From the sequence record SRR31156797_1290: DNA of 42,818 nucleotides, one strand, 5' to 3'. Below the pieces are notes generated by a model, which saw only the letters and a program-made list of their open reading frames with translations, searched no databases and had not been told where the DNA came from. This document shows, piece by piece, positions 1 through 42,818 of this stretch. Position numbers and translations under genes: made by a program. Numbering within the stretch: the stretch's first letter is position 1; the number at the start of each line of letters is the position of its first letter.

Positions 1-2256
1 ATAGGCAAAGTTTTCGAGCCATTTGTTCATAACATACCAGGAAATTGGACAGGCTGGTACAAAAGCAATCAATACCAGTTTGGAAAAATCTTGATTGAGC
101 ATTTTAATGATTTCGTGAGTTTTAGCTCCATTGGCTTTTCGAACTCCAATTTCCTTTATTCTTTGTTTTCCAATAAAGAGAGACAAGCCTAATAAACCAA
201 GGCTGGCGATTAGTATGGCAATAAATGCTAGCAAACCAATGGTTTTCGAAAATTGAATTTCAGATTGGTACAGCTCGTTAAGAGCATCATCGGTAAAAGT
301 GATATCAAAAGCTTGTTCATTCTCGAATGATTCCCAGGTATTTCTAATTTGACCGATGGTGTTGTGGATATTATTAGTTGAAATGCGAATAACCATTTGT
401 TTGCTTGATGAAGGAGATAAAGCCAATAGCATCGGTGGAATTTCATCCGTCAAAGAAAACATGTGAAAATCGTCAATAAGTCCACGTACTATTCCAAAGT
501 TGGTTTTTTTACCAATTAAATCCGTTAAACCTAAGGCATTGGCAGCCGATTGATTTACTAAAACACCCGATTGATGTTTTTCAATCTGAAAATCTTCTCC
601 TAAGAGAATTTTGATTCCCATTGTTTTTGCAAAATCATAATCTACAAACAAACCAGATACTGAAACGTCCTCATCTGGTCGATCAAAACGTTTAATTCCC
701 ATATACATTTGATTGCTTGTTGGCGGAAGCCACATTGCAGAACTTACCGATTTTACAGATGGTATTTTTAGTAATTTTTGCTTTAAAATATCTTTATTCC
801 TATCTCCAATATTTACACTTACCAATTCGTCTTTGGCAAAGCCCAAATCCTTAGTAAAAGCATAGTTTACTTGCTTTTGAATAACAAAGGTGGAGGAAAG
901 TAAAACGATGAAAATCAAAATTTGAAAAACAATCATTGCTTTTTGCAATGTGAATTTTTGATTTTGACCCGCTTTTGTTCCTTTAAGCATAATGGTTAAT
1001 TGCGATTGTTTAAATCTTAAGAATGTTGCACCAGCAGTAATTAAACCAGTCACAATGGTTAAGGCGATTAGAATGCTGAATCCTGCTATAAAATTTGCAT
1101 CAATTTGCAGTGAATAGGATTTACCCAATAACTCACTAATAAAAGGCAAGGAAACTTGTGCCAAAGCAATGGCAAACGGTAAGGCAAGTAAGGATAATAA
1201 GCAGTAATCGAATAATAATTGTTGAAGAATATCTTTTTGGGAGGCTCCAAATGTTTTCCTAACAGCAAAACTTTTTAATCGGGTTATGGCTTGTGCTAAT
1301 GCCAGGTTTAGATAATTAATGCAGGCTACAATTAGAATCAAGAATCCGATACTACCCAATACAAATAGCATTTTTAAATCTCCAGAATCGGTTTTATGAT
1401 TGTCAATATATCCACCTGATTTAAAGTACACATCCTTTAAGGCTTGAGCAGATAGTGTGTATTTTTTCTTGCTATTGGAATATTCATTTCCCAATTGTAA
1501 TAGCTTTTCCTGGAAAGATGGAATTGATGCAGATTCACTAATTAACAGGTAGTTGGTAAAGAATACACTAGTCCAGGCATCCTTCATGTTTTTTCGATCT
1601 ACCTGATTTCCACCTGTAATTATGTTTTTTTCTAAATCATCAAATGCAATATCCGTATTCACAATAAAATCGGCTTTTACACTTGTGTTGTTTGGAATGT
1701 CTTCAAAAATTGCAGCAACCTGCATGTGATAATCCAGGTTATTCAATTTCATTTTTAATGGTTTACCGACAGGATTTTCACGACCAAAATATTTTTTAGC
1801 CATTGCAGCACTTAATAAAATTTGATCTTTGGTTTCATCAAATGCATGTAGTTTACCTTGTAGAATTTTAACACCAAAAACAGTAAAAAAAGAACTGTCA
1901 GTTCCCAATACCGATTCTTCTTCTATCAACTCATTGTTTTTCTGAAATTGAGTGCCGTATATATTGTACTGATGAGTGGCAGCGATTACCTCCGAAAATT
2001 TTTCTTTGGCAAGCTGACCAATCTGGTATGGATTCGTTGCCCAATATTTATTTTCAATTTTGCTGTGATTTAAAACTCTGTAAATACGATCCTTATTTTT
2101 ATAAAAGCTATTGTAATTCAGTTCATTTAAGATGAACACGAGTACAATAGTTACAATACTTAAGGCCAATACAAGTCCGGTTAGGCTGATAAGTGTATTT
2201 ACTTTTTCAGATCTAAATCGTCTGATACTGATAATTATATTCTGATAGAAACTCAT
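1..2256 (-). CDS. ABC transporter permease, MacB/FtsX family (3' end runs off the window)
   Basis: Not in the ORF track because there is no stop in the window. Hand translation from ATG 2256 gives MSFYQNIIISIRRFRSEKVNTLISLTGLVLAL..., contains LIVACINYLNL and EIGVRKANGA, and reaches MNKWLENFAY in the same frame at the window edge. Paralogous to 2279..4645. Confidence 0.9.
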   Translation of the reverse strand, partial: MSFYQNIIISIRRFRSEKVNTLISLTGLVLALSIVTIVLVFILNELNYNSFYKNKDRIYRVLNHSKIENKYWATNPYQIGQLAKEKFSEVIAATHQYNIYGTQFQKNNELIEEESVLGTDSSFFTVFGVKILQGKLHAFDETKDQILLSAAMAKKYFGRENPVGKPLKMKLNNLDYHMQVAAIFEDIPNNTSVKADFIVNTDIAFDDLEKNIITGGNQVDRKNMKDAWTSVFFTNYLLISESASIPSFQEKLLQLGNEYSNSKKKYTLSAQALKDVYFKSGGYIDNHKTDSGDLKMLFVLGSIGFLILIVACINYLNLALAQAITRLKSFAVRKTFGASQKDILQQLLFDYCLLSLLALPFAIALAQVSLPFISELLGKSYSLQIDANFIAGFSILIALTIVTGLITAGATFLRFKQSQLTIMLKGTKAGQNQKFTLQKAMIVFQILIFIVLLSSTFVIQKQVNYAFTKDLGFAKDELVSVNIGDRNKDILKQKLLKIPSVKSVSSAMWLPPTSNQMYMGIKRFDRPDEDVSVSGLFVDYDFAKTMGIKILLGEDFQIEKHQSGVLVNQSAANALGLTDLIGKKTNFGIVRGLIDDFHMFSLTDEIPPMLLALSPSSSKQMVIRISTNNIHNTIGQIRNTWESFENEQAFDITFTDDALNELYQSEIQFSKTIGLLAFIAILIASLGLLGLSLFIGKQRIKEIGVRKANGAKTHEIIKMLNQDFSKLVLIAFVPACPISWYVMNKWLENFAY

Positions 2257-2278
2257 AGTTATTATTGGGTTTTATTAC

Positions 2279-4645
2279 TTATTCATACCTTAAACTTTCC
2301 ACCGGATTCATTTTAGCCGCTCTCCACGATTGCCACGAAACAGTTAGCAATGCAATTCCCAATGCAATGATTCCCGCTACTGGAAATATCCACAAGCTAA
2401 ATTCCGTTTTGTAAGCAAATGCACTCAGCCATTTACTTAGCGAAAACCATGCTATCGGACAAGCAATTAGGAATGCAATTCCTACCCACTTTACCAGATC
2501 TTTATTGAGCATCTTTACAATTTCTAAAGTTTTGGCGCCATTGGTTTTTCTTATTCCAATCTCCTTCGTGTGTGTCTCAACAATAAAATAGGTTAAACTG
2601 ATTAAGCCCAAACAGGATAGAAGTATTGAGATAACAGTGGCATAATTCAATATCCTCTGAAACTGTCTCTCTTTTTGGTATAATGCTTCCCAAGATTCAT
2701 CCAGATAGTTAATTTCCATTGGAAAATTTGGTGAAATATTACTCCAAACTCTTTCCATGGATCGAATGCAATTTTCGGTACTTGTTATATTCGAAGTATT
2801 GATTTTAAAATATGCCACTTCATCTGATTTACCACAGCTGCGAAAGCCCATTGCTCTAATAAGAGAATGTGTTGATTCATGATTGAAATCTTTAACCTCT
2901 GCGATTACTTTTCCAATTGTGCCATTGTTAGAAATGTTTGCATCTTCCAGAACTTGTATATTAAATTTTTTGATAGCTGTTGAATTGAAAATCCAATCTT
3001 CATTTTCTTCCGAGTATTGATTGAATTGCTTTCCTCTTACCAGATCGATTCCGAAAAAGTCGAAAAAATTAGGACTGATGAACAAATTTGCAAAACCTAT
3101 TTTTTGCTCTTCTCCATTGTATATCATTGGTAACCCCCAGTTGGAATGATTGTATCCTGGTAAAGAAGATGAATAAGTAATGTCAACTATTTCCGGAATT
3201 CGTTTGATTTCAGAATTGAAGGCATCTATGCCATTTTTTATTTGAGGATTGGTTGTGACATAAAGAATTTGCTCTCTTTTAAAACCAGGATCCAATTCGC
3301 TCATGTAATTATTCTGTTTGTTAATAAGGATAATGCCACTTAGCAATACTATCGTTATACAGAATTGAAAAATCAGGAGTGAATTTCTCAAATAATTTTG
3401 CGATCGAGTATTTGTGGTATTTTTAAGTAGAGCTGTAGTTTTACTTTTACTCAATGATATCCCTGGAATAATACCAGTTAATAGAAAAGTAAAACTCAAT
3501 AATGAAATAAATATAATCAGGTTAGTACCAGTGAAAATTTCAGCTAATGTAAATTCAGAATTGGTGATTTGATTTAAACCAATCAAAAGAAAATTACTTA
3601 AAACAATAACCAGAATGCTGGTAATTAAAAGAACTAAGCCTGATTCAACTGCAATTAATTCAATTACTTTGCCTTTTTTACCTCCCAATACTTTTAAGAT
3701 TCCAATATTTCTTAAACGTTTTATTTTTTGAGCAGTAACCAGGTTAATGTAATTGATACACGCCAAAAAAAGAATCAAAAATCCTGTAATTTGGATAATG
3801 GTTAAGGTAAGTAGATTACCATGTTTTATAATTTCAATTTCAGGATGCTGACTATAGGATTGGGTGAAGGGTTGAATTTTAAATTTTGTACGTTCTTTAT
3901 AACTTTCGGGTATATTTTCAACTGAGATATTTCTTAATTTTTTATTAATGATCTCAGCAGAAATATTTGATGGAGTTTTTGCGAAAGCATTATAGTTTTG
4001 AGCTCCCCAATATTCATGATTGTTCTTAAACCAATTAATTTTAAAATTGGTAGGAACAGATAAAACAGCATCAAACTCCCAGGAACATTTGTGCGATAAG
4101 TTCTTAATTACCGCACCAACTTCTATTATTTCATTCTGTAAGTAGGTTGCGTTGTATTCCAGCTCTTTACCTATTGGATTTTTAGTTCCAAATATCTTTT
4201 TGGCTACCGATTCGGTCAATACAATTTTGTTTGCCGAACTTAAAGCCTCTTCTAGATTTCCATACACAGTTTCGAACTCAAATACCTTGAAAAAACAGGA
4301 GTCCGCGATTAATAGCTTATTTAATTTAAGATCAACATTTTTAAACTTAATGAAATTCTGAGGAGACCAAACATATCTTGCATAAGTGATCGCTTCTATC
4401 TCTGGAATTTCTTTACGAATATGTCTGGTCATTCTGCTTGATAAGTCAGGATCATTGTTGTTTAAAACAGTATAAATGTTTTCAACATCAGCAATCTCCT
4501 GATCCATGGTTTTCTCTTTATTCACATATGAAAAAACCAGTAAACTAATGGTTATTCCTAATGCCAATCCACCTATGTTAATCGCAGATACCAGTTTGTT
4601 TTTCTGTAAATTTTTAAAAGATATTTTAAGGTTATGTAAGTTCAT
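2279..4645 (-). CDS. ABC transporter permease, MacB/FtsX family
   Basis: 788 aa with two MacB_PCD/FtsX halves; motifs LACINYINL, KEIGIRKTNGA and C-terminal AAKMNPVESLRYE. Confidence 0.93.
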   Translation of the reverse strand: MNLHNLKISFKNLQKNKLVSAINIGGLALGITISLLVFSYVNKEKTMDQEIADVENIYTVLNNNDPDLSSRMTRHIRKEIPEIEAITYARYVWSPQNFIKFKNVDLKLNKLLIADSCFFKVFEFETVYGNLEEALSSANKIVLTESVAKKIFGTKNPIGKELEYNATYLQNEIIEVGAVIKNLSHKCSWEFDAVLSVPTNFKINWFKNNHEYWGAQNYNAFAKTPSNISAEIINKKLRNISVENIPESYKERTKFKIQPFTQSYSQHPEIEIIKHGNLLTLTIIQITGFLILFLACINYINLVTAQKIKRLRNIGILKVLGGKKGKVIELIAVESGLVLLITSILVIVLSNFLLIGLNQITNSEFTLAEIFTGTNLIIFISLLSFTFLLTGIIPGISLSKSKTTALLKNTTNTRSQNYLRNSLLIFQFCITIVLLSGIILINKQNNYMSELDPGFKREQILYVTTNPQIKNGIDAFNSEIKRIPEIVDITYSSSLPGYNHSNWGLPMIYNGEEQKIGFANLFISPNFFDFFGIDLVRGKQFNQYSEENEDWIFNSTAIKKFNIQVLEDANISNNGTIGKVIAEVKDFNHESTHSLIRAMGFRSCGKSDEVAYFKINTSNITSTENCIRSMERVWSNISPNFPMEINYLDESWEALYQKERQFQRILNYATVISILLSCLGLISLTYFIVETHTKEIGIRKTNGAKTLEIVKMLNKDLVKWVGIAFLIACPIAWFSLSKWLSAFAYKTEFSLWIFPVAGIIALGIALLTVSWQSWRAAKMNPVESLRYE

Positions 4646-4767
4646 CTTTGCAGATATTTATAAGTAAGTTTTATCTGTTTGTATTAGATAGTTTCCATGC
4701 AAATTTCTAATTCTCCACAGGATTTCATTTGGCTATTCTGTGCCTTTGCGGAGCTTATCACACTATG

Positions 4768-5457
4768 CTAGGCATGCTCTGCTACCAAACTCTCTTCCGT
4801 TACAACCTTACCGTCAAATAGGTTGATAATTCTATGGGCATAACCAGCATCTTTTAAGGAGTGAGTAACCATTACAATGGTTGTTCCTTCGCGGTTTAGT
4901 TCGGTTAAAAGATCCATTACTTCTTGTCCATTTTTTGAATCAAGATTACCCGTTGGCTCATCAGCAAGAATTAATCCTGGGTTAGAAACTACCGCACGTG
5001 CAATGGCAACTCGCTGCTGTTGTCCACCCGATAATTGCTGAGGGTAATGTTGTGCACGATGGCTCATGTTCATTCTATCCAGAACCTTATTCACCATCTC
5101 TTTACGCTTTTTACTGCTAATGCGCTGATATACCAAAGGCATTTCAACATTTTCGAATACATTCAGTTCATCAATAAGGTTGAAACTCTGAAAAACAAAA
5201 CCTATGTTTCCTTTTCTTAAATCGGTACGTTGTCCTTCTTTCAATCCAGCAACTTCCGTTTTATCAAATGTATATTGTCCTTCCGATGGATTATCCAATA
5301 AGCCAAGAATGTTTAGAAGCGTTGATTTACCACATCCAGATGGTCCCATAATGGCAGCAAATTCACCTGATTTAATGTGAAGGTTTACATTGTTTAAAGC
5401 TAAAGTTTCAATCTCATCCGTCTGAAATACTTTCGAAAGTTGTTTTGTTGTAATCAT
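4768..5457 (-). CDS. ABC transporter ATP-binding protein (LolD/MacB-like)
   Basis: Walker [10 protein letters not shown], signature [14 protein letters not shown], Walker [13 protein letters not shown]-loop VTH. Confidence 0.96.
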
Positions 5458-5505
5458 CTTTATTGTTTTAAATTGAAAATTCTTTGTTAATTATTGATCA
5501 TACAT

Positions 5506-5521
5506 ATCTAAAGTTGTGCCG
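5506..5521 (-). promoter_or_regulatory. Putative sigma-54 (-24/-12) promoter of the ABC exporter operon
   Basis: Minus strand CGGCACAACTTTAGAT = GG-N10-GA (non-canonical -12), about 50 nt upstream of the ATPase start and adjacent to a sigma-54 activator gene. Confidence 0.5.
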
Positions 5522-5575
5522 TTAGTTGTAAGTTGCACTTTATTAGTTGGATGCACGCTTCATTAAATTGTAGTG

Positions 5576-5614
5576 TGTAAAATAATTGGACATAGTATGT
5601 CTAATATTTTGAAA
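5576..5614. promoter_or_regulatory. Putative tandem enhancer sites for the NtrC-family activator
   Basis: TGT-N11-ACA (5576-5592) and TGT-N11-AAA (5598-5614), 22 bp apart, upstream of the putative sigma-54 promoter. Confidence 0.4.
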
Positions 5615-5670
5615 AGCTGATTAAATTAGAGCTGCAATCAAAAAGTACAAGTCAAACGCAATATTTTCCA

Positions 5671-7035
5671 ATGAAAAAATCCAATATTCTAATTGTAGAT
5701 GACAATAAAAGTGTGTTAAGTGCACTTGATCTATTATTGTCTCCTTACTGCAAGAACCTAAAATGTTTATCATCACCGAAAATTTTACTGTCCGAACTTC
5801 AATCGGAGCACTACGATGTGGTATTGTTGGATATGAATTTTAAGGCGGGTATCAACAATGGAAATGAGGGTATCTTTTGGTTGAATGAAATATTATCTCA
5901 AAACCCTGGCATTAGTGTAATCATGATTACTGCCTATGGAGATGTTGAATTGGCGGTAAAAGCAGTTCGATCGGGAGCTACTGATTTTGTGTTGAAGCCA
6001 TGGGAAAATGAAAAAATGATTGCTACAGTTGATACGGCTTGTAAATTGAGTCAATCGAAGAAAGAGGTTCGAAATTTACAACTAAAGGAGAAGCAACTGA
6101 TTGAAGAAATCAACGGTCACAATAAAGATTTGATAGGCTCATCTCCAGCTTGGGGACGAGTTTTAAATTTGGTGCAAAAGGTGGCTAAAACCAATGCCAA
6201 TGTTTTGATAACAGGTGAAAATGGAACAGGAAAAGAGTTGGTGGCTAAGGAAATTCATCGCTTGTCAATAAGATCAAAAAGAGTAATGGTAAGTGTAGAT
6301 ATGGGCTCCATTGCTGAGTCCTTATTCGAAAGTGAATTGTTTGGGCATAAGAAGGGAGCTTTTACCGATGCACATTCCGATAGAATGGGAAAGATTGAAG
6401 CTGCTAACCGGGGAACACTTTTTCTTGATGAAATAGGCAACTTAACTATGCCAATGCAGGCAAAACTGCTTTCGGTATTGCAAAACAGAATATTAACTCG
6501 CGTAGGAGACAATTCTATTCAGGAAGTTGATCTACGTTTGGTTTGCGCTACCAATAGTAATTTGCAGCAAATGGTGAATGAGGGTCGATTTCGTGAGGAT
6601 TTATTATACCGAATAAACACCATACAGATTGAGTTGCCACCTTTACGCGAGCGGGTAGAAGATATAGAGGAATTGGCGAATTTCTTCATCTTAAAATATG
6701 CTGATAAATACAATAAGAATCAATTAAAAATTAGTGCGAACGGAATCAGTAAACTGAAAGATTATCACTGGCCTGGTAATGTGAGGGAATTGCAGCATGC
6801 AATTGAAAAGGCAGTTATTCTTAGCGAAAACCATGTGTTGAATGGCTCTGATTTTATTTTTAAAACGGATGAAATTTCTGGAGTCAATCGTTTTGATGGA
6901 ACCTTAGAGGAGATGGAAAGAAAATTGATAGGCGCTGCCATTGAAAAGCAAGCAGGAAATTTATCTGCGGTTTCAAACCAGTTGGGAATAAGTCGACAAA
7001 CGCTTTACAATAAAATAAAAAAGTATGACCTATAA
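5671..7035 (+). CDS. Sigma-54-dependent response regulator (NtrC family; REC-AAA+-Fis HTH)
   Basis: Receiver (LIVDD...LLDMN), Walker A GENGTGKE, ESELFGHKKGAFTDA, LFLDEIG, WPGNVREL, C-terminal LGISRQTLYNKIKKY. Confidence 0.96.
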   Translation: MKKSNILIVDDNKSVLSALDLLLSPYCKNLKCLSSPKILLSELQSEHYDVVLLDMNFKAGINNGNEGIFWLNEILSQNPGISVIMITAYGDVELAVKAVRSGATDFVLKPWENEKMIATVDTACKLSQSKKEVRNLQLKEKQLIEEINGHNKDLIGSSPAWGRVLNLVQKVAKTNANVLITGENGTGKELVAKEIHRLSIRSKRVMVSVDMGSIAESLFESELFGHKKGAFTDAHSDRMGKIEAANRGTLFLDEIGNLTMPMQAKLLSVLQNRILTRVGDNSIQEVDLRLVCATNSNLQQMVNEGRFREDLLYRINTIQIELPPLRERVEDIEELANFFILKYADKYNKNQLKISANGISKLKDYHWPGNVRELQHAIEKAVILSENHVLNGSDFIFKTDEISGVNRFDGTLEEMERKLIGAAIEKQAGNLSAVSNQLGISRQTLYNKIKKYDL

Positions 7036-8368
7036 GCACTATAATCTTGCTCTCACATTTCGATTGGCAATATTGGTAGGATCTTCTGCTTGGATTGGAA
7101 TTACCATCGTTGATAAAGCCTATTATTCCTTAGCCTTTGCTTCTGTGTTCTTGCTGATATCCATTTGGGTTTTAATTCGATTTTTGAATAAAACACACAA
7201 GCAGATGGATTTCTTTATCAAGGCAATTAAGAATGAGGATACCACACTTAGGTTTCCCCAGAAATCGGGGAATCTTATTATAAATGAATTGCATCAAAGT
7301 TTAAACGAACTGAATTTTATTTTGCAGGAAGTACAGGTAAAATCAAAAATAAAAGAAAAATATTTTGGCGAGATTTTACAGAACATTTCAACAGGAGTAG
7401 TTGTTTTGTCGGAGCAAACACATGTTACCGATGTAAATGCAGCCGCTCTGGAGTTGTTTGGATTGAAAACCTTCACTCACATTAGTCAGTTGAATCGGAT
7501 TGATTCTAAGTTTGCCGCAGATCTTGCAGGCATTCAGAACAAGCAAAAAGTAGTTCTTGATTTAAATACAAGCAAAGAGCAAATTCAAATCAATACAGCT
7601 TGTTCCGAAATCAACCTCGAGAACGAAAAAGTAAAGTTGATTACTCTTCAGGATATTAGAGGGGAATTGGAACGAAAAGAGATTGATGCCTGGGTAAAAT
7701 TGATTCGGGTTTTGAGTCATGAAATCATGAATTCACTCGCTCCTGTTACCTCTATCGCACAATCCTTAAAGAAAATATGGGAAGAGCAAATAGAGAGTGA
7801 GGATTCGAATTTACCCGAAATAAAAGTCGCCAAAACCGTAAGTGGCTTGGGTGTGATTACTGAAATGAGTGAAGCATTGATCCGATTTGTTCAATCGTAT
7901 AGAGTTTTGTCTAAAGCACCAAAACCAGTACTGTCAAAAATTCAAGCACAATCCTTTATCGATAGATTAAGTATCCTCTTATCTCCAATAAAAGAAGATT
8001 TTGAGGGAAGCTTGCGGGTAAATTTACCGGCTAAAAACTTTGAGTTTATTGCCGATGAACAAATGATGATACAGGTAATTATCAATTTGGTAAACAACTC
8101 CCGAGAAGCATTTAACGGAGAGGCAGAAAGCTCAAAGATCGATATCAATCTAATTAAAAAAGGACAGTTTACCGAGATTAGAGTTAGCGATAATGGACCG
8201 GGTATACCTGAGGAAATTAGCGATGAAATATTCATTCCTTTCTTTACCACCAAGCAAAAAGGATCGGGTATTGGTTTGAGTTATTCCCGTCAGATTATTA
8301 GAGCCCATGGCGGTAGTTTGTTCTGCAAATCTAAAGAAGGGGAGACGGTATTTACCATTAAAATTTGA
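7025..8368 (+). CDS. Membrane sensor histidine kinase (NtrY-like, PAS + HATPase)
   Basis: Two N-terminal TM helices; H-box LSHEIMNSLAP, N-box NLVNNS, DNGPGI, FIPFFTTK, GSGIGLS; overlaps the regulator stop. Confidence 0.95.
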   Translation: MTYKHYNLALTFRLAILVGSSAWIGITIVDKAYYSLAFASVFLLISIWVLIRFLNKTHKQMDFFIKAIKNEDTTLRFPQKSGNLIINELHQSLNELNFILQEVQVKSKIKEKYFGEILQNISTGVVVLSEQTHVTDVNAAALELFGLKTFTHISQLNRIDSKFAADLAGIQNKQKVVLDLNTSKEQIQINTACSEINLENEKVKLITLQDIRGELERKEIDAWVKLIRVLSHEIMNSLAPVTSIAQSLKKIWEEQIESEDSNLPEIKVAKTVSGLGVITEMSEALIRFVQSYRVLSKAPKPVLSKIQAQSFIDRLSILLSPIKEDFEGSLRVNLPAKNFEFIADEQMMIQVIINLVNNSREAFNGEAESSKIDINLIKKGQFTEIRVSDNGPGIPEEISDEIFIPFFTTKQKGSGIGLSYSRQIIRAHGGSLFCKSKEGETVFTIKI

Positions 8369-8687
8369 TAAAAAATTGTTTAGAAATGTTCTAAATTTTA
8401 AGGATCTTAAATTGAAAGTTTTATAGTATAATCTAAGCATAAGTAGAGTTTTATAGCGTGTAATTTCAAATTTTATATTTAGGATTGTAGTTTTATATGT
8501 TTTCTTTTTGAATGTATTTTGTTAGTTTAGAGAAGGATGTGATCCTGTGTCTGAATTCACAAATCAAAGCCTAATAAAAGAGATTGAACTTTTAATGATT
8601 AAGAAGATATCATTTAGTACTTATAATAACTTGTTTCTTGCGGTAATTTCTCATTCGATGATAAACAAATGTATTTAAATCTTACTT

Positions 8688-10949
8688 ATGCGATTACTGA
8701 TTCTGCTTTTTTACTTTCTTATTTTATGCTTCAATTCTTATGCAATTGAAAAAAAAGATAGTTTGTATTTTAATTTAATAGGATCGTCAAAACATAATTT
8801 TACCGATAAATTTTACTACGACAATTATATTGTAGAAGGATTAGAACTGGTTGCTCAGGATAGTATTGGGTCTGGTTTGTTGAAATTATCCAAAGGATTA
8901 AAATTAAAGGCAGAACAAGAAAATATTGATAGAGTACAGAATTACCTGGGAATTGAGATTACTACTTTCGTACATATGGCAGTTGATTCAAGTTCAACTT
9001 TGGAGCAGAGAGAGCTACTACTGGATTTTTTCTCACACCTTTTTAAATACGAAAAAGAAGATTTAGAGAGGAAAATTAATATTAATTGGAAAAAAGCAGA
9101 TCATCCACTTACACAGTTACGACTGCAACTTTTGTGGGCATATGTGAAAGAAGATATGAGATTGGTTGAGAAATATTTAACAAAAGTATTAAAGCTTAAT
9201 CCTACCCTTTTATCTGCCAACATACTTAAAGCCAACATTTACTTATACAGAAAAATGTGGGTTGAGAGTGAAACATTCTACTCGAGGGCTATTGAACGAT
9301 CTCCGAATTATGCCTATGCATATATGGCCAGAGGTTTATGCTTTTTTCAACTCAAAGAAATGGAAAAGGCTAAATCTGACCTTGAGTTTTCTGTGAAGTT
9401 ATTTCCTAATTTCACAACTGCATGGTCAAAGCTTGGAACTTTTTATCTTGATCAGAAGTTGTATAGAGAGTCAATTAATGCGACTAAAAAAGCTCTTAGC
9501 TTGTCGCCGGAAAGAACGAGGTGGAACAATAGGATAGGATTGGGGTATGCCGGATTAAAGAGTGTAGATAGTGCGTTAATTTATTATAACAAGGCATTGG
9601 ATCGAGATTCAAAACAACCTTGGGTGCACAGCAATATGGGAAATGTTCTTTATGAAAATAAGAAGTACAAGGAAGCAATTCCTCATTATACCCAATCGAT
9701 AAAATTATTGCCTAAAAATCCTTTTTATTATGCTGATAGAGGAGATGCTTACTTTTATTTAGGTGAATTGCAAAAGGCAATTAACGACTTTGAAAAGGCA
9801 TTTGATCTTCAGTCATATTATATCTATCCTTTAAAACGAATAGGTGATTGTTACGCCAAGAATAAGAATTATGAGAGTTCTTTATTTTTTTACAACAAGG
9901 CCATAAAAATAAACCCTAATTATCTTGAGGCTCATAACAAAAGAGGGGATGCACTAAAAGCTCTGAAAAAATACTACAAAGCCAAATTAGATTACTCTAA
10001 ATGTATAAAAATTGATCCTGAATATGTTGAATCGTATATGAATAGAGCTGATTTATATAGCTTGCAAGAGGATTATATTGCGGCAATTAAGGATTACAGG
10101 CAGGTAATCACTATCGATAAAAATAATCTGATTGCAAAATTAAGGATGGCGAAATGTTTTTTTAAATCTGAGGATTATGAAAGAGCCATTGATGCTTATA
10201 ATCAGGTTATAGAATTTGATTCAACTAGTTATAGAGCCTTTCTAAATCGAGGACGATTGTATGATAAACTAAATAAGCCAAAGAGTGCATTTAAGGATTT
10301 TTCAAAATATATTCAACTAAAACCTGATCAATATGGTTATTGGTTAAGAGGTAATGTAGGCATGAAAATTAAAAATTATGCAGTTGCAATAAAAGATTTT
10401 GAAAAGGTTCTTGAATTTGATGTTAGTAATGCTTCAGCTTATGAGAAAATTGGCATTGCAAATTTCAATCTTGGAAATTTTGATGAGGCAATTAAATACT
10501 TTAATAAGTGTTTGCACTTGAATCCGAAGTCAATAAATGGACACATTAAGATTGCTAAATGTTATGTGAAAATTGGAGATTATAAATTGGCGAAGTGGCA
10601 TAATAGAATTGTTATTCAACTTGATATGAATAATTCTGTGGCTTATACAGGCTTGGGGTGGAGTTTCTACAATACAAATGAATACTCAAAATGCATAGTT
10701 TATTCCAAAAGAGCTATAGAGTTAAATGATTTGTGCTATATGGCAGGATTTAATATGGCATTGGCAACTTTACGGTTGGGATACATAAAGGAGGCTGAGA
10801 AATTGTATGCCAAATACTATCAATTGGCAAAAAATGATTCAGAAATTAAAGTAAAAGCAATTCAGGATTTGAATGATTTGATAGATAAAAATATTCTTGT
10901 CTCTGAAAGCAGATCTATTCTTCAGGAAATCCTAAAAGCGAAACTTTAA
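8688..10949 (+). CDS. Exported tetratricopeptide repeat protein
   Basis: Signal peptide followed by many 34-aa TPR units (e.g. AYMARGLCFFQLKEMEKAKSDLEFSVKLFP). Confidence 0.9.
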   Translation: MRLLILLFYFLILCFNSYAIEKKDSLYFNLIGSSKHNFTDKFYYDNYIVEGLELVAQDSIGSGLLKLSKGLKLKAEQENIDRVQNYLGIEITTFVHMAVDSSSTLEQRELLLDFFSHLFKYEKEDLERKININWKKADHPLTQLRLQLLWAYVKEDMRLVEKYLTKVLKLNPTLLSANILKANIYLYRKMWVESETFYSRAIERSPNYAYAYMARGLCFFQLKEMEKAKSDLEFSVKLFPNFTTAWSKLGTFYLDQKLYRESINATKKALSLSPERTRWNNRIGLGYAGLKSVDSALIYYNKALDRDSKQPWVHSNMGNVLYENKKYKEAIPHYTQSIKLLPKNPFYYADRGDAYFYLGELQKAINDFEKAFDLQSYYIYPLKRIGDCYAKNKNYESSLFFYNKAIKINPNYLEAHNKRGDALKALKKYYKAKLDYSKCIKIDPEYVESYMNRADLYSLQEDYIAAIKDYRQVITIDKNNLIAKLRMAKCFFKSEDYERAIDAYNQVIEFDSTSYRAFLNRGRLYDKLNKPKSAFKDFSKYIQLKPDQYGYWLRGNVGMKIKNYAVAIKDFEKVLEFDVSNASAYEKIGIANFNLGNFDEAIKYFNKCLHLNPKSINGHIKIAKCYVKIGDYKLAKWHNRIVIQLDMNNSVAYTGLGWSFYNTNEYSKCIVYSKRAIELNDLCYMAGFNMALATLRLGYIKEAEKLYAKYYQLAKNDSEIKVKAIQDLNDLIDKNILVSESRSILQEILKAKL

Positions 10950-10961
10950 AAATTTTCTAAT

Positions 10962-11234
10962 ATGTCATACGCAGGTCATGTGTTGCAAATGATTCAGAGA
11001 ATGCGAGCAAATAGAGAGCAGCTTCATTCTCATAAGAAAAGTTACTCGGATAAATTTGATACCAATGGCAAGCATCGAACTATGGTGGAATACAAAAAAC
11101 TGCCTCCAGATGAATTGTTAAAAGTTAAAAGCAAAATTCGCAAAAGAGCCAGTAGGGATAAGCTACGTTACTACATTACAACAATTATTGTTTTTACTTT
11201 GGCAATGGTTGGATTGTTTTTTCTTTTAATCTAG
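10962..11234 (+). CDS. Small basic hypothetical protein with C-terminal TM helix
   Basis: 90-aa ORF tightly spaced between neighbours (12 and 15 nt gaps) with a hydrophobic C-terminus. Confidence 0.7.
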   Translation: MSYAGHVLQMIQRMRANREQLHSHKKSYSDKFDTNGKHRTMVEYKKLPPDELLKVKSKIRKRASRDKLRYYITTIIVFTLAMVGLFFLLI

Positions 11235-11249
11235 TGAATCAAAATACAG

Positions 11250-11612
11250 ATGATGAATCCAAAACAAATTGTAGAAAAATGGGTTGAAGTGTTCAACCGG
11301 GGAGATGCAGATCGAATTGCTGAATTTTATCACGATGATGCAATTAACCATCAGGTAGCCAACAAAGAGATTGAAGGAAAAGAGGCGATTCATAAAATGT
11401 TTGAAGAAGAATTTGCTCTTGCTGATATGACCTGTATTGTTGAAAATATATTTGAGGATGGTGAGTGGGCTATATTGGAGTGGAAGGATCCTTTGGGTTT
11501 GCGAGGATGTGGGTTTTTCCACATTACAAATGGGAAAATTAAATTGCAACGAGGCTATTGGGACAAGCTCTCCTTTCTTAGAATGCACAATTTAGCAATA
11601 CCTAAAAAATAA
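11250..11612 (+). CDS. SnoaL-like / NTF2-fold protein
   Basis: IVEKWVEVFNRGDADRIAEFYHDDA...GKEAI...FHITNGKIKLQRGYWD pattern. Confidence 0.85.
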   Translation: MMNPKQIVEKWVEVFNRGDADRIAEFYHDDAINHQVANKEIEGKEAIHKMFEEEFALADMTCIVENIFEDGEWAILEWKDPLGLRGCGFFHITNGKIKLQRGYWDKLSFLRMHNLAIPKK

Positions 11613-11688
11613 AGTGGAATTAATTGCTCAGAAAAAAGATTGCATGTAGTTTTATGGCAAGAGCAATTATCTAAATAAATCATATCAA

Positions 11689-11786
11689 ATGAAACGTCCA
11701 GGATTAAATAGTTAGTGAGTCCAATGGGGACATAATTATTTAACTCATGGGAAGTTCCTTCTGGTAAAAAAATAAATTTTAAGCAG
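11689..11786 (+). promoter_or_regulatory. Conserved structured leader, copy A, with 8-codon uORF MKRPGLNS (11689-11715)
   Basis: Shares ATGAAACGTCC, uORF length, a central hairpin and TCATsGGAA(T)GTTCCwTCTGGTA...CAG-ATG with 23610-23712. Confidence 0.6.
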
Positions 11787-12701
11787 ATGAAAAGAATAGT
11801 ACTAGCTATATTAATTCTAAGTACAAGTTTGTGTGTGCAAGCTAAAAAATACAAACTGGCATTAAATCTTGAACAAGGGAAAGAATACCATCAAAGTTCT
11901 ATTGCAGACATGACCATTAGTCAGAACTTTAACGGAATGGATATGGATGTTGAAATGACCGTAAAAGGCAATTTGTCTTTTAAAGTGATAGAACTGACAG
12001 ATGACCATTACAATATGGATGTTTTCTATGAAAATATTGCCATGGAGATGGAAACGCCTCAAGGAAAAACGGCCTTTAGTTCGGAAAATGCCAAGCCCGA
12101 AGATATGATGTCTACCATGCTGTCGAAACTTACAGATAAGCCATTTCAGGTGAAAATGACCAAAAGTGGGAAGGTAATTGAGATTAATAATATGGACAAT
12201 TTGTTTATAGGCATGTTTGATGGAATGGAGCTAAACGTGCAACAAAAAAACCAATTGATAGCTCAATTGAAACAATCTTATGGTGAGAAAGCCTTCCGCG
12301 GAAGTTTTGAACAAGTAACAGCCATTTATCCTGAGGAGGAAGTTGCCATTGGTGACAAGTGGAATACCGAAACAAATCTGGAGGCAGGCATGTCGGTAAA
12401 ATTAAAAACCGATTTTACCTTTAAAGCTGAAAATGATACGCATTACCTAATTCAGGGAACAGGAACATTAATCAACAATGAAAATTCTCCTTACGTTAAG
12501 AATAATGGTATGGATATTAAAATTGATTTGAATGGTAGCCTGGTTTCCGAAATTAAGGTGGATAAAGAGAGTGGTTGGATTATTGAAGCAACCATTACAC
12601 AGGATTTAAATGGAAACACTCACATGAAAGGAAATCCTCAAATGCCGGAAGGTATGAGTATTCCGATGAGCATAAAATCGAAATCTGTAATTACCAATTA
12701 G
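11787..12701 (+). CDS. Exported DUF6263-like protein
   Basis: Signal peptide; L(A)LNLEQGKEY, YPEEEVAIGDKW and KVDKESGWI motifs recalled for this Bacteroidota family. Confidence 0.7.
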   Translation: MKRIVLAILILSTSLCVQAKKYKLALNLEQGKEYHQSSIADMTISQNFNGMDMDVEMTVKGNLSFKVIELTDDHYNMDVFYENIAMEMETPQGKTAFSSENAKPEDMMSTMLSKLTDKPFQVKMTKSGKVIEINNMDNLFIGMFDGMELNVQQKNQLIAQLKQSYGEKAFRGSFEQVTAIYPEEEVAIGDKWNTETNLEAGMSVKLKTDFTFKAENDTHYLIQGTGTLINNENSPYVKNNGMDIKIDLNGSLVSEIKVDKESGWIIEATITQDLNGNTHMKGNPQMPEGMSIPMSIKSKSVITN

Positions 12702-12723
12702 ACTAGTACAATAAAAACATGTT

Positions 12724-12759
12724 AAGCTGCAATCCTGATTTGGGTTGCAGCTTTTTTTT
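12724..12759 (+). terminator. Intrinsic terminator
   Basis: AAGCTGCAATCC-tgattt-GGGTTGCAGCTT followed by a T run, 22 nt after the stop. Confidence 0.85.
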
Positions 12760-12804
12760 GCCCTCAGATAAAACAGAGGACAAAAGGAAAAGTTTTGTGC
12801 TGAA

Positions 12805-12837
12805 TTTATCCATTGCCTCGGATTTTAATCCGAGGAT
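12805..12837 (+). repeat. Palindromic intergenic repeat (CCTCGG-family REP-like), copy 1
   Basis: TTTATCCATTGCCTCGGATTTTAATCCGAGGAT; near-identical copy at 37850-37882 with a compensatory stem change. Confidence 0.75.
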
Positions 12838-13055
12838 TACAAAAAGAATTGTTTTCAGAATTTAATCTTGTCTCAAGTTTCAACCCGAGTTTTTTTTTGT
12901 TAGTAATCCAAAGCCTGATCAGGCATTCTAAATAGCCTCCCAAGCTTAAAGTTTCCTTCAAATGATATCAATACAATGCCCTACATTTTCTAACTTGTTA
13001 ATGCACACCTAAACATTAATGTGAAAGTAGTTGTTGAATGTAAAGAAGGACAGAC

Positions 13056-13670
13056 ATGAGAAAAGTTGATTTGAAGAAAAAGTACGAGCAATTCTATTCC
13101 GAAAAGAAAGGAAACATCTCCATTCTTGAAGTTCCATCTTTCAACTACCTGGTTTGCGATGGAGAGGGCAATCCAAATACTTCGACAGATTATAAACATG
13201 CTATAGAAGCTATTTATGCCCTGTCTTGCAAGTTAAAAATCAACATTAAAACAGATAGGGAGATTGATTTTGATGTTATGCCATTGGAAGCCCTTTGGTG
13301 GATGGATAACATGAAAGAATTTACTTACGAAAACATAGACAAGTGGAGATGGTGCGCCATGATTATGCAACCCAATTTCATTACCAAAGAACTGGTAAAG
13401 GAAGCCATGGAAGACCTGAGTCAACAAAAGGAACTGGTTTACCTGCCCAAATTGGAATTGATAGAATATACCGATGGACTGAGCGCACAAATCATGCACC
13501 TGGGACTCCATGCCGACGAAGCACCCACCATTGAAAAATTACACGCCTACATTCACGAACAAGGCTACGAATTGCGAGGAAAACATCGCGAAATCTATCT
13601 AAACGATCCCCAACACACCGCCCTCGAAAACCTAAAAACCATCATCCGACAGCCCATTGCGAAAATATAA
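13056..13670 (+). CDS. GyrI-like small-molecule-binding domain protein
   Basis: DGEGNPN, VMPLEALWW, W.WCAMIMQP, QIMHLG, GKHREIYLNDP, LKTIIRQP motifs. Confidence 0.88.
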   Translation: MRKVDLKKKYEQFYSEKKGNISILEVPSFNYLVCDGEGNPNTSTDYKHAIEAIYALSCKLKINIKTDREIDFDVMPLEALWWMDNMKEFTYENIDKWRWCAMIMQPNFITKELVKEAMEDLSQQKELVYLPKLELIEYTDGLSAQIMHLGLHADEAPTIEKLHAYIHEQGYELRGKHREIYLNDPQHTALENLKTIIRQPIAKI

Positions 13671-13681
13671 TATTTTGAATT

Positions 13682-13830
13682 GTACGGTCATGCCATGGCA
13701 TGACCCTACCGCAATATGCCATCCCATTCGTACGTCACGCCATGGCGTGACCCCACAATAAAATTGTATTGATAAATAAATTATTGTAATTTCCTGATAC
13801 ATATCCTAGGGGTATGCCACGGCATGATCA
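13682..13830. repeat. REP cluster 5' of RAYT (2 full copies + 1 degenerate)
   Basis: GTACGGTCATGCCATGGCATGACCCTAC (13682-13709), CGTACGTCACGCCATGGCGTGACCCCAC (13729-13756), degenerate copy at about 13806-13830. Confidence 0.9.
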
Positions 13831-13861
13831 TCAATTATTATTTCAATTCAATATCCTACAA

Positions 13862-14380
13862 ATGAAAACCCGCAAAATAATCAGAAAACAAGATGCTGAT
13901 TACAGCGCTGAAGGCTGGTATTTCATAACCATTTGTACAAAAGAAATGGAATGCTTTTTTGGCGAGATTGATAAGGGAGTATTTCATGCAAATGAAATCG
14001 GGAAACAAGCTAGCACATTTTGGAAGGAGATCCCCAAACATTTTCCAATGGTGGAATTGGGCGAATTTATAATCATGCCCAATCACATTCATGGCATCAT
14101 CGGAATTGTACGGCCATCCGTACGGACATGCCATGGCATGTCCTCACGTTCCCCACATAAAAATCAATTCAGCAAACCCATTCCCGGATCCATTTCCACC
14201 ATTATAGGGCAATTTAAATCCACATTAACCCGATGGTGCAGAGCAAATGAATTGCATCAATTTGCATGGCAATCCAGATTTTACGATCACATCATCCGAA
14301 ACGATGAATCTTTCGATCGCATTACAGAATACATCAAAAATAATCCTGCCAATTGGGCGTACGGTCACGACATGTCGTGA
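13862..14380 (+). mobile_element. REP-associated tyrosine transposase (RAYT / TnpA-REP, Y1 HUH family)
   Basis: YFITICT, HUH motif IMPNHIHGII, WQSRFYDHIIR, catalytic Tyr in EYIKNNP; flanked by GTAG-type palindromes. ATG 13862 preferred over 13814, which lies inside a degenerate REP. Confidence 0.92.
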
Positions 14381-14642
14381 CCTTTTTTTGAAATAATGCA
14401 AATTGGATCTGATTCGTACGGCCACGCCATAAATTATCGTACGACCATGCCATTCGTACGATCACGACATGCCATTCGTACGGCCATGCCATGGCATGGC
14501 CCTACAAAAATCCCCCAAAAATAATTTCAGGGGATTTCACATTTATTAATCAATCGTACGGTCACGCCATGGCGTGACCTATTTCTGGAAATTATATCGT
14601 GGATATGTGATGCCATAAGGTCACGACATGTCGTGACCCTAC
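14358..14642. repeat. REP cluster 3' of RAYT (4 full + 3 half copies)
   Basis: Full copies at 14358-14383, 14477-14505, 14555-14580, 14617-14642; half copies at 14415-14430, 14438-14453, 14455-14475. Confidence 0.9.
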
Positions 14643-15342
14643 ATTTCATCCACAACCTCTTCCTCTTCTTCCGATGAGGATTTAGGGCTATGAGCAGGAA
14701 ATTTGAACCATTTTAAAAAATCTTCATCTTCTTCGTATATAATGCGGGCAGCTTTAAAATAAACCGACAGCTTCTCGTACAAAGAATTTAGGGCTATTGT
14801 GCGATCTTCCGTTGCACGATTACGATTCAGGATGCATTCCGATTGCTCATCCATATATGTTTTTAGCTGGTCGCGATGGTTTAGAATTTGGGTGAAGGTC
14901 TCCTCGGTCCAGCCGTTGGCTATCAATGTGTCTTTGTACTTATCCGAAATCATGTGGAAATCGGTAAGGAAAATATACATCAATTTTCCACTTCGACGGG
15001 CATCGTCGTAGTCGTTAAAGCCAAACTGATTCCACACCTTTTTATCGTTTGGGAATGCCAGTTCGATGTCGAACTTACGACGTTGGAAAAATTTACTACA
15101 GGCTGCCAATTCTGTGTTTACATTCTCGGTAGCTTTCGCCTGAATGTCGATATAGGTATTATCCGAAGGGATATTGCTTGCTGTTTCGAATAAGCTTTCC
15201 AGTTCGACTAGCTTCTCGGGAATAAAGTGGGGCGAGAAAGCAATAAAATCACCATGCTTGTCCTTGATGATGTTGATTCTTTGTCCCGAAAAAATAATAA
15301 AATTAGCGTCGCTACCATTGTAAGCTCTTGTCCCATAGTCAT
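14639..15342 (-). pseudogene. Hypothetical helical protein (~233 aa) with an apparent 1-nt frameshift just after the start
   Basis: The frame of the 14639..15109 ORF stays open upstream to about 15346 (TRAYNGSDANFIIFSGQRINIIKDKHGDFIAFSPHF...ENVNTELAACSKFF) but has no in-frame ATG. ATGs at 15342 and 15336 are one base out of frame (ATG GG|ACA AGA GCT). Confidence 0.65.
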
Positions 15343-15740
15343 AAGTTTAGATTTAAGAATTACTATATGAAAATTAATGGGCTTTTTGGAGATATGCAAT
15401 AAAATCGCAAAGTTTTAATATGTTAATACTTGTTAAATATTATACACGCCTTGTAAATACTAGTTGTCTGTGAGTTATTGTTTTTATTTATCAAAAATCG
15501 AACTTTTATTTATTAAAACTATGTGAAATAGATAGAATCCACTAAAAACACCTAAAACATTGACCCTCTAGCGTTTTGTTGGAATGGGTGTGCAATGCTA
15601 AATGATGATTTTATGCTGAGTATACACTACTTTACAAGTATCCTTACATTTCTGAGAGCAGAGGGTGAATAGCTAAGGCTTGGCGCCACAAGTTTAAGAG
15701 CTAAAACTCGATTTTGTTAAGCCGCGACAAAACTTTACAG

Positions 15741-16074
15741 CTATCCGACACAAGCCAATCAATTGTTGGGACAAGCCAAGCCTTTGATGTCGAAAGCCAA
15801 TGCCTTGTCGGTACAAGCCAAGCTCTTGTCGTCGCATCCCAGAGGTTTGTCGGTACACGCCAGAGGCTTGTCGCCACATCCCAAAGGCTTGCCGACGCTT
15901 CCCAGTGGCTTGTCGCCACACCTTTACAATGCCGCGCCGCTTACAAGCCATTGGCTTGCCTCGGAATGGAATAAACCTGTGACAACAAAAAGTAAACCTG
16001 TGGGAACAATGGATAAAGTAGAGGCGGAAAGAGGTAAAAGAGTGGCGACAAACATAAAAAGAGTATCGACTATT
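15741..16074 (+). repeat. Degenerate 21-bp tandem array (~16 units) with heptapeptide coding pattern
   Basis: Units such as CTTGTCGGTACAAGCCAAGCT and CTTGTCGCCACATCCCAAAGG; translates as LVxTSQx repeats, continuing in another frame as KPVTTKS/KRVATNI. Confidence 0.8.
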
Positions 16075-16174
16075 TGTATTTATCTGATTGCAGATGCTTG
16101 GGTTCAGTAGGAAAGTGATAAACTACTGATTACAATAATGTAAATACTACAATTAAGTTGTTGTGTATTTTTAT

Positions 16175-16182
16175 TACTTTTG
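16175..16182 (+). promoter_or_regulatory. Bacteroidota -7 promoter box (TAnnTTTG)
   Basis: TACTTTTG about 30 nt upstream of the HNH start, with TTG elements upstream. Confidence 0.5.
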
Positions 16183-16213
16183 ACATAACCCAATACTTAA
16201 ATGACTATTACTT

Positions 16214-16975
16214 ATGCGTAACCCGAACTGGAGCGAGGAGGAACTTATTCTTGCTTTTAACCTCTACTGTAAGATTCCTTTTGGAAAGATTTCCAAAACT
16301 AATAAGCAGATTATACAATTGGCTGACTTGATTGGAAGAACTCCGAGCGCCGTAGGTTTGAAGCTTTCTAACCTGGCAAGTTTCGATCCTCAGTTAAAAG
16401 CTCGCGGAATAAAAGGGATGAAGAATGCGGGGAAAAAGGACAAATTGATTTTTGAAAAATTCCATAACGACCGCGAAGATTTGGCGTATGAGAGTGAACG
16501 CATTTTGGCAATACGAGAAGGGCGAACTTTAGAGAAGAAATACCAGGAACAATTGCCTGATGTGAGCAACCTGGTTGGAGAAAGCAAAGAGAGATATGTG
16601 AAAACACGAGTGAACCAAAACTTTTTTCGCCAGATGATTCTTACCAATTACCACAGCAAATGTGCAGTTACAGGAATAGACTTACCACAGCTACTAATTG
16701 CCAGCCACATTTTGCCATGGGCAGAAAACAAAGCGGAACGACTTAACCCAGAAAATGGCATTTGCCTATCGGCACTTTACGACAAGGCTTTCGACAAACA
16801 CCTAATTAGTTTCGATGAGGATTACCGTATGATTCTCTCAACCAAGCTGAAAGAACACTGCACCAAAACATACTACCAAACCCATTTCGGAAAACTGGAA
16901 GGACAAGAAATGATCTTGCCTGATAAATGGTTGCCGAAGAGGGAGTTTTTGGAGTGGCATAGGAAAAATCAATAG
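16214..16975 (+). CDS. HNH endonuclease (putative restriction endonuclease, HNH_2 type with N-terminal helical DNA-binding domain)
   Basis: WSEEELILAFNLY...IGRTPSAV..KL.N N-domain; RVNQNFFR...CAVTG...ASHILPW...NPENGICLSALYDKAFD nuclease core. Confidence 0.9.
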   Translation: MRNPNWSEEELILAFNLYCKIPFGKISKTNKQIIQLADLIGRTPSAVGLKLSNLASFDPQLKARGIKGMKNAGKKDKLIFEKFHNDREDLAYESERILAIREGRTLEKKYQEQLPDVSNLVGESKERYVKTRVNQNFFRQMILTNYHSKCAVTGIDLPQLLIASHILPWAENKAERLNPENGICLSALYDKAFDKHLISFDEDYRMILSTKLKEHCTKTYYQTHFGKLEGQEMILPDKWLPKREFLEWHRKNQ

Positions 16976-16992
16976 AATTAAAATCATATCAA

Positions 16993-18813
16993 ATGGAACA
17001 ATTGACCTCAGAACAACTTCTTGAATTAAATGAAAAAATTGATAAAATAAATAAATTTCACAGAGATTTATTTGAATCAACTGATGACAAGCCATCGCTT
17101 AAAGCGAATATTGAAAATTATGAAAAAAAAATATCTGGATTAGTTAATAATGCTGAAGAAAAAATAAAGACAATTAGTAAAATCCATGAATCAACTTCTA
17201 TTGACACTAAAGGTATTATTTCAATAAAGGCAGAACTTGATGAAGTAGTAAAGGAATTTAAAGATAATAAGCAGGAACAATCGATTTTAATTGAAGAATT
17301 GACTTCTTTTCATCAAAAAACACTAATAGGTTCAGAAGACGATATTTCTACAAAAGATAATATTGATGCTTTTGAGAGTGATATAAATAAGTTAAGGGAT
17401 GAAGTAGAGAAAAAGGTTAATGAAATTGATGGTTTTTATAATAATACTTTAGTTGATGAGGTTGGTGAAGTTTCAACCAGAACGGTTCTGAATAGTTTAT
17501 TAGATCAATTTAAAACTAAAAAAGATCAATTAAATCAAGATCTAGAATTAATCAAAGGGAGAAAAGAGGAGCAATTAGAGTTAATTAATGACTTATCCTC
17601 CTTTCATCATAAAACACTTATAGGATATAAAGATGAATTATCAACGAAAGACAATTTGCAAGCGTTAGAGATTGAGATAAATAAATTAAAAACTGATGCA
17701 GAGAACAAATTTTTAGAGTTAAAAGGTTTCTATAATTCAACGTTAATAGATGAAGATGATTTAATTTCAACTAAAACAGAATTGAATAATATATTAGAAG
17801 AATTTGCGAATAAAAAGAAAGTACTAATAGATGATGCGAAGCTGATTGAAGAAAAAAAACAAACGCAAATAGAATTAATTGAGGAACTTTCTTCTTTTCA
17901 TAATGAAGCGTTGAATGGAACAGAAGAAAATACATCTATAAAAGAACAATTAGATAATTTAATAGAAGAATATTATAGTAGAAATGCTTCATTAGCTGAA
18001 AAAGAAGTAATGTTTAATAAATTTTATTTGGAAATCTTTAAAGGGACAGATGAGAGTAAATCATTAAAAGATGAATTTAATTTTACATTAACAAGCATAA
18101 AAAATAATCTCGAAGAATCTGAGGAAGAGTTATCTGAACTTAAAGATTTTCATGATAAAATTATCGATTCAATAGATGCTTCAGGAGAAACAAAAGAAGG
18201 ACTAGATACTATAGTTTCAAAGTTGAAAGATCGACTTCATGTTTTGATAAAAGATGCTGAGAAAAAATTATATGCAATAACGGATAGTGCCCTACATAAT
18301 GCATTTGCGGTTAGGGCAGAGAGTTATACTGATGAGTTTAAAAAACTTCAAAAATTTACATTCTATAGTATATTAGGTCTGATCATTGATCTTGTTGTAT
18401 TTGGAGGTGTTCAAGTTAGTCTTAATTTAGCAGGTAAACCTTTTAGTTATAATATATTAATATACCAATTTAGTATTGCAGGTGCATTGCTTATAGCCAT
18501 TTGGATGTTTAATCGTAATCAAAAAATGGCAAAGAAACTTGCTGAAGAATATCACCATAAAGCATCAATTTCTGAAGCAATGACTGGATATAGGACATTG
18601 TATTCATTGGATCACGAAGACGAAGAATATCAACAATTGTTTAATTCAATAAAAGATCAATTGAATATCAATCCTTCCAAACATATTGATTCGTTTCTTA
18701 AGTTGAAATCTCCTCAGGAAGAAGTAACTGAAATTGCCAAAGAGTTATTAAATCCAAAGAATTTAGGTCTGTTGGCAAAACAATTAAAACCACTATTGGA
18801 TAAGGATAAATAG
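16993..18813 (+). CDS. Long repeat coiled-coil protein with two C-terminal TM helices
   Basis: Nine [FI][HY]-x11-S[TLI][KR]-like motifs at 42/56-aa spacing (the last one degenerate); two hydrophobic segments near the C-terminus, then LAEEYHHKASI; AT-rich. Confidence 0.85.
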   Translation: MEQLTSEQLLELNEKIDKINKFHRDLFESTDDKPSLKANIENYEKKISGLVNNAEEKIKTISKIHESTSIDTKGIISIKAELDEVVKEFKDNKQEQSILIEELTSFHQKTLIGSEDDISTKDNIDAFESDINKLRDEVEKKVNEIDGFYNNTLVDEVGEVSTRTVLNSLLDQFKTKKDQLNQDLELIKGRKEEQLELINDLSSFHHKTLIGYKDELSTKDNLQALEIEINKLKTDAENKFLELKGFYNSTLIDEDDLISTKTELNNILEEFANKKKVLIDDAKLIEEKKQTQIELIEELSSFHNEALNGTEENTSIKEQLDNLIEEYYSRNASLAEKEVMFNKFYLEIFKGTDESKSLKDEFNFTLTSIKNNLEESEEELSELKDFHDKIIDSIDASGETKEGLDTIVSKLKDRLHVLIKDAEKKLYAITDSALHNAFAVRAESYTDEFKKLQKFTFYSILGLIIDLVVFGGVQVSLNLAGKPFSYNILIYQFSIAGALLIAIWMFNRNQKMAKKLAEEYHHKASISEAMTGYRTLYSLDHEDEEYQQLFNSIKDQLNINPSKHIDSFLKLKSPQEEVTEIAKELLNPKNLGLLAKQLKPLLDKDK

Positions 18814-18921
18814 TAGGTATTCTGAGTAGGAATAAATAGTCAGTTAATACTCAATTCAATTTTATGCAAGATCAAAAGTAAGTTTTATAATAGATTTAAT
18901 TGGTAACTAAAAATTTGTTTT

Positions 18922-19542
18922 ATGAGAATTTCACATCGAGTCTTAGAATCTATTCGTAGATACCCAAATGCTATTTTTGAATTGGGTAAAGGTCAAAGAG
19001 GGAGCAATTCTATTGCCAGAAACTGGGAAAATAAATTAAAACCTTATCATGTTTCTGGGGTATCAATAGGTCAAGTTGCCAATGCTTTTGAAGACTATTG
19101 TTTGAGAACTTTCAGTAATAGCAAAACTAATCGAATGAAGATAGGAGAGCTATACGATAGGTATTCAATATACGAGTTAAATTATAAACAACAGAACTTA
19201 GTATTTCAAGATTTCCATAAACGAATTCAGTTTAATATTACTGAAGGTTTCATTCTCTCTGGTGAAATCTTTAGGATTGATCGAACTCGAAATGGAGGAT
19301 ATGCAATAACGGTAGTATGGAAGAACCAAGAAAGTGATATTTGGGCTCAAGAATTAAGATTCCCTGTCTTGCAAAAGTTTTATGCAGATGAATTCAATGT
19401 GCCAACGAAGAAAGTACAAGTTGGGATATATGACTTTGAAAATGTATCTCATGAATACATCACATTTGATGAGGAGACTATTGAAGATGCGATGAAAGAA
19501 TTGCAGGATATCATTAAAGAAATTGGTGCAGCTACCATTTAA
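18922..19542 (+). CDS. Hypothetical protein, possible degenerate PD-(D/E)XK nuclease fold
   Basis: LSGEIFRIDRTRNGGYAITVVWK resembles the LxGxIDRIDxxxdGxxxIiDYK motif of RecB/Cas4-like nucleases, with acidic residues missing. The ORF is solid; the fold call is tentative. Confidence 0.55.
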   Translation: MRISHRVLESIRRYPNAIFELGKGQRGSNSIARNWENKLKPYHVSGVSIGQVANAFEDYCLRTFSNSKTNRMKIGELYDRYSIYELNYKQQNLVFQDFHKRIQFNITEGFILSGEIFRIDRTRNGGYAITVVWKNQESDIWAQELRFPVLQKFYADEFNVPTKKVQVGIYDFENVSHEYITFDEETIEDAMKELQDIIKEIGAATI

Positions 19543-19546
19543 TTTC

Positions 19547-19617
19547 AAGAAAGCCCGCAAAAGCGGCTTTTCTTATATCCACATAAAAAACAAAGGGCAA
19601 GCCCAAAGCCTGCCCTT
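19547..19617. terminator. Two terminator hairpins between convergent genes
   Basis: AAGAAAGCCCGC-aaaa-GCGGCTTTTCTT (19547-19574, + strand) and an A run + AAGGGCA...TGCCCTT (19585-19617, - strand). Confidence 0.75.
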
Positions 19618-19639
19618 AACTATACCTTATTATCGACCT

Positions 19640-21655
19640 TTAAAAGTTTAATTTAAACACAATCAAATCGGCTTTATCTTCCAATCGGGTGGCGCTAATG
19701 GCTACAGAATTCCCATCGCATAGAGTGATATCATTCAGTTGAACGCCCTGTGGAAGGCTAAATTCTTTTTCACTTTTCACAGTACCCAACTCATCAATTT
19801 GTACCAGCTTAATTTTGCTATCGTAGGTGCCTGCAAGTACAAAACTCTTATCGGCTAAAGCCACAAGATGCTCGGGCATGCCTTCGCCCAAAAGGTTTAA
19901 TGGGGTTTCCCAAAGCTTTTTACCAGAGCTGTCGTAAGCAGCAGCAAAGGCGCCATTCGCACTTGAGCCTGCAAAGAGAACTTGCTTGTTGGCATTCATG
20001 CCAATGGCAGTGGCTTCCTGATTCTCGGGCAATAAAACATCCCATTGTAAATAGCCAGCCTCATCGATGGCAAAAATCCACTTTCCGGCTGCAGCAAAAG
20101 CAGTGTTCGAAGCATCGTGGCTAGCCAAAGCATACACTTTGCCCTTGTTGGTATACTTGCGCGACCATAGTTTTTTACCATTGGCATTTAGCTTCACCAG
20201 GGCAGGAGTAAACAGGCTGTCTTCGGCATTGTTGATGTAGCCGGCAAGTAATATTTTATTGTCGGGGTAGACTACAAAATCGAGTGCTTCATCCATGCTC
20301 ACTTTCTGGTTGAATACATTTTGTCCGTTGGCATCTAACTTGTAAATCCAAGCCTGACCTTTTAAACTATCAAGAATTGCATTGGTAATACCTGCCACAT
20401 AAATTTCATTCTGAGCACTCACGCTCACCTTATTCACCAGGTCATCGAAGCGATTTCCCAAGGTCTTATTCCAGAGCATTTTTCCATTGGCATCTGTACC
20501 TAAAATCCAGGAGTCGTACCTCTCACCCTCGGCTTTTTGAGTTGATGAAACTACTACCAATTCTCCATTGGGGCGTTTGGCAATTCCCCCGCCAAAATCG
20601 TTTAACTGTTGGTTGTCGAATCCCTTTACAAAGAGATAATTTTCCTCTGGAAAATCGCTAAGGATCTCTTCGCCCAGTATCGTAGCTTTCAAATTAAAAA
20701 TATCGATGTACTGTTTTCCTTCGGGGTATAAAGACACAAACTTGTTATAAGCCTCAACGCTTTCTACACGTTTAGCCCATTCAAAAAGCAATTGCTTTCT
20801 TAAAACTTTAGCCGCAGCTATTTTTGTTGAAAAAGGAAAGTCTGCTATAAAACTGTCGATAGCCTCAAGTGTCTTTTTCTCCGATGCCTCTTTAAATGCC
20901 ATGTCAGCCATTCGTTTCTTCGCCTCTTTAACTTGCTGCGCCTCTGGATAATTTTGTACAAAATTGCGCAAGTCGCTTAAGGTACCTTTACTTATGGCAC
21001 TTTTATAAGCCAAGCTGTTTCGAATTTTTGTGGCAATGCTAAGCTGAGCCGATTCGGGATAATCTTTTAAGAATTGATTGAAAGCGGCTATGGTATTTTG
21101 CTTCTCTGCCACGCGAAATTTAATGTAGCTTAAAATATGCGACACATTGGTGTAGTATTTCGAATCTTGAAATTCTTTTAAAAATCGCTTTGCATGATCG
21201 GCATTGTTCTCCTCCCTCACGAATTTTATCAACTTGTCTTCGAGGTATTGATATTCCCAATCCATGTTTTTAGCTATGGGTCTGTTTTTACGATTCTTGT
21301 CTTGTCTGTAAAACAACTCGTTTAAAATTTCCTTATCGTTAGCGCTAAGCTGAGATTGCTTATCATACGCTTTCTGAAAATATTTTAAGGCATGAAAGTA
21401 ATCTTTACCCGAATAGGTATCGAAAGCGTAAACGGCAGCTAGTCCTATGTTTACCATTGGTGATTCAGGCTCTTCTGCTAAAATTTTCTCAAAATTGATT
21501 TTCGCCTTAGTCAATTCTTTATCAATATCCTCTTGTTCCCGGGCTTCCATACCTTTAAATAAGGAGTTGTTGTATATCCTTTTCGGATTTTGCGCCAAGC
21601 TAAGCAATGAGATTAGCAGGAATAGGATGAGTATATTTAGTTTTCTTGAATTCAT
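19640..21655 (-). CDS. Exported protein: helical YP-repeat region plus C-terminal beta-propeller-like repeats
   Basis: Signal peptide; repeated F[LV]xxYPxS helical units; repeated xLD/NANGKxLW blades. Confidence 0.8.
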   Translation of the reverse strand: MNSRKLNILILFLLISLLSLAQNPKRIYNNSLFKGMEAREQEDIDKELTKAKINFEKILAEEPESPMVNIGLAAVYAFDTYSGKDYFHALKYFQKAYDKQSQLSANDKEILNELFYRQDKNRKNRPIAKNMDWEYQYLEDKLIKFVREENNADHAKRFLKEFQDSKYYTNVSHILSYIKFRVAEKQNTIAAFNQFLKDYPESAQLSIATKIRNSLAYKSAISKGTLSDLRNFVQNYPEAQQVKEAKKRMADMAFKEASEKKTLEAIDSFIADFPFSTKIAAAKVLRKQLLFEWAKRVESVEAYNKFVSLYPEGKQYIDIFNLKATILGEEILSDFPEENYLFVKGFDNQQLNDFGGGIAKRPNGELVVVSSTQKAEGERYDSWILGTDANGKMLWNKTLGNRFDDLVNKVSVSAQNEIYVAGITNAILDSLKGQAWIYKLDANGQNVFNQKVSMDEALDFVVYPDNKILLAGYINNAEDSLFTPALVKLNANGKKLWSRKYTNKGKVYALASHDASNTAFAAAGKWIFAIDEAGYLQWDVLLPENQEATAIGMNANKQVLFAGSSANGAFAAAYDSSGKKLWETPLNLLGEGMPEHLVALADKSFVLAGTYDSKIKLVQIDELGTVKSEKEFSLPQGVQLNDITLCDGNSVAISATRLEDKADLIVFKLNF

Positions 21656-21665
21656 AAGTAGGGGC

Positions 21666-23057
21666 TTATTTTTTTAGTACTAAAAATTCCACACGGCGAT
21701 TCTTCGAGCGACCGTCAACTGTTTGGTTGGTATCTAAGGGTTTTGAATCTCCGTAGCCAAGTGCTTTCATTCTGTTCGAATCGACTCCTTTACTTACAAG
21801 GTACTTCACTACCGACTCGGCACGTCGCTGACTTAAACCCTCATTCAATTCATCGGACCCCTTGTTATCGGTATGTCCGCTAATCTGAATTTGGCTAACC
21901 ATTCCCTCTTTTAAGAAATTGGCAACCTTGTCGAGCTCTTCAAAGGAAGTTGGCAGAAGAGTACTTTTGTTGGTTTCAAAAAAGATATTGTCTAGAATAA
22001 GTGCAGCTCCTTCTTCAATTTTTCTTAGCTCTTCGGTAAACAGATCTTCGGGTAATTCAGGTTCAATAAAAGTAATGCTTCCTTGCGAGTGGCAATTGTT
22101 TTGGTCACTTACGTGATAAGTGTATGTACCAGCTTTTAAATTGCTAAGTTTTTTTGTGTCTTTGATTCCATTGCTCCAATCAATATAATATGGAGGCTGT
22201 CCGCCAGATATGTCTAAATGAATGACACCATCGTTTATAATTTTGGTAATTTGACCCGTTACCGGATTTTTACCTCCAGTATAAGAGGAATCAATCACCA
22301 CGGTTTCTAATCCTTTCGGAACACATGCGCAGGCAGAGCAATCCACTAAGGGGCGAATCTCAAAATCGTCGAAAAAGTAGTAAGCGTAGGCTTTGCCTTT
22401 TTTATTTTTGGTATCGCGACCCGTTACCACATAGTTGGTGTTTTCATAGTTTTTGAAGTTTCCTACCACAAAGAATTCCTCACCACCTTTGGCAGTATAT
22501 ACCTGGCAGAACTGAACCCATTCTTCGGTATTGTCTAAAAATAAGCCTTCTTTATTGCTTAGGTCCGCTCTTAAATTTAGATAGGTTTTATTGCCGTTGG
22601 CTATTTTTGTTTCGGTAAAGTGCAAGCCCAACTGATCGACAGCAAACTTACTTCCCGATGCCAATTTGTACCAAAAGGAAACGCAGTATTTTTGATCCGG
22701 AATCATAGGACGATTTAGAGTCCCTTGAATATATTCTCTGAAATTTCGATTGCTTCCACTTAGAATTGCGCCCATGTAGCCTTTGCCAGATTTGGCTTTG
22801 CTGTAGCCTGCAAAATTATCAGGCACTTTTACTTCCCGGGCGCCGCACTCGTTAAAATAATCGGGAGTGGTAAAGGATGGATAGGTCCAATCCGGAATCA
22901 ACTTATGAGTCTTATTCATAGAGGTGTATCCCTGAGGACATTTTACAAACTTTTCGAAACTAGGATTAAGTACCATATTCTCTTCCTGGGCGTAGGAGCT
23001 AAAGCAGGAAATCATAGTACTCAATAGGATGAGATACTTTAAGTAGATGTTCTTCAT
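21666..23057 (-). CDS. OmpA-family protein with SprB-like repeat
   Basis: Signal peptide, NPSFE N-domain, GGQPPYYIDWSNG...LKAGTYTYHVSDQNNC (SprB-like), C-terminal NIFFETNKS, GHTDNKG, LSQRRAESV, NRRVEF. Confidence 0.92.
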   Translation of the reverse strand: MKNIYLKYLILLSTMISCFSSYAQEENMVLNPSFEKFVKCPQGYTSMNKTHKLIPDWTYPSFTTPDYFNECGAREVKVPDNFAGYSKAKSGKGYMGAILSGSNRNFREYIQGTLNRPMIPDQKYCVSFWYKLASGSKFAVDQLGLHFTETKIANGNKTYLNLRADLSNKEGLFLDNTEEWVQFCQVYTAKGGEEFFVVGNFKNYENTNYVVTGRDTKNKKGKAYAYYFFDDFEIRPLVDCSACACVPKGLETVVIDSSYTGGKNPVTGQITKIINDGVIHLDISGGQPPYYIDWSNGIKDTKKLSNLKAGTYTYHVSDQNNCHSQGSITFIEPELPEDLFTEELRKIEEGAALILDNIFFETNKSTLLPTSFEELDKVANFLKEGMVSQIQISGHTDNKGSDELNEGLSQRRAESVVKYLVSKGVDSNRMKALGYGDSKPLDTNQTVDGRSKNRRVEFLVLKK

Positions 23058-23274
23058 TATAAGTAAAGTTATAGTTTAGTGATCATCCTCCAATAATATT
23101 GTGCAAATTCTCAATGCTTATGTCTATTCATGAAGGCTTGTCAATGAGGAAAACAGGAGAAATGGATTGTTTTAAAAGATTCAAAACGATAATCATACGC
23201 CTAAATTCCTCCGATCATTTCAAATGTATTAACAAAACAAATTCTAAACAAGATTATTAAGCATATTTATTTGT

Positions 23275-23387
23275 GTAGGGTCACGCCATGGCGTGACCTT
23301 ACGAATAGCATGCCATGGCATGTCCCCACGTTTGGAATGAAAAATGATGGGTTTGTTATGAATGGATACGCCGTGGCATGTCCCTAC
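23275..23387. repeat. REP cluster (3 copies, same family as RAYT-flanking REPs)
   Basis: GTAGGGTCACGCCATGGCGTGACCTTAC (23275-23302), GCATGCCATGGCATGTCCCCAC (23308-23329), GGATACGCCGTGGCATGTCCCTAC (23364-23387). Confidence 0.88.
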
Positions 23388-23609
23388 ATGATTTATCTGA
23401 ATTTATTCTAAATACAAACTGTATATTCCGATCACTTTATCTGATTATGCTCGAAATGGCGAAACCGATTGCATTTAGGGGTATTCAGAGCTTCAACTCT
23501 TAAAATCTTGAAATACGTAATCGTTGTGGGTGAACATAACTGAAGTGATAAGGGTTTAGATTTCATATATTTATTCAGTAGTTAATACTTGAACTCAAAT
23601 AATAAATCT

Positions 23610-23712
23610 ATGAAACGTCCGTGCCTAAAGGAGTAAAGAGCTCTCAAATGAGTCGAATCTTTAGTCATCGGAATGTTCCATCTGGTACGAAATCAAAAAC
23701 CAATTATAACAG
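23610..23712 (+). promoter_or_regulatory. Conserved structured leader, copy B, with 8-codon uORF MKRPCLKE (23610-23636)
   Basis: Homologous to 11689-11786; CTAAAG/CTTTAG inner stem and TCCG/CGGA outer pairing. Confidence 0.6.
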
Positions 23713-24612
23713 ATGAACACGGCGAAAAAAAACGACAAGTCCCGAAGAAGATTCCTGCAAAACCTGGGAATGGCAGGAGCCAGTGCCGTTGCCGGATCTG
23801 CCTTACTACTACAAGGCTGTTCCGATTCTGGTAAAGCCAGCGGCAACAAGGTAAAAGTACTCACCCCCGACAACAAATTGGTAGAAGTTGATGTTGCTCA
23901 CCTAAAGCCCGGTGACAAAATTCAGGATCTAACTTATCTGCAAAAGCGGGGTCGCGAAGGAATCCCTGGAAAGAAATTTGTAATGGTGGTAGATCTGGCA
24001 AAATGTAAGAATGCACGCAAGTGCATGAAGGCTTGCCAAAGTGCTCACCAATTGAAACCGGAAATGCACCATATTAATGTATTGGAAATGGAAGATCCGG
24101 TAAAGAACACCTCTTATTGGATGCCAAAAACCTGTCAGCATTGCGACAACCCACCATGTGTGTCGGTTTGTCCTGTTGATGCAACTTTCAAGCGACAAGA
24201 CGGAATTGTATTGATCGACAACGAGCGTTGCATTGGTTGCAGATTCTGTGTGGCAGCCTGTCCTTACTCGGCACGTACTTTCAATTGGACCGAACCTAAA
24301 AATTCCGATCAGTTTGCCGATGAGGTTTACGATATGGAACTAAACGTACCTCAGAAGAAGGGAACAGTTACCAAGTGTGCTTTCTCGGCTGACCAGTTGC
24401 GCGAAGGGAAATTGCCTTACTGTGTATCGGCTTGTCCGAATGGAGTGTATTACTTCGGCGATCAGAACGAGGATTTGGTCACTAACGGTACCACCCGAAA
24501 AACAGTTCGCTTAAGTGCTCTTCTCGATGAGAATGCGGCTTACACCTTAATGCCTGAGCTGGGAACCAAACCAAGCGTTTACTATTTGCCTCCAAGAGAG
24601 AGTGAGGGATAA
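23713..24612 (+). CDS. Tat-exported 4Fe-4S dicluster protein (NrfC/DsrO/TtrB-like)
   Basis: SRRRFLQ twin-arginine signal; CQHCDNPPCVSVCP and CIGCRFCVAACPY motifs; first and fourth Cys motifs each lack one Cys. Confidence 0.92.
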   Translation: MNTAKKNDKSRRRFLQNLGMAGASAVAGSALLLQGCSDSGKASGNKVKVLTPDNKLVEVDVAHLKPGDKIQDLTYLQKRGREGIPGKKFVMVVDLAKCKNARKCMKACQSAHQLKPEMHHINVLEMEDPVKNTSYWMPKTCQHCDNPPCVSVCPVDATFKRQDGIVLIDNERCIGCRFCVAACPYSARTFNWTEPKNSDQFADEVYDMELNVPQKKGTVTKCAFSADQLREGKLPYCVSACPNGVYYFGDQNEDLVTNGTTRKTVRLSALLDENAAYTLMPELGTKPSVYYLPPRESEG

Positions 24613-24626
24613 GTTTGAGGTTGATG

Positions 24627-24757
24627 CACCCCTCTCTCTGTTGGGATCTTCCCTGGTAGGGGAGAATGAAAGGATTGAGAGAAGGCTCATTAGAAGTTAC
24701 ATCAGATAAAGTTGAAGTCTTTCCCTTATAGGGAAAGTGCCGATAGGCGAAAGGGTG
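24627..24757. repeat. Composite inverted repeat (CCCCTC/GAGGGG-type REP-like doublet)
   Basis: CACCC...GGGTG outer ends; inner hairpins TTCCCT-ggt-AGGGGA, TTTCCCT-tat-AGGGAAA and GCC-gata-GGC. Confidence 0.6.
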
Positions 24758-24828
24758 TTCTTCTAAAGAAGCAAAAGGGTGTATGATAAAACAATAAACC
24801 ATTGACTAATTACTAATGACTATTTCCT

Positions 24829-26151
24829 ATGAATGAAACGATAACAAAAGAGCTGAGCGAATCGCAAATCGATCAGGATCTTTTAAAGAATGTGAACTGG
24901 GGAGGCAAATTCAAGCTTTGGCTTGGCTTTCTTTCGGTTTCACTTATAATTTGTTTGTATTACTATTATCTACAATTGTCAAACGGATTGGGCGTAACGG
25001 GTCTTCACGACTATGTATCCTGGGGCATCTACATTTCCAATTTTGTATTTTTTGTGGCAACCTCTTTAATAGGAATGCTTATTTCCTCGGTTCTGGGACT
25101 GATGAATGTGCATTGGGTAAAACCTTTGGCTCGTATTGCCGAGCTGGTTGCAGTAGCCTTTGCCATGGTGGCAGGCTTAATTATTATTACCGATATGGGT
25201 AGACCAGACCGATTGCTAAATGTATTCATGCACGGTAGGGTACAATCACCAATTGTTTGGGATATCGCAGTAGTGGTTACCTATGTTGCCATTAGTGCTC
25301 TGTTGTTTTACATTCCTATGTTGCCCGATATTGCGCTTTGTCGCGATAAGCTGAAAGATGTACCGAAGTGGCAGCAGAAAATGTATAAGATTCTGGCACT
25401 GGGCTGGAGCGGAAAAGCCAAGCAATTTAAGATCATGCACAACTACACGCGTATCTTATTAATCCTGATTATTCCAATCGCCTTATCCATACACACGGTT
25501 ACCTCCTGGCTGTTTGCTATGACCCTTCGTTCGGGTTGGGATTCGCCAATATTCGGTCCTTACTTTGTATCGGGAGCTTTTGTGGCGGGTTGTGCAGCGG
25601 TAATCATCGCCATGTATTTCTTCCGTAACAATTTCAAGCTGAAGGATTACATTACCGTGGATCATTTCGATCGCATGGGTAGGTTACTGGTTTTGGTTGC
25701 CTTGGTGTATGTGTATTTCAATATCAATGAAATTATCGTGCCCGGATATAAGGCGAATACTGCCGATGCCAAGCACGTACACGAAATGTTATATGGACAC
25801 GAATCGGTAATGTTCTGGCTGGTACAGCTGGGCGGATTGGTAATCCCTTTCCTTCTGATCTTGTTCCGACCTATGCGTAGACCTTTGCCATTGGCTCTTA
25901 TCTCCATTATCATTTTGGCAGGTGCATGGTTCAAGAGAGTATTAATCGTGGTTCCCACACAGTTAACTCCTTACTATCCTATTCAGAATGTTCCTGAGGG
26001 TTGGACAGGTTATACACCTACTACTCCTGAGATTGCCGTTACGGTGGCTTCCTTCATAATTGTACTGATTATTATGACGGTTTTAGCCAAGCTGTTCCCG
26101 ATAATACCGGTTTGGGAAGTAAAAGAGGAAATTAACCACAATAAGAAATAG
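24829..26151 (+). CDS. nrfD: NrfD/PsrC-family polytopic membrane quinone-interacting subunit
   Basis: GLGVTGL..YVSWGIYISNFVFFV, RIAE, DMGRPDR, SPIVWD, HTVTSWLF, GPYFVSGA; about 10 TM helices. Confidence 0.9.
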   Translation: MNETITKELSESQIDQDLLKNVNWGGKFKLWLGFLSVSLIICLYYYYLQLSNGLGVTGLHDYVSWGIYISNFVFFVATSLIGMLISSVLGLMNVHWVKPLARIAELVAVAFAMVAGLIIITDMGRPDRLLNVFMHGRVQSPIVWDIAVVVTYVAISALLFYIPMLPDIALCRDKLKDVPKWQQKMYKILALGWSGKAKQFKIMHNYTRILLILIIPIALSIHTVTSWLFAMTLRSGWDSPIFGPYFVSGAFVAGCAAVIIAMYFFRNNFKLKDYITVDHFDRMGRLLVLVALVYVYFNINEIIVPGYKANTADAKHVHEMLYGHESVMFWLVQLGGLVIPFLLILFRPMRRPLPLALISIIILAGAWFKRVLIVVPTQLTPYYPIQNVPEGWTGYTPTTPEIAVTVASFIIVLIIMTVLAKLFPIIPVWEVKEEINHNKK

Positions 26152-26155
26152 CACG

Positions 26156-27046
26156 ATGAAGAATACGAAACGATATAGATTGATCATTCTGTTCTGCCTT
26201 TGCTTTTTGGCTGTGGCAAATGTGAATGCTCAAAGCGATTGGCAAGTTCCTGCCAAAGAAAATGAAAACTTAAGTCCTTTTCTCTTCGATGACGATATGA
26301 TTCTGGAGGGAAGAATCTCTTACGAAAACTCTTGTACGTCTTGTCATGGTACGCCGGGTCAGGATGATTATACGCCAATGGCGCCAAGTCCGGGTGATCC
26401 CGCTTCGGATCAGTTCCAACTGCAAACCGATGGGGCATTGTTCCATAAAATTAAAGCAGGTCGTGGTACCATGCCTAAGTTCGAAGATGCTTTCGCAGAT
26501 GACGAATTGTGGAATCTGATTGCTTACATCCGTAGTTTTAACAAAGACTATAAGCAAGAACTGCCTGATATGGAAGGTGTTGTGATTCCTGAATATACCA
26601 TGAACCTTAGCTTTGATGATAATGTGGACAAGTTGGTGGTTAAAGTGTTTGCAGAAGAACAGCCACAGTCAGAAGTTAGCGTTGCTGCTTACGTAATGGG
26701 AACCTTTGGTAAATATCTGTTGGGGAAAGCACAAACCAACGATTTAGGTATTGCTTATATCGATGTTGATGCTACTATGCCTGGCGACGAAGAAGGAAAA
26801 TTGAGTGTAATGGTAAAAGCTACCAAAGGATTTGCCAGAGCTAAAAAGGAGGAAATGCTAACAATGGTAGAACCTACCATTCGTAAATCTGCTATAGAAG
26901 GACGTCACTTGTGGAGTACCGATAAGATGGCTCCGATATGGCTGAAGGTAAGCTTCTTCATCACCGTATTTGGTGTGTGGTTCGTACTGCTCTTTATTGT
27001 AATTGGCTTGCGAGGTATCAATAAAGCCAATAAGGAGGAGGCGTAG
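26156..27046 (+). CDS. Monoheme cytochrome c with extra beta domain and C-terminal membrane anchor
   Basis: Signal peptide, CTSCH heme motif, DGALFHKIKAGRGTMP (axial Met), WNLIAYIRS, C-terminal TM helix. Confidence 0.88.
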   Translation: MKNTKRYRLIILFCLCFLAVANVNAQSDWQVPAKENENLSPFLFDDDMILEGRISYENSCTSCHGTPGQDDYTPMAPSPGDPASDQFQLQTDGALFHKIKAGRGTMPKFEDAFADDELWNLIAYIRSFNKDYKQELPDMEGVVIPEYTMNLSFDDNVDKLVVKVFAEEQPQSEVSVAAYVMGTFGKYLLGKAQTNDLGIAYIDVDATMPGDEEGKLSVMVKATKGFARAKKEEMLTMVEPTIRKSAIEGRHLWSTDKMAPIWLKVSFFITVFGVWFVLLFIVIGLRGINKANKEEA

Positions 27047-27099
27047 AGAACTCCTTTTTACTTTAACCTTTATACTTTGAACTTAATATCTTAAAATAT

Positions 27100-29889
27100 A
27101 TGAAACTAGCAAGGCGTGATTTTTTAAAGAGTTCGGCGGCTATAGCAGCAGCAACAGCGGTTGGCGTTGCCATTCCTGAAACTCTTAAAGCAGAAGCTCG
27201 CGAAGCCGAAAAAGGCTGGTCGTGGGACAAGGCTGTATGCCGATTTTGTGGTACAGGTTGTGGTATCATGATTGCCACCAAAGATGATAAAATACTTGCT
27301 GTAAAAGGAGATCCATTGGCACCCGTAAACCGTGGATTGAATTGTATCAAAGGCTATTTTAATGCCAAAATAATGTACGGTGCCGACCGTCTGAAGAAAC
27401 CATTGCTTCGTATGAACGAGAATGGGGAATTCGATAAAAACGGAAAATTTAAAACCATTAGCTGGGAACGTGCCTTCGACGAAATGGAGAAGCACATGAA
27501 ATCGGCGATGAAAGAATTGGGACCAACTGGTATTGGTATCTTCAGTTCCGGTCAGTATACCATTATGGAAGGATATGCTGCTTCAAAACTGATGAAGGCA
27601 GGTTTCCGTTCACATAATATCGACCCAAATGCCCGTCACTGTATGGCGTCGGCTGTGGTTGCATTTATTCAGGCTTTCGGTATCGATGAGCCAGCAGGGA
27701 ACTACGACGATATGGAAATTACCGATACCGTTGTTACCTGGGGAGCCAATATGGCGGAGATGCACCCGATTCTATGGTCGAGAATTACCGAAAATAAGTT
27801 GAGTCATCCGGAAAGAACTAAGGTGATTAACTTGTCTACCTATACCAATCGTACCTCCGACTTGGCAGATATCGAAATCATTTTCAAGCCAAATACCGAC
27901 TTGGCGATTTGGAATTATATTGCTCACGAAATTGTGTACAATCAGCCAGAGGCTATCGATTGGGATTTTGTGAAGAAATATACCGTGTTTGCAACTGGTT
28001 TTGTTGATATAGGTTACGGAATGCGTACGCCTGATCATCCTAAATTTACCGACAAGGAAAAAGAGACCGTAAAGCACGAAGTGGCGAAAAAACTGACTGC
28101 TGATGAGGGGAAAGCATTGTCGTACCTGGGGTATAAGGAAGGCGATGTAATGGAAATGACTCACCGAAATAAGGCTGTGAATCACTGGATCATCCAGTAC
28201 GAAGAATTCAAGAAAGCACTCAAGGCGTACGATCTTGATTATGTAGCTCAGGTTGCCAAAGGTGATCCTGAAGAGTCAATTGAAGATTTCAAGAAGAAGT
28301 TGAAAGCTTTGGCTGATCTTTACATTGAGAAGGGACGAAAAGTTTGTTCATACTGGACTATGGGATTCAACCAGCACACCAGAGGTTCATGGGTAAATGA
28401 GCAGGCGTATATGGTGCATTTATTACTGGGTAAGCAATCGAAACCAGGTGATGGAGCCTTTAGCTTAACAGGACAACCATCGGCTTGTGGTACCGCTCGT
28501 GAGGTGGGAACCTTCTCGCACCGATTGCCATCGGATATGGTCGTTGCGAATCCTAAGCATCGCAAAATTTCAGAAAAATTGTGGAAAGTACCGGAAGGAA
28601 CCATCAATCCTAAGCCGGGTAGTCACTTGATGAAAATCCACCGCGATATTGAGGATGGTAAGATAAAATTTGCATGGATTAATGTTTGTAATCCATATCA
28701 GAATACTGCCAATGCCAATCACTGGATTAAGGCAGCTCGCCAGATGGATAACTTTATTGTTTGTTCCGACGGATATCCTGGTATTTCGGCTAAGGTTTCC
28801 GATTTGATATTGCCTTCGGCGATGATCTACGAGAAGTGGGGAGCTTATGGTAATGCGGAACGCAGAACCCAGCATTGGAAACAGCAGGTAACTCCTGTTG
28901 GTGATGCCATGCCTGATGTGTGGCAATTTGTGGAGTTGGCGAAGCGATTCAAGCTTAGTGAAGTTTGGGGCGCACAAAAAGTTCCTGGATTAAAAGACGG
29001 TCTTCCTGATGTTTTAGAAGGAGCAAAGGCTATGGGGTACTCTCCTGATGATACGCTTTACGACGTACTGTTTGCCAACGAGGATGCGAAGAAATATGCT
29101 TGGCCAGATCCAATTGCAGAAGGAAAAATGAATACCGAATCGGGTGGTGACAAGCGTAAGGTAATTGGTTCGGATGGTAAGCCATTTGAAGGTTACGGAT
29201 TCTTTATGCACAAATACATTTGGGAAGAGTATCGTAAGTTTGGTACTGGAAATGGTCACGACTTGGCAGATTTTGATACCTATCACAAATGCCGTGGTTT
29301 AAAATGGCCGGTTGTAGATGGCAAAGAAACCCTATGGCGCTTCAACTCAGAATACGATGTGTATGCGAAGAAAGCAGATGTTGGACCTTTTGCATTCTAT
29401 GGCAAAGCCTTGAAAAAAATGCCTCAGGGATCCATATCAAAACCGGACATGTCGAAACCTAAGGTTGATTTGAAGAATAAGGCGAAGATTTTCTTCCGTC
29501 CATATATGGAAGCTCCAGAGATTCCAAGTAAAGAGTATCCATACTGGATGTGTACCGGTCGTGTCTTAGAACACTGGCATTCGGGAACCATGACTATGAG
29601 AGTGCCGGAATTGTATCGTGCCGTTCCTGAAGCATTGTGCTACATTCATCCGAAAGATGCTGCAGAGCAAGGATTGGTTGAAGGAGATTTGGTTTGGATA
29701 GAATCAAGACGTGGACGTGTGAAAGCTCACATCGAAACCAGAGGTCGAAATCGAGTGCCTAGAGGACTGATTTATGTGCCTTGGTTCGACGAGAAGGTAT
29801 TTATCAACAAATTGTGTTTGGATGCCACTTGTCCAATGTCGAAAGAGACAGACTTTAAGAAGTGTGCAGTTAAGATAACGAAAGCATAA
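27100..29889 (+). CDS. napA: Periplasmic nitrate reductase catalytic subunit
   Basis: Tat signal [15 protein letters not shown]...NCIKG; Mo ligand [49 protein letters not shown]. Confidence 0.98.
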
Positions 29890-29952
29890 TCAGGATATGG
29901 GAGGTGAGATATTGGAATATCTCTTTATCTCACTTCTACAAATCTCATATCT

Positions 29953-30744
29953 ATGAAAGAAGAATCTATGGCAACAAGAAGAAAAGTGATTCAAAGAATG
30001 CTGGAGGGAGCTGTTTTTATGGGCAGTGGAGGTTTACTGTGGGGAAAATCTGTGCAGGCGACCACCAAAGCCGATTATGTGCTTCGTCCGCCAGGTGCTT
30101 TGAAAGAGAAAAGTTTTCAGAAAGCTTGCATCAAATGTGGTCAGTGTGTGGAGGCGTGTCCTTACGATACGCTAAAACTTGCCGAACCAGGTGATGGCAT
30201 TGCCAACGGAACTCCATATTTCGAGCCAAGAAGTATTCCTTGTTATTTGTGTACCGATATGCCTTGTACTGATTCTTGCCCTTCGGGTGCCTTGGATCTA
30301 AAACTTTTATCCAAGGAAGAACAGGCTCCTGATATCAACAATTCAAAAATGGGATTGGCAGTGATTCATAAAGAATCTTGTCTGGCTTATTGGGGAATTC
30401 GTTGCGAGGCATGTTATCGCGCTTGTCCGTTGATTGATAAAGCAATTACCCTTGATTATGAGGTAAACAAAAGAACGGGTATGCATGCCAAATTGCTTCC
30501 AATAGTACATTCTGATGTTTGCACCGGTTGTGGTGTTTGCGAACAGGCATGTATAGCTGAGAAAGCTGCAATATTCGTTTTGCCTATCGACAAATCAACT
30601 GGCGAAGTGGGAGACCATTACATAAAAGGTTGGGAGAAGGAAGATGAAAAGCGCATAAAGGAGAAAATCGAAAAACCAGATGACGACAAGGATGTTGATT
30701 CGGCAATTGATTACCTAAATGACGATGATTTAATCGACGACTAA
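29953..30744 (+). CDS. napG: Ferredoxin-type protein NapG
   Basis: LRPPGAL, CIKCGQCVEACPYDTL, GTPYF, four Cys clusters, G.HYIKGW; follows napA. Confidence 0.95.
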   Translation: MKEESMATRRKVIQRMLEGAVFMGSGGLLWGKSVQATTKADYVLRPPGALKEKSFQKACIKCGQCVEACPYDTLKLAEPGDGIANGTPYFEPRSIPCYLCTDMPCTDSCPSGALDLKLLSKEEQAPDINNSKMGLAVIHKESCLAYWGIRCEACYRACPLIDKAITLDYEVNKRTGMHAKLLPIVHSDVCTGCGVCEQACIAEKAAIFVLPIDKSTGEVGDHYIKGWEKEDEKRIKEKIEKPDDDKDVDSAIDYLNDDDLIDD

Positions 30745-30754
30745 ATAAAATTGA

Positions 30755-31561
30755 ATGAGAAAATATAAGTTTTTAATACTAAGGCGAATCATTCAGCTAT
30801 CCATACTTTTTCTCTTTGTTGGAGGAAACTTTTTTGGTTGGGAATTGCTTCGAGGCAATTACAGTTCTGCCATTATTGTTGATTCTTTGCATTTGAGTGA
30901 TCCTTATGCCGTTTTACAAATATTGGCATCTGGCTTTGTGGCTTCAAGTTCTGTTTTAATTGGTGCATTCATTATTTTACTGATCTATGTTTTGCTTGGT
31001 GGTAGAATGTTTTGCTCCTGGATTTGTCCTATGAATATCATTACCGATTTGGCATTTCGCCTGCGCAGAATATTTAAAATAAAAACAGAAGCACCAGTTT
31101 CACTTCCTAGAAATTTCCGTTACTATATTTTGGCTTTAAGCCTGATAGTTTCAGCAGTTTTTGGATTGGCAGCCTTCGAAATCATTAGTCCTATTTCTAT
31201 GCTACACAGAGCCATTGTATTTGGTTCGGGAGCAGGATGGGCAATTGTAGCAGTTGTTTTCCTAGTCGATTTGTTGATTTTAAAAGCAGGTTGGTGTGGT
31301 CACATTTGTCCTTTAGGAGGATTTTATTCTCTGGTTGGCAAACAGGCTGTTATCAAGGTAAAACACGATAAGGACAATTGTACCAATTGCAATGCTTGTT
31401 TTGATGTTTGTATCGAAGAACCTGTTTTGTCGATAATTGGCAAAGAGAGTGATTTTATTCGCTCGGGAGCTTGTACCAATTGTGGTAGATGCATAGAAGC
31501 TTGCGATGATAATGCTTTGAAGTACGCTTTAAAATTTGATTTGAAAAAAAAGAATAATTGA
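30755..31561 (+). CDS. napH: Quinol dehydrogenase membrane subunit NapH
   Basis: LRRIIQL, LSDPYAVLQ, GRMFCSWICP, GWCGHICPLGGFY, two C-terminal 4Fe-4S motifs. Confidence 0.95.
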   Translation: MRKYKFLILRRIIQLSILFLFVGGNFFGWELLRGNYSSAIIVDSLHLSDPYAVLQILASGFVASSSVLIGAFIILLIYVLLGGRMFCSWICPMNIITDLAFRLRRIFKIKTEAPVSLPRNFRYYILALSLIVSAVFGLAAFEIISPISMLHRAIVFGSGAGWAIVAVVFLVDLLILKAGWCGHICPLGGFYSLVGKQAVIKVKHDKDNCTNCNACFDVCIEEPVLSIIGKESDFIRSGACTNCGRCIEACDDNALKYALKFDLKKKNN

Positions 31562-31623
31562 AATGAGTTGACGATTTGATTGAATCTAATAGCTCATATC
31601 TAAAATCTCAAAATCTATAAAAA

Positions 31624-32193
31624 ATGAAATACTTAGCCCTAATTGCACTGTTTTTTCTTGTGGCTTGTAACCAGCCTAAGGAAAATAAAATTGATGAAGA
31701 TCAATTGGGTTTTATCGATGCGGATTTAAATTCGGATGAAACCAACTTTAAGATGAAGGCCAATTTTAATGAAGATAAACCTGAGGTAGGAACCACTATT
31801 GAGCGATCTTTTGAAAATGCTCCTCCAATGATTCCGCATACAACAGCAGGTTTTTTCCCAATTAAAATGGATAATAACATTTGTTTGAGTTGTCACATGC
31901 CTGATAAGGTGGAAGAGTCCGGAGCTCGTGAGATTTCAAAAACTCACTTTCAATCGTGGCGTCCTCAATTGGTTTTGGTTGATGGTAAGTATGTAAATCC
32001 GGAAGATAAGGAAGTGTTCGTGGAAGACAGAAAAGAGCTGAATAATGCTTATTTTAATTGCTCGCAATGTCATGCTCCTCAGGCTGAAGTTACCATTGAT
32101 ATTGAAAATTTATTCACAGTTGAATTCCGTGAAACTTTTGGTATCAAAGAATCAAACCTAAAGGATAACGTTGCTGAAGGTGTAAATAATTAA
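31624..32193 (+). CDS. napB: Diheme cytochrome c subunit NapB (predicted lipoprotein)
   Basis: ERSFENAPPMIPH, CLSCH, CSQCHAPQ; lipobox LVAC. Confidence 0.95.
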   Translation: MKYLALIALFFLVACNQPKENKIDEDQLGFIDADLNSDETNFKMKANFNEDKPEVGTTIERSFENAPPMIPHTTAGFFPIKMDNNICLSCHMPDKVEESGAREISKTHFQSWRPQLVLVDGKYVNPEDKEVFVEDRKELNNAYFNCSQCHAPQAEVTIDIENLFTVEFRETFGIKESNLKDNVAEGVNN

Positions 32194-32195
32194 TG

Positions 32196-32268
32196 GTAGA
32201 GGCACAAGATCTTGTGCCTGATAATAATAGAAGATATCCGTAGAGACGTAATGCATTACGTCTCTACG
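32196..32268. repeat. GTAGAG-type REPs (second GTAG family)
   Basis: GTAGAGGCACAAGATCTTGTGCCTG (32196-32220) and perfect 30-bp palindrome CGTAGAGACGTAATGCATTACGTCTCTACG (32239-32268). Confidence 0.85.
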
Positions 32269-32287
32269 TTATATAAATATTTAGAAT

Positions 32288-32632
32288 ATGAACATTTCAA
32301 GTATAGTGATTCGATCCTTAGCTGAGCATTCAGAAAATTTGGTTGCCCTGCTTAAAGAGAGCGATTTGTGTGAATATCATTTGCATGATGAAACAAAAAT
32401 CATCGTGACAATTGAAGGGGAAGGAATTAGTGAAGAAATCGCTAAGTTGAAAAAGATTCAGAAGATAGATCATGTCATTTCTGCCGATATGATGTATTCC
32501 TATTCTGAAGATGAACTCGACAGAGAAAAAGATAAGATTGAAAAATCTGATGGAATCAATCAATGGTTGAATGACAAAAGCAAAGATGCCGGTTTGATCA
32601 ATTACGCCGGAGATCTAAAAAAGAAAATTTAA
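32288..32632 (+). CDS. napD: NapA signal-peptide chaperone NapD
   Basis: MNISSIVI...KIIVTIEGE...VISADMMYSYSEDEL; last gene of the nap operon. Confidence 0.93.
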   Translation: MNISSIVIRSLAEHSENLVALLKESDLCEYHLHDETKIIVTIEGEGISEEIAKLKKIQKIDHVISADMMYSYSEDELDREKDKIEKSDGINQWLNDKSKDAGLINYAGDLKKKI

Positions 32633-32633
32633 T

Positions 32634-32714
32634 GTAGGGACACGCCATGGCGTGTCCTTTTTATTTTGTCACGTCGTGTCCTTTTTATTTGGTCATGCCA
32701 TGGCATGACCCTAC
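32634..32714. repeat. Inverted REP doublet between convergent napD and lrp
   Basis: GTAGGGACACGCCATGGCGTGTCCTT (32634-32659) and GGTCATGCCATGGCATGACCCTAC (32691-32714), with a partial copy between; may also act as a terminator. Confidence 0.88.
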
Positions 32715-32717
32715 ATT

Positions 32718-33176
32718 TTACAAATCATACCCAATTTTATCCGAAGAGGAGATCACAAACGTACTGTTGAAACGAGTTAGGTATTCGAATTTCGACAGTT
32801 TTTCCTGAATGAAGAATTGAAACTCATTCATGTCTTTAACCATCAATTTAAGCATGGCATCAAAATTCCCTGAGGTATAATAGAACTCCATAACTTCAGG
32901 TAAAGCCAGGGCTTGTTCCCGAAAAGAATCCACAACATCTCTGGTATGTTTGGTCAATAAAATAGAGATGAAAACAACCATGCTTCGATCTATCTTCTCA
33001 GGATCGAGAACGGCTACATAGTTTTTAATTATTCCACTTCTTTCCAGCTTTTTTACTCGTTCATAAACTGGGGTATTGCTAAGATGTAGTTTTTCTGCTA
33101 ACTCTTTGATGGTGATGCGGCAATCTTGCTGAAGTAACTCTAAAATCTTTCGGTCGGTACGATCTAAATTTTCCAT
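32718..33176 (-). CDS. Lrp/AsnC family transcriptional regulator
   Basis: LDRTDRKILELLQQDCRIT..ELAEKLHLS.TPVYERVKKLE..GII HTH and RAM domain LPEVMEFYYTSGNFD. Confidence 0.95.
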   Translation of the reverse strand: MENLDRTDRKILELLQQDCRITIKELAEKLHLSNTPVYERVKKLERSGIIKNYVAVLDPEKIDRSMVVFISILLTKHTRDVVDSFREQALALPEVMEFYYTSGNFDAMLKLMVKDMNEFQFFIQEKLSKFEYLTRFNSTFVISSSDKIGYDL

Positions 33177-33178
33177 GG

Positions 33179-33267
33179 GAGAATATTTTTCTAGTGATAT
33201 TACTCTATAAAGCTTTTGTAAAGATATAAATTCTTCAATATTGGCAAATTAATAGATCAGTTTTCTG
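33179..33267. promoter_or_regulatory. Three phased Lrp-type operator sites
   Basis: GAGAATATTTTTCTA (33179; 14/15 match to E. coli Lrp consensus YAGHAWATTWTDCTR), AAGATATAAATTCTT (33221), TAGATCAGTTTTCTG (33253); all AGA-N7-TCT, spaced 42 and 32 bp. Confidence 0.6.
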
Positions 33268-33417
33268 TATTTAGTTCATATACTAGTAAATAATTTGGCT
33301 ATGGCTTATTTTTACAAGTGAAAAGATCTGTTCTTTGTAATGGTTTTAAATAGCAAATCAATTTACTAGTAACGGATGAATGAAAAAGAGAAACAACAAC
33401 AAACAAAATAGAATACG

Positions 33418-33957
33418 ATGAAAGAAATTAGATGGCATGGTAGAGGAGGACAAGGAGGGTTTACCGCTTCTCGTCTTTTAGGAATTGCGGCCAGTGTGCA
33501 TGGAGGCAAACATGCATTGGCATTTCCATCCTTCGGACCAGAGCGAAGAGGAGCTCCAGTATTGGCATTTACAAAGATTGACGATACGAAGATTCACGAT
33601 AGAAGTGAGGTTCAGAATAGCGACTTTGTAGTGGTAATGGATGAGACTTTAATTGTCCCGGGTTTTGATAAAGGAGTAAGACCAGGAGCGTGTATTCTAA
33701 TCAATACTGAGGATGTAAATCAGTATGCTGATCAATTAAAAGGATTCGATTTAAGAGGCATTGATGCTACGTCTTTAGCAATGGAAATTTTGGGTCGACC
33801 AATTACCAATACAGCAATGTATGGTGCTTTGGCTGCTGCATCGGGTTTGGTAAGTAAAGAAGCTGCAGTTGCGAGTATACATACCGAAATGAAGCCTAAG
33901 CTTGCTGCGCTGAATGAAAAGATTGTTGAGAAAGCATTTGAGATAATGAGTAATTAA
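33418..33957 (+). CDS. 2-oxoacid:ferredoxin oxidoreductase gamma subunit
   Basis: EIRWHGRGGQG, FPSFGPERRGAPVLAF, LGRPITNTAM. Confidence 0.95.
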   Translation: MKEIRWHGRGGQGGFTASRLLGIAASVHGGKHALAFPSFGPERRGAPVLAFTKIDDTKIHDRSEVQNSDFVVVMDETLIVPGFDKGVRPGACILINTEDVNQYADQLKGFDLRGIDATSLAMEILGRPITNTAMYGALAAASGLVSKEAAVASIHTEMKPKLAALNEKIVEKAFEIMSN

Positions 33958-34067
33958 CAATTAGTAATGAATAATTATAAATTTCAATTACTAAGGCAAA
34001 TATCCAAATTGAAATTACAGATTACGCTAATTCTTAATTCCTAATTAATAATTCTTAATTGATTAAA

Positions 34068-34361
34068 ATGAATCGTCCAAAACATACGGAATATAAAGTT
34101 CCAACACATATAAACGATTATCCAACCGGACCGCAATATGAAGCAGGATTTCTCCCGGAAAGCAATGCTGGTTGGAGAACGTTCAAACCAGTTGTAGATC
34201 ATGATGCATGTGTATATTGCTTGCGTTGCTATTTGCTTTGTCCAGATGGTACCATCATGAAAGGAGATGGCAAAATTACCATTGACATGGATTATTGCAA
34301 AGGTTGCGGGGTTTGTGCCCATGAATGTCCAAAGGATGCAATTGAAATGATAAAAGAGTAG
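34068..34361 (+). CDS. 2-oxoacid:ferredoxin oxidoreductase delta subunit (2x4Fe-4S)
   Basis: GWRTFKPVVD..CVYCLRCYLLCPD, DYCKGCGVCAHECP; ATG 34068 preferred over TTG 34059. Confidence 0.93.
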   Translation: MNRPKHTEYKVPTHINDYPTGPQYEAGFLPESNAGWRTFKPVVDHDACVYCLRCYLLCPDGTIMKGDGKITIDMDYCKGCGVCAHECPKDAIEMIKE

Positions 34362-34411
34362 GGACATGCCATGGCGTGTCCGTTTACAATGAAATGCCAT
34401 GGTGTGTCCGT
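34358..34411. repeat. REP plus degenerate REP; the GTAG supplies the stop of the delta subunit
   Basis: GTAGGGACATGCCATGGCGTGTCCGT begins at 34358; TAG at 34359-34361 is the stop codon. Confidence 0.85.
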
Positions 34412-34453
34412 TATTGATGAAAACACTTGAGTTTTCGACAAAAGCAAAACAAA

Positions 34454-35644
34454 ATGAAAACAAATAAAATATTCATATCCGGTGATGAAGCAGTAGCTCA
34501 AGGCGTAAGATTATCTCGTCCTCATGTTGTGGCTGCTTACCCAATCACCCCACAAACCATAACAGTTGAGCGTTTATCAGAAATGGTAGAAGCTGGCGAG
34601 ATGGATGGAGAATACATGCATGTAGAGTCGGAGCACTCTGCAATTTCAGCAACAATGGGAGCTAGTGCGGTTGGTGCTAGAACTTTTACAGCATCATCAT
34701 CACAAGGATTATTATACATGGCGGAAGGTCTTCACTACTGTAGTGGTGGACGTTGGCCGGTTGTAATGATGAATGCGAACCGCTCGGTTGCACTGCCATG
34801 GAGTATCTATGGTGATCAGCGTGACTCATTATCTCTATTGGATTCAGGTTGGATTCAGGTATACGTTGAAGATGCACAGGAAGCATTGGATATGATCATT
34901 CAGGCATATAAAATTGCGGAGCACAAAGATGTATTGACTCCAATGATGGTGAATTTGGATGGATTTATCCTGACTCACACTTATGAGTTGGTAGACATTC
35001 CAGAGCAGGAAATGGTAGATGAATTCTTACCTCCATTCCAGACTCCAAACAAAATGTCGTTCGAAGAGCCAAAGAATTTAGGTTTTAGCTCTCGTCCTGA
35101 TGACAATACCGAATTCAAATACCAGCAGAATGAAGCGATGTTCAATTCTATTGATGTGATCCACAAAACAGATGAGGATTTTGCTGATATGTTCGGTAGA
35201 AAATATCACGGTATGGTGGAAGAATACATGTGCGAGGATGCTGATGTTGTTTTGGTAGCTTTGGGTAGTGTTTGCGGTACCGTTCGTGTTGTGGTAGATA
35301 AAATGCGTGCAGAAGGTAAAAAAGTTGGATTGTTAAAAATCCGATACATGCGTCCATTCCCGGTTGAGGAAGTGAAAGACTTGGCAAAGCGAGTGAAGGC
35401 AATTGGTGTTATTGATAAAGATATCTCTTTCGGATACGAAGGAACAGTTTATACCAATGTAAACTCAGCCATTTCGCAGATTGACAAATATGTATACAAG
35501 AGCAATTTCGTTGGAGGATTAGGTGGTCGCGATATCACTAAAGACGAAATTGAAGACATGTACAACAAGTTATTTGCAGGACTTGAAAACAAGAGTGAAG
35601 AGACAGTAGAATTTTTCAGCTTAAATGTAGAAGGCAATGACTAA
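34454..35644 (+). CDS. 2-oxoacid:ferredoxin oxidoreductase alpha subunit
   Basis: AAYPITPQT, VESEHSA, TASSSQGL, DGFILTH, GLGGRD; ATG 34454 preferred over TTG 34427. Confidence 0.95.
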   Translation: MKTNKIFISGDEAVAQGVRLSRPHVVAAYPITPQTITVERLSEMVEAGEMDGEYMHVESEHSAISATMGASAVGARTFTASSSQGLLYMAEGLHYCSGGRWPVVMMNANRSVALPWSIYGDQRDSLSLLDSGWIQVYVEDAQEALDMIIQAYKIAEHKDVLTPMMVNLDGFILTHTYELVDIPEQEMVDEFLPPFQTPNKMSFEEPKNLGFSSRPDDNTEFKYQQNEAMFNSIDVIHKTDEDFADMFGRKYHGMVEEYMCEDADVVLVALGSVCGTVRVVVDKMRAEGKKVGLLKIRYMRPFPVEEVKDLAKRVKAIGVIDKDISFGYEGTVYTNVNSAISQIDKYVYKSNFVGGLGGRDITKDEIEDMYNKLFAGLENKSEETVEFFSLNVEGND

Positions 35645-36545
35645 AGTATTAGATATCCCAAAAGTGAATGCGAAAAACATGACAGAGAAGGAATTTTTCT
35701 ATGGTCATAAAGCATGTGCCGGATGTGGTGGTAGTATCGCTGTTCGTTTGGCTTTAAAAGTATTGGGCGAGCGCACTTATACCGCTTTGCCAGCAGGTTG
35801 TATGTCGGCAGTAGGATTTATATATCCACAAATGGCATTCAATTCAAATGCAATTATTACAACATTCCCAGGATCGGCAAGTATGGCAGCAGGTATTGCA
35901 GCTGGAGCCAAAGCTTTGGGACAGAAAGATTTCAAAACCGTAGTTTTTGCTGGTGACGGTGGAACTGCTGATATCGGATTCCAGGCTTTATCTGGAATGA
36001 TCGATCGTAATGATGATGTTTTGTATATATGCTACGACAACGAAGCTTATATGAATACCGGTATTCAGAAGAGTGGTTTGACTCCTTACGGAACCAAGAC
36101 TACGACTACGCCAGCAGGTAAAAATATCCCGGGAACGGTAACTCACAAGAAGAATTTGTTTGAGATTATTGCAGCTCATGATATCGCTTATGCTGCAACA
36201 GCTAGTATTGGTTATCCTCAGGATTTCTTGAATAAAGTAAACAAAGCGAAGCACATTAAAGGGGCAACTTTTATTCATGTGTATGCATCGTGTCCAACAG
36301 GATGGGGAACTCCAACCGAAACATCGGTAGAGATTGCGAAGGATGCTGTTGATGCAGGTTTGATTTTCCTTGCGGAATATGAGGATGGAGAATATAAATT
36401 GAATCGTAATCCAAAGGAATTCAAATCGGTTACAGAATACCTGAAGAAACAAGGTCGTTTCAAGCACATGAGCGAAGCAGATATTGATTGCGTGATTGAA
36501 AATCGCGACAAGAAATGGTCTCGCATGCGTAAGCAGTGGTTATAA
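35637..36545 (+). CDS. 2-oxoacid:ferredoxin oxidoreductase beta subunit (TPP-binding)
   Basis: GHKACAGCG, GDGGTADIGFQALSG, DNEAYMNTGIQKS, CPTGW. Confidence 0.95.
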   Translation: MTKVLDIPKVNAKNMTEKEFFYGHKACAGCGGSIAVRLALKVLGERTYTALPAGCMSAVGFIYPQMAFNSNAIITTFPGSASMAAGIAAGAKALGQKDFKTVVFAGDGGTADIGFQALSGMIDRNDDVLYICYDNEAYMNTGIQKSGLTPYGTKTTTTPAGKNIPGTVTHKKNLFEIIAAHDIAYAATASIGYPQDFLNKVNKAKHIKGATFIHVYASCPTGWGTPTETSVEIAKDAVDAGLIFLAEYEDGEYKLNRNPKEFKSVTEYLKKQGRFKHMSEADIDCVIENRDKKWSRMRKQWL

Positions 36546-36553
36546 AAAATACT

Positions 36554-36578
36554 GTAGGGACACGCCATGGCGTGTCCC
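36554..36578. repeat. REP (GTAGGG family)
   Basis: GTAGGGACACGCCATGGCGTGTCCC. Confidence 0.88.
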
Positions 36579-36620
36579 AAATAATATACCCAAACAAAAA
36601 ACAAAAAAACATAAACAATC

Positions 36621-37838
36621 ATGATCAGCGATTTAAAAGGAACTTTTTCCCAAATCAGCAACAATAACAAGCGATCAGCAATTCGTGAAATCTTGAAATT
36701 GACTCAAAACCCTGAGATCATTTCATTTGCAGGAGGTTTACCAGCTCCGGAATCATTTCCTGTAGATGCTTTGGATAGCATTGTATCGGATATGTTGCGT
36801 GAAGAAGGTGCGGCAGTATTGCAGTACGATGCAACAGAAGGTGTTACAGAGTTGAGAGAATTGCTTGTGAAAAAGTATCAGAACGAAGGTGTTCAGTGTT
36901 CTTTGGATAATATGATTGTAACAACAGGATCTCAACAAGGACTTGACCTGGTAGGTAAAGTTTTTGTGAATCAGGGTGATGTTGTGATTTGTGGTTTACC
37001 TTCGTACCTAGGCGGTATTAGTGCTTTTCAGGCTTATGGAGCTAAAATGGAAGGTGTGCCAATGGATGAGCAAGGAATGAGTGCTGAGCTATTGGAAGCG
37101 AAGTTGATTGAATTGGCTGAAGAAGGAATCAAACCAAAGTTCATTTATGTGATTCCTGATTTCCAAAATCCAACAGGTATTACCATGCCTGAATCTCGTC
37201 GATTAGAAATTATTGCATTGGCACATAAATACGATGTTTTGATTGTTGAAGATTGTCCATACAGAGAAGTACGTTTTGATGGTGAGCCTCAACGTATGAT
37301 GTACGATTTGGATAATGATGATCATGTAATCACCTTGGGAACTTTCTCGAAGATTTTTGCTCCAGGATTCCGTATTGGATGGATTTTAGGTCCTAAAGAT
37401 GTGAATGATAAAATTGTGGTTGCCAAACAATCTGCTGATTTGTGTACGCCAACTTTTGTACAGAAAATCGCTATTCGTTACATGAATTCGGGTGTTTTTG
37501 AATCGAACTTGCAAAAGACTATCGATTTGTATCACCAGCGAAGAGATGTGATGTTGGCTGAGATGGAAAAATGTATGCCTGATTTTGTGAAGTGGACTCG
37601 TCCTGAAGGTGGAATGTTCCTATTCATTACTTTACCAGAACACATGGATGCTTTGGATCTTTTCCACAAAGCAATTGAGAAGAAGGTGGCTTTCGTTACC
37701 GGAAATGTTTTCTATTGCGATGGTGGCGGAACCAATACCATGCGTTTGAACTTTTCGTATGTGAACAACGAAAAAGCAATTGCCGGTATTCAACGATTGG
37801 CTGAAATCATTGAAGCTGAAGTTATGGCAGAAGCTTAA
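36621..37838 (+). CDS. PLP-dependent class I aminotransferase (LysN/ARO8-like)
   Basis: SAIREILK, ISFAGGLP, TTGSQQGLDL, PDFQNPTG, GTFSKIFAPGFRIGW (PLP Lys), PEGGMF, MRLNFS. Confidence 0.93.
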   Translation: MISDLKGTFSQISNNNKRSAIREILKLTQNPEIISFAGGLPAPESFPVDALDSIVSDMLREEGAAVLQYDATEGVTELRELLVKKYQNEGVQCSLDNMIVTTGSQQGLDLVGKVFVNQGDVVICGLPSYLGGISAFQAYGAKMEGVPMDEQGMSAELLEAKLIELAEEGIKPKFIYVIPDFQNPTGITMPESRRLEIIALAHKYDVLIVEDCPYREVRFDGEPQRMMYDLDNDDHVITLGTFSKIFAPGFRIGWILGPKDVNDKIVVAKQSADLCTPTFVQKIAIRYMNSGVFESNLQKTIDLYHQRRDVMLAEMEKCMPDFVKWTRPEGGMFLFITLPEHMDALDLFHKAIEKKVAFVTGNVFYCDGGGTNTMRLNFSYVNNEKAIAGIQRLAEIIEAEVMAEA

Positions 37839-37849
37839 AAATAATTTGC

Positions 37850-37882
37850 TTTATCCTTTGCCTCGGGTTTTAACCCGAGGAT
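37850..37882 (+). repeat. Palindromic intergenic repeat (CCTCGG-family REP-like), copy 2
   Basis: TTTATCCTTTGCCTCGGGTTTTAACCCGAGGAT; matches 12805-12837. Confidence 0.75.
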
Positions 37883-37898
37883 GATAATAAAATTTATT

Positions 37899-37951
37899 GA
37901 GGGAGTGCTTACATGATTTTGCTTATGTATTCACTCCCTTTTGTTTTTTTT
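37899..37951 (+). terminator. Terminator-like hairpin inside the catabolic gene run
   Basis: GAGGGAGTG...TACAT...ATGTA...CACTCCCTT followed by TTGTTTTTTTT. Confidence 0.6.
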
Positions 37952-37984
37952 GAGTAATTTTTCCAAAAATTTACCTAAGCAATC

Positions 37985-40018
37985 ATGAAGGAATTCTCAT
38001 CAGCCTGTCCCCGTAACTGTTACAGTACCTGTAGCATTAAAGTACGTGTGGAAGAGGACAAAGTAATTGGAATCGATCCACATCCTGAAAATAGGGCTAC
38101 ACCTGAAGGTCCTTGTATTAAAGGATTAGCTTATGTGGAGCGTGCTAATTCTAAGGATAGAATTTTGCATCCATTAAAGAGAATATCAGAGGGGAACTAT
38201 GAGTGTATTTCCTGGGAGAAGGCTTTAGATACAATTGTTGAAAAACTGAATTTCTGTAAAGAAAACTACGGTGCACATTCTGTTTTATTCTTTGCGGCAA
38301 GTGGAATGTCAGGTTTGCTGAATGGAGTAAGTACTAATTTTTGGAAACTATTCGGTGGAGCAACCACGACCTATGGGAATCTTTGTTGGCCTGCTGGTTT
38401 GGAAGCAACACGATTGACTTTAGGAGCAAACAAACACAACGCTCCCTGGGATCTGGAGAATGCAAAGCTGATACTGTTATGGGGAAAGAATCCTGCTGAG
38501 ACAAATATTCAGGAGATGATTCCTTTGGAGAAAGCACAGGAAAAAGGTGCAAAACTATTGGTAATTGACCCACGAAGAACACCTTCCAGCGAGCGAGCAA
38601 ATTCTCTATTTCAGATTAAATCGGGAACCGATGGTGCTCTGGCATTAGGGATTGCCCGAGAATTGATACACAACAATTGGATTGATAAGGAATTTATAGA
38701 AAAATATGTAATTGGCTTTGAGCAATTCAAAGAGCGAGTTGAAGCATATACATTAGACAGAGTATCAGAAATCTGTCGAATTTCGGTTGATGCCATTAAA
38801 AATTTGGCAAAACAAATTGGAACAGCTGATGCGATGACTTTGATTCCGGGATATGGTTTGCAACGATATGAAAATGGAGGTCAGACCACGCGCTGTATTC
38901 TTGCCCTTTCGATAATTACAGGAAATATTGGAAAACCAGGAGCTTGCTTTCATTACGCCAATCTGCAAAGCTATGTCTTCGATGATTTGAAAGAACCGGA
39001 ATCTTATTTCCCGGGATGCGAGCATGCAAGTTTCAGAAGAAAAATATCGGTTGCCAAATTGGGTGAGGATTTGTTGAATATTAAAAATCCGGAAGTAAAA
39101 TTCATTTGGGTGGAAAGGGGAAATCCTTTATCACAAAATCCAGATACCAATAAAATCAAAAAGGCTTTTCGAAAGGCAGATTTTAGAGTAGTTGTGGATC
39201 AGTTCATGACCGATACTACCTTAGAGGCAGATTTGATTCTACCAGCTAAGAATATGTTTGAGCAATCAGATATTGTTGGTTCATATTGGAATCCATATGT
39301 GCAATTAAGGCAGAAAGTAATGGAACCAGCTGGTGAGGTAAAACCTGAAACGGAAATCTATTATCTGTTAGCAAAGAAATTAGGATTTACAGACAAAGAA
39401 ATTAAAGAAAATATCCCTGAGCCTACTGATGAGGCTATAGAAGAATATCTAAATGCTTTCTTGAAAGATTTCCCAGAATTGAGTTTAGAGGAATTGAAAA
39501 AAGGACCGCAATTGGCAAACTCTTTTGAAGAGATTCCATTTTCAGATCATATATTTCCTACTCCATCAGGCAAAATAGAATTGTACAACGAGCAAGCGAA
39601 GGTAATGTGGGGAGTTGATCCCTTACCAGACTACGTCCCTTTGCCAGAACAAAACGAGTTTTCTTTGCAGTTGATCTCACCAAATTCGAAGAACAGAATT
39701 CATTCACAGTTTGGGAATTTAAATGTGATCAAGCAATTTGAACCCGAAGCATATCTTTTTGTACATCCATTGGATGCTGAAGATAAAACAATGAAGAATG
39801 GTGAAAAGGTGGTGATTTACAATCATCAGGGAAGAGCAGAAGTGAAGCTCCAATACGATTTGGGATTGCGAAGAGGAGATGTGGTATTGACAAATGGTCA
39901 TCAATCTCATTTGGGAGCTGCACCTAATCTGTTTACCAAAGGATGCGAAACAGATATGGGACACGGAACTGCCTTTCACAATACATGGATCAACTTGAAA
40001 TCTATTAACAATGAGTAA
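37985..40018 (+). CDS. Molybdopterin (bis-MGD) oxidoreductase catalytic subunit, no Tat signal
   Basis: N-terminal CPRNCYSTC...CIKG Fe-S motif, RILHPLKR, ISWEKALD, putative Cys ligand in GNLCWPAG, WGKNPAET, IDPRRT, DQFMTDT..ADLILPA, RIHSQF, VHPLDA. Confidence 0.92.
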   Translation: MKEFSSACPRNCYSTCSIKVRVEEDKVIGIDPHPENRATPEGPCIKGLAYVERANSKDRILHPLKRISEGNYECISWEKALDTIVEKLNFCKENYGAHSVLFFAASGMSGLLNGVSTNFWKLFGGATTTYGNLCWPAGLEATRLTLGANKHNAPWDLENAKLILLWGKNPAETNIQEMIPLEKAQEKGAKLLVIDPRRTPSSERANSLFQIKSGTDGALALGIARELIHNNWIDKEFIEKYVIGFEQFKERVEAYTLDRVSEICRISVDAIKNLAKQIGTADAMTLIPGYGLQRYENGGQTTRCILALSIITGNIGKPGACFHYANLQSYVFDDLKEPESYFPGCEHASFRRKISVAKLGEDLLNIKNPEVKFIWVERGNPLSQNPDTNKIKKAFRKADFRVVVDQFMTDTTLEADLILPAKNMFEQSDIVGSYWNPYVQLRQKVMEPAGEVKPETEIYYLLAKKLGFTDKEIKENIPEPTDEAIEEYLNAFLKDFPELSLEELKKGPQLANSFEEIPFSDHIFPTPSGKIELYNEQAKVMWGVDPLPDYVPLPEQNEFSLQLISPNSKNRIHSQFGNLNVIKQFEPEAYLFVHPLDAEDKTMKNGEKVVIYNHQGRAEVKLQYDLGLRRGDVVLTNGHQSHLGAAPNLFTKGCETDMGHGTAFHNTWINLKSINNE

Positions 40019-40059
40019 TGATCAATTAACAATTGGAGAAAAGTAGAAATTGTAAAATA

Positions 40060-40172
40060 ATCCCGAAGGGATGTAATTTGAATAACCACGGGTGAAGCCC
40101 GTGGACAACAAGATGTAAATCAATCGTCGCAACTGCAAAAGCTCAATGAAGAATTGGTGCAACATGCGGCGA
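40060..40172. repeat. Three consecutive hairpins (REP-like) in an intra-operon spacer
   Basis: ATCCC-gaa-GGGAT (40060-40072), CCACGGG-tgaag-CCCGTGG (40086-40104), TCGTCGCA...TGCGGCGA (~40124-40172). Confidence 0.55.
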
Positions 40173-40209
40173 AATATGAAGAGCTTTACATTAGTATAAG
40201 AGCAAAAAA

Positions 40210-41535
40210 ATGGAAAAAAACTCATTCATATTTAATACAAACAGATGCGTTGGCTGTAATGCTTGCGTAGCAGGTTGCAGCATTGAAAATGGCACCGATT
40301 TAATGATGAATTGGCGTGAGGTAAACACCGGAAACAAAATCAAACATCCAGGTTTGCCAGTCTTTCATTTCTCATTGGCATGCAATCATTGCGAGGGTGC
40401 TCCTTGCATGAAGCATTGCCCTGCTTTGGCTTACACACGTGATGAAAAAACGGGAGCTATCATCCATCACGCCGAGGCTTGCATCGGATGTACCTATTGT
40501 ACATGGGCTTGTCCTTACGATGCACCAAAGTTTAATCCTGCTACAAATATTGTAGAGAAATGTAATTTCTGTGTAGATAGAATATTCGATGGGAAAAAAC
40601 CAGCCTGCGTTGAAGCCTGTCCGGTAGGAGCATTGGATTTTGGACAATTGATTTTGAGTGATCAGGATAGAGTTACACCCGGTTTTGTGGATATGGGAAT
40701 CAAACCATCCATTCAATTGATTCCTTTACGGGAAGAAAATACTGCACCCAAAATTGAGAATACGGATCAGGTAGATATTGATGAGAAAAAGATAGAGGAG
40801 TGGTCACCTAAGCCAAAAGATAAGGTAGCACTGGATAAAGAGTGGACATTAGTATTGTTTACTCTTGCAGTTGCAGGATTGGTAAGTTGGCAAGCTGCGC
40901 ATTTGTTTGGAGCTGTTAAAATACCTATAATTCCTTTTGCAGCAATATCTGTTTTGGCAATTGCCTTAACATCATTGCACATTGGAAAAAAGCTGCGAAT
41001 GTGGCGATTCATTCTTAATCTAAAAGGCTCCTGGTTAAGTCGAGAAATATTTTCTTTTTCTGTTTTCCTAGGATGTACAGGGTTGCAGTTGATTACCGAA
41101 AATCAGCTATTTGGCTATGTAGCTTTGGCTTTTGGAATCTTTAGCTTGATATCTGTTGATATGGTTTACAAATTACTGCAGCGAAAAGATGGTCTTCCAG
41201 TGCATTCAGGAATGGTAAGTCTTACAGGTATTTTGTTTTTTGTTTGGCTGATCGAAGTCCCAATTATTATCGAACTAATAATTATATTAAAAGGAAGTTT
41301 ATACATTGCGAGGAAAGTATCATTACGACAATTGAGATTGAATTATTTTCCAGCTCTTTCATTGGTAAGAATTCTATGTTTGTTGATTCCATATATTCTA
41401 TTGGATATGCAATGGGAATTGAGCTTGCCAATTTCCTTAGCAATTATATATGCAGGAGAATTAATCGATAGAGCAGAATTTTATTATGAATCGGATGTGA
41501 TTACACCAGAGAAACAGTTACGAATTACGAATTAA
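40210..41535 (+). CDS. Fused DmsB-like 4x[4Fe-4S] subunit and DmsC-like membrane anchor
   Basis: All 16 Cys present (CVGCNACVAGC, CNHCEGAPCMKHCP, CIGCTYCTWACPY, CNFC...CVEACP), followed by EWTLVLFT, SLHIGK, NLKGSWLSRE and GELIDRAEFY of DmsC-type anchors. Confidence 0.9.
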   Translation: MEKNSFIFNTNRCVGCNACVAGCSIENGTDLMMNWREVNTGNKIKHPGLPVFHFSLACNHCEGAPCMKHCPALAYTRDEKTGAIIHHAEACIGCTYCTWACPYDAPKFNPATNIVEKCNFCVDRIFDGKKPACVEACPVGALDFGQLILSDQDRVTPGFVDMGIKPSIQLIPLREENTAPKIENTDQVDIDEKKIEEWSPKPKDKVALDKEWTLVLFTLAVAGLVSWQAAHLFGAVKIPIIPFAAISVLAIALTSLHIGKKLRMWRFILNLKGSWLSREIFSFSVFLGCTGLQLITENQLFGYVALAFGIFSLISVDMVYKLLQRKDGLPVHSGMVSLTGILFFVWLIEVPIIIELIIILKGSLYIARKVSLRQLRLNYFPALSLVRILCLLIPYILLDMQWELSLPISLAIIYAGELIDRAEFYYESDVITPEKQLRITN

Positions 41536-41553
41536 AATTACGATTAATAAGGA

Positions 41554-41581
41554 GTACACACGCAAGGCATTGCGTCTCTAC
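41554..41581 (-). repeat. GTAGAG-type REP
   Basis: Reverse strand GTAGAGACGCAATGCCTTGCGTGTGTAC, related to 32239-32268. Confidence 0.75.
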
Positions 41582-41595
41582 CAAAAAATATTATC

Positions 41596-42768
41596 ATGAA
41601 AAAAATAAACGCTAACCACACACCGCTTTACCGTGAAGCGGGATTCAACCTAAAAGATTCAATAACTACAAAGGAAGCTTTTGCGGCAGAATTAGATCAT
41701 CCGCACGAGCCGGAAAACTATATCTATTCTCGATACAGAAATCCAACCACAGTTGCAGTTGAGCAACAGATTATGGAATTGGAAGGTTGCAAATGGGCTT
41801 TATTGGTAGAAACAGGCATGGCTGCTATCGATGTGGCAGTATCTGTTTTTCAGAAAGGAAAAGATACGCGACCATGGCTGTTCTTTCATGAGATTTATGG
41901 TGGTACCAATTCGTTTATTGATACGGTTTTAATTAAGCGACGTAATTTGGATGTACACCGTTTTTATGCCAATGATGGTTTGTATGATTTCGAGGAGTTG
42001 GAACGCATGCTAAAGGAAATTCAACCTGAATTCCTGTATTTCGAAGCAGTTTCGAACCCAATGTTGATTGTAGCGGATGTAAAGCGCATAATGGAATTGG
42101 CAAAGAAATACGACTGTAAAATTATTGTTGACAATACATTTGGAACACCATATTTGTGGAAGCCATTGCTGGATGGTGCTGATTTGGTCATCCACTCTGC
42201 AACCAAATACATGAGCGGACATGGAAATATTACAGCAGGTGTAATTTGTGGTAACGATGAGGAATTGATGAAAGAAGCCATTGAGTATCGCAAATGGGCT
42301 GGTCATTTCTTGAGTCCTGATGATGCTTACCGTTTGGGATCACAATTAAAGAGTTTCGATTTGCGCTTTAAGCAGCATTGCGATAATGCATTGGCACTTG
42401 CAGATTACCTTCAAGAGCATCCTAAAATTGATGAGGTATTGTATCCAGGTTTGGAATCTCATCCTACACGAAAAGAAGCTGTTGCCTTGTTTGGAGATAA
42501 AGGCTTTGGTGGTATGGTCACTTTCGATATTAAAGGAGATTCGAATGAAGACAAGCGTGAAAAGTGTAATCGCTTTATAGCCGCTTTGGAGGAGACTATT
42601 CCATTGGTACCAACACTTGGCGAAGTAGATACTATTCTGTTACCTGTAGAACCTGTTTGGGGAGCTAAATATCCACTTCCGGGAACAATTCGATTATCTG
42701 TTGGAATTGAGAATGTCGAGAAATTGAAAGGGTGGATTGGGAAGGCACTGGATTCAATTAATAATTAA
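41596..42768 (+). CDS. Cys/Met metabolism PLP enzyme (cystathionine gamma-synthase/lyase or methionine gamma-lyase family)
   Basis: YSRYRNPT, TGMAAI, IYGGT, EAVSNP, VDNTF, HSATKYMSGH (PLP Lys), YPGL.SHP, IRLSVGIE. Confidence 0.92.
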   Translation: MKKINANHTPLYREAGFNLKDSITTKEAFAAELDHPHEPENYIYSRYRNPTTVAVEQQIMELEGCKWALLVETGMAAIDVAVSVFQKGKDTRPWLFFHEIYGGTNSFIDTVLIKRRNLDVHRFYANDGLYDFEELERMLKEIQPEFLYFEAVSNPMLIVADVKRIMELAKKYDCKIIVDNTFGTPYLWKPLLDGADLVIHSATKYMSGHGNITAGVICGNDEELMKEAIEYRKWAGHFLSPDDAYRLGSQLKSFDLRFKQHCDNALALADYLQEHPKIDEVLYPGLESHPTRKEAVALFGDKGFGGMVTFDIKGDSNEDKREKCNRFIAALEETIPLVPTLGEVDTILLPVEPVWGAKYPLPGTIRLSVGIENVEKLKGWIGKALDSINN

Positions 42769-42796
42769 CAATGAAGAATTAATAATAGAATAATCT

Positions 42797-42818
42797 GTAG
42801 GGACATGCCATGGCATGT
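42797..42818 (+). repeat. REP (GTAGGG family), truncated by window end
   Basis: GTAGGGACATGCCATGGCATGT. Confidence 0.85.

Follow-up and report, generated by a model that had tools for sequence, protein, structure and literature searches.

Results

Two related leaders in the window

The DNA analysed here, which we call the window, is a stretch of 42,818 nt from sequence record SRR31156797_1290, read on one strand, and copies were counted within this stretch. Two related leaders lie on its + strand. Copy A (11689-11786) sits between a SnoaL-like gene and a gene for a DUF6263 protein (11787..12701, + strand; Pfam PF19777, E 3.1e-56). Copy B (23610-23712) has a 655-nt gap on its 5' side and stands before the first gene of an operon (23713..29889, + strand), the products of which were assigned by Pfam as a Tat-signal 4Fe-4S protein, an NrfD-like membrane protein, a cytochrome c and a molybdopterin oxidoreductase. 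Further genes of the window encode a two-component pair of the sigma-54 type and form a second molybdoenzyme cluster.

Our re-reading of the sequence agrees with an earlier note made from the letters of this DNA. We found both leaders at the places given there, each with an ORF of eight residues: MKRPGLNS in copy A (11689..11715 with its stop, + strand) and MKRPCLKE in copy B (23610..23636, + strand). These mini-ORFs start 98 and 103 nt 5' of the main ATG codons at 11787 and 23713, respectively. The block pattern ATGAAACGTCC-N30-60-GGAA-N1-2-TTCC has exactly two matches in the window, both on the + strand, and none in 100 dinucleotide-preserving shuffles of it.

Both copies are built alike. 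Copy A opens with a distal ATGAA (11689..11693, + strand), from which a long imperfect hairpin, P1, extends over 11689..11761 (+ strand): its 5' arm runs to about 11715, an apical stem-loop occupies 11716-11732, and its 3' arm ends in GTTCCTT. Overlapping the foot of P1 is the 5' strand of a second helix, P2 (CTTCTGG, 11758..11764, + strand). An A-rich spacer (11765..11782, + strand), present in an 88-row alignment (A5), forms the loop of P2 and at the same time an element-borne leader, and it is followed by the 3' strand of P2 together with a proximal ATGAA (11783..11791, + strand) that contains the working DUF6263 start codon (11787-11789). In copy B, all on the + strand, the corresponding parts are a distal ATGAA (23610..23614), P1 (23610..23682, ending in GTTCCAT), the P2 5' strand CATCTG (23679..23684), the A-rich spacer that forms the P2 loop (23685..23709), and the P2 3' strand CAGATG with the proximal ATGAA (23710..23717), which includes the working start codon at 23713-23715.

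The minimum-energy folds of both copies contain the middle hairpins and the imperfect pairing of 5' block with 3' block that the earlier note had described. The stability of these folds is ordinary for their composition (z -1.53 for copy A and -1.84 for copy B, with 14 of 200 and 11 of 200 shuffles equal or better). Each fold also has a helix that is absent from the earlier note, between the end of the 3' block (CWTCTG) and the CAGATG containing the main ATG; in copy B it joins 23679..23684 to 23710-23715, and in copy A five of the six core pairs form. The conserved unit extends into the main start codon in both copies.

Contigs assembled from RNA libraries cover copy A, although DNA carry-over is possible: contigs from run X3 (11550-11758) join the end of the SnoaL gene to the element, and others from run X4 (11716-11866) join the element to the DUF6263 coding region. 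These contigs, which are assembled, carry neither strand, level nor transcript ends and give no meaning to stretches without cover, fit co-transcription of copy A with its neighbours. A sigma-54 promoter, an ECF promoter and a palindromic operator were each rejected by eye, as the spacing misfits and the half-site gap differs between the copies.

Close relatives of copies A and B

We scanned 185,579 species genomes, one per species, for exact matches to the 20 specified bases of the 3' block, and found five places. Two of these are the orthologues of copies A and B (L004 and L005, respectively) in an uncultured Marinifilum sp.; the other three lack the 5' block and are chance matches. In the families of G086, G347 and G238, matches were either absent or chance matches in coding sequence. 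The 3' block, with up to two substitutions allowed, is absent from all 30 DUF6263 loci of at most 45% identity (L006-L035), and no element precedes the orthologous Fe-S/NrfD operons of G238, G347 and G343, where the upstream sequences differ. A metagenome scan with the DUF6263 protein added three loci: L138 (99% identical) and L139 (98%), in which the element is present, and L140, to which we return below. The apical stem of copy A differs from that of L004 by compensatory changes.

A large family of repeats in Bacteroidales

With a relaxed pattern we recovered three related elements in G430, including a tandem pair in front of an MttB-like gene. A covariance model, R1, was built from seven sequences, comprising the window copies and related copies. 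In a search of the window, R1 scored copy A at 89.9 bits and copy B at 81.3 bits and found no third copy there, the next match (20 bits) being the reverse strand of copy A itself. The earlier note had called for a search for further copies, and R1 uncovered a large family. At E≤1 it matched 46 of the 56 genomes of one Bacteroidales family (that of G108), with at least 77 matches in G430, 67 in G421, 65 in G425, 59 in G429 and 35 in G434, and at least 19 and 18 in two further genomes, with scoring limited to 81 candidates in each genome; within this family the number of copies per genome runs from 0 to at least 77. The copies are dispersed over many contigs. Many matches are same-strand pairs about 20 nt apart, and tandem arrays reach three units. 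Across the order, R1 at E≤0.001 matched 21 of 151 sampled Bacteroidales genomes, several of which have 8-15 copies, and these copies show the same full architecture, including CATCTG ... CAGATGAA.

Rfam 15 gave no match anywhere in the window at gathering scores. Around copy A, with E values up to 10 allowed, the best Rfam score was 17.3 bits, for an unrelated family with a gathering score of 55, and a search of three high-copy loci at E≤1 returned nothing relevant. A full-text literature search found no published description of this repeat family, which looks undescribed in print. PMC8040213 lists palindromic candidate RNAs of 80-132 bp that occur only or mostly in Bacteroidetes, and candidates such as HMP2_1032 or HMP2_1881 may belong to our family.

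Anatomy and boundaries of the unit

We aligned 40 further loci from G421 and G430 with all other matches. The unit reads, in order, RTGAAAC; three to four variable bases; CATGA and an apical region, which often carries CACAMMARG and ATGATTATT; TCATG; bases complementary to the variable ones; GTTCCAY-NN-GG(CCAA); an A-rich spacer of about 20 nt; and CC-NN-RTGAA. About 90-105 nt separate the two RTGAA repeats, and the hairpin unit measures 70-85 nt and is AT-rich. By BLASTN, repeat matches extend between the distal ATG and the proximal ATGAA, both included, which gives the boundaries of the unit. Subfamilies can be told apart by the motifs ACGTCC, ACATCC, ACCTGC and ACAAGC. Both helices covary, in keeping with the covariation that the earlier note had asked for. 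In P1, the lower stem is 87.8% paired over 45 aligned rows, compared with at most 46.3% when the partners are slid, and it shows compensatory pair types at four pairs.

Insertion at start codons

Occupied and empty versions of the same locus were compared at four places. The first is copy A. The metagenomic locus L140 carries an orthologue of the DUF6263 gene (90% amino acid identity over 104 residues) with a homologous, promoter-like upstream region and a single ATGAA, and has no element. Since the sequence 5' of the distal ATGAA of copy A is homologous to that 5' of L140's only ATG, the distal ATG of copy A, from which the mini-ORF starts, is the displaced original start codon of the gene, stranded upstream together with the following AA. 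The A/T-rich leader before the ATG of L140 resembles the A-rich tail of the family, a likeness that we take as probably due to low complexity. This unoccupied site in a relative shows that copy A invaded the start of the DUF6263 gene. For copy B, which stands on the first gene of a molybdoenzyme respiratory operon, we infer insertion by analogy with copy A, and its distal ATGAA is presumed to be a stranded ancestral start likewise.

The other three comparisons come from the high-copy family. L096 in G430 is occupied; its orthologues in G421, G429 and G424 are empty, and that in G425 has an element 30 nt further upstream. L075 in G421 is occupied while all four of its orthologues are empty, and the same holds for L088 in G421, with five of five orthologues empty; in the G430 orthologue of L088, the homologous upstream sequence runs straight into a single ATGAA. 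In all four cases the unoccupied site has a single RTGAA. By parsimony, judged from the carriers, the direction of change would be gain and not precise loss.

The two RTGAA repeats that flank a copy are not a target-site duplication. The R of the distal RTG differs from that of the proximal RTG in 17 of 78 copies, and in 16 of these 17 the internal Y of the element pairs with the proximal R. Similarly, the internal NNG pairs with 2.83 of the three bases before the proximal RTG, compared with 1.72 of the three before the distal RTG. Because the internal bases match the proximal side and not the distal one, the proximal start codon and the bases just upstream of it travel with the element. At several operon junctions 0-8 nt separate the stop codon of the upstream gene from the distal RTG that follows, as would be expected if this RTG were a native start codon left stranded.

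Together, these comparisons show an oriented repeat with dispersed copies, the presence of which varies between orthologous loci. It occupies RTGAA start sites and brings its own start codon and A-rich leader. The leaders of the window are, on this evidence, inserted selfish DNA that lands on a start codon and brings a replacement, and no shared regulatory switch. We therefore consider it very probable that both leaders are copies of a small, gene-less mobile repeat that is widespread in Bacteroidales and replaces the start codons it invades. The earlier note had offered a small mobile leader cassette as its fallback, and it is this proposal that the high copy number, the insertion polymorphism and the unit boundaries favour.

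At an invaded gene the element sits at an RTGAA, typically a start codon followed by the AA that begins a Lys or Asn codon. The old start codon is left behind upstream, where it begins a short ORF that is soon closed by an in-frame stop in the hairpin arm, and the gene is from then on read from the element-borne RTG behind the element-borne A-rich leader, the sort of leader that serves Bacteroidia instead of a Shine-Dalgarno sequence.

Helix P2 and the new start codon

P2 pairs CAYNNG(G) at the foot of the hairpin with (C)CNNRUG, and so joins the foot to the new start codon. Over 88 distinct rows, 86.8% of its cells are paired, compared with at most 48.6% when the partners are slid, and its covariation score was reached by none of 500 shuffles; as the rows are related copies and not independent events, however, the number of distinct pair types is a safer measure than counts of cells. 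Each of two P2 pairs shows at least four pair types, the variable pairs including AU 56, CG 13, UA 3 and GC 2 at one and UA 38, CG 18 and AU 17 at the other. The pair at the first base of the start codon is UA in 73 rows and CG in 10, so that CAC accompanies GUG starts. P2 is kept to the same degree in every class of copy: of its six pairs, 5.77 are retained in gene-fused copies, 5.80 in tandem-internal units and 5.83 in other copies. Departures from pairing comprise 11 G-U and 15 A-C combinations, about equal numbers that point neither to RNA-level nor to DNA-level selection.

These data bear on a reading in which the element is mobile and RNA-level selection has acted on the conserved P2 and A-rich loop. 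Such an element would be a portable translation-initiation cassette, the start-codon helix of which tunes or protects translation of the invaded gene, and this would be why hosts tolerate or exploit it. P2 includes a working start codon in 47 of 101 copies, and the covariation reaches the start codon itself, with CAC matched to GUG. The spacer, moreover, is A-rich, and according to PMC13000457 upstream adenines guide start-codon choice in Bacteroidia, where they take over from a Shine-Dalgarno sequence. Yet P2 is kept equally where the RTG starts no gene, and G-U departures are not in excess over A-C ones. We regard this as a live rival, albeit a doubtful one. Under the reading that we prefer, a mobile repeat that replaces start codons, the equal retention of P2 with or without a working start codon suggests that the helix is needed for propagation of the element itself. 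The foot, CAYNNGG, can pair with CCNNRUG at the right end of the same element, and P2 could serve, for example, in end recognition on folded single-stranded DNA in the style of HUH/Y1 enzymes; sequestration of the start codon in mRNA would be a side effect.

Neighbouring genes

Orientation was counted with a crude gene calling, in which ORFs of at least 80 amino acids were taken greedily. The downstream gene is co-oriented with the element at 78 of 90 copies and opposite at seven, with none called at five, an answer to the earlier note's concern that copies might lie at random relative to genes. Upstream genes are co-oriented at 45 copies and opposite at 43. The element's own proximal RTG starts an ORF of at least 60 amino acids in 47 of the 101 copies; of the rest, 10 are internal tandem units, 29 fit neither description and 15 lack an RTGAA at the expected offset. 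We scanned 46 fused ORFs with Pfam (48 less L004 and L005, which are near-duplicate orthologue rows) and found 107 Pfam families, none in more than two ORFs. Thus the downstream genes, which the earlier note had proposed to tabulate, form no coherent set. Among the fused ORFs are GrpE, UvrD, PurD, MttB, peptidases and efflux proteins.

The earlier note's leading proposal was a cis-regulatory RNA that defines a regulon. In the window, such a leader, whether riboswitch-like or bound by a protein, would co-regulate the DUF6263 gene and the molybdoenzyme operon. The hairpin is indeed conserved and covarying and stands in a fixed orientation at a fixed distance from the start codon, P2 pairs that codon, and RNA-library contigs cover the element. 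This proposal is nevertheless very unlikely, and the regulon is largely refuted already: the downstream genes are unrelated, copy number varies from none to at least 77 among genomes of one family, units stand in tandem arrays, orthologous genes occur both with and without the element, P2 is equally kept in tandem-internal units that precede no gene, and no Rfam family matches. The two loci of the window share an insertion history, not a regulator.

The mini-ORF

In 92 of the 101 copies the 5' end carries a start-like RTG. The mini-ORF that this RTG opens ranges from 1 to 34 codons among these 92; in 54 of them it has four codons and reads MK-x-(P/A)-stop, the stop falling within the stem's CATGA, some 90 nt 5' of the gene start. 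In L004, L138 and L139, the nearest relatives of copy A, the same place reads ATG-TAA. The spacing of distal and proximal RTG is divided among the three reading frames (24, 34 and 22 copies), with stop codons in between. The frame and length of the upstream ORF, the conservation of which the earlier note had made a point to check, are therefore not conserved, and the eight-codon form shared by copies A and B is a peculiarity of the Marinifilum copies.

These observations leave little of the attenuator suggested in the earlier note, in which translation of the eight-codon ORF would open the hairpin and so control the main ORF. The frequency of the start-like RTG and the recurrence of MK-x-(P/A)-stop speak for it. 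An ORF that varies so widely in length, and that is reduced to ATG-TAA in the closest relatives, speaks against it; displacement of the original start codon accounts for the RTG, and neither window copy has a terminator-like U-tract 3' of the hairpin. We regard attenuation as scarcely credible. The mini-ORF is a by-product of the stranded ancestral start codon.

Site choice and the mobilising enzyme

The complementarity between foot and right end admits a more specific, and tentative, proposal. A putative enzyme might read the element as a folded single strand, with CAYNNGG as a built-in guide that pairs both with the target RTGAA and with the element's own right end. Insertion guided in this manner would be aimed at start codons and would keep the invaded gene alive by way of the new start codon and leader. 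In the literature searched we found no description of such guide-type targeting of start codons for bacterial mobile DNA.

A Y1 transposase as the mobiliser is unsupported. Pfam Y1_Tnp (PF01797) was not found in the draft genomes G430, G421 and G425, which have the most copies, nor in G038, which has 15; the match in G429 is weak. The Y1 locus of G434 has no element beside it, the best model match there being 10.4 bits. Across the 151 sampled genomes, Y1_Tnp occurs in 111, namely in 19 of the 21 element-positive and 92 of the 130 element-negative genomes, a weak co-occurrence (Fisher two-sided p=0.065).

Discussion

Comparison with known repeats

The kinds of element nearest to this family are REP/BIME sequences with their RAYT, miniature elements derived from IS200/IS605, MIRUs, Correia-type MITEs and Rickettsia palindromic elements, the defining features of which it shows in part only. 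As with REP/BIME-RAYT and the gene-less derivatives of IS200/IS605 (palindrome-associated transposable elements), the copies are numerous extragenic hairpins, often tandem or composite. They likewise have no terminal inverted repeats at both ends, no true target-site duplication and a short, specific target, as the single RTGAA of the four unoccupied sites illustrates. In IS608, guide and cleavage site pair with each other, and our element similarly has an internal segment complementary to its own end. That complementarity of foot and right end is strongly kept, and it may act in DNA, as an end guide of the IS200/IS605 type would; the link to Y1_Tnp is weak. A hairpin with conserved mismatches and a five-base target also recall single-strand transposition by HUH/Y1 enzymes.

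Differences from these kinds are nonetheless clear. REPs are described as 20-40 bp long with a GTAG or CGTC tag in PMC3733652, whereas the hairpin here is longer (70-85 nt) and AT-rich, and CGTC occurs in one subfamily only, that marked by ACGTCC. Unlike in the REP/RAYT pairing, no Y1 gene was found in the three highest-copy draft genomes, and none was found flanked by elements. Unlike in REP and IS200 kinds, moreover, the target is a start codon, which the element rebuilds. The earlier note did not recognise its leader as a known riboswitch, REP or attC site, a judgement with which the Rfam searches and these differences accord.

The remaining likenesses concern position and effect. MIRUs (mycobacterial interspersed repetitive units) are small, gene-oriented repeats, often tandem, that lie between operon genes and bear mini-ORFs, as do our elements, and MIRU mini-ORFs reportedly overlap the neighbouring stop and start codons (Supply et al. 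1997). Here, by contrast, most mini-ORFs stop after four codons (54 of 92), about 90 nt before the gene, and a long hairpin is present. The Correia elements of Neisseria, which are MITEs, and Neisseria REP2 are gene-less repeats that supply 5' regions to genes. Our family resembles them as a gene-less mobile repeat that lies before genes, is co-transcribed and gives a new leader, and differs in that the insertion point is the start codon itself. It also departs from Correia elements and classical MITEs in having no terminal inverted repeats at both termini, because its 3' end is the A-rich tail; compared with a classical MITE, a DDE derivative, it has its palindrome in the left part only, and its flanking RTGAA copies are not always identical. 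Rickettsia palindromic elements are read through as in-frame peptide insertions. They share with our family a hairpin repeat that inserts into genes without destroying them; the present element, unlike them, is not translated into protein, since its flanking start codons stand in all three frames and stops intervene.

Integron attC sites have hairpin ends with R'' and R' boxes, and AAC/GTT triplets at these positions and a conserved mismatched base do bring attC sites or gene-cassette boundaries to mind; that possibility is negligible, however, given copies dispersed over many contigs, upstream genes in either orientation, tandem units about 20 nt apart and boundaries at RTGAA in place of G|TT.

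Significance

Within the window, copies A and B are an ordinary pair of copies. What is unusual for a mobile repeat is the habit of the family, which inserts at start codons and rebuilds them. In some Bacteroidales, a mobile repeat has supplied the start codons and leaders from which dozens of genes per genome are translated. This affects the annotation of start sites and the reading of "conserved 5' UTR motifs", and it affects the hunt for small ORFs as well, since those in these leaders arise as by-products. Should the guide-like complementarity direct insertion, it would be a compact mechanism of site selection, and one that might be re-targeted. The family also illustrates clearly how selfish DNA can keep its own damage small, by restoring whatever it has interrupted.

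The foot of the hairpin carries a family-wide irregularity. At position 4 of the GTTCCAT foot, which lies opposite the fourth base of the distal RTGAAAC, the 88 aligned rows have C in 64, A in 15 and G in 5, and a T stands opposite that base in only one of the 88. P1, the long imperfect hairpin, and P2, the helix that pairs the hairpin foot with the proximal start codon, thus both retain a mismatch here, which suggests that the mismatch is a recognition feature.

To the 5' side, a similar stretch, AGATT-G/T-CAT-R-TA-K-TT, is found approximately 45 nt upstream of both copy A (11630-11660) and copy B (23555-23585); it appears to resemble the consensus of the Bacteroidia -7 promoter box. The copy A version is retained in L140, a metagenomic orthologue of the DUF6263 gene in which the site is unoccupied, so this stretch is part of the promoter region of the gene itself rather than of the element.

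The window also encodes a two-component pair (5671-8368): a sigma-54-dependent response regulator, which has a receiver, an AAA+ and a Fis-type HTH domain, and after it a histidine kinase. Inspection by eye near copies A and B revealed no -24/-12 promoter. Upstream of copy B, an unusually long gap of approximately 550 nt, which contains no ORF of at least 80 amino acids (23058-23609), separates the element from a divergent OmpA/SprB-repeat gene. Two molybdopterin-oxidoreductase clusters fall within a stretch of 18 kb: the first (23713-32632) comprises Fe-S, NrfD and cytochrome c proteins and a 929-amino-acid catalytic subunit, and the second (37985-41535) a 677-amino-acid catalytic subunit and a 441-amino-acid Fe-S protein.

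At one other locus of the family, L044, a short perfect hairpin lies approximately 160 nt 3' of the element on the same strand, beginning with ATGAAAC and ending with GTTAC. This hairpin may represent a relative of the element family, either minimal or decayed, or else a terminator.

In some other members of the family (L057, L059, L063 and L072) the apical region is much longer, and the unit measures 105-118 nt. The apical loop of the element thus tolerates insertions. For that reason, it might be worthwhile to search for a parent element of greater length with a gene at this position.
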